Positions 1-64,000 of a DNA stretch of 64,000 bases are shown one piece after another. Location of the stretch: contig CAXSAZ010000019.1 in NCBI GenBank assembly GCA_964235485.1, forward strand, positions 8,984 to 72,983, in the 5' to 3' direction. Positions within the stretch are counted from its first letter, which is position 1. Each line of letters starts with the position of its first letter. The DNA comes from an uncultured Acetobacteraceae bacterium. GTDB taxonomy: Bacteria > Pseudomonadota > Alphaproteobacteria > Acetobacterales > Acetobacteraceae. The notes beneath the pieces were generated by a model. That model was not told the origin of the DNA. It saw only the letters and a program-made list of their open reading frames with translations, and did no database searches. The translations under genes and the position numbers were made by a program.

Positions 1-186
1 TACGCCGGCCATGGCGAGCACGCTTGGCCGGGTCAGCACGGCCTCATACTCGACCAGCAGCGGCGTCGAGAGCAGCATCCTGACCTCACCGTCAAGCACG
101 GCCAGCAGGAGGCGGCGAGACGCGCCGGCGGCACTGCTGAGGCCCGCAACCATGACATCGGTGTCGAATACCACACGCAGCGCCAT
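1..186 (-). CDS. PIN-domain protein (putative TA toxin, PIN_3-like); 3' end runs off the window
   Basis: Manual translation (not in the ORF track): MALRVVFDTDVMVAGLSSAAGASRRLLLAVLDGEVRMLLSTPLLVEYEAVLTRP. VVFDTxV and LLxEYExVL are typical PIN motifs. Confidence 0.8.
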   Translation of the reverse strand, partial: MALRVVFDTDVMVAGLSSAAGASRRLLLAVLDGEVRMLLSTPLLVEYEAVLTRPSVLAMAGV

Positions 187-251
187 GATGTCACAGGTGA
201 CATCATGCGACTATATCGTCCAGTCTTTCACCAATCCTATTGGCCGCTTGC

Positions 252-2018
252 TCACCCTCCGGCCAACACCTGATGCACGGAGGACACCACCACCGACCCC
301 TCGCCCACCGCCGACGCCACGCGCTTGACGGAGCCGGCGCGCACGTCGCCCACCGCGAAAATGCCGGGCCGGCTGGTTTCCAGCACGTGCGGCCGGCGTC
401 CGGACCACACGGGGTCGGCGGCGTCCGGCCCGGCCTCGGCGCCCACCTGCACGAAGCCGCGCTCGTCCAGCGCCACGCCGCAGCCCGCGAGCCAGCCCGT
501 GTTCGGCACCGCGCCCAGCAGCAGGAACACGTTGTGGATGTCCCGCCGCTCCACCGCGCCCGTGCGCCGGTCCGTCCACTCGACCTGCTCCAGGTGCCGC
601 CCGCCTTTCAGCGCCGTGACCTCCGTTTCCGTGTGCAGCGTGATCCGGTCCGACGCCTCGATCCGGCCCACCAGGTAGTCCGACATGCTCGCCGCCAGCC
701 CCGTGCCGCGCACCAGGATGTGGACGTGGGCGGCGTGGCGGGACAGGAACACCGCCGCCTGGCCCGCCGAGTTGCCGCCGCCGACCACGGCCACTTCTTC
801 CCGCTCGCACAGCGCGGCCTCGATGGCGGTCGCCGCCCAATGGATGCCGTTGCCGCCGGAAAAGCGGTCGAAGCCGGGCAGGTCCAGCGTGCGGTAGCTC
901 GCCCCCGTGGCGATCACCACCGTTCGCGCGTGCACCGCGCTGCCGTCGTCCAGGTGCAGCGCATAGGGCCGGGCCGTGCAGTCCAGCCGCACGGCGCTGC
1001 GGGGCACGGCGATGCGGGCGCCGAACTTCTGCGCCTGCACCTGCGCCCGCCCGGCCAACGCGCCGCCCGAGATGCCGGTCGGGAAGCCCAGGTAGTTCTC
1101 GATGCGGCTGCTGGTCGCCGCCTGGCCGCCGGGCGCTTCCGCTTCCAGCACCAGCGTGCCCAGGCCCTCGCTTGCCGCATACACCGCCGCCGCCAGCCCG
1201 GCCGGCCCCGCGCCGACCACGGCCACGTCGAACACCCGGTCCCGTTCCGGCGCTTCCGTCAGGCCCAGGCACGCGCCCAGCTCGGCGTTGCCGGGGCTGC
1301 GCAGCGCCAGGCCCGGGCCGTACACCACCACCGGCACGTCGTCCGGGCCGTAGCCGTGGACGGCCAGCATTGTTCGCGCGTCCTCGCCCTCCGCGCCGGG
1401 CCGGTCGATGTCGAGCACGCGCACGGGGTAGCCGTTGCGGCCCAGGAAACGCTGGATGCGCAAAGACTCGCCCACGCCCTCGTGCCGCGACGCGACCAGG
1501 GTGACGCCGGCTTGGCCGTGCTCGATGAAGCCGACCCGGCGCAGGATGAAGGCGCGCATCACCACCTCGCCGATGTCCGGCTCCGCGGCCAACATGCGGC
1601 GGAAGGCAGCGCGGTTCATGCGGACCACCCGGCCGCCCCCCGCCCCGATGCGGCCGCCGACCAGGATCAGCCGGTCGTTGAACAGGTCCAGCTCGCCGGT
1701 GAACTGCTGCTCGGCATGGACGGTGATCACCCGGTCGCCGCCGTCCGGTCCAGGCTCGTAGATCTCGATCTGGCCCCGCAGCACGATGAAGAAGTCCACC
1801 GTGCGGTCGCCGCGCCGGAACAGCACCGTGCCCGCGGGCAGGTCCTCCGCGGTCCCGAACGTCCCGGCGCGCCCGATCTGCTCGGCGGTCAGCCGCGGAA
1901 AGGTCTGCGCTTCGCGCAAGTAAGGGTCGGACGGGTTGGGCGCGACCACCGCCGCCTCCGCCGAGCCTGCGTCCACGACCGCCGCGGGCCGGGTATCCAC
2001 GTCATCCATGTCCGTCAT
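252..2018 (-). CDS. cNMP-binding domain fused to thioredoxin reductase-like FAD oxidoreductase
   Basis: N-terminal cNMP-like region (LFRRGD...FFIVLRGQIEI, FTGELDL); GAGPAG, GGGNSAGQ and IFAVGDVR TrxB motifs; lacks CxxC (HWAATAIE). Confidence 0.85.
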   Translation of the reverse strand: MTDMDDVDTRPAAVVDAGSAEAAVVAPNPSDPYLREAQTFPRLTAEQIGRAGTFGTAEDLPAGTVLFRRGDRTVDFFIVLRGQIEIYEPGPDGGDRVITVHAEQQFTGELDLFNDRLILVGGRIGAGGGRVVRMNRAAFRRMLAAEPDIGEVVMRAFILRRVGFIEHGQAGVTLVASRHEGVGESLRIQRFLGRNGYPVRVLDIDRPGAEGEDARTMLAVHGYGPDDVPVVVYGPGLALRSPGNAELGACLGLTEAPERDRVFDVAVVGAGPAGLAAAVYAASEGLGTLVLEAEAPGGQAATSSRIENYLGFPTGISGGALAGRAQVQAQKFGARIAVPRSAVRLDCTARPYALHLDDGSAVHARTVVIATGASYRTLDLPGFDRFSGGNGIHWAATAIEAALCEREEVAVVGGGNSAGQAAVFLSRHAAHVHILVRGTGLAASMSDYLVGRIEASDRITLHTETEVTALKGGRHLEQVEWTDRRTGAVERRDIHNVFLLLGAVPNTGWLAGCGVALDERGFVQVGAEAGPDAADPVWSGRRPHVLETSRPGIFAVGDVRAGSVKRVASAVGEGSVVVSSVHQVLAGG

Positions 2019-2130
2019 CCCAACCGGAAGGTTCGCCCCATGTCCGGCGCTGACATTGGATGGTTTCAGCCGGCGGCGCCAGGGTCGGAGCGGCTTGCCC
2101 GGTGCAAGCGCCCGGGGGATGGCGGCGCCC

Positions 2131-3999
2131 TCACGGCCGCCACGTCCCGCCGCCGGCGCCGGACAGCTCGCGGTCGAGGAAAAACGCGGCCGAGATGAGG
2201 GCCAGGTGGGTCAGCGCCTGCGGCGTGTTGCCGAGCTGCTCGCCGGACGGGCCGACCTCCTCCGAGAACAGGCCGAGGTGGTTGGCATGGCCCAGCATCT
2301 GCTCGAACACCAGCCGCGCTTCCGCGAGCCTTCCTGCGCGGGCCAGGCACTCGGCATACCAGAACGAGCACGCGGTGAAGGCGCCTTCCTGCCCGTCCAA
2401 GCCGTCATCCACCCGGTAGCGGAACACCAGCGCATCCTCCGCCAGCTCCCGCCCGATGGCGTCCAGCGTGGCCAGCCAGCGCGGGTCGGTGGCCGACACG
2501 AAGCGCACCAGCGGCAGCAGCAGCATGGCGCCGTCCAGGTGCGTGGCGCCGCGGGCCGCGACGAAGTGGCCGCGCTCCGCGTCCCAGAACTCGTCCCACA
2601 CGCTGGCGTGGATCTCGTCCCGCGCCGCGTGCCAGCGCACGAGCGGGGCGGGCAGGGAACGCTTCTGCGCCAGGCGCATCGCCCGGTCCACCGCCACCCA
2701 GCACATCACGCGGCTATGCAGCCAGTGCCGGGCCGGGCCGCGCATTTCCCAGATGCTCTGGTCCGGCTCCTTCCAATGCTCGCACACGTAGTCCACGGTG
2801 CGGATCGCATAGCGCCAGCCCTCGTGGCTGATCGCCTCGCCGTACTTGTTGGCGAGGTAGACGGCGTCCAGCAGCTCGCCGTAGATGTCGAGCTGGACCT
2901 GGCCATAGGCGGCGTTGCCGGTCCGCACGGGTGCCGCGCCCCCGTAGCCGCGCAGGTGCGGCAGCTCGGCCTCGTCCAGGCGTTCGTGCCCGTCCACGCC
3001 GTACATGATCTGCATGGACCCGTCGGACCCGCAGCCCTTGGCGCGCGCGCCCACCCAGCGCATGAAGGCGTTGGCCTCGTCAGCAAAGCCCAGCCGCATG
3101 AAGGCATACACCGTGAAGGACGCATCCCTGATCCATGTCGCCCGGTAATCCCAGTTCCGCCCGCCGCCCGGCGCTTCCGGCAAGCCAAAGGTCGCGGCCG
3201 CCACGACCGACCCGTGCCGGCGCGAGGTCAGCAGCTTGAGCGCCAGCGCCGAGCGCGTCACCGCCTCGCGCCAGCGCCCTTTGTAGCTGGAACGCGCGGC
3301 CCAGCCGTGCCAATGGGCGACGCAGGCCCGGAGCAGCGCCTCCGGGTCCGGCTGGCCCGGCGCTTCCGCGGCGTCCTCCAGCACGAACTCCGCGCATTCC
3401 TCCGCCCGCAACGTGAACTCGGCCACCGCCGCGCCGCCGTCGGGACCGGACTCGGCAGCCCCGGTTTCGACGGTCAGGGGCACCGTTCCCCACAGCCGCA
3501 GCGCCGGGCCGGCGTCGCCGCCGAACACGACGGCGTTCTCGGCGGGTTCCGCGCGGGTTTTGCTCCGCGCGTAGTCCAGGCGCGGGGCGCAGCGCAGGGC
3601 GAAGCGCACCTCGCCCCGCGCCGCGCGCACCCGGCGCACCAGGCGCGGCAAGCCGTCCGGCTCGGGGAAGGGCATGAAGTCCGTGATCTCGCCCACGCCG
3701 CCCGGCGCCGCGAAGCGGGTCAGCAGCACGTTGGTGTCCGGCAGGTACATCTGCCGCCGCCGCGGGCCGTCGAGCGCGGGGGCGATGCTCCACGCGCCGC
3801 CCCGCTCCGGGTCGAGCAGCGCCGCGAACACCGAGGGGCCGTCGAAGCCGGGCCAGCACAGGAAATCCACCGTGCCGTCCTCGGCCACCAGCGCCGCCGT
3901 GCCCTGGTCGCCCACCACGCCGTGCGCCTCGATGGGATGGGGGGCGGCCGGCGCCTTGGCCCGCTTCGCCTGCGCGCGGCCCGTGCCTTCCGGCATCAA
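2131..3999 (-). CDS. Glycoside hydrolase family 15 (glucoamylase/trehalase-like)
   Basis: RNWDYRATWIRDASF, SIWEMR, HSRVMCW, NHLGLFSEE...GNTPQALTH motifs. Confidence 0.9.
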   Translation of the reverse strand: MMPEGTGRAQAKRAKAPAAPHPIEAHGVVGDQGTAALVAEDGTVDFLCWPGFDGPSVFAALLDPERGGAWSIAPALDGPRRRQMYLPDTNVLLTRFAAPGGVGEITDFMPFPEPDGLPRLVRRVRAARGEVRFALRCAPRLDYARSKTRAEPAENAVVFGGDAGPALRLWGTVPLTVETGAAESGPDGGAAVAEFTLRAEECAEFVLEDAAEAPGQPDPEALLRACVAHWHGWAARSSYKGRWREAVTRSALALKLLTSRRHGSVVAAATFGLPEAPGGGRNWDYRATWIRDASFTVYAFMRLGFADEANAFMRWVGARAKGCGSDGSMQIMYGVDGHERLDEAELPHLRGYGGAAPVRTGNAAYGQVQLDIYGELLDAVYLANKYGEAISHEGWRYAIRTVDYVCEHWKEPDQSIWEMRGPARHWLHSRVMCWVAVDRAMRLAQKRSLPAPLVRWHAARDEIHASVWDEFWDAERGHFVAARGATHLDGAMLLLPLVRFVSATDPRWLATLDAIGRELAEDALVFRYRVDDGLDGQEGAFTACSFWYAECLARAGRLAEARLVFEQMLGHANHLGLFSEEVGPSGEQLGNTPQALTHLALISAAFFLDRELSGAGGGTWRP

Positions 4000-4171
4000 G
4001 CTGCGCCCCGCGTGTCCGGCCCGGCCTCCGCCGCCCAGGCCCGGCCGTTGCCGCTGATCGCAGTTTTGTCCCTGAGTCGCATGTCGGTCCCATCCTTGCC
4101 GAACGGCATCTGGTCATGGGACCGCCAGGTTGCAGCGGCGCGCAGCGTCACCGGATGCGCCGCCGGGTCGG

Positions 4172-4633
4172 CTATGACGCCGCGGCGGGACGCTTCAGCA
4201 TCAGCGCCTGGCGGCGGCACACCGCGACGACCTCGCCGCGTTGGTTGGTGGCGGTGTGCTCGAACTCGACGATGCCGGCGTTGGGGCGTGACTTGCTGTC
4301 CCGGGCCGCCAGCACGACGGTGCGCACGCCCAGGGTGTCGCCGTGGAACACCGGACGGGGAAACCGCACGTCGCTCATGCCGAGGTTGGCAAGCGTGGTG
4401 CCGAGCGTGGTGTCGTTCACCGTCATTCCAACCGTTAGGCCGAGGGTGAACAGGCTGTTGACGATGACTTGGCCGAACTCGGTCCCGGCGGCGTAGTGGG
4501 CATCGAGGTGCAACTGAGCCGGGTTCATGGTCATGGAGGAGAACAGGACGTTGTCCGTTTCGGTGACGGTGCGGCGCCAAGGGTGGTCGAACGCGGCGCC
4601 GACCGTCAGCTCCTCGAAGAACAAGCCTGGCAT
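4172..4633 (-). CDS. MaoC-family dehydratase
   Basis: RTVTETDN...[16 protein letters not shown] hot-dog fold motifs. Confidence 0.9.
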
Positions 4634-4795
4634 TTATGCGTCTCCGTCCCGTTTGGTCTTGATCGGCAGGCCGCTGCTTCTCGCGGCGTCCGCACGGCGC
4701 TGCGGGGCACGGTCATGGGGCGGCGCGCGGCCTCCGCCGTGGCTTGTCGGCCATTTTCTCAACGCCGGACAATTTCGACACACGATAGGCACTTG

Positions 4796-5827
4796 TCACG
4801 ACGGACCATGGCTTTCATCCCGGAGGATGAACCCCGCCCTTTCCCGCACTGATGCGGAGCGATCCGCAACCAGCAATGCAGCATACCCCCGCCCTTCTGG
4901 CGTTCCGATCAGGTGACGCATAACACCATCAAGCGCAACGCGGCGGACCGCGGCAGATTGATCACGAACGCCCAGCGCAATCAACTCGGCTCGTGCAGCA
5001 GCAACGGTCAGCGTTCGATGACCGAAGGTCGTTACGCGACGACGCAGCCCTATGGACTTATCGACCCACTGCCAGCCATAGCCCAATGGCCACTCGGACC
5101 TGCCTTGAAGCAGCGCACCCAGCGCGACGGCACGCACATGCGGTTGAACGGCCTCATGCGCGATACGTTTCAGGTAAGGGTCAAGCGCAGGCGTGCGGAG
5201 CGCGTGTCGGAGAACCGATGGCATGGGACCGGTCACGCCCCGAACAAGCATGTCAAACAGGCGCTCAGCAACGTCCGTGCGGGCGAACGCTTGGTCGAGA
5301 AGCCCGCGCTCCTCGCGCCAACGCCGCCAACTGCTTTGCTGGACCAGCAAGGCCACGGCAGCCCGGGCCACCACATCCGGGCTGGTCAAAGGGAAGGACT
5401 GGCGCGCACAACGCGCGGCGGCCCGGCGTACCGGCTCTGCCCAGTCATTCAGCCGCCATGCGATGGCGGCAAACAGAAAGGGGGTGGGCAAACCCCCCGA
5501 CAGCTTCATCAGGGCTGCTTCGCGAAGGTGACCGTTTCGATGAAAGAGGAACAGGTACTCAAGCTTTGGTGTTCGGAGTAGTTGCTCGTGGTCGGTCGGG
5601 CGGCGGAACAGCGAGGTTGCGAGCGGCAACGACGACGCCCAACGATGCAAACACGCCGCCGTTGCAATTTCCGCTTCGGCTTTGGCGACTTGTGCTGGCG
5701 GCACGCTGGCCAGCAAGTCAAGAGCCTCTTCCACGCTCCCTATGCGGTCGCCGCGCTCCAGCTTGGTCCCAAGCTCGGCGAGGGCATCGTGCAACGCAGA
5801 AGGCAGAACAGTGCGACAAGCATTCAC
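4796..5827 (-). CDS. Hypothetical helical (HEAT-like) protein
   Basis: 343-aa ORF with plausible composition; LNDWAEPVRRAA, QSAAVRRVAL and RSASVRERA resemble HEAT-repeat junctions; visibly more AT-rich than its neighbours. Confidence 0.6.
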   Translation of the reverse strand: MNACRTVLPSALHDALAELGTKLERGDRIGSVEEALDLLASVPPAQVAKAEAEIATAACLHRWASSLPLATSLFRRPTDHEQLLRTPKLEYLFLFHRNGHLREAALMKLSGGLPTPFLFAAIAWRLNDWAEPVRRAAARCARQSFPLTSPDVVARAAVALLVQQSSWRRWREERGLLDQAFARTDVAERLFDMLVRGVTGPMPSVLRHALRTPALDPYLKRIAHEAVQPHVRAVALGALLQGRSEWPLGYGWQWVDKSIGLRRRVTTFGHRTLTVAAARAELIALGVRDQSAAVRRVALDGVMRHLIGTPEGRGYAALLVADRSASVRERAGFILRDESHGPS

Positions 5828-5945
5828 GCCTCAAAGTGCTGCACCATGCTTTTCCGGTCAACATTCGCCGTCCGTCCGCCACCCACGCCGTATCGACCTG
5901 GCCCGGCGGCAGGAATGCGGCTGCCCGCTTCACGGCGCCGCAAGG

Positions 5946-6425
5946 TCACGCGAGCTCCTTGCGGAAGAACACGCGGTTGAACCCATCCTCCTCCTTGCGG
6001 CCGGTTTCGGTGAAGCCGATACGCTGGTACAGGGCGATGTTCTCGTGCATCTTCTCGTTCGTGAAAAGCGTGACCGCGGCCAGGCCCTGCGCGCGCGCCG
6101 CATCTTCCGCATAGTCCATGAGCACGCGGCCGTAGCCGCGCCCCTGAGCCGACGGATCCACGACGAGGCTGTTGACCTTGATCGAGTCGCCCTCCCTCGA
6201 CAGCAGGATCGAGCCGACCACGCCGCCGCCGACCCGCAACACGTAAACGTTCCGCGTCTCGACCAGCTTGCCGTAGTCCTCGGTCATGGGCGCCGGCAGC
6301 TTGCCGAGGCGCTCCACGTATTTCGAGTATGCGGCATCGACCATGGCCTTGATGACCGCCGCGTCCTCCGCCTCCGCCATCTCCACCACGAAACCCTCGA
6401 CGCGCTTGCGGGCGGTGCCGTCCAT
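5946..6425 (-). CDS. GNAT-family N-acetyltransferase
   Basis: LVVDPSAQGRGYGRVLM acetyl-CoA motif A; NIALYQRIGF motif B; start placed at MDGTARK. Confidence 0.9.
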   Translation of the reverse strand: MDGTARKRVEGFVVEMAEAEDAAVIKAMVDAAYSKYVERLGKLPAPMTEDYGKLVETRNVYVLRVGGGVVGSILLSREGDSIKVNSLVVDPSAQGRGYGRVLMDYAEDAARAQGLAAVTLFTNEKMHENIALYQRIGFTETGRKEEDGFNRVFFRKELA

Positions 6426-6457
6426 TGTTCCAGCCTCCTGAGGATTGGGTTGGGGAG

Positions 6458-8029
6458 CTACCAAAGGCCGATCAAGCGCTTGCCGGCGAAGGACGAGAGG
6501 CGCTCGACATCCGCGTTCGTCATCGTGACCCGGCTCTTGCGTTGCCGGGACCACTCGAACAGCCGGTCGGCCATCTCGCGGAGGGTGGCTTGGCAGCCGG
6601 GGTCCGCGCCGAGATCGACGAGTTCCTGCGGGTCGTTCCGCACGTCAAAGAGCTGCGGACGAAGGCGCTCGTAGAAAACGTATTTCCACTGGTCCGTCCT
6701 GACCATGTAGGCGCGCGCCTCGCTCGGACCCAATCCCAGGTCGCGGCGGGCCTGACGGAAGCTGTAGTCGAGTTCGCTCACCGCATGGTCGCGCCAAGCG
6801 GAAACGCCCGGGCCGCCCCGGAGCAGAGGCAGGAGCGAGCGGCCTTCCAGGCGATGGTCGGCGACTTGGCCGCCGAGGACCTCGACGAAGGTGGGAACAA
6901 GGTCGATGCTTTCCACAAGGGCGTCGCTCACCGTTCCCCGCGCCGCCTGCGCCTCGTCCGAAGGATCGACGACGATGAGCGGCACCCCCACGCTCTGCTC
7001 GTGGAACAACTCCTTCTCGCCTAGCCAATGGTCGCCCATGTAGTCGCCGTGGTCGCTCGTGAACACGATCAACGTGTCCTCAAGGCGGTTCTGGGTTTCC
7101 AGGAACCGCATGAGACGGCCCATGTGGTCGTCGATCTGCTTGATCAGGCCCATATAGGTCGGGGCGACCGTGAGCCTCACCTCCTCCTTGGCGAACAGCA
7201 CGCTTTCGGGGTGCTGCATGAAGGCCTTGAAGACCGGGTGGGCATTCTCCCGCTCGGCCTCGCTGCGGATGGCGGGAACGCAGTCCTCCGGGCCGTACAT
7301 GCCGTGGTAGGGCGCCGACACGATATACGGCCAATGCGGCTTGATGTAGCTGACGTGCAGGACCCAGGGTCGGTCGCCCTGCTCCCGGATGAACGCCATC
7401 GCCTGGTCCGTCGTCCAGGCCGTCTCGCTGTGCTCCTCCGGGATGCGCGCGGGCTCGCGCGCATTCCGCATGTGCCAGCCCGAAAGCAGCGCGCCGTCCC
7501 CGTCAGACCCCGAGTTGGCCCAGTCCTGCCACAGGTTCTTTCCGTCATACCCCTTCTCGCGGAGGTATCGCTCGTAGGATGCGTCCGGGTCGTAGATGAA
7601 GTCGGGGTGCAGGCCGTCGTCGCGCGCGAAAGGCTCAAAGCCGCACTCCGCGGCGTAGCGACCCGCGGCCGTGCCCTGGTCCAGTCCCAAGCGGGAGAAG
7701 CCGTCACGGTCGATCCGCATGTGGGTCTTGCCGACGAGGCCGACCCGCGGCCCGAGAGGCCGCACGTAGTCCCCAAGCGTCCATTCCCCGACCGGCAGGG
7801 GAACGTTGTTCCAGGTGGCTCCGTGGCTCGTGACGTAGCGCCCGGTGTAATACGACATCCGCGCGGGGCCGCAGACCGGCGATTGGACATAGGCCCGGGT
7901 GAACCGCACCCCACGCGCCGCAAGCGCGTCGATATGCGGCGTCTTGAGCGTTGGATGCCCATAAGCCGACAGGTAGTCGGTCCGGAGCTGGTCCGTCATC
8001 ACGAAGAGAACGTTCTTCACCTTCGCCAT
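6458..8029 (-). CDS. Sulfatase/phosphonate-monoester-hydrolase family protein
   Basis: NVLFVMTDQ, CGPAR (formylglycine CxPxR), TSDHGD motifs. Confidence 0.9.
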   Translation of the reverse strand: MAKVKNVLFVMTDQLRTDYLSAYGHPTLKTPHIDALAARGVRFTRAYVQSPVCGPARMSYYTGRYVTSHGATWNNVPLPVGEWTLGDYVRPLGPRVGLVGKTHMRIDRDGFSRLGLDQGTAAGRYAAECGFEPFARDDGLHPDFIYDPDASYERYLREKGYDGKNLWQDWANSGSDGDGALLSGWHMRNAREPARIPEEHSETAWTTDQAMAFIREQGDRPWVLHVSYIKPHWPYIVSAPYHGMYGPEDCVPAIRSEAERENAHPVFKAFMQHPESVLFAKEEVRLTVAPTYMGLIKQIDDHMGRLMRFLETQNRLEDTLIVFTSDHGDYMGDHWLGEKELFHEQSVGVPLIVVDPSDEAQAARGTVSDALVESIDLVPTFVEVLGGQVADHRLEGRSLLPLLRGGPGVSAWRDHAVSELDYSFRQARRDLGLGPSEARAYMVRTDQWKYVFYERLRPQLFDVRNDPQELVDLGADPGCQATLREMADRLFEWSRQRKSRVTMTNADVERLSSFAGKRLIGLW

Positions 8030-8147
8030 GGCGCGGCGCTCCTGTGGACGCGGACCACCCGGCAGGGATTGCTCTACCGAATGAGGCCGATCTGATTGTT
8101 TCAGCCAGGCAAGTCAATCCCGCAGCGCCCGCCCCCTGACCCGGCCC

Positions 8148-9590
8148 TTATGCCATGTCTTCCAGCTCGCGGCCCCGCGTTTCCTGCACGTAGCGCACCA
8201 CAAAGGCGAAGGACAGCAGCGCCATGGCGGCATAGATACCGTAGGCGAAGCCCAGGCCCGCGGAGGCCAGCGCGGGAAAGGTCTGGGACACCACGAAGTT
8301 CGCCACCCATTGCGCCGCGGCGGCGACCGCCAGCGCGTAGGCGCGGATGCGGTTGTTGAACATCTCGCCGAGCAGCACCCACACCACCGGCCCCCAGCTC
8401 ATGCCGAAGAACACGACGTAAAGGTTGGCGGCGACGATGGCGACGGTGCCTTGCGTGTCCGTCAGCACCGGGGCGGCTTCGGGTCCTTGGGTCGGCGCGG
8501 CTGCGAACACGTAGGCCATGGCGCCCAAGGTGACCGCCATGCCGACCGAGCCGACCAGCAGCAGCGGCTTGCGCCCGATCCGGTCCACCAGGACGATGGC
8601 GATCAAGGTGGTCAGGATGTTGGTGACGGACGTGATCACGGTGATCGCCAGCGAGTTGGCCTCCGTGAAGCCGACCGCCTGCCACAACACCGACGAGTAG
8701 TAGAAGATCACGTTGATGCCGACAAACTGCTGGAACACCGAAAGCAGGATGCCGACCCAGACCACCGGCAGCAGCCCCAGCCACGGACCCTTGAGGTCCT
8801 GCAGCGACTGGACGCTTTCCGTCTGCATACTTTGTTGGATCTCGGCGATCTTCACCTCCGGCGGGGGCCGCCGGCTGACGAAGCGTTCCAGGACGTGGGC
8901 GGCTTCCTGCAGGCGCTGCTTCGCCACCAGGTAGCGCGGGCTTTCCGGGATCAGCCCGGCGAACACGCCGTAGATGAGGGCCGGCAGCGCCTCGGAGATG
9001 AACATCCACCGCCACGCTTCCAGCCCGAACCACAGCTTGCCGCTGGCCCCGCCCGCCGCCGCGGCGAGCGCGTAGTCGGTCAGCAGGGCCGCGAAGATGC
9101 CGGTGACGATGGCCATCTGCTGCAAGGAGCCGAGCCGGCCCCGCATGGCCGCCGGGGAGACTTCCGCGATGTAGGCCGGGGCGATGACGCTGGCCGCGCC
9201 CACGGCGAGGCCGCCCACCAGCCGGAAAAAGGTCAGCGACCAGATGTCCCAGGGCAGGCCCGCCCCGATGCCGCTGATGAAGAACAGCACCGCGGCGGCC
9301 TGCATCACGGGGATGCGCCCGTAACGGTTCGCGAGCGGCCCGGCGAACCAAGCGCCCACGGCCGACCCCAGCAGCGCGCTCGCGACCGAGAAGCCGAGCA
9401 GGGCGTCCCCCACATGGGACCATTCCCGGATGGCGCCCACCGCGCCGTTGATGACGGCGGTGTCGAAGCCGAACAGGAAGCCGCCCAGGGCGGCCGTGGC
9501 CGCGACCAGGACGATCCGCCCGACGGGCGGCGCGTCCTCGGCAGCGCCGGCCGCAGGGTGGGTGCCGGCGCCAAATCCTTGGTTGGCCAT
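8148..9590 (-). CDS. Sugar porter family MFS transporter
   Basis: GGFLFGFDT, YIAEVSP..RG.LGSLQQ, PESPRYL, QQFVGINVIFYY, DRIGRKPLL, ETRGRELE; start placed at MANQG. Confidence 0.92.
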   Translation of the reverse strand: MANQGFGAGTHPAAGAAEDAPPVGRIVLVAATAALGGFLFGFDTAVINGAVGAIREWSHVGDALLGFSVASALLGSAVGAWFAGPLANRYGRIPVMQAAAVLFFISGIGAGLPWDIWSLTFFRLVGGLAVGAASVIAPAYIAEVSPAAMRGRLGSLQQMAIVTGIFAALLTDYALAAAAGGASGKLWFGLEAWRWMFISEALPALIYGVFAGLIPESPRYLVAKQRLQEAAHVLERFVSRRPPPEVKIAEIQQSMQTESVQSLQDLKGPWLGLLPVVWVGILLSVFQQFVGINVIFYYSSVLWQAVGFTEANSLAITVITSVTNILTTLIAIVLVDRIGRKPLLLVGSVGMAVTLGAMAYVFAAAPTQGPEAAPVLTDTQGTVAIVAANLYVVFFGMSWGPVVWVLLGEMFNNRIRAYALAVAAAAQWVANFVVSQTFPALASAGLGFAYGIYAAMALLSFAFVVRYVQETRGRELEDMA

Positions 9591-9786
9591 TGTTTTCCCC
9601 CTGTTTGGCGCCCCTTGCCCTGCTGGGCGGGACGCTTTCGGGAAAGCGTCGGCGCATTTGGCTTGGCGGGCAACCCTCACACGAAAGGTTGACGCTTTCG
9701 GGAGGTGTCTGGTTCGGGCGGTGCTCGATGCTTGCCGGGCAGACCGTCCTTCCAAGAGGACCCTGGCAACGGTTATGATGCCGCCC

Positions 9787-10044
9787 ATGGATGATGTCGC
9801 TCTCCCGCCGGACCTTGAGCAGTTCGCGGCCGAGGCCGTGGCGGCGGGCCGCTACCGTGACCGGGCGGACCTCATCGCGGCTGGCATCGGGTTGTTGCGG
9901 CAGCAGGAAGCCGCCCGCGCCGATTTGCTGGCGTCGGTGCTCTCCGCCAAGGAGGAGGGCGACCGTGACGGGTATCTCGACGGCGACGAGGTTGCGGCGC
10001 GGGTCCGGGCGGCAACCGCGCGGAGAAGCGCCGCTTCGGCGTGA
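9787..10044 (+). CDS. ParD-like ribbon-helix-helix antitoxin (orphan)
   Basis: LPPDLEQFAAEAVAAGRYRDRADLIAAGIGLL matches the ParD/CopG-type antitoxin pattern (V.sG.Y...sevir.alrll). Confidence 0.7.
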   Translation: MDDVALPPDLEQFAAEAVAAGRYRDRADLIAAGIGLLRQQEAARADLLASVLSAKEEGDRDGYLDGDEVAARVRAATARRSAASA

Positions 10045-10083
10045 GCCGGCCGGACGGCCATCGTGCGCAGGACGGCAACCTCG

Positions 10084-11520
10084 CTACGGAGGCAGCGGTC
10101 CCGGACGGTGCCCGCTCACCGCCGAACCCGCGTCCCGGCGCAGCCGCAGGAAGCTCGGCAGCGACAGGAGCGCCAGCGCCGCCGCCAGCAGGAAGGCGAC
10201 GCGGAACGGCGCCACGGAACCGTGCAGCCCCACCGCCGGGCCGGCCGCCTGCGCCGCGTGCAGCAGCACGGCGCCGAGCGCGATGCCCATGCCCACCGCC
10301 GCCTGAAAGGCCGTGTTGAACAAGGTGTTCGCCGCCCCGGTCTGCACCGCCGGCACCTCCGCGAAGGCCAGGGTGTTGAGGCTGGTGAACTGCAGGGACC
10401 GGCTGGCCCCGGCCAGCGCCAGCAGCGCCGCCGCCACCGGCAGTGGCGTGCCCGGCCCGATCAGCGCGCACCCGCCGATGGCCAGCGCGTTCCCCAGCGT
10501 GTTGCCCAGCAGCACGCCGCGAAACCCGTGCCGCCGCAGGATGCCGGAGGTCCACGGCTTGATGCCCAGGTTGGTCATCCCGTACCACAGCACCAGCAGC
10601 CCCGACACGAACGGGTCCATGCCCAGCCCGACCTGGAACAGCAGCGGCAGCAGGAACGGCAGGGTGCTGATGGACACGCGCGACACGAACCCGCCGGTCA
10701 TGGTGGCGCGGAAGGACGGCACCGCGAAGGCGCCCAGCCCGACCAGCGGGTGCGCGTGCCGCCGGGCATGGCGCAGGGCCAGGAATCCCGCCACCCCGCT
10801 CGCCCCCAGCGCGGCGGCGGCGGTGGCCATCGCCTGCGCGCCGCCGCCCGGCGCCGCGTGGCCCAGCAGGTCGAACGCATACAACAGCAAGGCCAGCGCC
10901 AGCCCGTTCAGCGCGAAGCCTAACCTGTCAAACGGCCGAGGCTCCTGCTCTCTTGCGTCGCGGATCAGGAACCACGCAAGCACAAGGCCGGCCATGCCGA
11001 GCGGCACGTTGAGGAAGAAGATCCAGCGCCAGGACGCATAGGTGGCGATGAAGCCGCCCACCGGCGGCCCGAGCACGGGCGCCACCAGCGCCGGCCAGGT
11101 CAGGGTGGCCATGGCCCGCATCAGGTCCGGCTTGGCCGTGCCGCGCAGCACCACCAGCCGGCCCACCGGCACCATCAGCGCGCCGCCGCCCCCTTGCAGG
11201 ATGCGCGCCGCCGTGAACTCCCACCGCCCCTGGCTCAGCCCGCACAGCACGGACGCAACCGTGAACAGCGCGATGGCCGCCATGAACACCCGGCGCGCGC
11301 CGAACCGGTCGGCGGCCCAGCCGCTGGCCGGGATGAACACCGCAAGCGTCAGCAGGTAGGCGGTCATGCCGATGGCGAGCGAAGCCGGCGTGGTGCCGAA
11401 CGACTGCGCCATCTGCGGCAGCGCGGTCGCGATCACCGTGCCGTCCAGGTTCTCCATGAAGAACGCCCCGGCGACGAGCAGGGCAACGGGGGACAGCCGG
11501 CGGGACGGGGGCGCGGTCAA
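10084..11520 (-). CDS. DHA2-family MFS drug/metabolite exporter
   Basis: FMENLDGTVIATALP, SGWAADRFGARRVF, SWRWIFFLNVPLG; start codon (TTG) uncertain. Confidence 0.88.
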   Translation of the reverse strand: MTAPPSRRLSPVALLVAGAFFMENLDGTVIATALPQMAQSFGTTPASLAIGMTAYLLTLAVFIPASGWAADRFGARRVFMAAIALFTVASVLCGLSQGRWEFTAARILQGGGGALMVPVGRLVVLRGTAKPDLMRAMATLTWPALVAPVLGPPVGGFIATYASWRWIFFLNVPLGMAGLVLAWFLIRDAREQEPRPFDRLGFALNGLALALLLYAFDLLGHAAPGGGAQAMATAAAALGASGVAGFLALRHARRHAHPLVGLGAFAVPSFRATMTGGFVSRVSISTLPFLLPLLFQVGLGMDPFVSGLLVLWYGMTNLGIKPWTSGILRRHGFRGVLLGNTLGNALAIGGCALIGPGTPLPVAAALLALAGASRSLQFTSLNTLAFAEVPAVQTGAANTLFNTAFQAAVGMGIALGAVLLHAAQAAGPAVGLHGSVAPFRVAFLLAAALALLSLPSFLRLRRDAGSAVSGHRPGPLPP

Positions 11521-11631
11521 TCGGGAACCCTCAAGCGGAGCCCGACCCTTACCACCGCCTGCGCCGTTCAAGAACCCGGGGCGGACGCGGGCCGGACCGC
11601 CCGGCCGACGCCGCCCCCGGGACCGCTCCGA

Positions 11632-12852
11632 TCAGGGATATGCGCCGCGGGTGGCCAACTGGCGGATGAGGTCGGTCTCGAAGGTGCGGTACGGCGTGCC
11701 GTCCGGGCGGAAGATGTCGTGCTGCCACACAGGCGGATCCTCCGAAACGTAGGAGTATGGCCATCTCTGGTCAGGCTCGATCAGCACGCGGAAGGCGGTG
11801 CCGCCCAGCGCCTCCGCGGTGGTGTAGGGGTGCTGCCACGAGGCCCACGGCAGGATGGTCTGGCTCCTGCCGGACACCAGGCCCCAGTTGAACGCGCCGA
11901 CGCCGGCCCGCCGCGCGACGACAAGGCTGCCTTCAAACAGGCTGTTCGAGGTGCGCGACATGAACTCCGTGCAGATCACCGGACGGCCGTAGCGCCGGAG
12001 CCAGCCGATCCGCTGGGAAAAGTCCTCGACGAAGCCGTAATTGTGGAAGGTGGTGATGTCGGACAAGGCGAGCTGGATGGCCTGGGTCTGGTTGAGGTTG
12101 CCCGGCTCCGACCAGTCGCCGGCCCAGACCGCGCTCGTTATCGGCTGGGTGGGTGCGCCGTTGCGCGCCCAGCGGAACACCTGCGGCAGCAGCCCGTTCA
12201 CCAGCGCGACCTTGTTCGGCGGCTCCTGCGGGCCGTAGCTGTTGCCGTTGGTGTTGTCCGGCTCGTTCCACAGGTCCCAGAACAGGATGCGCGGGTCGCG
12301 GGCGAAGCTGCCCACGATGTCCTCGACGTAGGATTGCAGCGCCGGGTATTGGCCGGGGTCCTGCAGCACCGCCGCGCCCGGCGCCTGCACCCAGCGCGAG
12401 TTGTGCACCCCCGGCACTGGCGGCTGCTGCGGGCCGAGCTTCGGAAACGGGTCCCAGCAGGAATCGAACAGCACGAGGACCGGCCGGATGCCATGGGCGG
12501 CGGCGATGGACAGCACGCGGTTGATCCGCGACTTGAACCCGGCGGCGTCCTGCTGCCACAGCAGGTCGTGCAGGAACACGCGCACGCTGTTCATGCCGAT
12601 GCCTGCGGCCCAGCCCAGCTCGCGCTCGATGGTCACGGGGTCGAAGGTGTCGGCCTGGAACATCTCGAACTGGTTGGAAGCGGTGGACGGCAGGAAGTTG
12701 CAGCCGACCGGCCAGGGCTGCGCCCCATACCAGCGGTTGGCGCGGTCAGCCGACCAAGGCGCGGCGTCCGCGCCCCAAGCCGTTCCGAAGCTGGCAACGG
12801 CGGCCGTGCTTGCAGCAGCCGCGAACAGCCCGCGGCGGGTGATGGTTCCCAT
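11632..12852 (-). CDS. Tat-exported clan GH-A glycoside hydrolase (GH5-like, xylanase/cellulase-type)
   Basis: TRRGLF twin-arginine signal; WDLWNEP acid/base and ICTEF nucleophile motifs. Confidence 0.85.
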   Translation of the reverse strand: MGTITRRGLFAAAASTAAVASFGTAWGADAAPWSADRANRWYGAQPWPVGCNFLPSTASNQFEMFQADTFDPVTIERELGWAAGIGMNSVRVFLHDLLWQQDAAGFKSRINRVLSIAAAHGIRPVLVLFDSCWDPFPKLGPQQPPVPGVHNSRWVQAPGAAVLQDPGQYPALQSYVEDIVGSFARDPRILFWDLWNEPDNTNGNSYGPQEPPNKVALVNGLLPQVFRWARNGAPTQPITSAVWAGDWSEPGNLNQTQAIQLALSDITTFHNYGFVEDFSQRIGWLRRYGRPVICTEFMSRTSNSLFEGSLVVARRAGVGAFNWGLVSGRSQTILPWASWQHPYTTAEALGGTAFRVLIEPDQRWPYSYVSEDPPVWQHDIFRPDGTPYRTFETDLIRQLATRGAYP

Positions 12853-13217
12853 GCGTTTCTCCCCTTGGTCTTTTTTAGCCTTCTACCGACGATAGATGAA
12901 AGTCCTGGCAAAAGGCATAGGGGTAGAGCCGACCGAGAGGATTCAGGCCTACACTGTGCTTGGAACAACACAGCACAACTTTCAAGGGAATGTCAGGAGG
13001 TGTTCTACATCAGATGTGCTTCATGGCGGCCTCCATCCATGCCGAAGGACAACGGCAAGAACCGGTTGGCGCGCCGCAGGCTGGATGGCGACCGGACCCT
13101 TTGGCCGCGCCAGCGCGAACCCGTTGCTCCCGCCCGCCCGCGGAACCGGCAGCAAGCAGCGGGTGTTCCGGCTCGCACGCCGTCCCACCTTGAAGAAAAC
13201 GCCCAAGGAGAACCGCC

Positions 13218-14369
13218 ATGCTGAACGACCACCAGGAACTGCGTGAAGCCGTGCGCGCCTTGTGCGCGAGCTTTCCCGCCGAGTATCACCGCAAGATCGA
13301 CGCGGAGCGCGGCTACCCCGAAGCCTTTGTCGATGCGCTGACGCAGGCCGGCTGGCTCGCCGCGCTGATCCCGGAGGAGTACGGCGGGTCGGGCCTCGGG
13401 TTGACCGAGGCTTCGGTGATCATGGAGGAGATCAACCGTGGCGGCGGGAACTCCGGCGCCTGCCACGGCCAGATGTACAACATGGGCACGCTGCTCCGCC
13501 ACGGTTCCGAGGCACAGAAGCGCGAGTACCTGCCCCGCATCGCGTCCGGCGCGCTGCGCCTGCAGTCCATGGCCGTCACCGAGCCGACAACCGGCACGGA
13601 CACCACCAAGATCAAGACGGTGGCCGTGCGCCGGGGCGACCGCTACGTGGTGAACGGCCAGAAGGTGTGGACCTCGCGCGTGCAGCATTCGGACCTGATG
13701 ATCCTGCTCGCGCGCACCACGCCGCTGCCGGAGGTCACGAAGAAGTCGGAAGGCATGTCGGTCTTCATCGTCGATCTGCGCCAGGCGGTCGGCCGCGGCC
13801 TCACCGTCCGGCCGATCCCGAACATGGTCAACCACGAAACCAACGAGTTGTTCTTCGACGACCTGGAGATCCCGGCGGAGAACCTGATCGGCGAGGAAGG
13901 CAAGGGCTTCAGGTACATCCTCGACGGCCTGAACGCCGAGCGCGCGCTGATCGCAGCCGAGTGCATCGGCGACGGCTACTGGTTCATCGACAAGGTCGTG
14001 CCCTACGTCAAGGAGCGCACCGTGTTCGGCCGCCCTATCGGCCAGAACCAGGGCGTGCAGTTTCCCATCGCCGAGGCCCACATCGAGATCGAGGCCGCCA
14101 ACCTGATGCGCTTCGAGGCGTGCCGCCGCTTCGACGCGCGCGAGCCGTGCGGGGCGCAGGCCAACATGGCCAAGTACCTCGCGGCCAAGGCGTCCTGGGA
14201 AGCGGCCAACGCCTGCCTGCAGTTCCATGGCGGCTTCGGCTTTGCCAACGAGTACGACATCGAGCGCAAGTTCCGCGAAACGCGGCTGTACCAGGTGGCG
14301 CCGATCAGCACCAACCTGATCCTCAGCCACGTCGCCGAGCACGTGCTCGGCCTGCCGCGCAGCTTTTGA
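13218..14369 (+). CDS. Acyl-CoA dehydrogenase
   Basis: AVTEPTTGTD, VNGQKVWTS, NQGVQFPIAE, FHGGFGFANEY motifs. Confidence 0.93.
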   Translation: MLNDHQELREAVRALCASFPAEYHRKIDAERGYPEAFVDALTQAGWLAALIPEEYGGSGLGLTEASVIMEEINRGGGNSGACHGQMYNMGTLLRHGSEAQKREYLPRIASGALRLQSMAVTEPTTGTDTTKIKTVAVRRGDRYVVNGQKVWTSRVQHSDLMILLARTTPLPEVTKKSEGMSVFIVDLRQAVGRGLTVRPIPNMVNHETNELFFDDLEIPAENLIGEEGKGFRYILDGLNAERALIAAECIGDGYWFIDKVVPYVKERTVFGRPIGQNQGVQFPIAEAHIEIEAANLMRFEACRRFDAREPCGAQANMAKYLAAKASWEAANACLQFHGGFGFANEYDIERKFRETRLYQVAPISTNLILSHVAEHVLGLPRSF

Positions 14370-14383
14370 CGGGAAACGGGACC

Positions 14384-15514
14384 ATGGCGGGATCGAAGCC
14401 GCTGGCAGGCCTGCTCGTCGCGTCGATGGAGCAGGCCGTCGCGGCGCCCTACTGCACCTCGCGCCTCGCCGACGCCGGGGCGCGCGTGGTCAAGGTCGAG
14501 CGGGCGGAGGGCGACTTCGCCCGCGGCTACGACGATGCCGCGAAGGGGTCGTCGAGCTACTTCGTGTGGCTGAACCGCGGCAAGGAAAGCCTGGTCCTCG
14601 ACATCAAGGCGCCGGAGGACAAGGCGCTGCTCACCCGCCTGGTCGCAGCCGCCGACGTTTTCGTCCAGAACCTGGCGCCCGGCGCCGCGGCCCGCGCCGG
14701 CTTCGGCTCGGAGGCGCTGCGGGCGCGGCACCCGCGCCTCGTCACCGTGGACATTTCCGGCTACGGCGACGGCGGCGACTACGCCCGGATGAAGGCTTAC
14801 GACCTGCTCGTGCAGGCCGAAAGCGGGCTGTGCAGCGTGACCGGGCGGCCGGAAGGGCCGGGCCGGGTCGGCGTTTCGGCCTGCGACATCGCCTGCGGCA
14901 TGAACGCCCACGCCGCGGTGCTGGAGGCGCTGATCGAGCGCGGGGCGACCGGCCGGGGCAAGGGCATCGCGGTGTCCTTGTTCGACGGCATGGCGGATTG
15001 GATGAACGTCCCGCTGCTCTGCTTCGAGGGCACGGGCGAGGCGCCCCGGCGCATCGGCTTGGCCCATCCCTCCATCTGCCCCTACGGCGCATTCGAGACG
15101 CGGGACGGGGCGCTGGTGCTGGTCTCGATCCAGAACGAGCGCGAATGGGCGGAGTTCTGCGCCCGCTTCCTCCAACAGCCGGACCTGCCGGCGCGCGAAG
15201 GGTTCCGGAGCAACGTGGAACGGGTGGCGCACTGGGCCGCCGTGGACGCCCGCATCGCCGAAACCTTCCGCGCCCTGACCCGCGACGAGTGCGCGGCGCG
15301 GCTGCGCGCGGCCAACACCGCCTACGGCTTCGTCAACGACGTGGCCGCCTTTGCGCGCCACCCGGCGCTGCGCCGCGTCGTGCTCGACACCCCCGGCGGT
15401 TCCGTGGCCGTGGCGGCGCCCGCGCCGCGCTTCAGCGACGGCGAGCGCGAACTCGGCGCGGTGCCGGCGCTCGGCGAGCACACGGCGCGGCTCCGGGCGG
15501 AGTTCGCCGGGTGA
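14384..15514 (+). CDS. CaiB/BaiF family III CoA-transferase
   Basis: EQAVAAPYCT.LAD.GA.VVKVE, WLNRGKES, DVFVQNLAPG motifs. Confidence 0.92.
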   Translation: MAGSKPLAGLLVASMEQAVAAPYCTSRLADAGARVVKVERAEGDFARGYDDAAKGSSSYFVWLNRGKESLVLDIKAPEDKALLTRLVAAADVFVQNLAPGAAARAGFGSEALRARHPRLVTVDISGYGDGGDYARMKAYDLLVQAESGLCSVTGRPEGPGRVGVSACDIACGMNAHAAVLEALIERGATGRGKGIAVSLFDGMADWMNVPLLCFEGTGEAPRRIGLAHPSICPYGAFETRDGALVLVSIQNEREWAEFCARFLQQPDLPAREGFRSNVERVAHWAAVDARIAETFRALTRDECAARLRAANTAYGFVNDVAAFARHPALRRVVLDTPGGSVAVAAPAPRFSDGERELGAVPALGEHTARLRAEFAG

Positions 15515-15615
15515 CCCGGCGGACGGCGCCCGCCTGAACGTGGGGAGGGCCTGTCGCGCACGGACGCGGGGTGTGCCATGGCGGTGCGACACGTGCCGAA
15601 AGGAGTTCAAGCGCC

Positions 15616-16869
15616 TTGGAAACAGCCCACGAGATCATCCTGGCCGCCGGCGTGCTGTGCCTGCTCGCCACCTGCGCCGGGCTGGTTTCGGCGCGGATCG
15701 GCACGCCCTTGCTGCTGGCCTTCATCGGGATCGGGATGCTGGCGGGCGAGGACGGTCCCGGAGGCATCCAGTTCGACGATTTCCGGACCGCTTACCTGGT
15801 CGGCAGCTTGGCGCTCGCCGCCATCCTGTTCCAAGGCGGGCTGAGCACCGAGCGCGGCATGATCGAGCAGGCGCTCTGGCCCGCGGTTGCCCTGGCCACG
15901 GCCGGGGTGGCGATCAGCGCCGGCGTGGTCGGGGCGGCGGTCGTCCTCCTGTTCGGCGTGTCCTGGCCGGAGGCGCTGCTGCTCGGGGCGGCCACGGCGC
16001 CCACGGACGCGGCGGCCGTTTCCGTCCTGCTGCGCGTGTCCCGCATTGAGGTGCCGTCGCGCGTGTCCGCGGCGTTGGAGGTGGAATCGGGGCTGAACGA
16101 CCCGATGAGCGTGTTCCTCACCGTGGGCCTCGTCGAGTTCCTGACCGCGCCCGAAGGGATGGACGCGGGCCACGCGGCGCTGCTGTTCGGGGAGGAGATG
16201 GGTGGCGGAACCGTGATCGGCCTGGCCAGCGGCTACGCGCTGCTCCGGCTGTTCCGCTGGCTGGACGTGGAGCGGTCGGTGTTCCCCGTGTTTGCCGTGG
16301 GCGGCGCGCTCGCGACCTTCGGGGCCGCGCAGGTGCTCGGCGCGAGCGGGTTCCTGGCGGTTTACCTGGCCGGCGCGGTCGTGGGCAACGCCGAGCACCC
16401 GGCGTCGCAGCCCATCACCCGCTTCTTCGGGGCGCTCGGCTGGCTGGCGCAGATCGCGCTTTTCCTCATGCTCGGCCTCCTGGTCACGCCGCACGAGCTG
16501 CCGCCGGTGATCGTGCCCGCGCTTGCCGTTTCGGCGGTGCTGATCCTGGTCGCCCGGCCGGTCGGGGTTGCGGCCTGCCTGCTGCCGTTCCGCTGGACGG
16601 TGCGGGAAACGGCGTTCGTCGCTTGGGCCGGCCTGCGCGGCGCCGTGCCGATCTTCCTGACCACCATTCCCCTGCTGGCAGGCGTCAGGGCCGGGCGGGC
16701 GTTGTTTGATATCGTGTTCGTGGCGGTGATCGTGTCCGTCGCCGTGCAAGGCTGGACCGCCGCGTCGGCGGCCCGTTTGCTTGGGTTGAAGGGGGACCCT
16801 CCTGAGCAGCCGGCCTTGCCGCGTGCCGGCCCAAGCCCATCGGCCGACGCGACCGCCGCGCGGCGCTGA
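15616..16869 (+). CDS. K+/H+ antiporter (NhaP2/CvrA-like, membrane domain)
   Basis: GEDGPGGI, TDAAAV, ESGLNDPM, SGFLAVY, GLRGAVPI; TTG start assumed. Confidence 0.88.
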   Translation: METAHEIILAAGVLCLLATCAGLVSARIGTPLLLAFIGIGMLAGEDGPGGIQFDDFRTAYLVGSLALAAILFQGGLSTERGMIEQALWPAVALATAGVAISAGVVGAAVVLLFGVSWPEALLLGAATAPTDAAAVSVLLRVSRIEVPSRVSAALEVESGLNDPMSVFLTVGLVEFLTAPEGMDAGHAALLFGEEMGGGTVIGLASGYALLRLFRWLDVERSVFPVFAVGGALATFGAAQVLGASGFLAVYLAGAVVGNAEHPASQPITRFFGALGWLAQIALFLMLGLLVTPHELPPVIVPALAVSAVLILVARPVGVAACLLPFRWTVRETAFVAWAGLRGAVPIFLTTIPLLAGVRAGRALFDIVFVAVIVSVAVQGWTAASAARLLGLKGDPPEQPALPRAGPSPSADATAARR

Positions 16870-16886
16870 CCGGCTGGCCGCGCCGG

Positions 16887-17327
16887 TCAGCGCCGCGCCG
16901 GGTAGGCCGCCTGGCGCGGCCCGTCCGCTGGGACGACCATCCTCCCAACCGGCCAAAGCGCGATGCCCGCCAGCTTCAGGTGCGCCCACGCGAACGGCAG
17001 GCCGATGATCGTGAGCGCCAGCCCGGCCGCGACGACGAGGTGCCCAATCGCCAGCCACCACCCCGCCAGCACGAACCAGATCACGTTGCCGAGGAAGCCG
17101 AGCGGTCCCGTCCCGAGGTCGTCCCGTCCGGTGTGCTCGTCCCGCTGCACGACCCGGTGGCCGAACGGCAGCAGCGTGTAGAGCGCGATGTTGAAGGCCG
17201 CCCGCGCCCATGGCAGGCCGATGATCGTGATGGCCAGCACCACGCCCGCGACGAGCCACGCCGCTGCCATCCAAACGCCGCCGAAGATGACCCATGCGAT
17301 GTTCAAGAGCAGGCGCAAAGCCGTCAT
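16887..17327 (-). CDS. yccF: YccF-domain inner membrane protein
   Basis: LLNIAWVIFGG, TIIGLPW...LLPFG, GNVIWFVLAGWWLA duplicated YccF motifs. Confidence 0.88.
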   Translation of the reverse strand: MTALRLLLNIAWVIFGGVWMAAAWLVAGVVLAITIIGLPWARAAFNIALYTLLPFGHRVVQRDEHTGRDDLGTGPLGFLGNVIWFVLAGWWLAIGHLVVAAGLALTIIGLPFAWAHLKLAGIALWPVGRMVVPADGPRQAAYPARR

Positions 17328-17542
17328 GGGATGCCTTTCAGGGTTCGAGGCGGAGCGGGAAGCTCCGGACGGCCCTGATATAAGGGCGCAGGCCGCCTCT
17401 GTCCCGGCATCATGCTCGCGGCATCGTCTGGAACCGGCTTGACAAAGAGTTCCCGCGCCAAGGCAAGCTGCCATGCCGGGCTTGCCGCATGAACGGCGGC
17501 GGGCCAAAAGGGTTGTTGGCCAGCGATGACCGAGTAAACCCC

Positions 17543-17970
17543 ATGCCCAGCACCTTGCCCGGCGGATTGATCGGCTGCGGGTCCTTCGCGATCAACCACC
17601 TCCATGCGTGGCGGGACATCGCGGGCGTGGAGATCGTCGCGATCTGCGACCGCGACCCGGCCCGCCTTGCCGCCTTGGGCAGCCAGTTCGGCATCGCGCG
17701 GCAGTACACCGACGCCGCCGCCATGCTGGCCGCGGAGGCGCTCGGCTTCGTGGACATCGCCACCGCCGTTCCGAGCCACCGGAGCCTGGTTGAGCTTGCG
17801 GCGCGGCATCGGTTGCCGGTTATCTGCCAGAAGCCGTTCGCGGCCACGATGGCGGACGCCCGCGCCATGGTGGACGCCTGCGCGACCGCCGGCGTTCCCC
17901 TGATGGTGCACGAGAACTTCCGCTGGCAGCACCCGATCCGGCAGGTGCGCGCGGTGATCGACGCCGGGGG
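17543..17970 (+). pseudogene. Gfo/Idh/MocA oxidoreductase, N-terminal fragment
   Basis: LIGCGSFA, HLHAW, ICQKPFA, MVHENFRW; family-like sequence ends abruptly after VIDAGG (~140 aa). Confidence 0.8.
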
Positions 17971-18196
17971 TCCGCTGCTTGACGCGCGGCTCGGCCTGCG
18001 CATCGACCCAGCCGCAATCCATGCTGCTGACGTAGCCCGGCATCCGCTGCAGGCCGTGGCTGCGCGCCCCGTCGCGCTCGGCCGCGACGACGACCCCGGC
18101 CACCGTCCGCGCATCCGCCGGCGCCATGCCCCGGCTTCCGAAGATGGCAGCCACCAGGTCGGTCAGGTCCTCGACGGACAGGGTGGGCGTCTTCAC
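17963..18196 (-). pseudogene. Ldh_2 (malate/L-lactate/ureidoglycolate dehydrogenase) N-terminal fragment
   Basis: AERDGARSHGLQRMPGY (G..SHG motif); family-like sequence ends after ~78 aa at the same junction as the Gfo fragment. Confidence 0.78.
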
Positions 18197-18332
18197 GGCG
18201 TGCACGCTCCCGGCTGCAGGACGGCTCGCTCGGGAATGCTGAAGACCGCTTCCAAGGATGGCAACCATGCCTCCGCCCGAACGGCGCCGCAAGCGTCTGG
18301 CCGGCCTGCCATGCCCGCCGTTCGGGACGGAC

Positions 18333-18635
18333 TCAGCCGTCCGTTTCCGCCGCGGTTTCGCGCTGCCTCCTGCTGATCTCAAGCTCGTAGCGTGCGCGCA
18401 CTGCCGCCGCGTCGTTGCCGTCCTCGCGCTGCTCGGCCTTGGACAGCAGCGTTGAGCGTGCGACTTCCCATTCCAGCGCCCGCATCAGGTGCTTGGCCGC
18501 ATCGAGGTTGCCGATCCGGCACGCTTCATAGAAGGCGGTTGTGATCTGATCGGAAAGCCGCCGTTCGTAGCGCGGCTCGGCCGTCTTGAGCTGCTCGATC
18601 CGCGCCCGGCTCCGGAAGACGCGGAGGTCAGCCAT
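18333..18635 (-). CDS. Small hypothetical protein
   Basis: 100-aa ORF (ERRLSDQITTAFYEACRIGNLDAAKHLMRALE) with protein-like composition; no function assignable. Confidence 0.6.
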   Translation of the reverse strand: MADLRVFRSRARIEQLKTAEPRYERRLSDQITTAFYEACRIGNLDAAKHLMRALEWEVARSTLLSKAEQREDGNDAAAVRARYELEISRRQRETAAETDG

Positions 18636-18823
18636 AGGCGTTGCCCTGTGCCGGACCGGCCACGGGAAGCTTGGCGATCCCGGCGCCCCGTCCTGCCCAG
18701 CCGGGACGGCGGACTTCCGGGAAACCGGCCAGGGCGGAGGCGACGCTCGTGCGCATGGAAGCGGCGGACATGGCAGTTCTGATGTTGACAACCGCTGCAG
18801 GGAAACACGGCCGCCCCGTGCGG

Positions 18824-19114
18824 TCACGTTAGGTTTTGCCGGACCGGGTTGCCGTGATGCGTCCCCTGACGCACCCCGGCGCCGGGCACGGACGCGAACC
18901 TGACGCCAACCCCGGTTCCGTTCTCGTCAAGGAACTGCACGCCGCCCGCTTCCAGGGCGCGGCGGATCGCCGCGAGCGTCGTTTCGCGGGGCCGCACGGT
19001 CTCGTTCTCGATCATGTTCAGCGTCACGGCCGAAACGGCGGCGCGGTGCGCCAGGGTGGCTTGGGTCCATTTCAGCAACCCGCGAGCGGCGCGGATTTGG
19101 GCGGTGTTAATCAT
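18824..19114 (-). CDS. XRE-family helix-turn-helix regulator, divergent from the Y-RNA/rsr/rtcB operon
   Basis: QIRAARGLLKWTQATLAHRAAVSAVTLNMIE...IRRALEAGGVQF, typical alphaproteobacterial XRE protein. Confidence 0.9.
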   Translation of the reverse strand: MINTAQIRAARGLLKWTQATLAHRAAVSAVTLNMIENETVRPRETTLAAIRRALEAGGVQFLDENGTGVGVRFASVPGAGVRQGTHHGNPVRQNLT

Positions 19115-19132
19115 GGCCTCACAGCTTGGCAC

Positions 19133-19155
19133 AAACTTGAGAAAATCTAAAGTTT
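19133..19155. promoter_or_regulatory. Imperfect palindrome, candidate operator
   Basis: AAACTTGAGA-AAA-TCTAAAGTTT (9/10 inverted match), lying between the XRE start codon and the -35 box. Confidence 0.6.
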
Positions 19156-19159
19156 CTTG

Positions 19160-19188
19160 TTGACGTGCAGGAACAAGCGCGTGCATAT
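19160..19188 (+). promoter_or_regulatory. sigma70-type promoter for the Y-RNA array/rsr/rtcB
   Basis: TTGACG-17 nt-GCATAT; predicted start ~19195 coincides with the 5' end of the first RNA stem (19196). Confidence 0.7.
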
Positions 19189-19195
19189 CGCGCCA

Positions 19196-19263
19196 CCGAC
19201 GGGTCGGATGGGTTTGGGTTCTCTTGAAACGAACTCCCAAACCCGGGCATTGATGACCGTTGG
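19196..19263 (+). ncRNA. Y-RNA-like unit 1 (minimal hairpin)
   Basis: Terminal stem CCGACGG/CCGUUGG, then GGGUCGGA / AUGACC bulged-C helix; inner stem GGGUUUGGG/CCCAAACCC capped by GUUC-UCUUGAAAC-GAAC. Confidence 0.65.
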
Positions 19264-19270
19264 GGCTATG

Positions 19271-19374
19271 GCGCGGGCCGGAAGCCAAGGGTTATCCTCC
19301 AGACTGCCAGATGTGGACCGGGAGGTTCACAGCCTCGCAAGGGGCGGCACCCCCTTGGCAACATATGTCCGCGC
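19271..19374 (+). ncRNA. Y-RNA-like unit 2 (multi-hairpin internal domain)
   Basis: GCGCGGG/UCCGCGC stem; GGGCCGGA / AUGUCC module; GCCAAGGG/CCCUUGGC stem; internal CCUCC/GGAGG and GCCUC-GCAA-GGGGC hairpins. Confidence 0.72.
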
Positions 19375-19387
19375 AGCGTGCGTTGGC

Positions 19388-19504
19388 CCGGGCGGGCCGG
19401 AGTTCGACGGTTATCTGTCGTGGGTTCGAGTCCCATCGGCGCTGCAAGGCACCGTAGCTCAGCTTGGTAGAGCAATTGTCGTCGGCGATCCCATGACCGC
19501 CCGG
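19388..19504 (+). ncRNA. yrlA: YrlA-type Y RNA with circularly permuted tRNA-like domain
   Basis: CCGGGCGG/CCGCCCGG stem; GGGCCGGA / AUGACC module; CGACGGU/AUUGUCG stem; T arm GUGGG-UUCGAGU-CCCAU (19420-36), acceptor-like CGGCGCU-GCAA-GGCACCG (19437-54), D arm UA-GCUC-AGCUUGGUA-GAGC-A (19455-74); upstream of Ro60. Confidence 0.88.
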
Positions 19505-19528
19505 CTGGTGAACAGGAAGGAGGCTGGC

Positions 19529-19621
19529 ATGACGTTACCTGAACGACCGCAAAGCGCCGCGTGCGCCCGCGTCCGTCGATTTCGCCAGCCGAGTTTGCGG
19601 CCGATGCTGACCCACGCATGA
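19529..19621 (+). CDS. Candidate 30-aa small ORF within the RNA array
   Basis: AGGAAGGAGG (19514-23) 5 nt before ATG; MTLPERPQSAACARVRRFRQPSLRPMLTHA*. No homology recognised. Confidence 0.3.
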   Translation: MTLPERPQSAACARVRRFRQPSLRPMLTHA

Positions 19622-19641
19622 CATCCTATTCCGACATTCCT

Positions 19642-19743
19642 CCGGCGGGCCGGAGGCCGAGGGTTACCTGGTCTGCTGCCGGTTCAAGTCCGAAGGCGTC
19701 CGACCGGACGCCGTAGCACCCCTCGCCCACACATGCCCGCCGG
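19642..19743 (+). ncRNA. Y-RNA-like unit 4 (T loop + acceptor stem, D arm absent)
   Basis: CCGGCGGGC/GCCCGCCGG stem; GGGCCGGA / AUGCCC module; CGAGGG/CCCUCG stem; CGG-UUCAAGU-CCG T-like arm; GGCGUCC-GACC-GGACGCC; then UAGC. Confidence 0.78.
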
Positions 19744-19766
19744 GTCACTTCGACACGAGGCGGGCT

Positions 19767-21350
19767 ATGACCAGCCATCTGAACATCCTTTCGCGACGCG
19801 CCGCGGCGGCCACGGCCCAGGCGCTGCCGATCCCCGGCACCGTGCCGAACGCGGCGGGTGGGCACGCCTTTGCCGTCGATGATTGGGCGCGGCTCGACCG
19901 TTTCCTGATCCTCGGGTCGGAGGGCGGCAGCTACTACGCCGGCGAGCGTCCGCTCACGCGCGACAACGCCGCAGCGGTGCTGCGCGCGGTCGCGGCGGAT
20001 GGCCCCCGCGCCGTTGCGCGCATCGCCGCAATCAGCGAGGCCGGCCGCGCGCCGAAGAACGGCCCGGCCTTGTTCGCGCTCGCCCTGGCGGCGTCGGCCG
20101 ACGACCTCGCCACCCGGCGCGCGGCCCTCCTCGCCCTGCCGCGCGTGGCCCGGACCGGCACGCACCTGTTCGAGTTCGCCGGGTTCGTGGAAGGCACACG
20201 CGGCTGGGGCCGGGCGCTGCGCCGGGCGGTGGGGGCGTGGTACGGCAGCCAGCCCGTGGACCGGCTCGCCTACCAGGTGGTCAAGTATCGCCAGCGCGGC
20301 GGCTGGTCGCACCGCGACCTGCTGCGGCTCGCGCACCCGGAAACGGTTGAACCCGACCGTGCGGCGCTGCTCGACTGGGTGTGCCGCGGCACGGAGGGCG
20401 AGGCGCTGCCGACCCTGGCGCGCGCCGCATCGGCGCTTGGCCGGGCTGGCGCGGGGGCGGAAGCGGCGGCGCTGATCCGCGCGCACGACCTGCCGCGGGA
20501 GGCCGTGCCGACGGCGTTGCTGAACGACCCGGCGGTATGGGAGGCGCTGCTGGAGCGGATGCCGCTCACGGCGCTGGTGCGCTCGCTTGCCAAGCTGACC
20601 GTGGCTGGCGTGGTGAGGCCGCTCGGCGAGCGGCTGCCGCCCGTGCTGTCGGCGCTGGGCGACGTGGACCGCATCGCGCGGGCACGGCTGCACCCGCTGG
20701 CGATCCTGTTGGCGCTGCGCACCTACGCGGGGGGCCGGGGCGACCGCGGCGGCCTGCAATGGGAGCCGGTGCAGCCGGTGATCGACGCGCTGAACGCGGC
20801 CTTCTACACCGCGTTCGGGGCGGTCGAGCCGACGGGCAAGCGGCTGCTGCTGGCGCTCGACGTGTCGGGGTCGATGGCGGCGGGCCGTGTCGCCGGGTCG
20901 TCGCTGACGCCGCGCGAGGCGTCGGCGGCGATGGCGCTGATGACGGCGGCGACGGAGGCGAGCACCCATGTCATGGGCTTCGCCGACGCGCTCGTGCCGT
21001 TGTCGCTGTCGCCGTCCATGCGGCTGGACGACGCCGTGCGCGCCGTGTCGGGCCTGCCGTTCGGCGCCACGGACTGCGCGCAGCCGATGCTGTATGCGCT
21101 GGAGCGGGGCCTCTCGGTCGATGCCTTCGTGGTTTACACGGACAGCGAAACCTGGGCCGGGGCGATCCACCCGGCGCAGGCGCTGCGGCAATACCGCGAG
21201 CGGACCGGCATCGCCGCGAAGCTCGTGGTGGTGGGCCTGGTGTCGAACGGGTTCAGCATCGCCGACCCGGCCGACGCCGGCATGTTGGACGTGGTGGGCT
21301 TCGACGCAGCCGCGCCCGCCGTGATCGCCGACTTCATCCGCGCCCAGTGA
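19767..21350 (+). CDS. rsr: Ro60 ortholog (TROVE + vWA domains)
   Basis: PNAAGGHAF, RLDRFLILGSEGGSYY, VKYRQRGGWSHRDLLRLAHP, ALDVSGSM (MIDAS), TDCAQPM, YTDSETW, MLDVVGFD. Confidence 0.95.
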   Translation: MTSHLNILSRRAAAATAQALPIPGTVPNAAGGHAFAVDDWARLDRFLILGSEGGSYYAGERPLTRDNAAAVLRAVAADGPRAVARIAAISEAGRAPKNGPALFALALAASADDLATRRAALLALPRVARTGTHLFEFAGFVEGTRGWGRALRRAVGAWYGSQPVDRLAYQVVKYRQRGGWSHRDLLRLAHPETVEPDRAALLDWVCRGTEGEALPTLARAASALGRAGAGAEAAALIRAHDLPREAVPTALLNDPAVWEALLERMPLTALVRSLAKLTVAGVVRPLGERLPPVLSALGDVDRIARARLHPLAILLALRTYAGGRGDRGGLQWEPVQPVIDALNAAFYTAFGAVEPTGKRLLLALDVSGSMAAGRVAGSSLTPREASAAMALMTAATEASTHVMGFADALVPLSLSPSMRLDDAVRAVSGLPFGATDCAQPMLYALERGLSVDAFVVYTDSETWAGAIHPAQALRQYRERTGIAAKLVVVGLVSNGFSIADPADAGMLDVVGFDAAAPAVIADFIRAQ

Positions 21351-21354
21351 ACCA

Positions 21355-21385
21355 CTCCGGCAGCTTTCTGAAAGGGCTGCCGGAG
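21355..21385 (+). other. Strong intergenic hairpin between rsr and rtcB
   Basis: CTCCGGCAGC/GCTGCCGGAG 10-bp stem extended by wobble pairs; no U tract; followed by a GGAGG RBS for rtcB. Confidence 0.55.
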
Positions 21386-21420
21386 CACCTTTCCAAACGG
21401 CAACTCATAGGAGGACGACC

Positions 21421-23811
21421 ATGCGTCGCCCCAGCGCCTACGAGACCCGCGCCCGCGAGCTGGCCACCCTCGCCGGCATCGACCCCGACAGCCGCGTTTC
21501 CCGCCCCGGCGAAGCGCCCGGCGGCCGCGGGATGCCCGCCTGGTGCGCCTTCCGCGACGCCGCGCGGGCCGAGCACCTTCAAGCCGAGATCGCCGCCGTC
21601 GCCTTGCCCGAGCAGGCCGCCGCCTATCGGGATGCACCCCTGCAAGTGTTCGGCCCGCACGAGGATGCGACGCTTGCGCAGATGCGCAACTGCATGGGCG
21701 TGGGCCGTGTCGCGGCGGGCGTGGTGTGCGCGGACGGGCACCTCGGCTACGCGCAGCCCGTGGGCGGCGTGATCGCCTATGAGGGCCAGGTCAGCATCTC
21801 CGGCGTCGGCTTCGACATCGGTTGTTTCACTGGTGACACCCGCATCTTCACGCTGAACGGGCAGACCCCGACCCTTGCGGAGTGCGAAGGGCAATCGGTT
21901 TGGGTGCTGGCCTGTGATGCCAAGGGCAAGCCGGTGCCGGCGCAAGGCGTCTGCACACGAACCCGCCGCGATGCGGCGCTGGTGCGGGTCACGCTGGACA
22001 GCGGCAAGTCGATCCGCTGCACGCCCGATCATCTGTTCATGCTTCGGAACGGCACCTATCGGCGTGCGGATGCCCTGGCGCCCGGCCAGTCGCTGATGCC
22101 GCTCTACACGACGACGGACCGAGACGGCTACGTACTGGTCCGGAACAATCAAACCCGGCGCCTCATGCGGCTGCACTGGATGGTTCATCGCGCCGGGCTG
22201 ACCGATCCGGCCCCGGACCTTCAAGGTGACGAGTTGGTTCTGCATCACCGGAACTTCACCCCGGCTGACAACGACCCGCTGAACCTGCAGCCGCTGCGCA
22301 AGGTTGACCATGACGCCATGCACGCGCGGATGCGGGACCGGGCGCACTTCAACACTCCTGAGTTCCACGAGAACCGCATCGCCGCGATCAGAAGGTTCTG
22401 GATCGGCGCCCGCCGAGACGACGGCTTCATGGAGCGGCGCCGGAACACGGCGACGGCCAACATTACCGGCTACATGGAAGGGCGCCCCGAGGAGTTTCGT
22501 CATGCGATCAAGAACAACGGGCGGCGTGGCTCTTCGCATCTCCTCCGGTTCAACACTGACCCGAACACGATCCGCCGCAACCGCGAGCGTGCCAGGAGGC
22601 CGACGCCGTGTCCGCTGTGCAGCGTCGAAATGATCTCGACGTCCTCCCTTTATTACCACGCGAAGAAGGAACACGCCGAGACGCTTGCGGCGGGTCTGCG
22701 GGCGGGACGGCAGCGTGGCAAGAACAGCGTGGCTGAGCGGTTGGTGCTCGGCGCGAACAACCACAAGGTCATCTCCATCGAACCCGTGGCAGAGCAGGAA
22801 GACGTGTTTTGCTTGTCCGTGCCGGGGCTGAACAACTTCGCCCTCGCGGACGGGGTGTTCGTCCACAACTGCGGCAACATGGCGGTGCGGCTCGACACGC
22901 CGTATGCGGCGGTGGCGGACCGGGCGGGCGCGATCCTGGCCGACATCCGCCGGGCGGTGTCGTTCGGCGTGGGGCGCACGAACGCCGAACGGGCCGAGCA
23001 TCCCCTGTTCGACGACGAGGACGCTTGGCGTGACGCCGACATGACCGCCTACCGGCAGAAGGCAGCGGCGCAGCTCGGCACCGTGGGGTCGGGCAACCAT
23101 TACGTGGACTTGATGCGGGACGAGGCCGGCTTCGTGTGGATCGGCGTCCACTTCGGCAGCCGCGGCTTGGGGCACACCTCGGCCACCAAGTACCTGAAGC
23201 TCGCCGGCGGCCAGGACGGCATGAACGTGCCGCCCGCGGTGGTGGACGAGGACAGCGAGCTGGGCCGCCGCTACGTCGCGGCCATGGAACTGGCCGGCCG
23301 CTACGCTTATGCCGGGCGCGAATGGGTGGTGGAGCGCGTGCGCCGGATCATCGGCGGCGCGGTCACGGACAGCGTGCACAATCACCACAACTACGCTTGG
23401 CGGGAAACGCATAACGGGCGGAACTTGTGGGTGGTGCGCAAGGGCGCCACCCCCGCCTGGCCCGGCCAGCGCGGCTTCGTGGGCGGGTCCATGGGCGACG
23501 ACGCGGTGATCATCGAGGGCGTGGACAGCCCGGCCGCGCAGGCGGCGCTGTATTCCACGGTCCACGGCGCCGGGCGGCTGTTCGGGCGGCAGCAGGCCAA
23601 GCGGTTGTTCAAGCGTGAGCAGATGGACGCTTGGCTGCAGGAGCGCGGCGTGCTGCTGGCCGGGGGCGACCTGGACGAAAGCCCGATGGCCTACCGCCGC
23701 CTGCCGGACGTGGTGGCGCAGCACGCCGGCACGATCCAGGTGCAGCACAGCCTGCGCCCGTTCGCGGTGGCCATGGCCGGGGACGGCGAGTTCGACCCAT
23801 TCAAGGATTGA
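21421..23811 (+). CDS. rtcB: RtcB RNA ligase containing an intein (796-aa precursor, 447 aa spliced)
   Basis: ADGHLGY.QPVGGV, GFDIG|CGN, LGTVGSGNHY, HFGSRGLG, HNHHNYAW, VVRKGATPA, STVHGAGR, DESPMAYR. Confidence 0.95.
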   Translation: MRRPSAYETRARELATLAGIDPDSRVSRPGEAPGGRGMPAWCAFRDAARAEHLQAEIAAVALPEQAAAYRDAPLQVFGPHEDATLAQMRNCMGVGRVAAGVVCADGHLGYAQPVGGVIAYEGQVSISGVGFDIGCFTGDTRIFTLNGQTPTLAECEGQSVWVLACDAKGKPVPAQGVCTRTRRDAALVRVTLDSGKSIRCTPDHLFMLRNGTYRRADALAPGQSLMPLYTTTDRDGYVLVRNNQTRRLMRLHWMVHRAGLTDPAPDLQGDELVLHHRNFTPADNDPLNLQPLRKVDHDAMHARMRDRAHFNTPEFHENRIAAIRRFWIGARRDDGFMERRRNTATANITGYMEGRPEEFRHAIKNNGRRGSSHLLRFNTDPNTIRRNRERARRPTPCPLCSVEMISTSSLYYHAKKEHAETLAAGLRAGRQRGKNSVAERLVLGANNHKVISIEPVAEQEDVFCLSVPGLNNFALADGVFVHNCGNMAVRLDTPYAAVADRAGAILADIRRAVSFGVGRTNAERAEHPLFDDEDAWRDADMTAYRQKAAAQLGTVGSGNHYVDLMRDEAGFVWIGVHFGSRGLGHTSATKYLKLAGGQDGMNVPPAVVDEDSELGRRYVAAMELAGRYAYAGREWVVERVRRIIGGAVTDSVHNHHNYAWRETHNGRNLWVVRKGATPAWPGQRGFVGGSMGDDAVIIEGVDSPAAQAALYSTVHGAGRLFGRQQAKRLFKREQMDAWLQERGVLLAGGDLDESPMAYRRLPDVVAQHAGTIQVQHSLRPFAVAMAGDGEFDPFKD
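21823..22869 (+). mobile_element. Intein (349 aa) with HNH endonuclease domain and C2H2 zinc finger
   Basis: Starts CFTGDT; block B IRCTPDHLF; block F DVFCLSV..LNNFAL; ends VHN followed by Cys+1. Internal VLHHRNF..ADNDPLNL...DH...H and CPLC-x12-H-x4-H. Confidence 0.93.
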
Positions 23812-23836
23812 GGGGTGATCCGGCGGGCGTGGGTTT

Positions 23837-24532
23837 TTAAGCCCGGCCCACGCCCACCTGCCGGCACATGGACAATAGCGGGCAAGCCGGGCACCTCGGC
23901 CGTGGGCCGGTGCAGACGTGCTTGCCGAAGGGCACCAGGCGCTCGTTGATCTCGATCCAATATTCCTGCGGCAGCTTGCCGGCGAGGGCGGCCATGGTGC
24001 GCTCCGGCGTGGACCCGGCGACGTAGCCCCAGCGGTTGGCTATCCGGTGGACGTGGATGTCCACGCAAATGGCAGGCTTGTTGAACCCGACCGCCAAGGT
24101 CAGCGCCGCCACCTTCGGGCCGACCCCGCGGAATGCGGTCAAGCCTTCGGGCGTGTCCGGGACCGTGCCGCCGTGGCGCTCCAAGATGGCGCGGGACAGG
24201 GCGAGGATGTCGCGCGCCTTCGGTTCCGGGAAGGTGGCCCCGCGGAGCAGGGCGGTCAGCTCGCCTTCGTCCAGCGCCGCCATGGCCACGGGCGTGCGGG
24301 CGCGGGCGAACAGGCGATGGCACACGGGGATCGTGGTCTCGTCCAGCGTGCGGGCGCTGATCAGGCTGGCGACAAGCTGTTCATAAGGGGTGTCGTATCC
24401 CTCGTCCCGGAGCTGGAACATCGCCGCCTTGGGCAAGCGGGCGCAGGCCGCGCGCAGGCGGCGGAAAACCTCGTGGATGTCGAAGGGGTCCTTGCCTGCG
24501 GCGTCCGGGGGCAAAGGGGCGGGGTCAGGCAA
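23837..24532 (-). CDS. nth: Endonuclease III-family HhH-GPD DNA glycosylase
   Basis: LTAFRGVGPKVA HhH, VDIHVHRIANRWG, C-x6-C-x2-C-x5-C 4Fe-4S motif. Confidence 0.9.
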   Translation of the reverse strand: MPDPAPLPPDAAGKDPFDIHEVFRRLRAACARLPKAAMFQLRDEGYDTPYEQLVASLISARTLDETTIPVCHRLFARARTPVAMAALDEGELTALLRGATFPEPKARDILALSRAILERHGGTVPDTPEGLTAFRGVGPKVAALTLAVGFNKPAICVDIHVHRIANRWGYVAGSTPERTMAALAGKLPQEYWIEINERLVPFGKHVCTGPRPRCPACPLLSMCRQVGVGRA

Positions 24533-24701
24533 GCCGGACCGTCCCAGTCAGCATGGCGAAGCTCCTAATCTTTAAGCAGAAGCGCCCCGCGGCTTTGGCG
24601 CCGATCCCGTTGGCCGTCGCGGCATCGGGCATGTAAGCGCCGGGCGAGAACGCGGGTTGCAGCGGAGGCCTGTCCCTTGCAGCCGCCGGTGCCGCCAGCC
24701 G

Positions 24702-25880
24702 TCAATACACGTGTTCCCGGATCGGCTGGTTGGCCGCGATGCGCTCAAACGCGAAGGGCCGCAGGTCCACCGACCGCGCTTCCCCATGCAGAATCAGCTC
24801 GCTCGCGCCGGCGCCGGCGGCCGGGGCGTGCATCATGCCGTGGCCGCTGAAGCCGCAGGCCAGCACCAGGTTCGTGACCTCCGGGTGCCGCCCGATGATG
24901 GCGCTGTGGTCGAACAGGTTATGCTCATACAGCCCGGCCCAGGCCCGCAGCAGCCGCAACTGCTCGAAGCCCGGGATGCGATGGGCCAAGGCGGGCCAGA
25001 TCACGTCGTCGAACAGCGCATGGTCCACGTCCAGGCCGAAATCGTCGGCGGCGTTCTCGGCCAAAGGCGTCGTGCCGCAGATGTACAGATGCCCCTCCGG
25101 ACGGAACACGAAGCCCGACGTGTCGAAGATGAACGGGCCGTGCGGGATCTTCTCCGGGCTGTCGAACACGAAGATGCAGCGCCGACGCGGCACCACCGGC
25201 ACGTCCAGGCCAGCCATCCGGCCGACCTGCCCGCTCCATGGCCCGGCGGCGTTGACGGCCGTGCCGCACAGGAGCTGCTTGCCATCGGCCAGCAGAACCG
25301 CGCCGATCCGCCCGGCGTTCGCCATTTCCAGCCCCGTCACGGTCCCATGGACGTACTCGACGCCCTGAGCGCGCGCCTTGCGCTTGAACGCTTGCAGCAG
25401 CGCCGGGCCGTCGAACCAGCCTTCCCCATCCGGGCCAAAGGACGCGATGCCGAGGTCGTCCACCCGCAGCCAGGGGTGGCGGTGCCGTGCTTCCTCCGGG
25501 GTGAGCAGCTCGGTGTTGACGCCGCAGGCCCGCTGCGTCGCGTTCCTCGCCTCGAAGGCCGGGATGTCGCCGGGCTTGCCCAGGATGAGGTAGCCGGGTT
25601 CGCGCAGGCCGATGTCGGCCTCATAGCCGTCCACGCTCAGCAGCTCCCGCACCCGGCGCAGGAAGCCGATGCTGTAGCCGGACATTTGGATGTTGGCCTC
25701 GGTGGCGAACTGCTGCCGGATGGCGCTGGTGGACAAGGAGGACGACGCCGCGGCGTAGGTGGGATCGCGCTCGACCACGGCGATGCGCCCGGCGAAGGCC
25801 GGGTTGGCGGACAGGTGGTAAGCGACGGAGCTGCCGATCACGCCGCCGCCGATGATCACCACGTCAAAGCTGCGCTGCAT
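24702..25880 (-). CDS. FAD-dependent oxidoreductase (DAO/FoxRed-like)
   Basis: IIGGGVIG, AVNAAGPWS, WAGLYE, ACGFSGHGMMHAPA. Confidence 0.88.
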   Translation of the reverse strand: MQRSFDVVIIGGGVIGSSVAYHLSANPAFAGRIAVVERDPTYAAASSSLSTSAIRQQFATEANIQMSGYSIGFLRRVRELLSVDGYEADIGLREPGYLILGKPGDIPAFEARNATQRACGVNTELLTPEEARHRHPWLRVDDLGIASFGPDGEGWFDGPALLQAFKRKARAQGVEYVHGTVTGLEMANAGRIGAVLLADGKQLLCGTAVNAAGPWSGQVGRMAGLDVPVVPRRRCIFVFDSPEKIPHGPFIFDTSGFVFRPEGHLYICGTTPLAENAADDFGLDVDHALFDDVIWPALAHRIPGFEQLRLLRAWAGLYEHNLFDHSAIIGRHPEVTNLVLACGFSGHGMMHAPAAGAGASELILHGEARSVDLRPFAFERIAANQPIREHVY

Positions 25881-28188
25881 CCTCGCCCTCCTTGTTCAGC
25901 GCCGCGGCCGCGGCTGCCCTGGCAGCCCGGCACGCCCGCCATACCCGCTCCGGCGTGGCGGGCATGTCTAGGTGCGCGATGCCCAGCGCGTCGGCGACCG
26001 CGGCCATCACGGTTTGCGGCGCGCCGATGGCGCCGGCCTGGCCCGACCCCTTGGCGCCCAGCGGGTTGCGGGCGGTGGGGTGCTCGTTGAACCGGACCTC
26101 CAGCGGGGGCAGGTCGGCCGCCCGCGGCAGGGCGTAGTCCTGGAACGAGGCGGTGAGCAACTGCCCGCCGCTGGGGTCGTAATGCACCCCCTCCATCAAT
26201 GCCTGCCCGATGCCCTGCGCCAAGCCGCCCTGGACCTGGCCCTCGGTCAGCAATGGGTTGACCAGGATGCCGTAGTCGTCCACCGCGACGTAGCGCAGCA
26301 GCGCCACGGTTCCGGTGTCCGGATCGACCTCCACCTCCGCCACGTGGGCGCCGTTCGGGAACACGAACGCCTCGTTCGGGTTGTGGGCGTCGGCATCCAG
26401 GGCGCCGGGCGGCAAGGTGCGGGCCAGATCAAGCAGCGCGATGCTGGCACCCTCCGCATTATGGAACGCGCCATCGGCGAAGCGGACCGCCGCCGGGGCG
26501 GATTGCAGCAGGCGCGCGGCCTCCGCGTGGGCCTTGGCCAGCGCGGCGTCCAGCGCCATTACCAGCGCGGTGCCGGCCATCGGCAGGGAGCGCGCGCCGC
26601 CATGGCCGCCGCCGGACGCAATGCGCCCGCTGTCCGCCTGCACCAGCCGGCACGCCTCGACGGGCACGCCCAGCCGGGCGGCGGCGAGTTGGGAAAAACT
26701 GGTTTCGTGCCCTTGGCCGTTGGACTGGGTGCCCGACAGCAGTTCCACCGTGCCGTCGCGCCCGAAGCGGACCGCGCCGTCCTCGCCGGGCTTGCCGCGC
26801 GAGGTTTCCAGGAAGCAGGCGATCCCTTGGCCGAGCCAGCGCCCGCGGCGGGCGGCCTCGGCCCGGCGCGCGGCGAAGCCGGCCTGGTCCGCCGCCCGCA
26901 GCGCCGCGTCCAGGTTGTCCCCGAACCGCCCGGTGTCCATCGCCGTGCCCAGCGCGCTCGTGTAAGGGAAGTCCCGGATCAGGTTGGCCCGGCGCAGCGC
27001 CACCCGGTCCCAGCCCAGCCGAAGTGCCGCAGCGTCCGCCAGGCGCTCGATGACGTAGTTCGCTTCCGGCTTGCCCGCGCCGCGGTAGGCGTCCACCGGG
27101 ACGGTGTTGGTGAAGGCGCCGCGCACGTCCATGAACACCGCGGGGATGGCATACACCCCGCCCATCGCCGTCGCGGGCGCCACCGTATGCGCGCCGGGGC
27201 CGAGGGCGGACACGTAGGCGCCCAGCTCGCCCGTGGTTTCCACGTGCAGCGCGAGGAAGCGGCCCTCCGTGTCCAGCGCCAGCCGCGCCCGCGTCAGGTT
27301 GCCGCGTCCGTGCGCCCCGGACAGGAAGTCCTCCGTCCGGTCGGCGATCCAGCGCACGGGCCGGCCGAGGCGGCGCGCCGCCCACAGCAGGGCCACATGC
27401 TCGGGGTGCAAAACGTTCTTCATGCCGAAGCCGCCGCCCACGTCGGGGCAGACGACGTGGATCGTCTCAGGCGTCACCCCGAAGCAATGGGCCAGGTCGC
27501 GCCGGAGGCCGTGCACGTCCTGGCCGCTCAGCAGCAGGCGCATTTGTCCGGTCGCCGGGTCGTGCTCGGCGAGCGCGGTGCGCGTTTCCAGGGACGCGGC
27601 GACGACCCGGTTGTTCACCAGGTCCAGGCTGACGGCGTGCGCCGCCGCCGCGAACGCGGCCTGGACGGCCGCCCGGTCGCCGCGCTGGTAATGGAACGCC
27701 AGGTTGCCCGGCGCGTCCGGCCAAAGCTGCGGCGCGCCCTCCGCCAAAGCATGGTCCGGCGCCGTCACCGCCGGCAGCTCGTCGTAGTCCGCCGCCACCT
27801 GCTCCAGCGCGTCGCGGGCGGCGGCGGCGGTGTCGGCCACGACCAGGGCGACCGGCTCCCCCACGTGGCGCACGCGCCCGGAGGCCAGGGCATGGCGCGG
27901 CGGCACGACCAGCCCGGCGGCCGGCGGCAGCGCCATGGCGCAGGGGATCGGGCGGATGCCGTCGTCCAGCAGGTCAACCGCGGTGAACACGCCGCAAACG
28001 CCCGGCATGGCCGCCGCTTCGTCCGTCCGGACGCGGAGCAGGGCCGCATGGGCATAGGGCGAGCGCACGAGGAAGGCGTGCAGGTGCCCGGCCGCCGGCA
28101 CGTCGTCCACATACCGCCCGGCGCCGCGCAGGAAGCGCCCGTCCTCCAACCGCCGCAGCGAGCGCGGGTCAGCGGCAGTGCGGTGCAT
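25864..28188 (-). CDS. Xanthine dehydrogenase/CoxL-family molybdopterin-binding subunit
   Basis: RLEDGRFLRG.GRY.DD, VGGGFGMK, AYRGAGKPE, QGHETSF, VEVDPDTG, GQVQGG.AQG.GQAL. Confidence 0.92.
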   Translation of the reverse strand: MHRTAADPRSLRRLEDGRFLRGAGRYVDDVPAAGHLHAFLVRSPYAHAALLRVRTDEAAAMPGVCGVFTAVDLLDDGIRPIPCAMALPPAAGLVVPPRHALASGRVRHVGEPVALVVADTAAAARDALEQVAADYDELPAVTAPDHALAEGAPQLWPDAPGNLAFHYQRGDRAAVQAAFAAAAHAVSLDLVNNRVVAASLETRTALAEHDPATGQMRLLLSGQDVHGLRRDLAHCFGVTPETIHVVCPDVGGGFGMKNVLHPEHVALLWAARRLGRPVRWIADRTEDFLSGAHGRGNLTRARLALDTEGRFLALHVETTGELGAYVSALGPGAHTVAPATAMGGVYAIPAVFMDVRGAFTNTVPVDAYRGAGKPEANYVIERLADAAALRLGWDRVALRRANLIRDFPYTSALGTAMDTGRFGDNLDAALRAADQAGFAARRAEAARRGRWLGQGIACFLETSRGKPGEDGAVRFGRDGTVELLSGTQSNGQGHETSFSQLAAARLGVPVEACRLVQADSGRIASGGGHGGARSLPMAGTALVMALDAALAKAHAEAARLLQSAPAAVRFADGAFHNAEGASIALLDLARTLPPGALDADAHNPNEAFVFPNGAHVAEVEVDPDTGTVALLRYVAVDDYGILVNPLLTEGQVQGGLAQGIGQALMEGVHYDPSGGQLLTASFQDYALPRAADLPPLEVRFNEHPTARNPLGAKGSGQAGAIGAPQTVMAAVADALGIAHLDMPATPERVWRACRAARAAAAAALNKEGEDAAQL

Positions 28189-28336
28189 GGGCGGCCTCCT
28201 CCGTGGCGTCGCAATCAACCGCCCCCATCAGCACGGCGGGCAGGAGTTCTTGCGCCGGGCAGGGCGGGAGCCGCTGCGTCGTCAGTGTTGGATACTACCC
28301 GTGGAAGCGCGCCGCGTCACTGGGTCAGCATCCCCG

Positions 28337-29110
28337 TCACGCCCCCCGCACGTCCGTGCCCCAGCGGCGATGCAGGAAGCGTTCCCACGGCGCGAACAGC
28401 ACCTTGTCGGCCAGCAGCCCGATCAGCACGATGACCAGCATCACCGCGACCACCTGCTCCATGGCGTTCAGCTCCCGCCCGTAATGCAGGAGCTGACCCA
28501 GGCCGAAGCCGCTGAGAATGGTCACGTAGATCTCGGCCGCCATCAGCGAGCGCCAGGCAAACGCCCAGCCCTGCTTCATGCCGCTGACCAGGAAAGGCAG
28601 CGACGCCGGCAGGATCACCCGCGTCCAGCGGTGGAAGCCCGCCGACCCCATGGTCCGCGCCGCGCGGGCGTAAACGGTGGGGATGCTGCGCGCGCCCGTG
28701 TCGGTCGCGATCATCACGGACCAGGTGGTGCCCATGACCACCACGAACAGCATCGCGCCCTCGCTCTGGCCGAACCACAGCAGAGCGAGCGGGATCCAGC
28801 ACACGCTGGGCAGCGTTTGCAGCCCGAGCGCCAGCACGCCCACCGTGTCCTCCACGACCTCCCACGTACTGGACAGCAGGCCCAGCGGCAGCCCGATGGC
28901 GACGCCCATGGCGTAGCCGACCAGCAGCCGGCGCAGCGTCACCCCCGTGGCTTCCAGCAGGCTCCCGTCCGCCAGCGCCGCACCGAGATACTCGGCCACG
29001 CTGCCCGGCGACGGCAGCAGCACCGGCGACCAACGCCCGCTCCAGGACATGGCCTGCCACGCCGCGACGAGGCCGGCGAAGAACAGCGCGGCGACCAGCA
29101 CGCGCCTCAC
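28337..29110 (-). CDS. ABC transporter permease (SsuC/TauC-like)
   Basis: LQTLPSVCW, YARAARTMG (EAA loop), AWRSLMAAE; GTG start overlaps the upstream stop. Confidence 0.88.
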   Translation of the reverse strand: MRRVLVAALFFAGLVAAWQAMSWSGRWSPVLLPSPGSVAEYLGAALADGSLLEATGVTLRRLLVGYAMGVAIGLPLGLLSSTWEVVEDTVGVLALGLQTLPSVCWIPLALLWFGQSEGAMLFVVVMGTTWSVMIATDTGARSIPTVYARAARTMGSAGFHRWTRVILPASLPFLVSGMKQGWAFAWRSLMAAEIYVTILSGFGLGQLLHYGRELNAMEQVVAVMLVIVLIGLLADKVLFAPWERFLHRRWGTDVRGA

Positions 29111-29916
29111 AGCATCGCGTCCGGCGTGTAGTAGCTTTTCAGCGCCGCGGTGATGCGCGACGCATAGCCGGACAGCTCGGCGCCGTTGATGTCGCGGGGG
29201 CGGGGCAGGGGGATGTCGAACACCTCGCGCAACTGCCCGGGGTGGGGGGAGAACAGCACCACCCGGTCGGCCAGGCAAACCGCCTCCCGCACGTTGTGGG
29301 TGACGAGCAGGATGGTCTTGCGCCGGGTCCGCCAGATCTCCTGCAGGTCGTCGTAAAGCTGCTCGCGGGTGAGGGCGTCGAGCGCCGAGAACGGCTCGTC
29401 CATCAGCAGCATCCGCGGGTCGGGAGCGAGCGCGCGGGCCAGCGCCACGCGCTGGCGCATCCCGCCGGACAGCTCGTGCACGTTGGCGCGGGCGAAGCGT
29501 TCCAGCTTGACCAGGCGCAGGTGCTCCATCGCCCTCTCGACCCGCTGGCGGCGTCCGAGGCCCGGCACCAGCCTCAGCCCGAACAGCACGTTGCCGAGCG
29601 CATCGAGCCAGGGGAACAGGGCAGACTCCTGGAACATGACCAGCCGGTGCCGCTCCGGCCCCGTGACGGGCACGCCGTCCGCCTCGACCCGGCCCGCGTC
29701 CGGCTTGGTCAGCCCGGCCACGATGTCGAGCAGGGTCGATTTGCCGCATCCGCTCGGGCCGACCAGGCAGACGAACTCGCCGGGCTGCACGTGCAGGCTC
29801 ACGTCGTCGAGGGCGTGGACGCTGTCCCGGCGCGTGCGGAACCATTTGGACACGCCCTCGACGAGCAGCTCGCCCAGGCGCTCGTCCCCAAGCGGCGCGG
29901 TGTTGGCCGCCGGCAT
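29107..29916 (-). CDS. ABC transporter ATP-binding protein (SsuB/TauB-like)
   Basis: [27 protein letters not shown]. Confidence 0.93.
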   Translation of the reverse strand: MPAANTAPLGDERLGELLVEGVSKWFRTRRDSVHALDDVSLHVQPGEFVCLVGPSGCGKSTLLDIVAGLTKPDAGRVEADGVPVTGPERHRLVMFQESALFPWLDALGNVLFGLRLVPGLGRRQRVERAMEHLRLVKLERFARANVHELSGGMRQRVALARALAPDPRMLLMDEPFSALDALTREQLYDDLQEIWRTRRKTILLVTHNVREAVCLADRVVLFSPHPGQLREVFDIPLPRPRDINGAELSGYASRITAALKSYYTPDAML

Positions 29917-29929
29917 GTCCAAGGCCACG

Positions 29930-30940
29930 CTAAGGTTTCTCGACCAGGCGGGACAGGTCGGGCGCCGTGCGCAGGAAGCCGGCGTCCTTGGCCTTCGCGA
30001 CGAAGCCTTCCAGCGCATCGCGCGACACGGACGGGGTGAGCACGATCCGGGACCAGGCGCGCGCGATCAGCTCGGGCTTGACCTCCGTGCGCGTTTGCGC
30101 CGCCAGTTCCTCGCGCGCAAGCCGCTGCGCGTCCTCGGGGTTGGCCACCATCCACGCCGTCAGCTCCTCGTGCGCCGCGACGAAGCGCCGGGCGAGGTCG
30201 CGCCGTTCCCGGAGGAGCTTGGCGCTGGAGGCGAGCACGGTGGTCACGGACTCTCGTTCCTCCACGAGCACCTGGCCGCCCGCCTCCATTTCCAGGCGCG
30301 TCACCCAAGGCTCGACGGTCCACACCGCGTCCAGTTGCCGGCGCCCGAACAGCGCGAGCTGGTCCGGGTTGGCGGTGGGGATCACCTGGGCGTCGCCGCC
30401 GGTCGGCGTGACGCGCAGGCCCCCGGCGGTGAGCCAGGCGCGGGCGGCCACGTCCTGGGTGTTGCCGAGCTGGGGGGTCGCGATCCGCTTGCCCCGGAAG
30501 TCGGCCGGCCCCCGCAGCCCGGCGTCCGGCTGCACGACCAGGGCCGCGCCCCCTTCAACCGCGCCGGCGACGATGCGGATGTCCTCGCCGCGCGCCTTGG
30601 CGTAGGCGTTGATTGCCGGGCTGGGGCCGACATAGGTGAGGTCGATGCTGTCGGCGAAGATCGCCTCCATCGCGCTTGGCCCGGCGTTGTAGGTGAACCA
30701 GTCCAGCCTCACGCCCGGACCGAGGCGCTGCTCGAACCAGCCCTGGCCCCGGCGCGCCATCCCGCGTGCGACGAGGGCTTGGACGTGGGTGATGTTCGGG
30801 AAGTGGCCGATCCGGAGCGTGGCGGCCTGGGCGGAGGCCGCCGGGCCGAGGCCCGGGGCGGCCAGCAGCGCCAGGCCCAGCGCGAGGCAGGCGCGGCGGC
30901 CACGGCGCGGCGCGGGGAGCTGCCCGTTTGATCGGGTCAT
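29930..30940 (-). CDS. ABC transporter substrate-binding protein (SsuA-like)
   Basis: Signal-peptide-like N-terminus, GHFPNITH, FTYNAGPSAMEA, IATPQLGNTQD; start uncertain. Confidence 0.88.
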   Translation of the reverse strand: MTRSNGQLPAPRRGRRACLALGLALLAAPGLGPAASAQAATLRIGHFPNITHVQALVARGMARRGQGWFEQRLGPGVRLDWFTYNAGPSAMEAIFADSIDLTYVGPSPAINAYAKARGEDIRIVAGAVEGGAALVVQPDAGLRGPADFRGKRIATPQLGNTQDVAARAWLTAGGLRVTPTGGDAQVIPTANPDQLALFGRRQLDAVWTVEPWVTRLEMEAGGQVLVEERESVTTVLASSAKLLRERRDLARRFVAAHEELTAWMVANPEDAQRLAREELAAQTRTEVKPELIARAWSRIVLTPSVSRDALEGFVAKAKDAGFLRTAPDLSRLVEKP

Positions 30941-31571
30941 GCCGTTGTCATGCGATGGGCGCATCGGACCTCCATGGGGACGAGTGATGCCGGGGGCGGC
31001 GTGGTGCCTCCCCATCTCGGTCAAGACCTTTGCCGTGCCGCCTCCATGCTGTCGATACAGTCTTCGTGGAACCCGCGGCCAGCCGGGCGCAGCGCGTCGC
31101 GCCGCGGGTCGAGGCTTTGGTGGTCGGTGGGTATGCGAGCATAGCCGATCGGCATGGCGCCTCAGTGGTCAGGGAACCCGTCCAGGCCGAAAGAACTGGG
31201 CCGTAGGAAGTATGGCCGGGTTCCATGCCGGAGGTCGAGCCGTAAATGCCCGCGTCCGGAGCGGGGGCCGGCTCGGGGCCGGGAGCGGCCGTTTGCCTTC
31301 CCCGGCCCGGCCCTTGGTTGCACTGTGCAATAAAAACCACATGCGGGAGAAAACCGCCTTTCCCTGCATGGACGTCCCCTGCCGCATTGCAGCCATCAAT
31401 CCCAGCCTATGCTAACAAGCGGTCACATGAACAACTCTGCAGCGACCCGCGCCGACGAGCGCGTCGGGAAAGCTTTGCCGAGCGGCTTGGGGCGGCGCAA
31501 CTCCGCATGGAAGTAACGATCACGATAAAGTTAGCGATCACATAATCGGCAAGTCAGCTTAAGTGAGCAGT

Positions 31572-31594
31572 AACAGGCGTTTAAACGCCCTGTT
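31572..31594. promoter_or_regulatory. Near-perfect palindrome, candidate operator
   Basis: AACAGGCGTTT|AAACGCC(C)TGTT, ~75 bp upstream of the 31668 start. Confidence 0.5.
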
Positions 31595-31667
31595 TCCGAC
31601 ACAATCAGTCTTCAATCTTCCGCGGCGTTGAGGATCGTCTTTGGCGAGTCCTTCAAGGGTGTCAGTC

Positions 31668-33167
31668 ATGTGGAAACAGGGCCAGTATCTTCGCCTAGTG
31701 ATCGTTGGGGGTGGACCTGCTGGTCTTGCCCCGCTTCTGGCGGCGCACCGTGCTGGCGAACTCGGCGCCCTGCTCGACGAGGGGGTGGCCGTCGTTGAGC
31801 AGTCCGCGCGCCTGGGATCTGGCTCGATCGGCGGCTATGCCATCAACTCGGACAGCAGCGGCCGCACCTTTGTCGATTGCCTGCTGGGCCACGAGGACAC
31901 CGCGCTGACGCGGCTTGCGGACCATCCTCTGACCCGGCGGCTGGCCGATGCGGGGGACGGCACCGTGGCGCTGCGCGACGCCGGGCAGTTCCTGGGGCTG
32001 GTGGGCGAGGCGATGGGCCGGATGTTCGCGGAATACCCCGCGAGCCGCGTCCTGACAACCCACCACGCCATCTCCGTCACGCGGACCGCCGGCGGCTGGA
32101 GCGTCCGCGTCCGCGACCTGGCCACGGGCGCCGAGCAAGCGTTGCTGACACGGCACGTCGTGCTGGCGACCGGCGCGGAGCAGCCGGTCGAACGCTTGGC
32201 GGCGGAAACGGTGGCCGGCGTCAACCTCGTGCAGCGCTGCGCCGGACGCCTGCTGCAATCGGGCGACGTGCTGTCCACTGGCGGGCTTGAGCGCGTGGCG
32301 GGCCTGCTGGCGGCCAAGCCCGACCCCCAGGTGGTGATCGTGGGCGGATCAACCAGCGCCGCTTCCGTCGCCCACGCCCTGCTGCACCGCCTGCCGGGGG
32401 TCCGGTTCGGCGCGGGCGGCGTCACCCTGATGCACCGCCGCGAGCTGCGCATCTACTACCCGGACCGCGCCTCGGCCCTCGCGGACGACTACACCGAGTG
32501 GACGGAGGACGACGTTTGCCCGATCAGCGGCAAGGTGTTCCGGTTCGCCGGGTTCCGGCTGGATGCGCGGGAGCTGGTCATGCAGGCGCGCGGCATCGGC
32601 GGCCGACCTCCGGAGCCGCGGGTCCGCCTGCACCGGCTCGGCGCCTCGCGCAAATCGCCTGATGGCTCGCCGAAACGCGAAGTCACCGAATCGCCGGAAC
32701 CCGAAGGGTTTGCGGCTGGTTTCGCTGACGACGCGGGTGCCGTGCGGCTGCTGGACGGGGCCGCCCTGGTGATCGCCGCCCTGGGTTACCGGCCCCGGGC
32801 GTTGCCGGTGTACGGCCACAACGGGCAACCGGTCACGCTGCTGTCGCAGACCGGGCCGCAGCAGCCCTTGGTGGACGGCCAGTGCCGGGTGCTGGACGGC
32901 GACGGGCGGCCCGTGCCTGGCTTGTTCGGGATCGGCCTCGGCGCCGGCTTCGTGCCGCGCGGCCGTTTGGGCGGGGAAGCGAGCTTCCGCGGCCAGGCCA
33001 ACGGCCTTTGGCTGTGGCAGCACGATGTCGGCTCGCTGATCATCGACGCCGTGATGCGGCCGTTCGGCGCCGCCTTGGCGCTGCCGGACGGCCTGCTGTG
33101 CCGGGCGCCCAGGCTTGCGCCCAGCCTCGCGCCCAGCCTTGCCGCCGCCGTCGTCGAGGAGGTTTAA
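31668..33167 (+). CDS. FAD/NAD(P)-binding oxidoreductase of unknown function, with an internal repeat-element insertion
   Basis: IVGGGPAG, VVLATGA, VIVGGSTSA, LFGIGL motifs. Confidence 0.75.
   Translation: MWKQGQYLRLVIVGGGPAGLAPLLAAHRAGELGALLDEGVAVVEQSARLGSGSIGGYAINSDSSGRTFVDCLLGHEDTALTRLADHPLTRRLADAGDGTVALRDAGQFLGLVGEAMGRMFAEYPASRVLTTHHAISVTRTAGGWSVRVRDLATGAEQALLTRHVVLATGAEQPVERLAAETVAGVNLVQRCAGRLLQSGDVLSTGGLERVAGLLAAKPDPQVVIVGGSTSAASVAHALLHRLPGVRFGAGGVTLMHRRELRIYYPDRASALADDYTEWTEDDVCPISGKVFRFAGFRLDARELVMQARGIGGRPPEPRVRLHRLGASRKSPDGSPKREVTESPEPEGFAAGFADDAGAVRLLDGAALVIAALGYRPRALPVYGHNGQPVTLLSQTGPQQPLVDGQCRVLDGDGRPVPGLFGIGLGAGFVPRGRLGGEASFRGQANGLWLWQHDVGSLIIDAVMRPFGAALALPDGLLCRAPRLAPSLAPSLAAAVVEEV
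32649..32727 (+). repeat. CG-flanked short interspersed element, copy 1 (in frame in the oxidoreductase)
   Basis: CG|CGCAAATCGCC-TGAT-GGCTCGCCGAAACGCG-28 nt-GTTTGCGGCTGGTTTCGCTG|ACG; encodes RKSPDGSPKREVTESPEPEGFAAGFA. Confidence 0.8.
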
Positions 33168-33169
33168 CC

Positions 33170-34489
33170 GTGGCAGTGCCCCTGATCCGCCCAAGCCCGC
33201 CGCCTTTGAGCCAGGCCGCCGCGCGGCTCCGCGAGATCGAGGACAGCGGGGTATTCAGCAACTTCGGCCCCGTCAACACCCGGCTTGAGCACGACATGGT
33301 TGCCCGCCTGTTCGGCGGCGAAGGCGCCTGCGTGGCCGTGTGCAACGCCACGATCGGGCTGATGCTTGCGGTGCAGCAGGCCATCGGCGCCCCGCGCAAA
33401 CCGCGGAGGACGCGCTACGCGCTGATGCCTTCCTTCACCTTTGCCGCTGCCGCCCAGGCCGCCCTGTGGTGCGGGCTCGTGCCGTTGTTCTGCGACATCG
33501 ACCCGGAAACCTGGACCGCCTGCGCCGCCGACGAGGAGCGGCTGCTCGCCCGTTACGGCAGCGACATCGCCGTCGTCATGCCGTACGCCACCTTCGGCTA
33601 CGACCTTGACCTTTCGCGCTACGCGGCGCTGACCCGGCGCCATGGCGTGCCCGTGGTGGTGGACGCCGCCGCCTCGCTCGGCACGGCGTCGGCTGACGGG
33701 CGCGGGTTCGGGACCGGGTTCACCGGCTCGGTCGTTTACTCGATGCACGCCACCAAGTCGTTCTCGACCGGCGAGGGCGGCATCGTTTACAGCGCAAACC
33801 CGGACACGGTGGCGCGGCTACGGCAGATGTGCAATTTCGGGTTCGCAGCGAAACCAGCCGCAAACGCCCCGCGTTTCGGCGAGCCGACCGGCGATTTGCG
33901 CGGCCAGTCCGCTGGGAGCGCTGCTCCGCAGCCGCGGACGGCGATCATGCCCGGCCTGAACGGCAAGCTCAGCGAGGTGGGCGCGCTGCTGGCGCATCTC
34001 CGCCTGGACGGGTATCACGAGGTCCTGTCGCACCGGGCGGCCCTGATGCGCGGCTACCGGGAGGCCTTGCCGGAGCTGACCTACCAGCCGGAGCTGCCGG
34101 GCACGCAGGCGCATCAGTTCGCGCCCGGGCTGCTGCCCCCGGCGCTGGCGCCCTTGCGCGGCGAGATCGCGGCGGCGCTGGCCGAACAAGGCATCGGCTC
34201 CGCCACCTATTTCAGCCCCCATCTGGCGCAGCAGGACTACTTCGCCGAGCATGGGGTCGGCGGCGCGCTGCCGGTGACGGACGACGTGGCCAGCCGCATC
34301 GTCAGCCTGCCGCTGTTCGACAGCATGACCCCGTTGAACCTGGTGGAAGTGACCACCGCCGTGCGGCGGGAGCTGACGCGGGCGGCGCGGACGGTCCGCC
34401 GCCGCGCGTCCCGCCGCGCCGGGCCACCGGCGCTGCCGCCCGTGCTGGCCCAGCACGCTCCGCTTGATCGAACGCCTGCGCAGACCTGA
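33170..34489 (+). CDS. DegT/DnrJ/EryC1/StrS PLP-dependent aminotransferase
   Basis: NFGP, VCNATIGL, PSFTFAA, VDAAASLG, YSMHATKSFSTGEGG, NGKLSE; GGAGG RBS and GTG start. Confidence 0.9.
   Translation: MAVPLIRPSPPPLSQAAARLREIEDSGVFSNFGPVNTRLEHDMVARLFGGEGACVAVCNATIGLMLAVQQAIGAPRKPRRTRYALMPSFTFAAAAQAALWCGLVPLFCDIDPETWTACAADEERLLARYGSDIAVVMPYATFGYDLDLSRYAALTRRHGVPVVVDAAASLGTASADGRGFGTGFTGSVVYSMHATKSFSTGEGGIVYSANPDTVARLRQMCNFGFAAKPAANAPRFGEPTGDLRGQSAGSAAPQPRTAIMPGLNGKLSEVGALLAHLRLDGYHEVLSHRAALMRGYREALPELTYQPELPGTQAHQFAPGLLPPALAPLRGEIAAALAEQGIGSATYFSPHLAQQDYFAEHGVGGALPVTDDVASRIVSLPLFDSMTPLNLVEVTTAVRRELTRAARTVRRRASRRAGPPALPPVLAQHAPLDRTPAQT
33846..33900 (-). repeat. Same element, copy 2 (inverted, in frame in the aminotransferase)
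   Basis: Reverse complement reads CG|CGCAAATCGCC-GGTC-GGCTCGCCGAAACGCG-GGGC-GTTTGCGGCTGGTTTCGCTG|CG; 55 bp + CG = 57 bp. Confidence 0.82.
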
Positions 34490-34505
34490 CGAAGAAGGCC
34501 CTGGA

Positions 34506-35450
34506 ATGCGCTACGCCGTGATCTTTAAGACCTATGCGTGGGATGCGTTCGTGCATCGCCAGGCATCCCGCTGCGAGGCAGCGGCGGGTCCGGGCGACTT
34601 CTTCGTCTCAATCGACGAAACCAACGGCCCCGTCGGCCCGGTCCCGTTCGGCCGCGTGCACCGCACCAGCAACGCCGAGATCACCGCCTCGGGGTTCGCC
34701 GACCGGTTCGAGAAGGGGTCGCTGATTTGGTGGAACCCGGACTACGTGCACTACCATTTCGCGGAACGGCATCCTGGGTACGACTACTACGTGTTCGTGG
34801 AGTACGACGCCGTGGTTCGGACCAGCATCGGGCGCATGGTCGAGCAGATGGCGGCACGGCAGGTGGATCTGGTTGATCTTCCCCGGCGCACGCCCAAGCA
34901 GGACTGGTTCTGGACCCTTTACCATCGGCAAACCTATGCGTTCGAGGAGCTGCAGGGTTCGTTGATCTGCGTGACGGCGTTCTCCTGCCGCGCGCTTCGA
35001 TTGTTGGCCCGGCGGCGGCGGGAGATGGCGGGGGATCGCGCCGTCCGCTTCTGGCCGATGGCGGAGGTGTTCATCCCGACCGAGATCGCCCGGGCCGGCC
35101 TTCATTCCATGTCCCTGGCCGAGTTCGCCCCCGTGGACCAATACCAATGGTTCCCGCCGGTCCTGGAAGACGACCTGGCCGGCGCGGGCGGGGACGCTTT
35201 TCTGCATCCCGTGCTCGACCGGGACCGCTACGTCGCGGCGATGCTGAAATCGACCGCCCGGTTCCGAAGCTTCCTGTATCCCCGAAGCCGGATGTGGCAA
35301 TCGCTCCTGCGGTTTCCCAAGCACGAATACCTGCCCATGCTGTACGGCGCGGCGTATCGCCGGCTGCGCATGAGCCTCAAGGAGAAGGTGCAGATCCGGC
35401 GGCTGCGGCGCATGGTCGCCCCCATGGGCGGCGAACCAACGCGGCAATAA
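34506..35450 (+). CDS. Hypothetical protein, possibly glycosyltransferase-like
   Basis: 314-aa ORF; YDYYVFVEYDAV resembles a DxD-type motif after a beta strand; operonic with the DegT gene. Confidence 0.6.
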   Translation: MRYAVIFKTYAWDAFVHRQASRCEAAAGPGDFFVSIDETNGPVGPVPFGRVHRTSNAEITASGFADRFEKGSLIWWNPDYVHYHFAERHPGYDYYVFVEYDAVVRTSIGRMVEQMAARQVDLVDLPRRTPKQDWFWTLYHRQTYAFEELQGSLICVTAFSCRALRLLARRRREMAGDRAVRFWPMAEVFIPTEIARAGLHSMSLAEFAPVDQYQWFPPVLEDDLAGAGGDAFLHPVLDRDRYVAAMLKSTARFRSFLYPRSRMWQSLLRFPKHEYLPMLYGAAYRRLRMSLKEKVQIRRLRRMVAPMGGEPTRQ

Positions 35451-35457
35451 GGCGGCG

Positions 35458-35495
35458 GGCTCGCCGAAACGCGCAACGTTTGCGGCTGGGTTTGC
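35458..35495 (+). repeat. Same element, partial intergenic copy
   Basis: GGCTCGCCGAAACGCG-CAAC-GTTTGCGGCTGG core; terminal motifs degenerate. Confidence 0.72.
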
Positions 35496-35582
35496 CTACC
35501 TGGGCGGCAGCGAAGCCCCGGCTCCGGTCGCGCCCGTGCCGGTCCCGTGCTTTCTTCCCTCCAACAGGCTTGGAGGGACGCC

Positions 35583-36710
35583 ATGGACGCGAGCTACCAG
35601 TTCGGCATCGAGGAGGAGTATTTCCTGGCGGACGCTGCCACGCGCGGCACGCCGCGGCGCCGGGTTGCGGCGTTCCACGCGGCGGCCCAGGCCCGCCTGC
35701 CGGCGGCGGAGCGCGAGCTGCTGCAATCGCAGATCGAGGTTTCGTCGGAGCCGTCCATCAGCTTCGAGAGCACGCGCGAGGCGTTGGGCGCGCTGCGCGC
35801 CGGGTTGGCGGAGGTCGGCCGCGACCATGGCGTCCTGGTGCTCGCGGCCGGCACCCACCCGGTGGCCCGCTGGTCGCGCCAAAGCCAAACGCCCAAAGGG
35901 CGCTACGACGAGATCATGGCAAAGACCCGGATCACCGGGCGGCGCAGCGTGGTGTGCGGTATGCACGTCCACGTGGAGGTGCCCCGGCCCGAGGCGCGCA
36001 TCGATCTGATGAACCGGCTGCTGCCCGCCATGCCGCTGCTGCTGGCGCTGTCCGCGTCCTCGCCGTTCTGGCAAGGGCGGGCGACGGGGATGGCGGCCTA
36101 CCGCATGTCGGTGTTCGGCGAGATGCCGCGCTCCGGGCTGCCGGACCTGTTCGACGGGCCGGAGGACTACGCGCGCTACGTGGACGCCATGACCCGGGCC
36201 GGGTCCATCGCGGACGCGAGCTTCCTGTGGTGGACGCTGCGCCCGTCCATACGCTACCCGACGCTGGAATTGCGGGTGGCGGATAGCTGCACGCTGCTGG
36301 CGCACACGCTGGCCATCGCCGCGCTGTACCGCTGCCTGGTGCGCCTCGCGGACCGGCGGCCCGAATGGAACCGGGGCCTGACCGGCGCGTCCCGCGCCCT
36401 CGTTGCGGAGAACCTGTGGCGCGCGCAGAGCGACGGGGTGCGCGCCGAGCTGATCGACGTGTTCACCGGCGAGGCGCGGCCCTTTGCGGCCTGCCTCGGT
36501 ACGGTGCTGGAGGAGGTGGCGGAGGACGCCGACGCCCTGGGCTGCGCCGGCGAGGCGGCGGCGGCGCGGGACATCGTGGCCGGCGGCACCAGCGCGGACC
36601 GGCAGGCCGCCGCCTTTCACGCGGCGCGCGGGCGCGGCCTGGACGAGCGCGAAGCGACCGGCGCCGTCGTGGACTGGCTCGCCCGGGCGACGGCGGGCGT
36701 CGAGGCGTGA
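35583..36710 (+). CDS. ybdK: Carboxylate-amine ligase (YbdK/GCS2 family)
   Basis: FGIEEEYFL, ELLQSQIE, CGMHVHV, SSPFW, WWTLRPS..YPTLELRVAD. Confidence 0.9.
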   Translation: MDASYQFGIEEEYFLADAATRGTPRRRVAAFHAAAQARLPAAERELLQSQIEVSSEPSISFESTREALGALRAGLAEVGRDHGVLVLAAGTHPVARWSRQSQTPKGRYDEIMAKTRITGRRSVVCGMHVHVEVPRPEARIDLMNRLLPAMPLLLALSASSPFWQGRATGMAAYRMSVFGEMPRSGLPDLFDGPEDYARYVDAMTRAGSIADASFLWWTLRPSIRYPTLELRVADSCTLLAHTLAIAALYRCLVRLADRRPEWNRGLTGASRALVAENLWRAQSDGVRAELIDVFTGEARPFAACLGTVLEEVAEDADALGCAGEAAAARDIVAGGTSADRQAAAFHAARGRGLDEREATGAVVDWLARATAGVEA

Positions 36711-36791
36711 GCGGGCCTCTGACCCGGCCGTCACGACGAAGGGCACGGCGCACATGAGGGCGGTTCAGGCCGTGCAGGAATGGAAGCGCCC

Positions 36792-39700
36792 CTACACCCC
36801 GAACGCCGTCCGCCCCAACGCCTGCCCGGTGGCGAGGAAGCTCGCCAGCGGGTCCGTCCCGCCCGCGCGCACGTCCGGGTAGGCCGCCAGGTACTTGGCC
36901 GTGGAAAAGGCGGCGGAGGGGTCGCGGCCCTCCTTCCAGCCGTGGTCCTCGTAATGGCGCAACGGGTTGATCCCCGCCGCGCGCACGTCGGGGTTGCGGG
37001 ACAGGTAGTAGCTCGTGTCGAAAAAGGCGTCGGGGTCCAGGCCCTGCCGCCAGCCTCCCTGGTCGTAGCTGGCCGCCGCGTCCGCGCCGGCGGGCACGAC
37101 CGTCGCGACCTGGGCGAAGTAGAAGGCGCGGTCGATCAACGGGTCCGGCGCGGCGGGCGTGGCCTCCGGGGCGTTGATGAAGGCCGGGCGGCCTTCCCCT
37201 CGGCCATAGGCCAGGTAATGGGCCAGCGGGTTCGCCCCGGTCGCCGCCACGTCGGGGTTTGCGGCCAGGTACTGGCGGTCGCTGAAGGCGAGCGACGGTT
37301 CCCGGCCTTCTCGCCAGCCCGCGGCCTCGAACTGCGCCAGCGGGTCCAGCTTGGCGGCGGCCACGTCCGGGTTCGACCGGAGGTAATACGTCGTGTCGAA
37401 GAACGGGTCCGGGTTGAAGCCCAGCGTCCAGCCGACCCGGTGGTAATGGGCGCTGGCGTCTTCCCCCGAGGTCGCCACGTCCGGATGCTGCGCCAGGTAC
37501 CAGGCGCGGTCCACCAGCGGGTCCTGCGGGCCGACCGGATGCGGCGCGGCCGGGGCGGCGGCGCGGCCCTCGGCGCGGCCATACAGAAGAAAGTGCTGCA
37601 AAGGGTCCATGCCCGCCGCCCGCACGTCCGGGTTGGCGCGGAGATAGGCGGCCGTGCCGAAGCCCGGGCCGGGGTCGCGGCCTTCGCGCCAGCCGCGGTC
37701 CGCGTAGTGCGCCAAGGGGTTGACGCCCGCCGCGGCCACGTCGGGGTTCTGGTTCAGGTACCAGGCCGTGCTGAAAAAAGCGTTGGGGTCGCGGCCCTCT
37801 TTCCAGCCGTACTCCCCGTAATGCCGCAACGGGTCGAGCCGGGCCGCGGCCACGTCGGGGTTGCGGGCGAGGTACCAGGCCGCGTCGAAATCCCGGCCCG
37901 GCCCGGCGAGCACCGGGGCGCTCAGCCGGTGCGTGGTGCGCAGCAGCGTGCCCCCGGCGCCGTCGGCCGCGAGGCTGAACTCGCCTGCGGCGTAGGTCCC
38001 GCCCGAAAGGACGAAGCGCGCCGCCACGGTGCCGCCCGCGCTGACCTGCACGGCGCCGCCGGCCAGGCCGACGGACAGGCCGGGGCCGTAGGCCAGGCCT
38101 TGCAGGTCGATGCTGTCGCCGTTCTGGAAGTCGCGCAGGGTTGCGGAGATGGATGCGGAGGTGCCGGGGCCGCCCCCGAACACCAGCCGGGCCGTGGGGT
38201 CCAGAAAGGCGACGGTGCCGCCGAGTGCCGTGGACGTGCCAACCGTGAGCGTCGCGGCGTCCAGCGTGATGAGGCCGGTGTTGGCGAGCGTGCCCGCGCG
38301 GGCGGCGCCGTGGCTGATTGCGAGCGTTCCGGCGTTGGCGAGCGTCCCGTAATCGGCGTCGCCGGTCTGCGTGACGGTGCCGGCGTTGCTCAGCCCCGAA
38401 GCGGTGCCGCGCGCCGGGGACACGGTGGAGAAGCCGCCGGCGATGGCCAGCGTGGTTCCCGCACCCAGCAGTACCGGGCCGTCCGCCGCGGTTGAAAGCG
38501 CGCCGCCGGCCATTCGCAAGTCCGTGTTGTCCAGCGCGCCCGACAGCTCCAGGCTGGATCCGCTGGCGGCAAGGTCGATCAAGGCCCGGGCGCCGTTCCT
38601 GCCCTGCACGGCGGTGCCGCCCTTGAACTGGTATGCGGCCCGGGCCGTGGGCGCAAAAGCGCCGCGCCAGGACACGCCGTCCAGCACAACCGTGCCGGTG
38701 AAATCGAGGCTGCCGCCCGCGGCCGTGACGGCGCCGCCTTTCAGGGTGGGGTTGAGCGCCGCGATGCCGTTGAGCCGGCTCGCCAGCAGCACCAAGGACG
38801 CCCCGGTGTTGTCCCATGTCGCGTTCGGCGCCAAGCCCACCGTGCCCGGCCCGGCGGCCCGGCCCGCCAGGGCAGCCAAACCCGCCGTGGTCACCGTGCC
38901 CGACACGTTCAGCCGGCTGCCGAGGTTCAGGACCAGCGGGCCGCTGCCTTGAAAGCTGCCATCCACGGTGAGCGTGCCGTTGCTCTCCACCGTGACGCTG
39001 CCCGCGGTTGTGGCGTTGCCAAGCGCGCTGTTGCCGGTCACGTCCAGCGCCAGCCCCGCCCCCAACGTCAGGGGCACCCCGTCCGCCGCGGACAGCGTTG
39101 CGTCCTCCAAGCGCAGGGCGGCGTTGTCCAGACGCTCCGTGTCCGTGGCTTGCAAGGACAAGCGGCTCAGCGTCAGCGCCCCCGGCCCGGCGCCGTCCGC
39201 TCCGAGCAAGGGCAGGCCGCCGCGGAAGAACACTGCGGGCGGCGGGGTGTCGATGGACGGGCTGGGCGTGCCGGCCAGCGTCACCGGGCCGCGCAGGGCC
39301 ACGCCGTCCAGGGTCGTGGCCGGGCCGAGCGTCACCGTGCCGCCCGCCACCGTGCCGCCGCGCAGCACGCCCGCAAACGTCAGCCGGCCCGCCACCGTGG
39401 CGCCTGGCGACAAAGTGGCGCCCGTGTTGTCGAGGATGCCGTTGAAGCTCACCCCGCCCGCGCCGGACACCCCGCCGAGCGCCGCGGCGTAGGCCGTGGT
39501 CGTCAGCGGCCCCGACAGCGCCAGGGTTCCATCGATAACCGCGCCCGCGAGGCCGGCCAGCGGGGCGGTGCCCGTCCAACTCAGCGAAAGCGTTCCGCGG
39601 GTGGCGACGTTGAGGCTGCCACAGCCGCAAACGCCTTGCGTTTCGGCGACGGCGCGGGCCAACGTCGTGCCGGGCGCGACCGCCAGCGTGGCGCCGGGCT

Positions 39701-40367
39701 GCACCGCGACCGCGCCGGCATTGCGGAAGGTGCCGCCGCCGCCCACGGTCAAGAGGCTCCCCACGTCCAGGAACGCATCGGGGCCGAGCGTAAGCGCCAA
39801 GCCCGGCGCGGTGGTCAGCAATTGGCCGGAAGGGTTCGCGGGCGCGATGAAGCGGAGATCGACGTGATCCAGCACCTCCGCGTCCAGCGCGCGCACCTCG
39901 GACGCGGCGCCCGCCACCGTGACCGTGCCGCGGCCCGCGCCGGACGGCCCGGCGAACGTCGTCCCGCCCCGTAGCCCGAGCACTGCGCCGTAGCCCGGGA
40001 ACGGGTCGGCCCCCCCGGTCCCCACCGACACGCCGCCCTGCACGCCCACGCCGTCCAGAACCCCGACCAGGCCGTACGCGCCCTCCGAGTTGAAGCGCAG
40101 CGTGCCGCCGGATAAGCGCAGGGTGCCGCCTCGCACCGTGCCGCCGTTCAGGTTGACCTCTGCCAGCGCCGTGCCCGGCTTGACCTCCAGCACCGAGCCG
40201 GATGCGGTGTTGTCCACCGTGCCGCGAAGCGTCACCGGGCCGGCGGGGGCGCCGGCGAGGCTGGCAAGCAAGGCCGCCGTCGTGATGTCGCCAAAAGAGG
40301 ACGCGGCTGCGGCCGGGGCAGCGGCCGCGGTCGCTGCCGTGGCAGCGGCCAGCGCAACTGGTTGCAT
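36792..40367 (-). CDS. Large surface/secreted protein: Gly/Ala/Thr-rich beta-helix-like region plus C-terminal F/xDxxxYLxxNPDV...PLxHYxxxGWxEGRDP repeats
   Basis: About six ~35-aa repeats in the last ~370 aa; N-terminal region rich in G/T/A/L beta-strand repeats; start uncertain. Confidence 0.75.
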   Translation of the reverse strand: MQPVALAAATAATAAAAPAAAASSFGDITTAALLASLAGAPAGPVTLRGTVDNTASGSVLEVKPGTALAEVNLNGGTVRGGTLRLSGGTLRFNSEGAYGLVGVLDGVGVQGGVSVGTGGADPFPGYGAVLGLRGGTTFAGPSGAGRGTVTVAGAASEVRALDAEVLDHVDLRFIAPANPSGQLLTTAPGLALTLGPDAFLDVGSLLTVGGGGTFRNAGAVAVQPGATLAVAPGTTLARAVAETQGVCGCGSLNVATRGTLSLSWTGTAPLAGLAGAVIDGTLALSGPLTTTAYAAALGGVSGAGGVSFNGILDNTGATLSPGATVAGRLTFAGVLRGGTVAGGTVTLGPATTLDGVALRGPVTLAGTPSPSIDTPPPAVFFRGGLPLLGADGAGPGALTLSRLSLQATDTERLDNAALRLEDATLSAADGVPLTLGAGLALDVTGNSALGNATTAGSVTVESNGTLTVDGSFQGSGPLVLNLGSRLNVSGTVTTAGLAALAGRAAGPGTVGLAPNATWDNTGASLVLLASRLNGIAALNPTLKGGAVTAAGGSLDFTGTVVLDGVSWRGAFAPTARAAYQFKGGTAVQGRNGARALIDLAASGSSLELSGALDNTDLRMAGGALSTAADGPVLLGAGTTLAIAGGFSTVSPARGTASGLSNAGTVTQTGDADYGTLANAGTLAISHGAARAGTLANTGLITLDAATLTVGTSTALGGTVAFLDPTARLVFGGGPGTSASISATLRDFQNGDSIDLQGLAYGPGLSVGLAGGAVQVSAGGTVAARFVLSGGTYAAGEFSLAADGAGGTLLRTTHRLSAPVLAGPGRDFDAAWYLARNPDVAAARLDPLRHYGEYGWKEGRDPNAFFSTAWYLNQNPDVAAAGVNPLAHYADRGWREGRDPGPGFGTAAYLRANPDVRAAGMDPLQHFLLYGRAEGRAAAPAAPHPVGPQDPLVDRAWYLAQHPDVATSGEDASAHYHRVGWTLGFNPDPFFDTTYYLRSNPDVAAAKLDPLAQFEAAGWREGREPSLAFSDRQYLAANPDVAATGANPLAHYLAYGRGEGRPAFINAPEATPAAPDPLIDRAFYFAQVATVVPAGADAAASYDQGGWRQGLDPDAFFDTSYYLSRNPDVRAAGINPLRHYEDHGWKEGRDPSAAFSTAKYLAAYPDVRAGGTDPLASFLATGQALGRTAFGV

Positions 40368-40712
40368 GGACAGGACGCCCCGTGCCGGATTTCGCGAGAA
40401 CCAACAAATTGCCACGAAGCAGGAACGAAGTCAATGTGCTTCCGATTTGATCGGGTCGCCGCATGGCGGGCGCGGCCTCGGGATCGGCGTCCGATCAGGA
40501 CGCAGGCCGGCGCTGTCGTTGGTGAACAGGTCGAGCGTGCCGAAGCCGCGCGGCAGCGGCCGGATTGCCTCGGCCTCCGCGCCGATGGCCGGTCCAGGGC
40601 GGAGCGCAACCTGTCCTCCCAAACCGGGTCGGGCGCGCAGGGGCGGTGCCGCTCCCTTGAGGATGCGTGGCCCGCCGCATAGTAAGGGTGCAAACCTTGC
40701 AAGGATGGCTCG

Positions 40713-41663
40713 ATGGCGACGCGCAGTGTGGCGACGGTGTTCGGCGGCAGCGGCTTCATCGGGCGCTACGTGGTGAAGCGGCTCCTGGCCCAGGGACACA
40801 TCGTCCGGGTGGCCGGGCGGCGCACGGAAGCGGCGCGCGGCGCCATGATGGCGGGCCGGGTCGGCCAGATGGTGCCGCTGTATGTGAGCCTGGGCAACGA
40901 GGCGCAGGTGCAGCGGGCGACGGAAGGCGCCGACATCGTGGTGAACCTGGTCGGCCTGTTGAGCGAGAAGCGCCCCGGCGATTTCGGGCGCGTCCAGGCG
41001 GAGGGCGCCGGGCGGATCGCGCGCTCGGCGGCGTCGCACGGGGTGGGGCGGATGGTGCAGGTGTCGGCCATCGGCGCGGACGCGCACAGCCCGAGCGCCT
41101 ATGCGCGGACCAAGGCGGAAGGCGAGCAGGCGGTGCTGGCCGCGATGCCCCATGCCACGATCCTGCGCCCGTCCCTGGTGTTCGGGGCGGAGGACAAGTT
41201 CTTCAACCGGTTCGGCTCCATGGCGATGATGCTGCCGGTGATGCCGGTGATCTGCGGGAACACGCGGTTCCAGCCGGTGTACGTGGGCGACGTGGCGGAC
41301 GCGGTGATGGCGGCCTTGGATAAGACCGAGGCGCGCGGGCGGACCTTTGAGCTGGGCGGGCCGCGGGTGTGGACGTTCCGGGAAATCCTCGCGTGGATCC
41401 TGAAGGAAACGCGCCGGCGCCGGCCGTTGGTGGAGGTGCCGCCGGGCTTGGCGCGGCTGCAAGCGCGGTTGGGAGAGCTGGTGCCGGGCAAGCCGTTCAC
41501 GCGGGACCAGTTGGTCTTGCTCGGGCGGGACAACGTGGTGGGGGAGGGGATGCCGGGCTTGCAGGATCTGGGCATCGTGCCGACGCCGGTGGAGCTGGTG
41601 GTGCCGGAGTACCTGGACCGCTACCGCGCCGGCGGGGGAAAGCGGGAGGAAATCCCGACATGA
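40713..41663 (+). CDS. NDUFA9-like NAD-dependent epimerase/dehydratase
   Basis: VFGGSGFIGRYVV, VVNLVG, YARTKAEGE, ILRPSLVFG, FQPVYVGDVA. Confidence 0.9.
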   Translation: MATRSVATVFGGSGFIGRYVVKRLLAQGHIVRVAGRRTEAARGAMMAGRVGQMVPLYVSLGNEAQVQRATEGADIVVNLVGLLSEKRPGDFGRVQAEGAGRIARSAASHGVGRMVQVSAIGADAHSPSAYARTKAEGEQAVLAAMPHATILRPSLVFGAEDKFFNRFGSMAMMLPVMPVICGNTRFQPVYVGDVADAVMAALDKTEARGRTFELGGPRVWTFREILAWILKETRRRRPLVEVPPGLARLQARLGELVPGKPFTRDQLVLLGRDNVVGEGMPGLQDLGIVPTPVELVVPEYLDRYRAGGGKREEIPT

Positions 41664-41674
41664 AGGAGGGGCCG

Positions 41675-42103
41675 ATGGGCGATCTGTATAACGACGACAT
41701 CTTGGAATGGTCGGAGCGGCAGGCGCGGCTGCTGCGCGACGTGGCAGGGGGGTGGCGGGGGAACGAAGCGCCCGATTGGGCCAACGTGATCGAGGAGATT
41801 GAGAGCGTGGGCCGGAGCCAGCTTACCGCCGTGAGGTCGCTGCTGGTGCAGGCGCTGCTACACGACCTGAAGTGCGCGGCTTGGCCCTTATCCCGGGACG
41901 TGCCGCATTGGCGGGCGGAAGCACGGGGGTTCCGCGACGAGGCGGCAGAAGCCTATGCGCCCTCCATGCGCCAGCACATCGACGTGGCCGAGCTTTACCG
42001 CAAAGCCTTGCGGCGGTTGCCCGACACTCAGGACGGTCAGCCGCCGCTACCGGTGCCGGAGGCTTGCCCGGCCACGCTGGATGAGCTGCTGGGGGCGGGA
42101 TGA
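41675..42103 (+). CDS. DUF29-family protein
   Basis: LYNDDILEWSERQA.LL, DWANVIEEIESVGRSQ, CP..LDELL. Confidence 0.85.
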   Translation: MGDLYNDDILEWSERQARLLRDVAGGWRGNEAPDWANVIEEIESVGRSQLTAVRSLLVQALLHDLKCAAWPLSRDVPHWRAEARGFRDEAAEAYAPSMRQHIDVAELYRKALRRLPDTQDGQPPLPVPEACPATLDELLGAG

Positions 42104-42286
42104 ACGCACCCAGCAACGAATTCCGAACGCGGACAGCCGTTGGCGGGCCATGAGCCTCGGCGACAAGCACCTGACGGACGGGACCGAAGACCCGAAAGAG
42201 CGCACGCCGCCTATCGCGCGGACGGGATGGCCGGGAGTGAGCGTCCCACCGCGGCGCTGGCCGAGGCCGGGCGGGACGCAAGCCGT

Positions 42287-43234
42287 TCAGGTTGGGATGA
42301 CGCCCATGGCGGCCGTGCTGTCGTTCGGGTCGAGGATGGCGGACATAGCCGCGGCCTGGCCCCCGCTGTCCCCGCCCTGGGAGTAGCCCCAGCCGCCCGA
42401 TCCCTGAGCCGTCGCGGGCGACAGGGCCTGGTCCAGCAGCCGCTCGTCCGTCACGCCCTGCAGCACCAGCGACCCCTTGCCGACCAGCTCGTCGGGGCCG
42501 GTGCGGGTGTCGTACACGACGAACAGGTCCGGGCCGTCCGCGCCCACGGTGAAGGTGTTGCCGCCGGCAAAGGTGCCGTGGAACACCGCATACTCCGCGC
42601 TGCCGATGGCGGGGCGGAAAAGGCTTATGGGAGGGACGTTGTAGTTGTACGTGTAAAGCTCCGGCACCAGCGCCACGCTGCTGTCCACCTTGGCAAGGGG
42701 CGCGTCGCTGGCAGTCGGGCCGTTGGTGTCCACGTCGTAATAGCGAAAGCCGATGTGGTCGCCGCGCCCGAGATCGGTGATCGCGTCCATGGGGCCTTTG
42801 AACGTGTCCCCGTCCGACACGACGCCGTCGCCCGCGGCGTCGTTCAGCACCACCAGGTTGCCATCGTTGACCAGCGTGAACGTGTCGCTGCCCAGGCCGC
42901 CGGTCAGGGTGCTGCCGGGCTGCATCCCGCTGCCGCCGCCAAGGCTGATCAGCGTGTCGTCGCCGTTGCCGCCGATCAACGTGCTGCCGAGGCCGCCTGT
43001 CAGCGTGTCGTCGCCGTTGCCGCCGAAGGCGACGCTGTTGGACCCGCTGAGTTGGATGGTGTCGTCGCCGTTGCCGCCGTCGATGAAGAGGTTGTCAGCC
43101 GGGGCGTAAAACAAGCCGTCCGTGGTGATCGTGTCGTTGCCGTTGCCGCCGAAGACGGCCGAGTTGCTGGCCCAATCCGGCTGGTTGTAGAAACTGAAGT
43201 AATCGTCGTCGTTTCCGAGTTGATAAACAGGCAT
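42287..43234 (-). CDS. RTX/hemolysin-type Ca-binding repeat protein
   Basis: Repeated GGNGNDTI/GGNGDDTL nonapeptides; start placed at MPVYQLG. Confidence 0.78.
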   Translation of the reverse strand: MPVYQLGNDDDYFSFYNQPDWASNSAVFGGNGNDTITTDGLFYAPADNLFIDGGNGDDTIQLSGSNSVAFGGNGDDTLTGGLGSTLIGGNGDDTLISLGGGSGMQPGSTLTGGLGSDTFTLVNDGNLVVLNDAAGDGVVSDGDTFKGPMDAITDLGRGDHIGFRYYDVDTNGPTASDAPLAKVDSSVALVPELYTYNYNVPPISLFRPAIGSAEYAVFHGTFAGGNTFTVGADGPDLFVVYDTRTGPDELVGKGSLVLQGVTDERLLDQALSPATAQGSGGWGYSQGGDSGGQAAAMSAILDPNDSTAAMGVIPT

Positions 43235-43614
43235 GGGTCCTTGTTCCTCCGCTGGCCCGGCAGCAACGAGACTGATCCCCGCGCCGGCAAAGCGGCCGAG
43301 ACTTAGGGAAGGCGCCGCCGCTTCTGCTGTGACCTGCGTCACACTGTCCGGCATTGGGTTGATCCGATTGACAACGGGGCGGCGTTGCAGCGTGCTCTGC
43401 GGGATGCCGTTGGCATTCCCGGCCCGATAGGTCCATTATGGAACTAATACGCTGGGCCGCTCTGCCGCTGTTCTGGGCAGCGGCGCTCCGATGATGAAAA
43501 TTAGGGCAGCACTGCTGACGTAGCTGCTGTTTTTCTCATCGCCAAGCCGGCAAGACACCCTTAATATGCTGGCGCAAGACGGCCGCACGGCGACTTGATC
43601 GGAGGAATGTGACC

Positions 43615-45045
43615 ATGGCTGACCGTATGCTGCAATTCGTGAGCCTGGCGCAGCGTCAGCCAGACAAGCGCGCGTCGTCCATGCGGCGGGAGGACTTCGC
43701 CGAGATCTATGCCGACTTCGACCCGGCGCAGGCCAGCGCGCAGGCCAGCCGGTGCAGCCAATGCGGCGTGCCGTTCTGCCAGGTGCACTGCCCGCTCGGG
43801 CAGAACATCCCGGATTGGCTGAAGCTCACGGCGGAGAACCGGCTGCAGGAAGCCTACGAGGTCAGCGCCGCGACCAGCACCTTCCCAGAAATCTGTGGGC
43901 GCATCTGCCCGCAGGACCGGCTGTGCGAGGGCAACTGCGTCATCGAAAAGGGGTTCGACAGCGTCACCATCGGCGCGGTGGAGCGGTTCATCACCGACCA
44001 TGCGTGGGAACAGGGCTGGGTGACGGGGCCGAAGCCACGGCAGGAACGGCCGCAATCGGTGGGGATCATCGGCGCCGGGCCGGGGGGCCTGGCGGCGGCG
44101 GAGCGGCTGCGGACGCTGGGGTATCAGGTGCACGTTTACGACCGGTATGACCGGGTGGGCGGGCTGATGATCTACGGCATTCCCGGGTTCAAGCTGGAAA
44201 AGGACATCGTGCTGCGGCGCTGGAAGCTGCTGGAGGAGGGGGGCATCCAGTTCCACCTCGGCGTGGAGCTGGGGCGGGACCTGAGCTTCGCGGAATTGCG
44301 GGCGCGGCATGACAGCGTGCTGATCGCCACGGGCGTTTACAAGGCGCGCGACATCGGCGGACCCGGCGCCGGGCTGCCGGGGATCGAGACGGCGATGGAT
44401 TTCCTGACCGCCAGCAACCGGAAGGGCCTGGGCGACCAAGTGCCGGAGTTCGACAGCGGGCGGCTGAACGCCGCGGGCAAGCGCGTGGTGGTGATCGGCG
44501 GCGGCGACACGGCGATGGACTGCGTGCGCACCGCGACGCGCCAAGGCGCGGCGAGCGTTGCGTGCCTGTATCGGCGCGACAAGGCGAACATGCCCGGCTC
44601 CATGCGCGAGGTGAAGAACGCGGAGGAGGAGGGCGTGCAGTTCGCGTGGCTGTCCGCGCCCGAAGCGTTCCTGGGCGACGACCATGTGACGGGGGTGCGC
44701 GTGCAACGGATGCGCCTCGGCCTGACCGACAGCTCCGGGCGGCAGGCGGTGGAAGCGACGGACAGCCGGATGACCTTGGACGCGGATTTGGTGGTCAAGG
44801 CGCTGGGCTTCGACCCGGAGGACCTGCCGCGGCTGTGGGACGAGCCGGGGCTGGAGGTGAGCCGGTGGGGCACGCTCAAGGTGGAGCACCGGACGCAGAT
44901 GACGATGCTGCCGGGCGTGTTCGCGGCGGGAGATATCGTGCGCGGGGCGAGCCTGGTGGTGTGGGCGATCCGCGACGGGCGGGACGCGGCGGCGCGGATG
45001 CACAAGTATATGCAGCAGGGGGCGATGCAGGTCGCGGCGGAGTGA
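43615..45045 (+). CDS. gltD: Glutamate synthase small subunit
   Basis: QASRCSQCGVPFCQVHCP, ICGRICPQDRLCEGNC, GAGPGGL, IGGGDTAMDC. Confidence 0.96.
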   Translation: MADRMLQFVSLAQRQPDKRASSMRREDFAEIYADFDPAQASAQASRCSQCGVPFCQVHCPLGQNIPDWLKLTAENRLQEAYEVSAATSTFPEICGRICPQDRLCEGNCVIEKGFDSVTIGAVERFITDHAWEQGWVTGPKPRQERPQSVGIIGAGPGGLAAAERLRTLGYQVHVYDRYDRVGGLMIYGIPGFKLEKDIVLRRWKLLEEGGIQFHLGVELGRDLSFAELRARHDSVLIATGVYKARDIGGPGAGLPGIETAMDFLTASNRKGLGDQVPEFDSGRLNAAGKRVVVIGGGDTAMDCVRTATRQGAASVACLYRRDKANMPGSMREVKNAEEEGVQFAWLSAPEAFLGDDHVTGVRVQRMRLGLTDSSGRQAVEATDSRMTLDADLVVKALGFDPEDLPRLWDEPGLEVSRWGTLKVEHRTQMTMLPGVFAAGDIVRGASLVVWAIRDGRDAAARMHKYMQQGAMQVAAE

Positions 45046-45554
45046 TGCACTGGCCGGGGACGCTGCTGTGCGCGGCGCTCCTGCTCGGTTTCGGCGTCTT
45101 GCTGCTTGCCCAGGCCGGGCCAAGCGAGGAAGCGCACCGGCTTGCCCGGTCATGGCTCGTGGGCGCGCAGTCTGGATATTCGTTCGACGCCGTTGCTGCC
45201 GAGAAGCGGGGCAAGGTCATTGGAGTTTTGAAGTCCTACAATCAAAACCAGGCGCAGGTGGCCGAAGCCGTGGATCGCATCGTCACGCCCGGGATGTATG
45301 CCAAGCTGCCGGCCCTGCTCGTACGATACGAGGACGTGTTGGTGCGCCACCTCACCACGAGGGAGCTGCGCTCGGTCGTGCGCGACGAAGACAATGAGGC
45401 GCGTCGAAGCGCCGCCGCGAAAATGCGGCAGGTTGAGGCCGACCTGGAGCAAGCCAGGCGCGTCTGGGGCAGGGACTCGTGCCGCGAGATTTTTGCCGAG
45501 AACCGGGTGGTGCTCGCAGGTTTGGGTTTGGGCGAGGCAGTGGCCGGGTGTTGA
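45045..45554 (+). CDS. Hypothetical exported protein between gltD and gltB
   Basis: ATG overlaps the gltD TGA; signal-peptide-like N-terminus (MHWPGTLLCAALLLGFGVLLLAQA); 169 aa. Confidence 0.55.
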   Translation: MHWPGTLLCAALLLGFGVLLLAQAGPSEEAHRLARSWLVGAQSGYSFDAVAAEKRGKVIGVLKSYNQNQAQVAEAVDRIVTPGMYAKLPALLVRYEDVLVRHLTTRELRSVVRDEDNEARRSAAAKMRQVEADLEQARRVWGRDSCREIFAENRVVLAGLGLGEAVAGC

Positions 45555-45603
45555 CGCGCCGCCTCGGCCCGGCTGCCGCCGTTCGAGTCGCTGAAATGTT
45601 GTG

Positions 45604-48600
45604 ATGGAGCAAAAGATGACCGAGTCTCCGGCCGACTTCCCCGCCGCCTGGGCCGCCAACGCCGCGCGCCTCGAACACACCTATGACCCGGCCCAGGAAC
45701 ACGACGCCTGCGGGGTCGGCGTCGTCGCCGCCCTCGACGGCCGCGCCCGGCGGGACGTGGTGCAGGCCGGCATCGACGCGCTGCGCGCCGTGTGGCACCG
45801 CGGCGCCGTGGACGCGGACGGCAAGACCGGGGACGGCGCCGGCATCCACATCGAAATCCCGCAAGACTTCTTCGCCGAGGCCGTGCGCCGCTCCGGGCAC
45901 AAGGAGCCGCCGGGGCGCATGGCGGTGGGCATGGTGTTCCTGCCCAAGACCGACCTCAGCGCGCAGGAACGCTGCCGGCAGATCGTGGAAACGGAAATCC
46001 TGGCGCTCGGCTACGGCATCTACGGCTGGCGGCAGGTGCCGATCCACACCGACTGCATCGGCGAAAAAGCCAACGCCACCCGGCCGGAAATCGAGCAGAT
46101 CATGATCCGCGGGCGGCCCGGCCTCGATGCGGAGGGCGATGGCGCCGCGTTCGAGCGCGACCTGTACGTGATCCGGCGCCGGATCGAGAAGCAGGCCATC
46201 GCCTCGCAGATCCCGGAGCTTTACATCTGCAGCCTGTCCTGCCGGAGCATCATCTACAAGGGGATGTTCCTGGCGGAAAGCCTGGCCGACTTCTACCCGG
46301 ACCTCCGCGACCCGCGCTTCATCAGCCGGTTCGCAATCTACCACCAGCGTTACTCCACCAATACCTTCCCGACCTGGCGCCTGGCGCAGCCGTTCCGGAT
46401 GCTGGCGCACAACGGGGAGATCAACACCGTCCACGGCAACGCCAACTGGATGAAGTCGCACGAAACGCGGCTGGCGGCGGGCGCCTTGGAGGGCTTCGTC
46501 GAGGACATCAAGCCGGTGGTGCAGGCGGGCGGGTCGGACACCGCGACCTTGGACAACGTGTTCGAGCTGCTGGTGCGTGCCGGGCGGGACGCGCCGATGG
46601 CCAAGGCGCTGCTGATCCCGGCCAGCGTCGGGCAGGACGCGACCATGCCGGCGGCGCACCGCGACCTGTTCCTGTACTGCAACGCCGTCATGGAGCCGTG
46701 GGACGGCCCGGCGGCGATCACCGCCACCGACGGGCGCTGGGTGATCGCCGGGCTGGACCGCAACGGGCTGCGCCCGCTCCGCTACACGGTCACGGACAGC
46801 AAGCTGCTGGTGGTGGGCAGCGAGACGGGGATGGTGAAGTTCCTGGAAGCGGAGATCGTCGCCAAGGGCCGGGTCGGGCCGGGGCAGACGGTGGGCGTCG
46901 ATCTGGACGCGGCGCGGTTCTACCTCGATGACGAGATGAAGGACCTGCTTGCCGCCCGGCAGCCGTTCGGGGAATGGACGAAGGGGATCACCCGGCTCGA
47001 CGGCATCATCAAGACGGACGCGCCGGAGACGGTGCAGTACGCGCCGGAGGAGCTGCGGCGGCGGCAGCTCGCGGTGGGCACCACGCTGGAAGAATTGGAG
47101 ATGATCCTACACCCCATGGTGGAGGACAGCGCCGAGGCCATCGGCTCCATGGGGGACGACACGCCCATCGCGGTCTTGAGCGAGCGTTACCGCGGCCTGC
47201 ACCATTACTTCCGGCAAGGATTCAGCCAGGTCACCAACCCGCCCATCGACAGCCTGCGGGAAACGCGGGTGATGACGCTTAAGACCCGGCTCGGCAACCT
47301 CGGCAACGTCTTGGACGAGGACAGCAGCCAGTGCGACCTGCTGCAGCTCGAAAGCCCCGTGCTGAGCAACGCCGAGTTCGCGGCGATGACGGCGCGGATG
47401 GGGGAGGGGGCGTGCCGGGTGGACTGCACCTTCCCCGTGGCGGAGGGGGAAGCCGGGCTGCGCGCCGGGCTGGACCGCATCCGGCGGGAAGCGGAGGAAG
47501 GGGTGCGCGCCGGCTGCGCCCATGTGGTGCTGACCGACGAGGCGCAGGGCGAGGATCGCGCGCCGATGCCGATGATCCTGGCCACGGGCGCGGTGCACAC
47601 GCATCTGGTGCGGCAGTCGCTCCGCACCTTCACCAGCCTCAACGTGCGCAGCGCCGAGTGCATCGACACCCATTACTTCGCCGTGTTGATCGGGGTGGGG
47701 GCGACCACGGTGAACGCCTACCTGGCGCAGGAAAGCATCGCCGACCGGCACCGGCGCGGCCTGTTCGGGCCGATGACGCTGAAGGAGGCGGTGCAGCGGT
47801 ATAAGAAGGCGGTCGATAAGGGGCTGCTGAAGATCATGTCCAAGATGGGCATCTCGGTCATCAGTTCTTACCGCGGCGGCTACAACTTCGAGGCCATCGG
47901 GCTGTCCCGCGCTTTGGTGGGCGAGTTCTTCCCCGGGATGCAGTCGCGCATCTCCGGCATCGGGCTGTCGGGCCTCGCCCGGCGCATCCTGGGGCTGCAC
48001 GAGGCCGCCTGGGCGGGCGAGGCGGCGACGCTGCCGGTGGGGGGCGTTTACAAGCTGCGGCGCCGGGGCGAGGTCCATGCGTTCGACGGCGGGCTGATCC
48101 ACACGCTGCAGACGGCGGTGGCGACGGACAGCTTCGAGACGTATCGGCGCTACGCGGACGGGGTGCGGCGGCAGAAGCCGGTGGCGTTGCGCGACCTCTT
48201 GGATTTCCGGTTCGACGCGGTGAAGCCGATCTCCGTCGATGACGTGGAAAGCATCACGGAAATCAGGAAACGCCTGGTGGCGCCGGGCATCTCCTTGGGC
48301 GCGCTCAGCCCGGAGGCGCACGAGACGCTGAGCATCGCGATGAACCGCATCGGCGCCAGGTCCGACAGCGGCGAGGGCGGCGAGGACCCGGAGCGCGCGA
48401 CGCCCCGGCTGAACGGGGACAATGCGTCGTCCGCGATCAAGCAGGTGGGGTCGGGACGGTTCGGGGTCACGGCCGAGTACTTGAACGCCTGCCGCGAGAT
48501 CGAGATCAAGATGGCCCAGGGCGCCAAGCCCGGCGAGGGTGGGCAGTTGCCGGGGTTCAAGGTGTCGCCGCTCATTGCGAAGCTCAGGCACTCGACGCCG

Positions 48601-50157
48601 GGCGTCACGCTGATCAGCCCGCCGCCGCACCACGACATCTACTCCATCGAGGACTTGGCGCAACTCATCTACGACCTCAAGCAGATCAATCCGGATGCCG
48701 GGGTGTGCGTGAAGCTGGTGTCGCGCTCCGGCATCGGCACCATCGCGGCGGGTGTCGCCAAGGCCAAGGCGGACACCATCCTGATCAGCGGCCACAGCGG
48801 CGGCACCGGGGCCAGCCCGCAAACCTCCGTGAAGTATGCGGGCCTGCCGTGGGAAATGGGGCTGTCGGAGGCGCACCAGGTCCTGACCCTGAACCGGCTG
48901 CGCCACCGGGTGCGGCTGCGCACGGACGGGGGGATCAAGACCGGGCGGGACGTGGTGATCGCGGCCATGCTGGGGGCGGAGGAGTTCGGCATCGGCACCA
49001 CGAGCCTGGTTGCCATGGGCTGCATCATGGTGCGGCAATGCCATAGCAACACCTGCCCGGTGGGCGTGTGCACCCAGGACGACACGCTGCGGCAGAAGTT
49101 CGACGGCAGCCCGGAGAAGGTGATCAACCTGTTCTCCTTCATCGCGGAGGACGTGCGCGGCATCCTGGCGTCGTTGGGCGTGCGGCGGCTGACGGACGTG
49201 ATCGGGCGGACGGACCTGCTGCAGCAGGTGAGCCGGGGGTCGGATTTGCTGGACGACCTTGACCTCAACCCGCTGCTGGCCCAGGCGGACCCCGGGCCGC
49301 ACGCACGCTATTGCACGCAGGCCGGGCGGACGGAGGTGCCGGAAACGCTGGACGCGCAGATGATCGGGGACGCCGCCGCGCTGTTCGAACGGGGCGAGAA
49401 GATGCAGCTACAGTACAACATCCGCAACACCCACCGCGCCATCGGCACCAAGCTGTCATCGCGCATCACCAGGCGGTACGGGATGACCGGCCTGCAGCCC
49501 GGCCACGTCACGGTGCGGCTGCGCGGCACGGCCGGGCAATCGCTCGGCGCGTTCGGGGTGCAGGGGCTGAAGCTGGAGGTCCTGGGCGACGCGAACGACT
49601 ATGTGGGCAAGGGCTTGTCCGGGGCGACCATCGTGGTGCGCCCGGCGCCGAGCAGCACACTGGTGAGCCAAGCCAACACCATCATCGGCAACACCGTGCT
49701 GTATGGGGCCACGGCGGGCGAGCTGTTCGCGGCCGGGCAAGCCGGGGAGCGGTTCGCGGTGCGCAACAGCGGGGCGGTCGCGGTGGTGGAGGGCTGCGGC
49801 TCCAATGGTTGCGAGTACATGACGGGGGGCACGGTGGTGGTGCTGGGCGCGGTGGGCGACAACTTCGGCGCCGGGTTCACCGGGGGAGTGGCGTTTGTTT
49901 ATGACGCGGAGGGGATGTTCGAGAAGCGGGTGAACCCGGACACGCTGACCTGGCAGCGTGTGGGGTCGGCGCATTGGGACCGGGTGCTGCGGGGCCTGGT
50001 GGCCCGGCACGCGAAAGAAACGCACAGCCGGTATGCCGCGTCGCTGCTGCTGGATTGGGGGCAGACGCTGGGGCGGTTCTGGCAGGTGGTGCCGAAGGAG
50101 TATGTGAAGTACCTGGAGGCGCCGTTGTCGGATGCGGCGGAGGCGCTGCGGGCGTGA
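45604..50157 (+). CDS. gltB: Glutamate synthase large subunit
   Basis: HDACGVG, HRGAVDAD.KTGDGAG, HQRYSTNT, AQGAKPGEGGQLPG, CIMVRQCHSNTCPVG. Confidence 0.97.
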   Translation: MEQKMTESPADFPAAWAANAARLEHTYDPAQEHDACGVGVVAALDGRARRDVVQAGIDALRAVWHRGAVDADGKTGDGAGIHIEIPQDFFAEAVRRSGHKEPPGRMAVGMVFLPKTDLSAQERCRQIVETEILALGYGIYGWRQVPIHTDCIGEKANATRPEIEQIMIRGRPGLDAEGDGAAFERDLYVIRRRIEKQAIASQIPELYICSLSCRSIIYKGMFLAESLADFYPDLRDPRFISRFAIYHQRYSTNTFPTWRLAQPFRMLAHNGEINTVHGNANWMKSHETRLAAGALEGFVEDIKPVVQAGGSDTATLDNVFELLVRAGRDAPMAKALLIPASVGQDATMPAAHRDLFLYCNAVMEPWDGPAAITATDGRWVIAGLDRNGLRPLRYTVTDSKLLVVGSETGMVKFLEAEIVAKGRVGPGQTVGVDLDAARFYLDDEMKDLLAARQPFGEWTKGITRLDGIIKTDAPETVQYAPEELRRRQLAVGTTLEELEMILHPMVEDSAEAIGSMGDDTPIAVLSERYRGLHHYFRQGFSQVTNPPIDSLRETRVMTLKTRLGNLGNVLDEDSSQCDLLQLESPVLSNAEFAAMTARMGEGACRVDCTFPVAEGEAGLRAGLDRIRREAEEGVRAGCAHVVLTDEAQGEDRAPMPMILATGAVHTHLVRQSLRTFTSLNVRSAECIDTHYFAVLIGVGATTVNAYLAQESIADRHRRGLFGPMTLKEAVQRYKKAVDKGLLKIMSKMGISVISSYRGGYNFEAIGLSRALVGEFFPGMQSRISGIGLSGLARRILGLHEAAWAGEAATLPVGGVYKLRRRGEVHAFDGGLIHTLQTAVATDSFETYRRYADGVRRQKPVALRDLLDFRFDAVKPISVDDVESITEIRKRLVAPGISLGALSPEAHETLSIAMNRIGARSDSGEGGEDPERATPRLNGDNASSAIKQVGSGRFGVTAEYLNACREIEIKMAQGAKPGEGGQLPGFKVSPLIAKLRHSTPGVTLISPPPHHDIYSIEDLAQLIYDLKQINPDAGVCVKLVSRSGIGTIAAGVAKAKADTILISGHSGGTGASPQTSVKYAGLPWEMGLSEAHQVLTLNRLRHRVRLRTDGGIKTGRDVVIAAMLGAEEFGIGTTSLVAMGCIMVRQCHSNTCPVGVCTQDDTLRQKFDGSPEKVINLFSFIAEDVRGILASLGVRRLTDVIGRTDLLQQVSRGSDLLDDLDLNPLLAQADPGPHARYCTQAGRTEVPETLDAQMIGDAAALFERGEKMQLQYNIRNTHRAIGTKLSSRITRRYGMTGLQPGHVTVRLRGTAGQSLGAFGVQGLKLEVLGDANDYVGKGLSGATIVVRPAPSSTLVSQANTIIGNTVLYGATAGELFAAGQAGERFAVRNSGAVAVVEGCGSNGCEYMTGGTVVVLGAVGDNFGAGFTGGVAFVYDAEGMFEKRVNPDTLTWQRVGSAHWDRVLRGLVARHAKETHSRYAASLLLDWGQTLGRFWQVVPKEYVKYLEAPLSDAAEALRA

Positions 50158-50279
50158 GGAGGACGGGCCGTGACGCCGGGGGGTGGCGTGACGGCCTGGC
50201 TGGTCCGCTTTCCCTTGCTGCCGGCGCTGGCCGGGCTTGTCGGTCAGCACCGGCAGCGAGGCCGCGGGCGGGCCGAGCT

Positions 50280-50523
50280 TCAATCTCGGTCGTCAAACAC
50301 AGGAACGGGCGTCCTCGGCGCCAAGGGCGGCAGATGCTTGCGGACCCGCTTGTAGTCGGAAGTGCCGGGAGCGCAGCTCCGCATCGCCGACGCCGGCCCG
50401 CGCTGTTGTCCGAAGGCGCAGGACGACCGTGCCGTCCTGCTCCATCCGGGCCGATCCGATCTGGTTTCTTCTCGGCAAAGCCTGTTCTGCCACGACCAAG
50501 GGAGGGTTCAGGGTTGGGATCAT
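50280..50523 (-). pseudogene. Frameshifted small conserved-type protein
   Basis: IGSARMEQDGTVVLRLR..GVGDAELR continues after a frameshift (~50373) as PGTSDYKRVRKHLPPLAPRTPVPV; the family resemblance is from memory. Confidence 0.5.
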
Positions 50524-50559
50524 TGGCCTGCCTCGCGGCTTTGACGGTGGTGCCCGCAC

Positions 50560-50919
50560 TCAAAGCGAGTGCAGCAACGGCGAGATGGCGAAGCCGTCCA
50601 GGCCGTCGCTTTTCGGTCCCCACTGCTCCACCAAGTCGGCGTGCAAGCCTGGGTCCGCCCGAAGCAGGCGCGCAACCCTGTCCCATAACGTCGAGGAAAC
50701 CGCCTCCCTGTTGGCCAGGTCCTCAAGCGAGCCGAGGATGAGCGCCAGGAGGGCGTGTTTCTCATCCCCGCTCAAGGCGTGTTTCTCAGCGTAGGAAACG
50801 AACTCATCCACCCGGTCCGGGTCCGCCAATTCGATGTCCCAGTCCTGTTCCCGACCGGTCGCGCGCAGGCGCAGCGCTTGGTTCAGAACCGTCATCGCTT
50901 GCTTGGTCAGGTATGTCAT
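50560..50919 (-). CDS. Small hypothetical protein, candidate immunity protein
   Basis: GAGG RBS; starts 9 bp after the stop of the toxin-like gene; QDWDIELADPDRVDEF. Confidence 0.55.
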   Translation of the reverse strand: MTYLTKQAMTVLNQALRLRATGREQDWDIELADPDRVDEFVSYAEKHALSGDEKHALLALILGSLEDLANREAVSSTLWDRVARLLRADPGLHADLVEQWGPKSDGLDGFAISPLLHSL

Positions 50920-50927
50920 CGTGGTCC

Positions 50928-51737
50928 TCAAGGCTCGGGGTATGCCGTCTTGACGCCTTTGCCACCGGGTATAAGGCGGATTGCTCGCGCCGGTGAAAAG
51001 CTGCCATCCGGATTGATGATACGTGCTGGGAACCCTTCTGGCACGGGAAGGGAAACCGGGCCACCTTTCGCTTTGTCCAGATTTTTCTGAATGAAACGCG
51101 CCGCAGCTTGGTTGTCTAAGAACTGCCCATTTGGCGTTCCCATGGCCCTGGCACGGTTCGTCAAAAATGCCGTGGCATCCTGCCCATGCTTGTCGAAGGT
51201 GTGGCCGAAGCGAGATCGGCTTAGTGGGATGGCCTGCTCCGCTTCCCCAACCGTGCCCATTTCTTCATTCCCAGCAGTTTTGCTTTCTGGTTTAGCCGCG
51301 TTCTCAGCCGATGGCCGGCTCTCGGGCACGGCTTGTCTCAGGCCGGTTCCGGCCAGGGCGCGGGCCACGGCGGCTGCTCCCTTGGCGGCGGCAGCGCCGA
51401 CGCCGAGCAGCGTCTCAATCGGATAAACCGGCCGGATCGCGTCACGGGCGGGATCAGGCGGCTGCCGGCTCTTCTCGATGGCGGCCTGCGTAGCCGGGTC
51501 GCGGGCACGTGCCTGGGCGTCGGCGACGAACTGCGGCCAGCGGTCGATTCCAACTGCCTCCATCGCTTCGGCGAGCTTGCCGGACGCTTCCCGGAGGTCG
51601 TCGTGGCTGGTCGCCGTCACGACGCCGAGGGCCGCGCCGTATAGGCTGCGCACCACGGGATCATCGGCACTACGCCCGAACAGCCAAGACCCAAAGGCCG
51701 CCCGGCTGAGCGCGGTGCCGCGCACCCAGGCCGCCAT
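50928..51737 (-). CDS. Hypothetical protein with candidate C-terminal nuclease toxin domain
   Basis: C-terminal ~100 aa with GHTFDKHG...GQF...VKTAYP; C-terminal half visibly more AT-rich. Confidence 0.6.
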   Translation of the reverse strand: MAAWVRGTALSRAAFGSWLFGRSADDPVVRSLYGAALGVVTATSHDDLREASGKLAEAMEAVGIDRWPQFVADAQARARDPATQAAIEKSRQPPDPARDAIRPVYPIETLLGVGAAAAKGAAAVARALAGTGLRQAVPESRPSAENAAKPESKTAGNEEMGTVGEAEQAIPLSRSRFGHTFDKHGQDATAFLTNRARAMGTPNGQFLDNQAAARFIQKNLDKAKGGPVSLPVPEGFPARIINPDGSFSPARAIRLIPGGKGVKTAYPEP

Positions 51738-52271
51738 GGCCTCCCTTAAGCGGGGCAGGGTGCCGCTGTTGTATTGCGCCTCCGCTTGCCCACGCCGGGC
51801 CGCCGGAAGCGACGCCAGCGCGCCATAGGCAAGGCCAAAACACGGTCAGCCGTGCTTTGCCCGGCCACGGACGAGCCGGGCGCGGGCTGTTTTACCTTAT
51901 TGGCCGCTGTCCCGTGCCCGAACCACATGTGAACACTGCCGTCCTTGATCCTCCCAACTCATCAGCGCCACTCCTGCTCTAAGCCCATAGCATTAGAACA
52001 AAAAGTGATCGTTTGCAAAACAAAACTTCATTTGGCGTCGGCCACGGCAGAGGCGTTGCGGGCGTCCGTGACCCAAGCGCCGCTCATCCGCGCGCGTCCG
52101 TTGCGTCCGCCCGTTCGGAGGCATCAAGGACGCCGGCGGCGCGGCGCCGCTTCGTGCTTTGCCGGAAATGACCGGGAACCGGATCGGTGCGCTCGCCGCA
52201 AACGCCGGCCCCACGCGCAACCCGCCTCGCCCGCCCGGCGTTGCCGCCGCGAACGTGCAAGGGAACCCCCC

Positions 52272-52658
52272 ATGACCACCGAACTCGCCTTGCTCGCCTG
52301 GGCGGTCGTGCTCGGCCTCGTGCACGTGGTGGCCACGGGGCATTTCACCACCCGGCAGCACGGCCTGGCCTACAACATGAGCCCGCGCGACGAGCAGAAG
52401 CCGCTCACCGGCGTCGGCGCGCGGGTGCAGCGGGCGTTCGCCAACTACATGCAGACCTTTCCCTTTTTCGCCGCCGCCGTGCTCGCGGCGCACGCCGCCG
52501 GGCGGCACGGGTGGCTCACGGTGGTGGGCGCGCATCTCTACTTCTGGGCGCGGCTGGCCTACGTGCCGCTGTATGCGGCGGGCATCCCCGTCGCGCGCAC
52601 CGTGGCCTTCGGCGCATCCGCGCTGGGCATCGTGATGATCCTGCTCGCGCTGATCTGA
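52272..52658 (+). CDS. MAPEG-family membrane protein
   Basis: RVQRAFANY.QTFPFF, LYFWARLAYVPLYAAG. Confidence 0.85.
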   Translation: MTTELALLAWAVVLGLVHVVATGHFTTRQHGLAYNMSPRDEQKPLTGVGARVQRAFANYMQTFPFFAAAVLAAHAAGRHGWLTVVGAHLYFWARLAYVPLYAAGIPVARTVAFGASALGIVMILLALI

Positions 52659-52703
52659 AGCAGCGGTTGGCGCGCGCCGCCCGGGATGCGATAAGCGGAC
52701 ACC

Positions 52704-53375
52704 ATGCGCGTCCTGCACCACCTGCCGCTGTCGCCCTTTGCCCGCAAGGTCCGCCTGGTGCTGGCCGAGAAGCGGCTGCCGTTCGAGCTGCAGTTGGAAA
52801 AGGTGTGGGAGCGGCGACCCGAGTACCTCGCCCTGAACCCGGCCAACACCGTGCCGACGCTGATCGAGGAGAACGGGCTGGCGATCCCGGACAGCGGGGT
52901 GATCTGCGAGTACCTGGAGGAAGCCTATCCCGACGCCCCCTCCCTGCTCGGCGCCACGCTGGCGGAGCGGGTGGAGGTGCGTCGCCTGTTGGCCTGGTTC
53001 GACGGCAAGATGGCGCGCGAGGTGACGGCGAACCTGCTGGGCGAGAAGTTCATGAAGCGGCTGATGGGCCGGGGCAACCCGGACGGCGCGCTGCTGCGGA
53101 CGGGCTACGCCGCGCTCCGGGACCACATGGGCTACATCGGCTGGCTGGCGGAGCAGCGGACGTGGCTGGCGGGGGCCACGCTGTCGCTTGCGGACTTCGC
53201 GGCGGCGGCGCATCTGTCGGCGTTGGACTTCGCGAGCGACGTGGACTGGTCGGTGTCGCCTGCGACGCGGGACTGGTACGCGCGGATGAAGTCGCGTCCG
53301 AGCTTCCGGGCGCTGCTCGCGGACCGGGTGCCGGGGGTGATGCCGCCGGGGCATTACGCGGATTTGGATTTCTGA
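52704..53375 (+). CDS. fzlA: GST-family FtsZ-binding protein FzlA
   Basis: LSPFARKVRLVLAEK, VWERR.EYL.LNPA, DWYARMKSRPSFR.LL.D, terminal YADLDF. Confidence 0.78.
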   Translation: MRVLHHLPLSPFARKVRLVLAEKRLPFELQLEKVWERRPEYLALNPANTVPTLIEENGLAIPDSGVICEYLEEAYPDAPSLLGATLAERVEVRRLLAWFDGKMAREVTANLLGEKFMKRLMGRGNPDGALLRTGYAALRDHMGYIGWLAEQRTWLAGATLSLADFAAAAHLSALDFASDVDWSVSPATRDWYARMKSRPSFRALLADRVPGVMPPGHYADLDF

Positions 53376-53478
53376 GCGGCGCCAGGCTTCCTGGCGGTGG
53401 CGCGGGCACGGCGTCTCGCTATCCTGAAGGCGGCCAGATCAGGCCCCGGTTCCGTTCTTGCTGCACTGGAACACCACG

Positions 53479-53910
53479 ATGCCCACCGGCTACGACCAAG
53501 ACGTGATGGCGTGGGCCGTTGAGCAGGCCCGCCTGCTCCGCCAAGGCCAGTTCGACCAGCTCGACATCGAACACATCGCGGACGAGATCGAGGACGTGGG
53601 CAAGAGCGAGAAGCGCGAGTTGGCGAGCCGCATGGCCGTGTTGCTGGCCCACCTCCTGAAGTGGCAGCACCAACCTGAGCGTCGGGGCGGAAGCTGGGAG
53701 CGCACGGTGCGCGAACAGCGCAAGCAGGTGCTGCGCAAGCTCAAGGAAACGCCGAGCCTCCGTCCTTTGCTGAGCGACCCGGATTGGGTCGAGGGCGCAT
53801 GGGGCGACGCGGTGATGCTGGCGGTCAGCGAGACGGGCTTTGATGCTTTCCCGGAAGCCTGCCCCTGGCCCCTCGCGGATGTGCTCGCGGACGGGTGGCT
53901 GCCCGCTTAA
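53479..53910 (+). CDS. DUF29-family protein (second copy)
   Basis: YDQDVMAWAVEQA.LLR, LDIEHIADEIEDVGKSE, LLAHLLKWQHQP, ETPSL. Confidence 0.9.
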   Translation: MPTGYDQDVMAWAVEQARLLRQGQFDQLDIEHIADEIEDVGKSEKRELASRMAVLLAHLLKWQHQPERRGGSWERTVREQRKQVLRKLKETPSLRPLLSDPDWVEGAWGDAVMLAVSETGFDAFPEACPWPLADVLADGWLPA

Positions 53911-54131
53911 GCAGCTTCAAGTCGCTGACGGCCGGCGACGCCCGGCAGCAACCCCGGTGTGCAACGAGCGTGGCCTCCACGGCCCCGAACCGCGCCGTTA
54001 TGGGGCAGAGAAACTGCATTTCAGCGCTCGGCAGAAACCCGAAAAACCAAGCTGAATAAACACGACAAGTCATAACTGCGTATTGGTAACGAAAATGTGA
54101 TAATAATTATGTCTTCAGCAACAGGTGGCAT

Positions 54132-54662
54132 ATGCTTAAAACAATTTGCGTTTTCCCGCTCGCAATGCTTTCCGCATGTGCGACGCTTGTGAACGGAAGC
54201 AGTCAAAACGTGACGGTGTCCACCAACCCGCCCGGGGCAAGCTGCACACTGGACCGGATCGGCGCGCGGGTCGGCGCGATCCCCGCGACGCCGGGCAGCG
54301 TGCGCCTGGACAAGAGCAAAAACGACTTATCCGTGACCTGCGCCAAGGACGGCTACCAAACCGCGACGGTTTCGCGCGCCCCAAGCTTCGGCGGCGCGAC
54401 ATTTGGCAATATTATCGCGGGCGGCGTGATCGGCGTTGTCGTGGACGCTGCTTCGGGCGCCAACTACAGCTACCCCGACGACATCCGCGTCGACTTGGCG
54501 GCCAGCCCGGCCCCGGCTACGCCGCCTATGGCATTGCAAGCCCCGTCGAACGGTCCCGACGCGCCGATCCGCCTCATGCCGGTGGCGGCGCAGCCGGAAA
54601 CTCCGTCCACGCGGATCAAACCGACGAGAATCTCGGCCACCGCCGGCCAGTACCGGCAGTAG
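54132..54662 (+). CDS. Putative lipoprotein
   Basis: Lipobox LSAC; VSTNPPGASC, CAKDGY, FGNIIAGGVIG..VDAASGA.Y.YP. Confidence 0.75.
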   Translation: MLKTICVFPLAMLSACATLVNGSSQNVTVSTNPPGASCTLDRIGARVGAIPATPGSVRLDKSKNDLSVTCAKDGYQTATVSRAPSFGGATFGNIIAGGVIGVVVDAASGANYSYPDDIRVDLAASPAPATPPMALQAPSNGPDAPIRLMPVAAQPETPSTRIKPTRISATAGQYRQ

Positions 54663-54701
54663 CCGCAAGCGGCGTGGGACACCGCAACCCCGCGCCGCCC
54701 C

Positions 54702-55466
54702 TCACCCCACCAGCCACCGCAGCGACCGCCGGAGCGCCGCCGCCCCATCCCGCTCGAACCACCTGCCGTGCGCAAAGATCACCCGCTCCGGCCCCAGCGC
54801 CAGCAGCGTTTCCGCCGCCGCCGCCGCTGCCCGGCGCCGCAGCTTGTACACCCCCCGCAAATAGGCCGGCGGCATCCCGTCCGGCGCCAGGATGCCGAGC
54901 AGCCGGGCCACCGGGCGCACCGCCGCCGGCAGCATGGGCGCTTCCAGGTTCACCACCAGATCGGTCAGCACCAGCGTGCGCGACGCCCGGTGGAACAGCG
55001 CCACCTCCTGGAACCCGAAGCCGCCCGGCACCGTGGCGAGGGTGATCGCGTCGCCCCATTCGGACGGCGCGCGGTCGCCGAGGTCGTGGTCCAAATGCAC
55101 GCCGCTCTTGCGCACCGGCCCCCGCTTGCGCAGGCCCGGCGCGGCCCAGGTCGTGGCGCCCGGGCAAGCCGCCTGCCAATCCGGAAGGCTGATCCAATGC
55201 GCCGGGTTGGGCGCCATGAGGTGGCGGACCGGGCCGAGCTGCTCCAGGTCCTGCAGCAGCGCCGGGCCATAGCGCGTGGGCGAATGCAGCAGCAGCCCGT
55301 CCGCCACCCGGATCACCGTCATGCGCGCCGGCAGCACCCGGCCAATCGCGCCGGGCAGCAGGCTGTCCACGATCCACACGTCGTCCGCCACCGGCTTCAC
55401 CGTGTCGAGCGGCGGGTAGCCGAAGGTGGCGGCTTGGGGCGCGGAAGGGGGTGGGGTGGGGGCCAT
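54702..55466 (-). CDS. DUF4336-family (MBL-like) protein
   Basis: RMTVIR..DGLLLHSP, LGPVRHLMAPN.AHW, EVALFHRASRTLVLTDL, AHGRWF. Confidence 0.85.
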   Translation of the reverse strand: MAPTPPPSAPQAATFGYPPLDTVKPVADDVWIVDSLLPGAIGRVLPARMTVIRVADGLLLHSPTRYGPALLQDLEQLGPVRHLMAPNPAHWISLPDWQAACPGATTWAAPGLRKRGPVRKSGVHLDHDLGDRAPSEWGDAITLATVPGGFGFQEVALFHRASRTLVLTDLVVNLEAPMLPAAVRPVARLLGILAPDGMPPAYLRGVYKLRRRAAAAAAETLLALGPERVIFAHGRWFERDGAAALRRSLRWLVG

Positions 55467-55591
55467 CGGCGATGCTCCTGTGTCCCGCCCCCAACGGCGC
55501 GGGCACGGGTTGGATGCAGCCGCCCGCCGGACGATGCGTAAGCGCAAAGGATCGCTTGCTTTCCCGCCGTCACAATTCGAACACCTTGGGG

Positions 55592-64000: not shown

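Follow-up and report, generated by a model that had tools for sequence, protein, structure and literature searches.

The four stem-closed structures that stand in front of a Ro60 orthologue in this genome raise the question of whether they are RNAs that act together with the Ro60 protein, structured parts of its messenger, or both. The gene in question, rsr (19767..21350, + strand; 527 aa), matches Pfam vWA_Ro60 (5.8e-67) and TROVE (1.1e-39), and its product, Rsr, matches the PDB entries 1YVP (Ro60; 1.9e-122), 9NEN (4.6e-120) and 2NVO (Rsr; 1.3e-114). Y RNAs are well known in animals, where work on them has tied a UUAUC-type motif to DNA replication; to our knowledge, work on bacterial Y RNAs has been limited to three species and a small number of phages, with two described per species. 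The reading developed here, which we consider probable, is that positions 19196-19744 of the window (the whole 64-kb stretch of DNA that was analysed) are a row of four bacterial Y RNA genes whose products are partners of Rsr, and that the fourth unit also acts in cis on rsr.

The four units and their shared handle

Four stem-closed units were located in front of rsr, just where the preliminary description had placed them: U1 (19196..19263; CCGACGGGUCGGA ... GAUGACCGUUGG), U2 (19271..19374; GCGCGGGCCGGA ... AUGUCCGCGC), U3 (19388..19504; CCGGGCGGGCCGGA ... AUGACCGCCCGG) and U4 (19641..19744; UCCGGCGGGCCGGA ... AUGCCCGCCGGG), all on the + strand. A covariance model of the handle, termed R1, was used on the window and on rsr loci from other genomes and metagenomes. 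R1 scored U4 at 79.1 bits, U3 at 70.0, U2 at 66.1 and U1 at 34.5, with the next best match in the 64-kb window at 13.9 bits; the U1 match (E 3.4e-6) was found only with filters off. A strict descriptor, consisting of the handle motifs and a terminal stem of at least 5 bp, was run on both strands of the 64-kb window and matched U1, U3, U4 and only one other 5′ site. The four-unit pattern is far above chance expectation. Searches of the whole window with Rfam at gathering thresholds returned nothing, with no unit reaching the gathering score of any family, and ARAGORN listed neither a tRNA nor a tmRNA in the whole window. Folding of the single units against shuffled sequences showed a modest gain in stability (z of -2.2 to -2.9, with U3 at only -0.7), and the 601-nt precursor folded whole gave a z of -0.84, with U3 and U4 pairing non-locally. 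A fifth, decayed unit in the spacer between U3 and U4 (19505-19640) was considered and rejected, as this spacer has no R1 match, no excess structure and a conserved reading frame.

The handle has the same order in all four units, namely a terminal stem, the helix GGGYCGGA/AUGNCC, an upper stem and GGUUAYC; in its fuller form, GGGYC-CGGA(R) lies opposite A(U/C)G-N-CC and is followed by an upper stem of 5-8 bp and then by GGUUAYC. The bulged helix described at the outset is present, with the correction that position N of AUGNCC is not always paired, since the opposite G gives G-C, G-U or G.A. The motif after the upper stem reads GGUUAUC in U2 and U3, GGUUACC in U4 and GGUUCUC in U1, as had been stated. 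UUAYC was seen in 68 of 77 R1 matches outside the training clade, a count that is biased upward because R1 contains the motif. The Ro60 motif reads GCCGGA(A/G) in window units and GUCGGAU in U1, and the exact GCCGAAG is found in many relatives. The covariation suspected in the terminal stems proved genuine, as 87.8% of cells pair across 40 orthologous units, compared to 39-50% when the partners are slid. Double changes in these 40 units occur in 11 of the 19 handle pairs, and none of 500 shuffles came up to this level of pairing and change. Across 150 R1 matches, in an alignment that is fitted to the model, 90.9% of cells pair and all 19 handle pairs carry double changes. The terminal stems of U1 to U3 covary freely, without a third partner.

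Building a handle model and scanning the surroundings of rsr with it, a check that had been proposed, detected 331 units next to rsr across 160 loci, and 324 of these share the strand of rsr. The genome loci contributed 190 matches, of which 183 are on the rsr strand and none lies within rsr, and in the metagenome loci all 141 matches are on the rsr strand. The 183 rsr-strand matches of the genome loci divide into 145 upstream and 38 downstream of rsr, and the downstream ones speak for free RNAs rather than for leader elements alone. Many phyla have units of 70-80 nt next to rsr. Among the first 80 genome loci, one unit was found in 18, two in 17, three in 15, four in 19 and five in 2, so that arrays of three to five units are present in 36 of the 80, across several phyla; unit numbers per locus are similar in the metagenome loci. 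A four-member array is, therefore, not the unusual arrangement for which it had been taken. In Sorangium (L058), tRNA genes are interleaved with the units, and in Solirubrobacter (L038) one directly precedes the first unit. As a positive control, R1 was run on Mycobacterium phage Alice and Gordonia phage Cashline and found two units upstream of their Ro genes; Y RNAs of mycobacteriophages have already been published.

The array is preceded by a sigma-70-type promoter (19160..19188, + strand) with a -35 element TTGACG at 19160-19165, a 17-nt spacer and a -10 element GCATAT at 19183-19188. In 10 related genomes, TTGACG and GCATA are invariant and the spacer is variable, and the predicted transcription start falls at about the first base of U1. 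A consensus promoter scan did not list this pair and gave a weaker site at 19126-19153 instead. Divergent from the promoter lies an XRE-family HTH gene (18824..19114, - strand; Pfam HTH_3, 5.1e-8), a candidate regulator of the array promoter. Downstream of rsr, a gene for an RtcB RNA ligase with an intein (21421..23811, + strand; Pfam RtcB, 3e-60; Intein_splicing, 2.8e-19) appears to belong to the same operon, as no terminator-like site was found in 18800-21500. U1 to U4, rsr and rtcB are probably one transcription unit, read from the 19160-19188 promoter.

Internal domains and their relation to known Y RNAs

The internal domains of the four units had been described as four different ones, which is correct for the window, where U1 has a simple hairpin, U2 a two-hairpin junction, U3 a tRNA mimic and U4 a domain without a D arm. 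U1 combines the handle and its long upper stem with GGUUCUC and a small apical stem; among 19 orthologues, double changes occur in 5 of 17 pairs, and the apical stem shows C-G/A-U swaps that involve the A/C of GUU(A/C)UC. Of the two hairpins in the U2 junction, one has 7-8 bp and a GGGA loop and the other 5 bp and a GCAA loop; a T loop and a D loop are both absent. The structure predicted for U2 from a subclade of 8 sequences comprises 32 pairs, 8 of them with double changes; the domain differs in other relatives, and a MAFFT alignment of all U2 orthologues gave no clade-wide alignment of it. The U2 slot is filled by a tRNA-like unit in L014, L029 and L012. Since the similarity of the U2 internal domain to that of U3 or U4 is not significant in pairwise comparison within the window, any descent of U2 from a tRNA-like unit would have to be read from the content of its slot in relatives.

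U3 is tRNA-like, with a T arm, an acceptor-like hairpin and a D arm, and in 30 U3-type sequences from several phyla, 20 of the 31 predicted pairs carry double changes. Part of U3 matches the Rfam model of tRNA-Sec at 23.6 bits (gathering score 47), and a cloverleaf with an anticodon arm was found in none of the units by the tRNA finder. U4 has a T-like hairpin and a 7-bp acceptor-like hairpin but no D arm. Across 19 orthologues its terminal stem is invariant, while its upper stem and the 7-bp hairpin show compensatory changes; the T-like hairpin is missing in L006 and L016. U4 and U3 have the T loop and the following GUAGC in common (T-loop match, p about 0.04), and from this resemblance U4 looks like a YrlA relative that lacks the D arm. 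The picture of four fixed, different adaptors is too tidy, since the domains of U2 and U4 vary among close relatives and the U2 slot is tRNA-like in some. This variation fits relaxed constraint as well as it fits specialisation.

Bacterial Y RNAs have been defined as discrete small RNAs, bound and stabilised by Rsr in vivo, that are encoded no more than a few kb from a Ro60 orthologue on the same strand and whose two ends pair in a long stem with a Ro60-binding motif of the GNCGAA(N)G or GGUCCGA-like type (Chen et al. 2014, PMC4201824); the four units share the position and the stem, and the GCCGGAG/GCCGAAG found here conforms to the motif. The closest known class for U3 is YrlA (RF02553), a tRNA-like RNA of Salmonella Typhimurium, Mycobacterium smegmatis and mycobacteriophages (PMC4201824; structure 10.1101/312249). 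YrlA also adjoins rsr on the same strand and has the GNCGAA(N)G stem, its arms come in the same order as those of U3, and its conserved post-stem YUAY corresponds to the UUAU/UUAC seen here. The Rfam YrlA search suggested earlier bore this out in part, as U3 aligns over the whole model (positions 1-114) with 44 bits and an E of 2.3e-8, below the gathering score of 69, while U1, U2 and U4 gave no match and the module order of YrlA is found in U3 only. Run at threshold on the window and on 14 other loci, the YrlA model detected none of the units. The array differs from YrlA in its handle, which is conserved on both strands here; in Salmonella and M. smegmatis, the 5′ strand alone can be recognised. 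It also differs in that a full tRNA-like domain is absent from U1, U2 and U4. U1 (68 nt, loop region UUCUCUU) shares the short hairpin shape of YrlB (Salmonella, M. smegmatis) and Yrn2 (Deinococcus radiodurans), a membership given by shape only, as Rfam holds no sequence model of YrlB.

The D. radiodurans rsr locus, with a Yrn2-tRNA-Asp-Yrn1 polycistron and the small RNAs a, b and d upstream (Chen 2000/2014), resembles this one in having several small RNAs upstream of rsr on the same strand, made there from one precursor, and metazoan-like handles with both strands conserved; its RNAs a and b carry T arms only, like U4. It differs in that a canonical handle is present in two of five RNAs, compared to four of four here, and in that this array contains no tRNA gene. 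The likeness extends to animal Y RNAs and nematode stem-bulge RNAs (sbRNAs; RF01656; Kowalski and Krude 2015, PMC4726728). The sbRNA consensus consists of a lower stem, GGUC-CGGAG, an upper stem, GGGUUAUC ... CCC, the upper stem and CUUGACC, with UUAUC directly 3′ of the upper stem and with paralogues that combine one handle with different loops; here, the same position is occupied by GGUUAUC/GGUUACC in U2 to U4 and by GGUUCUC in U1. Against RF01656, U4 scored 27.4 bits (E 0.0029) and U2 15.2 bits, neither of which reaches the gathering score of 38, and a 72-nt Chloroflexota unit of the U1 type passed it with 42.9 bits. RF00019 (Y_RNA) gave no match at E ≤10 in the window units. The units here differ from the animal RNAs in being bacterial and operon-encoded, without Pol III signals or a U tail, and bacterial Y RNAs have been called 'not homologous' with the vertebrate clades (PMC4726728). 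In Thermus phage phiLo, a Ro60 gene is preceded by Yrl1 and Yrl2, two RNAs of stem-bulge-stem form that contain a CGAA motif, and CGAA-dependent binding of the phage Ro60 to the Yrl RNAs was shown by EMSA (PMC12135203). That system differs in being a phage with two units and a more divergent Ro60; phiLo was not retrieved by tblastn with this Rsr, and the likeness is drawn from its description. These comparisons place U3 in the YrlA class and U1 in the short hairpin class, YrlB/Yrn2-like, with U2 and U4 as lineage-specific members with junction domains.

The leader between U3 and rsr

The spacer between U3 and U4 holds a Shine-Dalgarno sequence, AAGGAGG (19517-19523, + strand), before a small Arg-rich ORF of 30 aa (ORF 1; ATG at 19529, TGA at 19619-19621, + strand) whose frame is conserved. 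In 20 of 20 genome loci, an SD-linked start lies in frame with an invariant GCA-TGA, and this frame runs for 27-36 codons without a stop, whereas stops occur in the other frames. Of 20 metagenome loci, 17 also have ORF 1. Its Arg codons are CGA in 35% of cases, compared to 3% in rsr and rtcB together, and a CGA-CCN pair is conserved. The spacer that holds ORF 1 shows no excess RNA structure (z +1.33), and the small peptide, searched in three versions against Pfam and NCBIfam, matched no family. The ATG of a candidate ORF 2 (19618..19716, + strand; stop TAG at 19714-19716) overlaps the ORF 1 stop as AUGA, and its frame runs through the 5′ half of U4. This ATG is part of the invariant GCATGA. 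Its distance to U4 is exactly 21 nt in 34 of 34 loci and 24 nt in three others, and the spacer between them is variable in sequence with no other indels; translation of ORF 2 can be inferred from this arrangement. A role of GCAUGAC as the 3′ strand of a handle was rejected, as it does not fit CAUGNCC in relatives.

The translation start region of rsr (GAGGCGGGCUAUG; 19757..19769, + strand) contains GGCGGGC (19759-19765), a copy of the 5′ strand of the U4 stem, which can pair with the U4 3′ strand GCCCGCC (19735-19741). In about 45 loci, the start region is invariant save for C-to-T changes that preserve G-U pairs; the loop between the U4 3′ strand and this copy is variable, at 12-21 nt, and 12 nt separate the end of U4 from the rsr SD. 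Two pairings would thus be mutually exclusive: with the U4 3′ strand paired to its own 5′ strand, the Y fold would form and the rsr start would be free, and with the same strand paired to the copy over the rsr start codon, the start site would be closed. The predicted fold of the start-site hairpin by itself has -20.7 kcal/mol. Of 36 loci, 12 have the Y fold as their minimum-energy structure and 24 the start-site hairpin, and with the 5′ 40 nt blocked, the start-site hairpin formed in 34 of 36. These constraints on U4 point to a role in cis. Overlapping a candidate ORF and abutting the rsr start as it does, U4 may never exist as a free RNA.

Translational attenuation by leader peptides is known from the erm and cat leaders and from the leaders of amino-acid operons. 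The layout before rsr resembles such leaders in two ways: its short SD-driven ORF is enriched in one rare codon, CGA for Arg, and the pairings that come after this ORF exclude each other, one of them covering the start site of the downstream gene. It differs in that a complete Ro60-type handle supplies the anti-sequestering strand, as its own 5′ strand, and that a second ORF would restart at AUGA and enter this handle. We put forward as a tentative and, on balance, doubtful proposal that U4 is the sensor arm of a translation-coupled switch of rsr and rtcB, a prediction from sequence, which would sense RNA damage and replace the RtcR/sigma-54 control of enterobacteria. With normal decoding, ribosomes would finish the CGA-rich leader peptide, restart at AUGA and read through the U4 5′ strand; the U4 handle would be unfolded by the ORF 2 ribosomes, and the GCCCGCC freed in this way would close GGCGGGC-N-AUG. 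With failed decoding, caused for example by damaged tRNA-Arg or damaged ribosomes, no restart would take place, so that U4 would take up the Y fold, which Rsr might clamp, and translation of rsr would go ahead.

Trans-acting RNAs, structured leader, or both

The identity of the units as Y RNAs, proposed earlier, is supported by four Ro60-type handles beside a same-strand Ro60 orthologue and by the tRNA mimic in U3. By homology with Deinococcus, Salmonella and Mycobacterium, Rsr would bind each handle, and nucleases would trim the precursor back to the protected stems, leaving four stable RNAs that would gate the Rsr ring and tether Rsr to partners such as PNPase. That one Ro60 may be programmed with interchangeable adaptor RNAs is the already published view of Y RNAs.

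A GC-rich genome forms stems easily, and the modest z-scores of the single folds could be those of chance hairpins, tRNA pseudogenes or repeats unrelated to Rsr; such an origin is refuted for practical purposes by the near-complete bias of the R1 matches in the 160 loci to the rsr strand, their absence from inside rsr, the compensatory changes in every handle pair, and the lack of any further copy in the 64-kb window, where ARAGORN found no tRNA. Another possibility is that only U3, and perhaps U1, works, with U2 and U4 being decaying tRNA-like duplicates that keep the handle by descent and have no function. The differences in length and sequence of the U2 and U4 internal domains among close relatives, the two loci without the U4 T-like hairpin, the three with a tRNA-like unit in the U2 slot and the T loop and GUAGC that U4 has in common with U3 are what such decay would leave. 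The handle, however, should be lost first in decaying copies, and the handles of U2 and U4 score as high as or above that of U3; moreover, nearly all of about 40 related loci retain both units, with compensatory changes in their internal hairpins, and we regard this explanation as very improbable.

A different case can be made that the units work mainly in cis, as a 550-nt structured 5′ leader of the rsr-rtcB mRNA in which the handles serve as Rsr operators or folding switches for autoregulation, with no trans-acting Y RNAs. A single promoter before U1, the absence of terminator-like sites in 18800-21500 and the small ORFs embedded in the leader all fit this arrangement, as do the closeness of U4 to the rsr SD, its invariant stem, the copy of that stem over the rsr start and the nearly equal energies of the Y fold and the start-site hairpin. 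Against it, other lineages have their units downstream of rsr or hundreds of bases away, some among tRNA genes, the U1 to U3 terminal stems have no third partner to constrain them, and operon-derived Y RNAs are stable and bound by Rsr in every bacterium studied. We think it rather unlikely as an account of the whole array. For U4 the cis and trans readings are compatible, and the preferred reading, a row of four Y RNA genes with U4 also acting on rsr, includes both.

From the comparison of about 160 loci, arrays of three to five units emerge as the usual arrangement in many phyla, with one handle, including its UUAUC-type motif, serving all of them. The handle model is a usable annotation tool, having recovered units that the Rfam YrlA model missed in the window and in 14 other loci, and RNAs with one handle and different heads are a natural set in which Ro60 biologists can look for the binding partners of each head. 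If the leader switch is true, it would give an RNA-repair operon a novel means of sensing damage and would be the first case of a Y RNA fold serving as a cis regulatory element.

The rsr locus and its four units

The window, from an Acetobacteraceae-like bacterium found in lichen metagenomes, carries on its forward strand the gene rsr (19767-21350), whose product matched Pfam vWA_Ro60 (5.8e-67) and TROVE (1.1e-39) as well as the solved structures of Xenopus Ro60 (1YVP, 1.9e-122), human RO60 (9NEN, 4.6e-120), and Deinococcus Rsr (2NVO, 1.3e-114), and which by these matches is an unambiguous Ro60 orthologue. An intein-containing rtcB follows on the same strand (21421-23811), and no rtcR-like activator was evident adjoining the rsr-rtcB operon. 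The 70-nt gap between the two genes holds a perfect 10-bp stem-loop (CUCCGGCAGC ... GCUGCCGGAG, 21355-21389) without a U tract, followed by the SD of rtcB. Ahead of rsr lie four stem-closed units on the forward strand, U1 (19196-19263), U2 (19271-19374), U3 (19388-19504), and U4 (19641-19744), preceded by a promoter-like hexamer pair (forward strand, from 19160) and, upstream of that, by a divergent XRE-type gene (18824-19114, reverse strand). Between the XRE-type gene and U1 (19115-19195), TAAAGTTT, TTGACG, and GCATA are invariant in ten genomes, a pattern that fits a putative shared operator-promoter.

Each unit was built as the preliminary description had it, with a GC-rich stem leading into GGG(C/U)CGGA and a 3′ end formed by AUG-N-CC and the opposite stem strand, and the motif after the second stem also read as claimed, being GGUUAUC in U2 and U3, GGUUACC in U4, and GGUUCUC in U1. 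A strict descriptor matched U1, U3, U4, and one unrelated 5′ site in 128 kb (both strands), with U2 falling just below the cut-off because its outer stem has 4 bp. Folding of single units recovered the closing stems, with z scores of -2.2 to -2.9, but -0.7 for U3.

Relatives of Rsr were collected at one genome per species (80 loci). Among them, ten loci with Rsr identities of 80-92% were alignable over the entire upstream region and had all four units, and the resulting 40 units were aligned on their ends over the handle, the common and predicted Ro60-docking part, in a structure of 19 pairs. Paired cells made up 87.8% of this alignment compared to 39-50% for slid partners, both-sided changes occurred in 11 of the 19 pairs, and none of 500 shuffles came up to the real alignment in paired cells, double changes, or covariation score, bearing out the covariation of the terminal stems that had been proposed from the one sequence. 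R1, a covariance model made from the same alignment, scored U4 at 79.1 bits, U3 at 70.0, U2 at 66.1, and U1 at 34.5 (filters off), while the best match elsewhere in the window reached 13.9 bits. Over the best 150 R1 matches, in an alignment fitted to the model, 90.9% of handle cells were paired and all 19 pairs had double changes.

No Rfam family matched in the window at gathering thresholds, and ARAGORN found no tRNA there. U3 matched Rfam YrlA along the whole length of the model with 44 bits (E 2.3e-8; threshold 69), and at threshold level this model detected no unit in the window or in 14 other loci; U4 and U2 gave weak matches to RF01656, the nematode stem-bulge RNAs, which represent Y RNAs in worms. 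In a Chloroflexota MAG (locus L032, 4677-4742), a hairpin unit of 72 nt just 3′ of rsr scored 42.9 bits for RF01656, where the curated threshold is 38; the observation also covers loci L030 and L033.

Frequency of rows among rsr loci

In the 80 genome loci, R1 gave 190 matches at E <=0.1, of which 183 shared the strand of rsr; none of these fell inside the gene, and they divided into 145 upstream and 38 downstream. Eight loci had no match; of the other 72, one had no unit on the rsr strand, 18 had one, 17 two, 15 three, 19 four, and two had five. Rows of four or five occurred far outside the clade of the window, in an unrelated alphaproteobacterium (L025, five units) and L042, and likewise in Arachnia propionica (L069 and L072), a Propionibacteriaceae MAG (L080), Abditibacteriaceae (L021), Dormiibacterota (L023), and Aggregatilineales (L031). 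Eighty metagenome loci, taken as an independent set, yielded 141 matches, all 141 on the rsr strand, again with numerous rows of four or five. The four-member array had been described as unprecedented, a view not upheld by the recurrence of such rows across these 160 loci and several lineages; the array is real, but its count of four is ordinary.

Mycobacterium phage Alice and Gordonia phage Cashline served as positive controls, and here R1 placed two units ahead of the Ro genes; mycobacteriophage YrlA-like RNAs have already been published. Both Y-like units of Alice (L081, 2136-2392) are overlapped by genes annotated as hypothetical proteins, gp218 and gp219, which are probably miscalled coding genes. 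Five-unit rows were seen at L012 (2077-2977), L025 (2279-2873), L096 (382-1147), L114 (367-1128), and L127 (103-1183), with three tRNA-like units each in L012 and L025, and close relatives differed in the number and type of units via duplication and loss. Runs of tRNA genes flank rsr in Sorangium cellulosum So ce26 (L058, 2158-2727 and 4939-5568), with Y-like units interleaved, and in Solirubrobacter a tRNA gene stands immediately before the first Y unit (L038, 455-529), a mixing that resembles the Deinococcus Yrn2-tRNA-Asp-Yrn1 precursor.

Heads of the units and the leader around U4

The four labels first given to the heads, the internal domains above the handle, were fair for the window genome, but the heads of U2 and U4 proved evolutionarily fluid among relatives. 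U1 is a plain hairpin whose upper stem and small apical stem are kept in 19 orthologues, the A/C difference in its GUU(A/C)UC being offset by U/G on the opposite side. The fold of U2 is a junction of a 7-8-bp hairpin with a GGGA loop and a 5-bp hairpin with a GCAA loop, in which 8 of 32 pairs covary within a subclade (n = 8); in other relatives the head is different and not alignable, and in L014, L029, and L012 the slot is taken by a second or third tRNA-like unit. For U3, the T arm, acceptor-like hairpin, D arm, and both handle helices were all predicted across 30 sequences from several phyla, with compensatory changes in 20 of 31 pairs, so that a tRNA-like domain is very well supported by comparative sequence. 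The T-like hairpin of U4, weak in the window, shows clearly in relatives, and is followed by a 7-bp hairpin with compensatory changes and by GUAGC, the sequence with which the D arm of U3 opens, although U4 itself lacks a D arm; in L006 and L016 the T-like hairpin is missing as well.

Among 19 orthologues the terminal stem of U4 (CCGGCGGGC/GCCCGCCGG) does not vary, in contrast to U1-U3, whose stems covary. All ~45 related loci have GAGGCGGGC-N-AUG at the rsr start, and GGCGGGC over the rsr start (19759-19765) repeats the 5′ strand of U4 and can pair with its 3′ strand (19735-19741), likewise invariant in ~45 loci, across a loop of 12-21 nt that is freely variable. Inside this box the sole substitution seen is C to T, facing a G (~45 loci), and in two loci the SD of rsr is gone and the box retained. 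When U4 and the leader were folded together in 36 loci, 24 adopted the start-site hairpin and 12 the Y fold, and the hairpin count rose to 34 of 36 when the first 40 nt of U4 were blocked, indicating two mutually exclusive structures of near-equal energy.

The spacer of 134 nt ahead of U4 showed no structure by folding (z +1.33). A small ORF with SD AAGGAGG lies between U3 and U4 on the forward strand (19517-19621; ATG 19529, TGA 19619-19621; 30 aa). Its frame runs to an invariant GCA-UGA, an arrangement shared by all 20 genome loci and by 17 of 20 metagenome loci, with seven different lengths (27-36 codons) among them. Its peptide, which had no Pfam or NCBIfam match, is 16% Arg, the rare codon CGA accounts for 35% of Arg codons compared to 3% in rsr and rtcB, and an Arg-Pro near codon 6 is conserved, encoded as CGA-CCN in 20 of 23 cases. 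Despite the GC-rich genome, the Ala codon GCA never varies in its A, which creates an AUG overlapping the stop (AUGA). From this AUG to U4 the distance is exactly 21 nt in 34 loci and 24 nt in three side-branch loci, across a spacer of variable sequence. The AUG, within an invariant GCATGA (region 19616-19716, forward strand), opens a candidate restart frame that reads through the 5′ strand of U4 to a TAG inside the unit (19714-19716). Together, the stem copy, the two alternative folds, and the small ORFs look like a translation-coupled switch on rsr; in its full form, in which restarting ribosomes would unfold U4 and so close the rsr start, we hold this reading to be rather unlikely.

Relation to described Y RNAs

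Bacterial Y RNAs adjoin rsr on the same strand, with GNCGAA(N)G close to their 5′ ends (Chen et al. 2014, PMC4201824). The three species studied have at least two each, one tRNA-like and one hairpin; in D. radiodurans one precursor gives Yrn2, tRNA-Asp, and Yrn1, with three more small RNAs upstream of rsr, and further Y RNAs "remain to be found" (PMC4201824). Each is viewed as a Ro60-binding stem joined to an effector-binding module (10.1101/312249), and a phage Ro60 binds two upstream Y-like RNAs via a CGAA motif (PMC12135203). Because both of these were already published, the proposal that one Ro60 uses interchangeable adaptor RNAs is the standing model and not new; it is the textbook view, which may apply to the window units.

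Three points were not found spelled out in the bacterial Y RNA literature compared: the frequency of rows of three to five; GGUUAYC directly 3′ of the upper stem, shared throughout a row by tRNA-like and other units alike; and the failure of Rfam YrlA to detect these units at threshold while a Chloroflexota unit passes the sbRNA threshold. Chen et al. (2014, PMC4201824) placed the conserved YUAY of YrlA in the variable loop of its tRNA-like part, whereas the equivalent motif here goes with the handle. It occupies the place that UUAUC, a motif linked to DNA replication in vitro, has in animal Y RNAs and sbRNAs. UUAYC was present in 68 of 77 R1 matches outside the training clade, a count biased upward since R1 contains the motif.

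The original observation of four units ahead of rsr is thus confirmed by a shared covarying handle, by R1 matches, and by a Ro60 orthologue on the same strand. U1-U4 are probably bacterial Y RNA genes in the full sense, and we are more confident still that they are Ro60-type handle RNAs linked to rsr. The locus exemplifies, in well-conserved form, an arrangement that is under-annotated, and it has an unexpected candidate regulatory leader.

Follow-up and report, generated by a model that had tools for sequence, protein, structure and literature searches.

The rtcB gene of this uncultured Acetobacteraceae bacterium is interrupted by an intein, which we regard, with a probability of roughly 80%, as a selfish, horizontally acquired class-1 homing intein whose HNH-type endonuclease uses a helical region and a C2H2 finger for DNA binding. 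The intein is real, yet fairly ordinary, being one of a large and already catalogued family of selfish RtcB inteins.

The gene (21421–23811, plus strand) lies in the window, i.e., the whole stretch of 64,000 nucleotides analysed here, and encodes a precursor of 796 aa, of which residues 135–483 (21823–22869, plus strand, 349 aa) constitute the intein (Table 1). The junctions read GFDIG/CFTGDTR on the N side and VFVHN/CGNMAV on the C side (here and below, the slash marks the insertion point); according to the translation of the open reading frame and the profile matches, the boundaries drawn in the preliminary description were correct to the base. Profile search of the precursor yields Pfam RtcB (PF01139, 3e-60), Pfam Intein_splicing (2.8e-19), and the NCBIfam intein N- and C-terminal models, and the frame continues across the intein with no stops and no frameshifts. 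This continuity, together with the same architecture found in independent metagenomes (L093, L013, L094), excludes an assembly artefact.

Table 1. Features of the rtcB intein, its host gene, and the upstream part of the operon.
Feature	Coordinates	Strand	Details
YrlA-like Y RNA upstream of rsr	19389..19506	+	Rfam RF02553 YrlA, 44 bits, E=1.8e-7
rsr (Ro60 orthologue, TROVE + vWA domains), immediately upstream of rtcB	19767..21350	+	Pfam vWA_Ro60 5.8e-67, TROVE 1.1e-39
RtcB N-extein	21421..21822	+	Residues 1-134, ends GVGFDIG
Intein N-terminal splicing (HINT) half	21823..22107	+	Intein residues 1-95; TIGR01445 intein_Nterm 3.8e-9
HNH (beta-beta-alpha-Me) nuclease domain	22108..22347	+	Intein residues 96-175
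Basic, all-helical region	22348..22608	+	Intein residues 176-262
Single C2H2 finger	22609..22674	+	C263-x2-C266-x12-H279-x4-H284; regex match, CPLCSVEMISTSSLYYHAKKEH
Linker after finger	22675..22758	+	Intein residues 285-312
Intein C-terminal splicing half	22759..22869	+	Intein residues 313-349; TIGR01443 intein_Cterm
RtcB C-extein + stop codon	22870..23811	+	Residues 484-796, begins with Cys+1; Pfam RtcB

The host protein has the features of an RtcB 3'-phosphate/5'-OH RNA ligase: it matches PF01139, and the D-x-x-C, GSGNH, GSRGLGH, HN, and HGAGR motifs are conserved in comparison with RtcB of Pyrococcus horikoshii. The Asp of the GVGFDIG end of the N-extein aligns with the metal ligand Asp95 of the latter, and Cys+1 with Cys98 in D95-I-N-C98-G, confirming the earlier proposal that Cys+1 is the metal-binding Cys of RtcB. 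In the C-extein, GSGNHY, HFGSRGLGH, HNHHN, and STVHGAGR are the counterparts of the active-site motifs with His in the archaeal enzyme; the functional residues of RtcB are the metal ligands Asp, Cys, and three His, plus the guanylylated His. The N-extein is 87–96% identical at the protein level to the N-terminal part of the intein-less alleles from the same genus. The Y RNA upstream of rsr was detected in a relaxed scan as a full-length match to RF02553, under its gathering score of 69; at gathering thresholds, Rfam produced no match anywhere in the window.

The splicing domain is complete. Its N-terminal half contains block A with Cys1 (CFTGDT) and block B (RCTPDH, with Thr67 and His70), and its C-terminal half has EDVFCLSV as block F (Cys330 being F:4) and VFVHN as block G (penultimate His348, then Asn349). 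In the alignment of 64 sequences C1, T67, P68, D69, H70, C330, H348, and N349 are all invariant. The N-terminal half is modelled by AlphaFold with pLDDT of 95–98 and has Foldseek matches to solved inteins; for the whole intein (pLDDT 91), Foldseek against the PDB retrieves 34 matches at E<=0.001, all of them intein, Hedgehog, or intein-endonuclease structures, and only HINT domains are recovered in this comparison. With Cys1, the block B T67/H70 pair, the VFVHN/C junction, the HINT fold, and the in-frame insertion, the rtcB intein is class 1 by sequence. The Cys in block F also led us to consider class 3, whose members have no N-terminal Cys, Ser, or Thr and carry the WCT signature, namely Trp at B:12, Cys at F:4, and Thr at G:5 (PMC2807308). 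This assignment was rejected because our intein has Cys1 as well as Phe72 at B:12 and His348 at G:5, so that only C330 at F:4 matches.

Excision from the RtcB precursor would follow the standard four-step splicing pathway, with Cys1, the block B Thr and His, the penultimate His, the terminal Asn, and Cys+1 as the predicted catalysts. The intein interrupts the D-x-x-C metal-binding loop, with the metal-ligand Cys as the +1 nucleophile, and, since the loop is split and its Cys is the +1 residue, the unspliced precursor should be inactive, splicing then restoring the normal RtcB ligase.

Between the two splicing halves lies the endonuclease insert. The HNH motif noted in the preliminary description is indeed there: the core, LHHRNFTPADNDPLNLQPLRKVDHDAMH, ends at 22323, and its motif (22243–22323) comprises H141, H142, N150, N154, L155, H163, and H167, which are invariant or nearly so in the 64 aligned sequences, and intein residues 96–175 match the PHROG HNH endonuclease family phrog_7545 (E=1.2e-8). 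Pfam HNH_3 (PF13392) matches 51 out of 63 relatives aligned with the intein, but gives no match to this intein or to its insert alone, even at E<=10, and the HNH assignment therefore relies on PHROGs, homologues, and the fold. For the AlphaFold model of the insert alone (pLDDT 89.6), Foldseek against BFVD finds numerous HNH and homing endonucleases of phages with probability 1.0 and E down to 2e-4; against the PDB, the model yields just weak matches, to zinc fingers and I-PpoI.

The basic region that follows is modelled as five helices (179–196, 200–220, 222–228, 237–245, 247–257); F181, N232, and G236 are invariant in the 64 sequences, and Pfam gives no profile match to it. We presume this region to be a DNA-binding extension of the nuclease. 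The finger reported earlier is likewise present, CPLC-x12-H-x4-H conforming to the classical spacing C-x2-4-C-x12-H-x3-5-H, with C263 and C266 invariant and H279 and H284 conserved in at least 90% of the 64 sequences. In the model, it forms a beta-hairpin and a helix. In the PDB, the folds closest to it are those of classical zinc fingers (GAGA factor, CTCF), with rmsd of 0.7–2.6 A over 27–34 residues, although the matches are weak (E ~0.5-1), and all Pfam matches to it fall below the cut-offs (zf-Di19, E=0.0085). Compared with the usual 322-aa form of the family, the linker after the finger has ~27 additional residues.

Relatives of the nuclease module reside inside inteins in nine out of nine sampled proteins that give a Pfam match, and their hosts are RtcB, a T4-like portal protein, and a glycosyltransferase/methyltransferase. 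In the sampled portal protein (P0184), the module match ends before the finger, and finger-like Cys/His motifs are present in two non-RtcB hosts (P0144 and P0151). This would fit the finger being a target-specific DNA-binding add-on to the nuclease module. No second copy and no other related intein was found in the same genome.

Together, the basic helical region and the single C2H2 finger would make up the DNA-binding part of the nuclease. In a cell with an intein-less rtcB, the nuclease could cut or nick near GACATCGGC/TGCGGCAAC, and repair with the intein-bearing gene as template would then insert the intein into the empty one.

Empty sites of this kind exist in close relatives. In five species of the same genus, rtcB has the regions corresponding to about residues 1–135 and 484–796 directly joined; the DNA junction is GACATCGGC/TGCGGCAAC, and a wider one, from one of these alleles, reads GGCTTCGACATCGGC/TGCGGCAACATGGC. 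Since these alleles join exactly at the insertion point, the insertion is not a chance feature. Their nucleotide identity is 87–93%, and the sole difference flanking the site is one synonymous GGC-to-GGT change at the -1 codon; identity to these alleles is uniformly high around the site, with no sign of a co-conversion tract. In the comparison among close relatives suggested in the preliminary description, all five same-genus alleles are intein-less, and this genome alone carries the intein among 301 sampled genomes of the family. The closest intein-bearing allele (79% identity) comes from an independent metagenome and lies in the same RlaP-HTH-Ro60-RtcB neighbourhood.

Absence from the same-genus alleles and from the 300 other genomes points to horizontal gain and is better evidence for it than base composition. 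According to the preliminary description, the intein is less GC-biased than the exteins, which suggested recent invasion. The first part holds (GC 64.6% and GC3 82% in the intein vs. 72.2% and 92% in the exteins), but the second is weakened: three other intein-bearing alleles share the GC3 offset and 6.8% of equally long native-gene stretches in the window have GC3 as low as the intein, so the offset hardly supports a recent invasion.

The intein, including the nuclease, is under purifying selection. The dN/dS ratio is 0.14–0.20 for the intein as a whole and 0.18–0.23 for the HNH domain (~0.14-0.23 taken together), 0.18–0.29 for the helical region, and a similar 0.13–0.27 for the exteins, these values being pairwise averages over long divergence and no proof of nuclease activity in this particular copy. 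They bear on the possibility that the intein is decaying, that is, that splicing has been kept for the sake of RtcB function while the HNH nuclease of this copy is inactive and the element immobile. Pfam HNH_3 misses this copy yet matches most relatives, and the intein clade has an extra linker (349 vs. 322 aa), as might be expected of such a copy. Fixed inteins are expected to lose nuclease activity in the course of the homing cycle. However, all family-invariant residues of the HNH motif and the finger are intact, the reading frame is free of stops and frameshifts, dN/dS stays at 0.18–0.29 over the nuclease and the helical region, and the intein has not reached fixation in the genus, a situation in which the homing cycle predicts an active nuclease. 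Hence, we consider decay unlikely, and a homing intein that probably is still functional remains the preferred reading of the sequence.

The position of the intein on the catalytic metal-ligand Cys also allows for another explanation, put forward in the preliminary description: a conditional intein whose splicing would be held or set off by a metal (zinc or manganese), the redox state, or a nucleic acid such as ssDNA or Y RNA and which would serve as a post-translational switch of RNA repair. The genome holds a single rtcB, and therefore all RtcB activity would depend on splicing. Three thiols, Cys1, Cys+1, and the invariant Cys at F:4, are predicted to lie at or close to the splicing centre; the position of the latter is occupied by Asp in the aligned solved class-1 inteins (Npu DnaB, a DnaE intein (7qil), and PabCDC21-1). 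Inteins whose splicing rate responds to a physiological cue include Pho RadA and DnaBi1 of Mycobacterium smegmatis. The latter is a precedent, since zinc binds its block-F Cys118 and reversibly blocks splicing (PMC7360933). This class-3 intein, which splices in dependence on zinc and oxidants, shares the F:4 Cys with ours, but lacks the N-terminal nucleophile and has WCT, whereas our intein combines Cys1 with Phe at B:12 and His at G:5.

Several observations make a regulatory role improbable. The distribution is sporadic, as is typical of a selfish element (one out of 301 family genomes, absence from five same-genus alleles); the same intein family is found in an rtcB that lacks a neighbouring Ro60 gene over ~3 kb to each side (L094), as well as in several RtcB subfamilies and phyla; and the finger, according to the model, is placed within the endonuclease insert, past the helical region and outside the splicing domain, being more simply explained as part of the predicted DNA-binding module of the nuclease. 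Equally improbable is a bolder version for the whole family of RtcB inteins with an HNH nuclease and a finger, in which Cys1, Cys+1, and Cys330 form a thiol or metal trap and the nuclease is a natural single-finger "zinc-finger nuclease." If true, a zinc, manganese, or disulfide trap would keep RtcB inactive until the right metal or redox state, and the single-finger nuclease would read codons of the RtcB active site.

As a homing intein, the element fits well into what is known about its relatives. The intein has matches in more than 2000 database proteins, ~95 of the best 120 matches share the RtcB site, the HNH motif, and the finger, ~90 of the 120 show the same finger spacing, and a curated NCBIfam model exists for one branch; for these reasons, the intein is not unusual. 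Its novelty was overstated in the preliminary description, since the combination of HNH nuclease and finger is the rule in this family. The family spans several RtcB subfamilies and phyla, and an intein survey of 2016 already includes bacterial RtcB inteins.

The curated model, NF052663 (RtcB_rel_intein2), represents a cyanobacterial branch exemplified by RtcB of Chondrocystis sp. NIES-4102 (P0020), which, like our protein, has a homologous intein at D-I-G/C-G with an HNH motif, a C-x2-C-x12-H-x4-H finger, and the block-F Cys. Scanned by itself, our intein reaches 186 bits (E=1.4e-54) over the intein portion of NF052663, while the whole protein, at 334 bits, stays under the whole-protein cut-off of 1050 bits, which P0020 passes with 1223. 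Judging by these scores, our protein is a homologue of the exception-level NF052663 family and not a member. Its intein is ~40% identical to that of P0020 and 27 residues longer; its host RtcB belongs to another subfamily, with CGN rather than CGM past the junction and an N-terminal extension; and it resides in a Y RNA-rsr-rtcB operon of an alphaproteobacterium, whereas NF052663 is cyanobacterial.

The archaeal RtcB inteins (NF038162 type) share the insertion point with ours, but form a different lineage: the reported matches of NF038162 to our protein and its relatives lie in the C-extein only, and there is none when the intein is scanned alone. The archaeal RtcB intein carries a LAGLIDADG-type endonuclease. 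In P. horikoshii RtcB (PH1602), the metal ligand Cys98 is the splice junction (PMC4150793), in agreement with the statement of the preliminary description that the Pyrococcus intein sits at the same Cys.

Inteins with an HNH nuclease have been on record since 1997 (Dalgaard et al., as referred to in bioRxiv 10.1101/2025.01.02.630785). By profile and fold, the nuclease core of our intein matches phage HNH endonucleases. Unlike ours, the described HNH inteins and free-standing phage HNH_3 homing endonucleases have no classical C2H2 finger. No description of an HNH + C2H2 intein in RtcB was found in the searchable literature texts. Small zinc modules that position or bind a homing nuclease at its DNA target are familiar from the linker finger of I-TevI and the fingers of yeast HO. 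I-TevI belongs to the GIY-YIG enzymes and its finger is of the Cys4 type, in contrast to our HNH enzyme with a C2H2 finger. In HO, a degenerate intein fused to zinc fingers, the core is LAGLIDADG and the fingers are outside the intein-like part, whereas the single C2H2 finger of our protein is inside a putatively splicing-competent intein, beside the HNH core; HO is described in bioRxiv 10.1101/2020.01.20.913210.

Thus, the discovery chiefly carries a known phenomenon into the Acetobacteraceae. In the widespread RtcB intein family, nature has joined an HNH nuclease to a finger that by its spacing is of the classical C2H2 type, inserted at a site among the most conserved DNA stretches of rtcB; the family therefore is a convenient system for studying site recognition by HNH homing enzymes and might yield small nickases or nucleases with site specificity. 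As for the organism itself, the only RtcB ligase of the genome, encoded in a Y RNA-Ro60-RtcB RNA-repair operon, is predicted to be active solely after protein splicing, and studies of RNA repair in this bacterium must reckon with the rtcB intein.

The best-supported reading of the 349-aa element in rtcB is that of an ordinary homing intein. The rtcB product matches Pfam RtcB (3e-60) and Intein_splicing (2.8e-19) as well as the NCBIfam models of the intein N- and C-termini; these matches, together with the junctions GFDIG|CFTGDTR and VFVHN|CGNMAV, show that the boundaries given in the preliminary description were exact (see the table). Without the intein, the exteins form a 447-aa RtcB, encoded by a gene present in a single copy in this genome. 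Since rsr lies upstream of rtcB and is preceded by a YrlA-like RNA, the predicted setting is a Y RNA–rsr–rtcB RNA-repair operon; neither rtcR nor rtcA was seen near it.

Features of the rtcB locus (window coordinates)
Feature	Position	Strand	Remarks
YrlA-like Y RNA	19389-19506	+	Rfam RF02553, 44 bits, E=1.8e-7, full model length, below gathering score
Second structured match	19641-19743		Weak; near the YrlA-like Y RNA
rsr	19767-21350		Ro60 orthologue with TROVE and vWA domains (Pfam)
rtcB ORF	21421-23811	+	796-aa product
Last N-extein Gly codon	21820-21822	+	GGT
Intein	21823-22869	+	Residues 135-483 of the ORF product
Intein Cys330	22810-22812	+	Block F position 4 (F:4)
231-aa ORF	23837-24532	-	Convergent with rtcB; resembles endonuclease III / HhH-GPD-type DNA glycosylase, judged by eye

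The sequence GVGFDIGCGN of the joined exteins pairs with GIGYDINCG of Pyrococcus horikoshii RtcB (phmmer against PDB sequences), and, counted along this alignment, the RtcB Asp and Cys+1, the first C-extein residue, correspond to Asp95 and Cys98, the latter a metal ligand of the enzyme. This agrees with the earlier proposal that Cys+1 is the metal-binding Cys of RtcB. The parallel drawn with archaea also holds, as the P. horikoshii protein is described as having its splice junction at Cys98 (PMC4150793). The other His-containing active-site motifs of the P. horikoshii enzyme, GSGNH, GSRGLGH, HN, and HGAGR, are kept in the exteins, so that the spliced product should be a normal ligase, while the unspliced precursor, with 349 residues wedged in the metal-binding loop, should be inactive.

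In the alignment with 63 homologues, the invariant residues are Cys1, Thr67-Pro-Asp-His70 of block B, Cys330, and His348-Asn349 of the intein proper, His141, Asn150, Asn154, Leu155, and His163 of the HNH motif, and Cys263 and Cys266 of the finger; His142, His167, His279, and His284 are conserved in at least 90%. By its sequence (Cys1, Thr at B:7, His at B:10, and C-terminal His-Asn) the intein is assigned to class 1; the class 3 signature (PMC2807308) is missing. AlphaFold models the intein as a whole with confidence (mean pLDDT 91), and the model matches solved inteins. In the model of residues 95-312 alone (pLDDT 89.6), the first ~80 residues match phage HNH and homing endonucleases (lowest E 2e-4, at probability 1.0), and the top PDB matches of the Cys/His motif region are classical C2H2 fingers, e.g., GAGA factor and CTCF (rmsd 0.7-2.6 Å over 27-34 residues), with poor E-values (~0.5-1), as expected for so small a module. 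The sequence matches PHROG HNH endonuclease family 7545 (E=1.2e-8); Pfam HNH_3, found in 51 of the 63 aligned relatives, does not match it, nor does any profile match the ~85 residues of basic helices separating the nuclease core from the finger. The anatomy initially proposed, an HNH nuclease and a C2H2 finger within an intein, is right.

The regulatory part of that description is unsupported. Gating of splicing by Y RNA or ssDNA lacks support, given that the finger is located in the endonuclease insert, outside the splicing domain, and the intein family is also found outside rsr operons. Control by metal or redox state, also suggested there, has low odds; it would draw on the Cys at F:4, invariant in RtcB HNH inteins (133 cases among the retrieved proteins), a position that is Asp in the solved class 1 inteins used for the alignment and in related HNH inteins with Ser/Thr at +1 (portal-type hosts). 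Three thiols, Cys1, Cys+1, and Cys330, would be expected in or near the splicing centre, and in DnaBi1, a class 3 intein, zinc binds the F:4 Cys, blocking splicing (PMC7360933); the present intein is not of class 3. Cys330 might make splicing responsive to metal or redox state.

A search with the intein region yielded 2034 proteins at E<=0.001 among 8000 candidates scored. Among the best 120 of them, the D-I-G|C-G site is occupied by an intein in ~95, nearly all with the HH[KR]N..DN..NL motif and the C-x2-C-x12-H-x4-H finger, and usually 322 aa long. Homologues being this abundant, the novelty implied earlier was overstated: the element adds a long-form, alphaproteobacterial member to an intein family already known and abundant, whose named sources include cyanobacteria, Pyrinomonadaceae, Chloroflexota, one deltaproteobacterial MAG, and one Acetobacteraceae MAG. 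The cyanobacterial RtcB of Chondrocystis sp. NIES-4102 scores 1223 bits against the curated cut-off of 1050 of NCBIfam NF052663 (“intein-containing RtcB family protein”), whereas the present protein, at 334 bits, is a homologue and not a member. The survey by Novikova et al. (2016) counts 27 RtcB inteins from bacteria and 10 from archaea, Proteobacteria not being among the bacterial phyla listed there (PMC4760082). That inteins can carry HNH nucleases has been known since 1997 (cited in bioRxiv 10.1101/2025.01.02.630785); no description of the HNH plus C2H2 architecture in RtcB was found in the literature searched. Two metagenome RtcB homologues, P0002 and P0011, carry the same HNH-finger intein and a second, LAGLIDADG-type one at HNHHN[YF]|C, and therefore inteins occupy at least two sites in bacterial RtcB.

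With the nuclease insert alone as query, an exhaustive search gave just 81 cluster representatives (50% identity) at E<=0.001. Ten were sampled through Pfam; nine gave matches, the nuclease match lying inside an intein in all nine, hosted by RtcB in five and elsewhere by, among others, T4-like portal proteins and a glycosyltransferase/methyltransferase. The match to the insert stops short of the finger in the portal protein P0184, and finger-like Cys/His motifs are present in two non-RtcB hosts, P0144 and P0151. Such a pattern would be expected of a finger that serves the nuclease as an add-on for binding a specific DNA target. Separately, a same-genus genome carries (locus L096 from G001:C273, positions 67-2829) a 920-aa terminase-like ORF with a related HNH intein (35% identity; DHPPRG|CFTGETR...VFVHN|S), whose Cys-rich module, CAIDGC...C..H, is of another kind; phages may thus be a reservoir of such inteins in the genus.

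Ten of the 17 other genomes of the genus match rtcB, none with the intein. Residues 1-135 directly abut 484-796 in five of these genomes (87-96% protein identity); in DNA the exteins share 87-93% identity, with GACATCGGC|TGCGGCAAC as the empty site. Among 301 family genomes sampled (143 genera), only the present one has the intein. The nearest intein (79% identity) is on a metagenomic contig whose gene order, RlaP-HTH-Ro60-RtcB, is the same as here; a 70%-identical one, in P0003 (metagenome contig L094, positions 3001-5436), resides in an rtcB without a Ro60 gene within ~3 kb either side. The latter is mosaic relative to the present intein, with HINT-N and HNH parts 85% identical and the finger segment 30%, being a different variant, CPLCGLVTKGPAGLALHARFKH, which suggests that intein alleles exchange modules.

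The lower GC3 of the intein (0.82 vs 0.92 in the exteins) is real, but as the sign of recent invasion that it had been taken for it is weak, because all three other intein-bearing alleles compared show the same offset and 6.8% of native-gene stretches of equal length in the window have a GC3 this low. Around the site, comparison with same-genus alleles shows no co-conversion tract, bar a single synonymous difference in the -1 codon, which reads GGC in all eight aligned intein-less alleles and in three other intein-bearing genes. Wobble positions in the first intein codons, TGT TTC ACT GGT, are richer in A/T as well.

As an ordinary homing intein, the element would self-splice by the class 1 route, restoring RtcB, and its HNH nuclease would bind the intein-less rtcB allele through the helical region and the single finger and nick or cut it, whereupon repair would copy the intein in. 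In pairwise comparisons, the intein has a dN/dS of 0.14-0.20 and its HNH domain one of 0.18-0.23, much as in the exteins (0.13-0.27); from this purifying selection, the intact motifs, and the patchy distribution, the element would be at the stage of the homing cycle at which inteins are still mobile.

Follow-up and report, generated by a model that had tools for sequence, protein, structure and literature searches.

In-frame insertion of very small hairpin repeats, probably REP/RPE-like selfish DNA, in a lichen-associated Acetobacteraceae genus

The window, the whole stretch of 64,000 nucleotides analyzed from an uncultured Acetobacteraceae bacterium, contains two neighboring open frames, for a Pyr_redox_2 oxidoreductase and a DegT/DnrJ/EryC1 aminotransferase, each of which hosts a short in-frame segment. 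The lengths of these segments were set against empty orthologous sites. The features considered here are as follows.

31641-33167, Pyr_redox_2 oxidoreductase, open frame hosting the 81-nt segment
32646..32726, + strand, site A, 81-nt in-frame insertion (27 codons) in the oxidoreductase
33170-34489, DegT/DnrJ/EryC1 aminotransferase, open frame hosting the 57-nt segment
33394..33408, + strand, site D, F2/F3 left-arm remnant GCGCAAACCGCGGAG at a second hot spot of the aminotransferase, the QQAIG..RYALMP loop
33845..33901, - strand, site B, 57-nt in-frame insertion (19 codons) in the DegT-family aminotransferase
33908..33931, + strand, second in-frame hairpin insert beside the 57-nt one, 24 nt, QSAGSAAP, TCCGCTGGGAGCGCTGCTCCGCAG, bounded by CAG...CAG
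35458..35489, + strand, site E, complete single F1 unit in an intergenic spacer, 8 nt after the stop codon of a 314-aa gene
39616..39652, - strand, F1 unit in frame, AVAETQGVCGCGS (nhmmer E=1.6e-8)
60809..60833, + strand, stand-alone 25-nt F2 hairpin, CGCGCAAATCCTTCGGATTTCGCTG, in a dead DUF772 (IS1182/IS5-type) transposase gene
61202..61233, + strand, diverged F1 unit in an IS630-type (DDE_3) transposase remnant, with the compensatory basal-stem change GCGA/GCCGC

The initial annotation placed three copies of a repeat at sites A, B and E, and these positions are confirmed by exact matches of a 16-mer, GGCTCGCCGAAACGCG, at 32664(+), 33870(-) and 35458(+), and of a 12-mer, GTTTGCGGCTGG, at 32708(+), 33854(-) and 35478(+). 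A further motif, GCGCAAATCGCC, occurs at 32648(+) and 33890(-). The repeat had been described as a single element, a core between fixed termini CGCAAATC...TTTCGCTG, but the termini proved to be the two arms of one hairpin (F2), in the loop of which a second hairpin (F1) is nested. The 81-nt insert is an F2 hairpin with arms GCGCAAATCGCC ... GGTTTCGCT and F1 material in the loop, comprising a left half (32664-32682) and a full F1 variant (32690-32719). The 57-nt insert lies in the opposite orientation to the oxidoreductase copy and consists of an F2 hairpin whose loop encloses one F1 unit. The copy at 35458, previously called partial, is a complete F1 basic unit.

F1 (TCGCCGAAACGCGAAGCGTTTGCGGCTG), F2 (cGCG-C-AAAT..ATTT-CGCtg) and F3, as we name them here, are subfamilies of one superfamily of very small hairpins. 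Each unit spans 25-28 nt, with a G+C basal stem of 3-4 bp, one bulged base that is conserved in every subfamily, a 4-bp AAAY/RTTT stem, and a distal stem and loop that are short and freely variable, yet keep their pairing; the F2 distal stems covary as CGC/GCG, CC/GG and GGC/GCC. The information profile shows sharply delimited units, and the conserved ends (T/C-CGCC...GCTG-G/A in F1, c-GCGC...CGCTG in F2) carry neither GTAG nor CGTC. Compensatory stem changes comprise 8 double changes at two pair positions, and unpaired positions are about 3.5 times more variable per position. The folding energies of single units are -9.6 and -7.1 kcal/mol (z about -2.4). Better-than-shuffle folding was limited to single units and a 60-nt nested F1 pair, the 81-nt and 57-nt composites folding no better than shuffles (z -0.55 and +0.63).

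Both intragenic insert sites have clean empty versions in orthologs of independent assemblies, up to 96% identical. Site A is empty in L001, L002, L004 and L006 (CTCGGCGCY|GACGAC; HRLG|ADDAG), and occupied in the window, in L003 (81 nt) and in L005 (93 nt). Site B is empty (NFGF|GQPRTA) in P0004/L001 (96% identical), P0012-P0067 and L006, and other close strains carry inserts of 54-114 nt at the same position. By sequence alignment to PDB 3JU7, the 57-nt insert falls in the linker between two domains; this alignment replaced a structure model of the aminotransferase that was too poor for placing the insert (mean pLDDT 57). Removal of the 81 nt leaves a smooth sequence, which reads LGADDAGAV and not LGASDAGAV as had been annotated. 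Removal of the 57 nt alone does not restore NFGFGQPRTA, because the 24-nt insert adjoins. This insert (33908-33931) belongs to a different small family, F4-like, of the same build (a stem with one bulged base), and is absent from all aligned orthologs except P0005; related copies are found at C2 (tandem) and C9.

Occupancy also varies at three further sites of the region. Between the anchors flanking the QQAIG..RYALMP site there are 35 nt in L006, which is empty, 41 nt in the window and 128 nt in L001, the last a larger composite; L004 carries a full 27-nt F2 hairpin. At site C in the oxidoreductase, an insert is present in L002 and L004 only. At the intergenic site E, nothing is inserted in L002 and L004; the window and L001 each carry a single unit, L003 has two units, nested, and L005 about five hairpins in an array. 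Five polymorphic sites lie inside 4 kb among close strains.

Such segments might be artefacts of assembly or binning, or ancestral protein segments lost in some lineages; the genome is a 129-contig assembly (99.95% complete), and most relatives are metagenome bins. Against this, the same inserts with intact frames are seen in assemblies made independently from different samples (Logan SRR23143850; ENA ERZ22826856, ERZ27253049, ERZ27253056 and ERZ27247747), and one 28-nt sequence recurs at >50 unrelated loci. The segments are missing from distant homologs as far away as Acidisoma and PDB 3JU7, indicating that the empty state is ancestral. We regard artefact or ancestral origin as extremely improbable. 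As judged from the aligned orthologs, the 81-nt and 57-nt segments are confirmed as true in-frame insertions and not ancestral protein segments. The insertion reading of the initial annotation stands: orthologs lack the segments, and further copies exist.

The F1 unit at 39616..39652 lies in a 1207-aa repeat-rich protein (36792-40415, minus strand), with equal codon phase on both sides and an open frame. The F2 hairpin at 60809 shifts the frame of the dead DUF772 transposase gene; its paralog at C29 reads TTCA|CGGATG at the empty site, and CG thus stands on both sides of the insert. Empty paralogous sites were found for C113 and C26 as well as for 60809, and a filled/empty comparison was also made at the intergenic C41 site. 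For an insert in ChaC, 3 genus genomes are filled and 5 others read as cleanly empty, and for one in a 4HBT_2 thioesterase there are 13 empty orthologs.

At each of four independent sites, including one in non-coding (intergenic) DNA, a single F1 insertion lengthens the sequence by a net 27 nt; an insertion of exactly this length never shifts the frame. Intact genes contained frame-preserving inserts only, and the divisibility by three proposed as a check held for all lengths, which add 8-38 residues. Where placement was possible, these inserts lie in linker or loop regions. Absence of stops in all six frames was considered as an adaptation and rejected, as 49% of genomic 28-mers are also stop-free. 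What was observed is a presence/absence polymorphism of units at orthologous sites, in strains 72-96% identical, and this could in principle include precise losses. Repeated landing inside or beside existing copies gives nested composites, such as F1 within the F2 loop at both focal inserts, and insert length drifts between strains through further nesting and tandem arm duplication (GTTTGCGGCTGA repeats).

The junctions bear on the earlier claim of CG targeting with a CG duplication. F2 junctions at site B and 60809 do show a 2-nt CG ambiguity, with CG on both sides. A uniform CG target duplication was rejected, since it fails at site A and at the F1 sites; no consistent target duplication was seen at four clean F1 filled/empty pairs, which sometimes have 1-2 changed bases at the border (T/C, T/A, AT). 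No single clean insertion rule emerges across the junctions, and F1 and F2 differ.

A mover was sought in several ways. The RAYT/Y1 transposase (PF01797) is absent from the 99.95%-complete genome and from 16/18 genus genomes, and only fragments occur in the other two; control genomes gave PF01797 matches in the same search. RAYT/Y1 was therefore dropped as the mover. The idea that the hairpin is the terminal repeat of something larger was rejected, as all-against-all BLAST of 500-nt flanks gave unrelated contexts, the exceptions being a few IS paralogs and one duplicated segment. The hairpin pairs at C26, C6 and C19 enclose ORFs of ordinary IS or island genes, which have been hit internally. 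Flank comparison and host-gene inspection found no IS with ends matching the repeats, and the cognate transposase for which the initial annotation suggested looking did not emerge. Integron attC-like and dif/Xer-like sites were considered and set aside, as the arms do not appear to fit their consensus sequences. A known structured RNA family was ruled out, as nothing in Rfam 15 reached the gathering score; the single match across 32000-36000 was GRIK4 3' UTR (24 bits vs a gathering score of 38, E=0.09). The statement that no described family was recognized, made at the outset, agrees with the Rfam result and with the lack of a GTAG or CGTC tag.

The absence of a transposase and the lack of a regular target duplication are compatible with templated insertion by host repair or replication, in which template switching or end joining would copy a hairpin locus into a break with 1-3 nt of microhomology, the inserts then not being mobile units. 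Junctions in which 1-2 nt are ambiguous or have been replaced (CG at F2; T/C, T/A, AT at F1), nesting within or beside copies, and the tandem arm duplications point the same way. However, the gain of a constant 27 nt at four independent sites, together with the sharp unit borders, argues for a defined unit and precise processing, not ragged copying, and the bulged base kept in every subfamily suggests recognition by a protein. We consider templated insertion unlikely.

The 5.05-Mb genome was scanned with strict structural criteria, yielding 54 bulged hairpins (22-27 nt between basal stems) vs 0 in the reversed, non-complemented genome, a number beyond chance that bears out the prediction of further copies. 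nhmmer returned about 37 F1 copies at E<1e-3, and F2 has 15-19 stand-alone copies. About 50 copies per genome is a modest number, low for a classical REP family. F1 occurs in 16/18 genus genomes vs 0/23 outside the genus, with 0-29 pattern matches per genus genome. Two genus genomes gave 19 and 9 F2/F3 matches, against 0 or 1 non-hairpin matches by chance in 79 other genera. The repeats are confined to one Acetobacteraceae genus. The host genus is lichen-associated, with 5-Mb genomes of 70% G+C.

Within the genome, contigs of >=100 kb (50% of the genome) hold just 10/54 strict hairpins (p=2e-6), and 29/54 lie <=5 kb from a contig end (p=1e-7); 16/27 same-contig gaps are <2 kb, vs a mean spacing of 94 kb. 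Copies are found at >50 unrelated loci and cluster in accessory DNA and dead transposase genes (IS66, IS5, IS630-type, DUF772, Tn3), many of them there and on either strand; at least 7 lie inside intact genes. This clustering could partly come from weaker selection in junk DNA and not from targeting.

Functional host elements offer another reading, in which the hairpins would be REP-like mRNA stabilizers or terminators, protein-binding sites, or recombination or uptake signals, with copies placed by selection and the intragenic ones accidental by-products. mRNA-stabilizing REPs usually lie just after stop codons, and the 35458 copy lies 8 nt 3' of one. The structure is conserved with compensatory changes, and many REPs have been argued to act as RNA elements (Di Nocera et al. 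2013, PMC3733652). Yet the sites differ among close strains and hold one to five units where occupied, many copies sit in dead transposase genes on either strand, and genus genomes range from 0 to 29 copies. Moreover, the hairpin is not followed by a T-run, and G-T and A-C mismatches are about equally frequent in stems, giving no sign of RNA-strand-only pairing. On this evidence, a host function seems quite improbable.

The parallel with Rickettsia palindromic elements (RPEs) drawn in the initial annotation is apt. In the accounts cited, RPEs are selfish palindromes found in frame in many unrelated genes (Ogata et al. 2000, 2002, via PMC10969869 and PMC3733652), of about 100-150 bp and classed as RPE-1 to RPE-10 in Rickettsia (PMC10969869). 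As far as those accounts describe them, the repeats here share an alphaproteobacterial host, in-frame palindromes in unrelated, apparently functional genes with peptides at tolerated positions, several subfamilies, and no known transposase moving them. In-frame inserts with empty orthologous sites were found in the oxidoreductase, the aminotransferase, ChaC and the 4HBT_2 thioesterase. By the size and host descriptions given for RPEs (PMC10969869), the present repeats are set apart by a unit of only 25-28 nt (9 codons), and they are probably unrelated to RPEs in sequence. RPE hosts are described as obligate intracellular and A+T-rich, unlike the 70% G+C, 5-Mb lichen-associated genus here, and relative to the same accounts units here nest and multiply at a site, giving linkers of strain-variable length, and most copies lie in accessory DNA, not core metabolic genes.

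REPs and REPINs (PMC3733652) resemble the present repeats in being imperfect, sometimes bulged hairpins of 20-40 nt, with subfamilies marked by compensatory stem changes, clusters or inverted pairs, occasional intragenic copies, and no target duplication. A short repeated palindrome is common to both, but here there is no GTAG/CGTC tag, no RAYT gene in the genome or in 16/18 genus genomes, and, instead of hundreds of extragenic copies in the core genome, about 50 enriched in accessory regions. CGTC repeats have been reported missing from Acetobacteraceae (Di Nocera et al. 2013, PMC3733652). MITEs (Correia/NEMIS, ERIC, RUP, Nezha; PMC10969869) are likewise short non-autonomous repeats that can create in-frame host-gene fusions; however, they span 70-300+ bp, with TIRs matching a parent IS and fixed target duplications, whereas here the whole unit is one small hairpin with no parent IS and no regular duplication. 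Site B, with its in-frame length of 54-114 nt between strains and partly tandem 12-nt arm copies, is reminiscent of intragenic tandem repeats and contingency loci, but its tract grew from a dispersed repeat at a site empty in relatives, not from a simple-sequence tract, and shows no evidence of on/off switching.

The repeats are probably selfish DNA, a superfamily of very small, REP-like hairpins specific to this genus, forming a new REP/RPE-like family; the kind is already known, and the variant is new. Spread may occur via a single-stranded hairpin intermediate recognized by its shape by some protein, as suggested by the conserved bulge and the compensatory stem changes. Insertion would proceed without the staggered cuts that give target-site duplications, by an enzyme other than a RAYT/IS200-type Y1 transposase. 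The in-frame units would sometimes add strain-variable short peptides to proteins, which are likely tolerated passengers and not functional modules.

A more far-reaching reading, which we advance only tentatively and think doubtful, is that F1/F2/F3 constitute a new class of autonomous-enzyme-free or trans-mobilized mini-elements. These would be moved by a novel hairpin-recognizing activity, not RAYT, that inserts precisely the 27-nt unit without target duplication and prefers the loops or flanks of existing hairpins and often single-stranded DNA (plasmids, IS-rich islands), the 3n length being an adaptation to colonize coding sequence. If true, this would steadily supply a free-living bacterium, from a natural source, with new protein linkers of variable length.

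Selfish palindromes in frame within proteins have largely been seen as peculiar to Rickettsia, apart from scattered intragenic REPs elsewhere. The same phenomenon is found here in a large, G+C-rich genome of an environmentally abundant lichen symbiont lineage, with a unit of nine codons only that is frame-neutral by its own length. Because RAYT and GTAG/CGTC tags are lacking, the family is a clean system for finding another route of moving DNA hairpins. In practical terms, the repeats break assemblies, with over half lying within 5 kb of a contig end, inflate apparent protein divergence among strains, and are possible strain markers for the genus in lichen metagenomes. The five polymorphic sites form a natural series, from empty through one unit to nested or expanded, that can show how linker insertions arise and grow.

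The source genome (G000) comprises 5.05 Mb in 129 contigs with a G+C content of 69.8%, and the window corresponds to positions 8984-72983 of contig C19. The focal locus consists of three neighboring genes:

31641-33167, plus strand, Pyr_redox_2 oxidoreductase
33170-34489, plus strand, DegT/DnrJ/EryC1 aminotransferase
downstream neighbor of the aminotransferase gene, plus strand, 314-aa protein without a Pfam match

The initial annotation described a single CG-targeting element, with fixed ends and a core, inserted in both enzymes, and the repeated motifs on which it relied were found as exact matches in their places. The aminotransferase was used as a search query to retrieve close orthologs from metagenome assemblies, and 25 were aligned. 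The insertion site in this protein (site B) was empty (NFGF-G-QPRTA) in P0004, which is 96% identical over the aligned columns, and in all more distant homologs, as far as Acidisoma. The window protein reads NFGF, 19 inserted residues, and then G[QSAGSAAP]QPRTA; in seven further close orthologs (P0005-P0011), this position is occupied by inserts of 10-38 residues.

Comparison with six orthologous loci (L001-L006), taken from five different samples, gave insert sizes of 81 nt (32646-32726) in the oxidoreductase and 57 nt (33845-33901) in the aminotransferase, and revealed five variable sites within 4 kb. The oxidoreductase insert (site A, HRLG|xDDAG) is present in the window, L003 and L005, and absent from L001, L002, L004 and L006. 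A second oxidoreductase site (site C, CLLGDE|DT) holds a 57-nt insert in L002 and L004 and is empty in the window. At the QQAIG..RYALMP loop of the aminotransferase (site D), L006 has no insert, L004 has a 27-nt hairpin and L001 has a larger composite; all that is left in the window is a remnant (33394-33408). The intergenic site at 35458 (site E) is empty in L002 and L004; the window and L001 each have a single unit there, L003 has two nested units, and L005 has about five hairpins. The existence of inserted segments was thus confirmed by the empty sites of orthologs.

Gene content also differs downstream of the 314-aa gene, beginning at the hairpin-bearing intergenic site (window ~35450-35580; L003:6284-6417, L004:6308-6383, L005:6263-8798). 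L003-L005 have 1-3 additional genes here (Trypsin_2/PDZ, GerE-type regulator, Trypsin/PDZ), placed in L005 between the 314-aa gene and a GCS2 gene; in the window and L001, the 314-aa gene leads directly to GCS2.

The inserts in the aminotransferase were placed by alignment to PDB 3JU7, its closest solved structure, the AlphaFold model being too weak to contribute. Residues 3-226 and 256-393 of the aminotransferase match 3JU7 chain residues 5-221 and 224-363, from which it follows that 29 residues, comprising both inserts, take the place of 2 residues that join the large PLP domain to the C-terminal domain. The second hot spot corresponds to a gapped loop in this alignment.

The main point of the initial interpretation holds, and its anatomy was wrong: in genome-wide searches, the repeated unit proved far shorter than the element proposed, and both "fixed ends" turned out to be arms of a second hairpin. 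The core unit (F1) is 28 nt long (TCGCCGAAACGCGAAGCGTTTGCGGCTG) and occurs in about 30-37 copies (regex and nhmmer), with sharp borders and unrelated flanks in the information profile. Its fold, GCCG-AAAC-GC / GC-GTTT-(G)-CGGC, includes one bulged base and has an energy of −9.6 kcal/mol (z −2.4). The second hairpin (F2, cGCG-C-AAAT-stem-loop-stem-ATTT-CGCtg) has 15-19 stand-alone copies, for example at 60809-60833. Read on the opposite strand, F1 follows the F2 plan of a basal G+C stem, bulged C, AAAY, variable distal stem and loop, RTTT, and basal stem, and a further subfamily (F3, GCG-C-AAAC) is intermediate. A strict scan for this shared architecture returned 54 sites in the genome versus none in the reversed genome. 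F1, F2 and F3 are subfamilies of one superfamily. Compensatory changes maintain the stems: in F1, a basal pair switched from CG to GC and a distal pair from GC to CG, on four occasions each, and the distal stems of F2 covary (CGC/GCG, CC/GG, GGC/GCC). Paired positions are less variable than unpaired ones.

Both focal inserts consist of an F2 hairpin with F1 material nested in its loop. F1 is also nested in inverted F1 (C10, C61, and site C of L002 and L004) and in same-orientation F1 (C26, L003), and tandem duplication of an arm was seen (12-nt unit, GTTTGCGGCTGA). An inverted pair of identical F3 hairpins, 55 nt apart, forms a REPIN-like doublet at C113:2539-2562(+) and 2618-2641(−). Adjoining the 57-nt insert, at 33908-33931, lies a hairpin of a fourth family (CCGCTGGGAGC-NNN-GCTCCGCAG, 24 nt, with a bulged G), which encodes the QSAGSAAP of the aminotransferase; only three copies of the 24-mer were found in the genome (≤4 mismatches), with C2 (tandem) and C9 as the other locations. 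On the minus strand, Rfam gave a weak match (33828-33923) to a vertebrate GRIK4 3′ UTR element that overlaps the 57-nt insert; it was rejected as a chance match on a G+C-rich hairpin (24 bits, E=0.09, where the gathering score is 38).

Other genes that host hairpins, as assigned by Pfam, are:

IS66 transposase gene, two or three hairpins in one gene
IS5/DUF4096 gene
IS630-type DDE_3, three genes hit
DUF772 gene
Tn3 DUF4158 gene
C48:1544-2209, MutS domain V fragment, in-frame F1 (HEL[AETRSVCRW]ADV)
C28, ChaC, intact gene
C14, 4HBT_2 thioesterase, intact gene

The region upstream of the C48 fragment is not MutS in the same frame; the fragment is probably a mutS pseudogene or paralog fragment in accessory DNA. 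Further intact hosts are the two focal enzymes and a repeat-rich 1207-aa protein of the window (36792-40415, minus strand, no Pfam match), with an in-frame F1 at 39616-39652 and a C-terminal half in which a motif resembling NPDVAAAG..PL.HY...GW.EGR.P recurs many times. Just past the right end of the window, a broken IS66-family transposase gene (C19:73684-74919) contains F1 twice, once in full (TFPAANASRFGE) and once in part (GETRSVCSG), together with an F2 hairpin.

Four clean pairs of filled and empty sites were obtained for single F1 units, each differing by 27 nt. In ChaC, GGGCT|GGACC becomes GGGCT[CGCCGAAACGCGAAGCGTTTGCGGCTG]GGACC; the empty junction was read in five genomes of the genus, and further matches are consistent by length with an empty site. 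The filled 4HBT_2 gene of C14 compares with 13 empty orthologs (GGCCAT|GTTCAT), and the other pairs come from an IS-like paralog set (C113 versus C2, C5 and C13) and an intergenic site upstream of a gene in C41. No target duplication was observed at any of the four, and 1-2 border bases differ. F2 junctions are unlike those of F1: CG flanks both sides of the 25-nt insert at 60809, for which a paralogous empty site was found, and of the 57-nt composite at site B, which could reflect a 2-nt duplication or microhomology. The main rival explanation, microhomology-driven templated insertion by the host, accounts for the untidy borders, but leaves the constant unit length and the conserved bulge unaccounted for.

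Because the net length of F1 is 27 nt even at a non-coding site, the unit itself preserves the frame, and selection is not the sole cause. The effect of selection can nevertheless be seen: the inserts in intact genes are all multiples of three (81, 57, 24, 27 and 27), whereas the 25-nt F2 is located in a dead gene.

Of 18 genomes of this genus, 16 contain F1 by pattern search (1-29 copies, with 29 in G000), and it is missing from all 23 genomes of other genera. The F2/F3 pattern gave 19 and 9 matches in two genomes of the genus, and across 79 further genera of the family only 0 or 1 chance, non-hairpin matches. The related loci belong to records of lichen-metagenome bins named as uncultured Acetobacteraceae or Rhodospirillales, data sets of a kind described previously (PMC11542873). 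Within G000, contigs of at least 100 kb make up half of the genome and hold only 10 of the 54 hairpins; 29 have a contig end within 5 kb, and 16 of 27 same-contig gaps are below 2 kb. In a relative assembled in 20 contigs (G004), a 130-kb stretch of one contig (C4:197-324 kb), possibly a plasmid or island, holds five of eight F1 copies, and in a relative with a complete genome (G015), eight of nine F2/F3 copies share one strand. A purely regulatory role for the hairpins fits poorly, being at odds with their strain-to-strain variability and their load in dead IS genes.

The hairpins are defined units with a conserved bulge that nest and cluster, are restricted to one genus, and are present in some close strains and absent from others. 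We propose that a putative activity would recognize the single-stranded hairpin by its shape, and that purifying selection would remove harmful insertions. Searches detected no Y1/RAYT gene in the genome itself or in 16 of the 18 genomes of the genus, the other two having only fragments. Insertions show no regular duplication. F1, F2 and F3 lack the tag, the RAYT and the extragenic core-genome location that define REP/RAYT systems, as well as the terminal repeats, duplications and parent IS of MITEs. Compared by size and host figures from a review, they also fall outside the Rickettsia palindromic element (RPE) sequence families. Functionally, RPEs and intragenic REPs are the closest systems (PMC3733652, PMC10969869). 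The hairpin superfamily is a new version of this already known sort of element.
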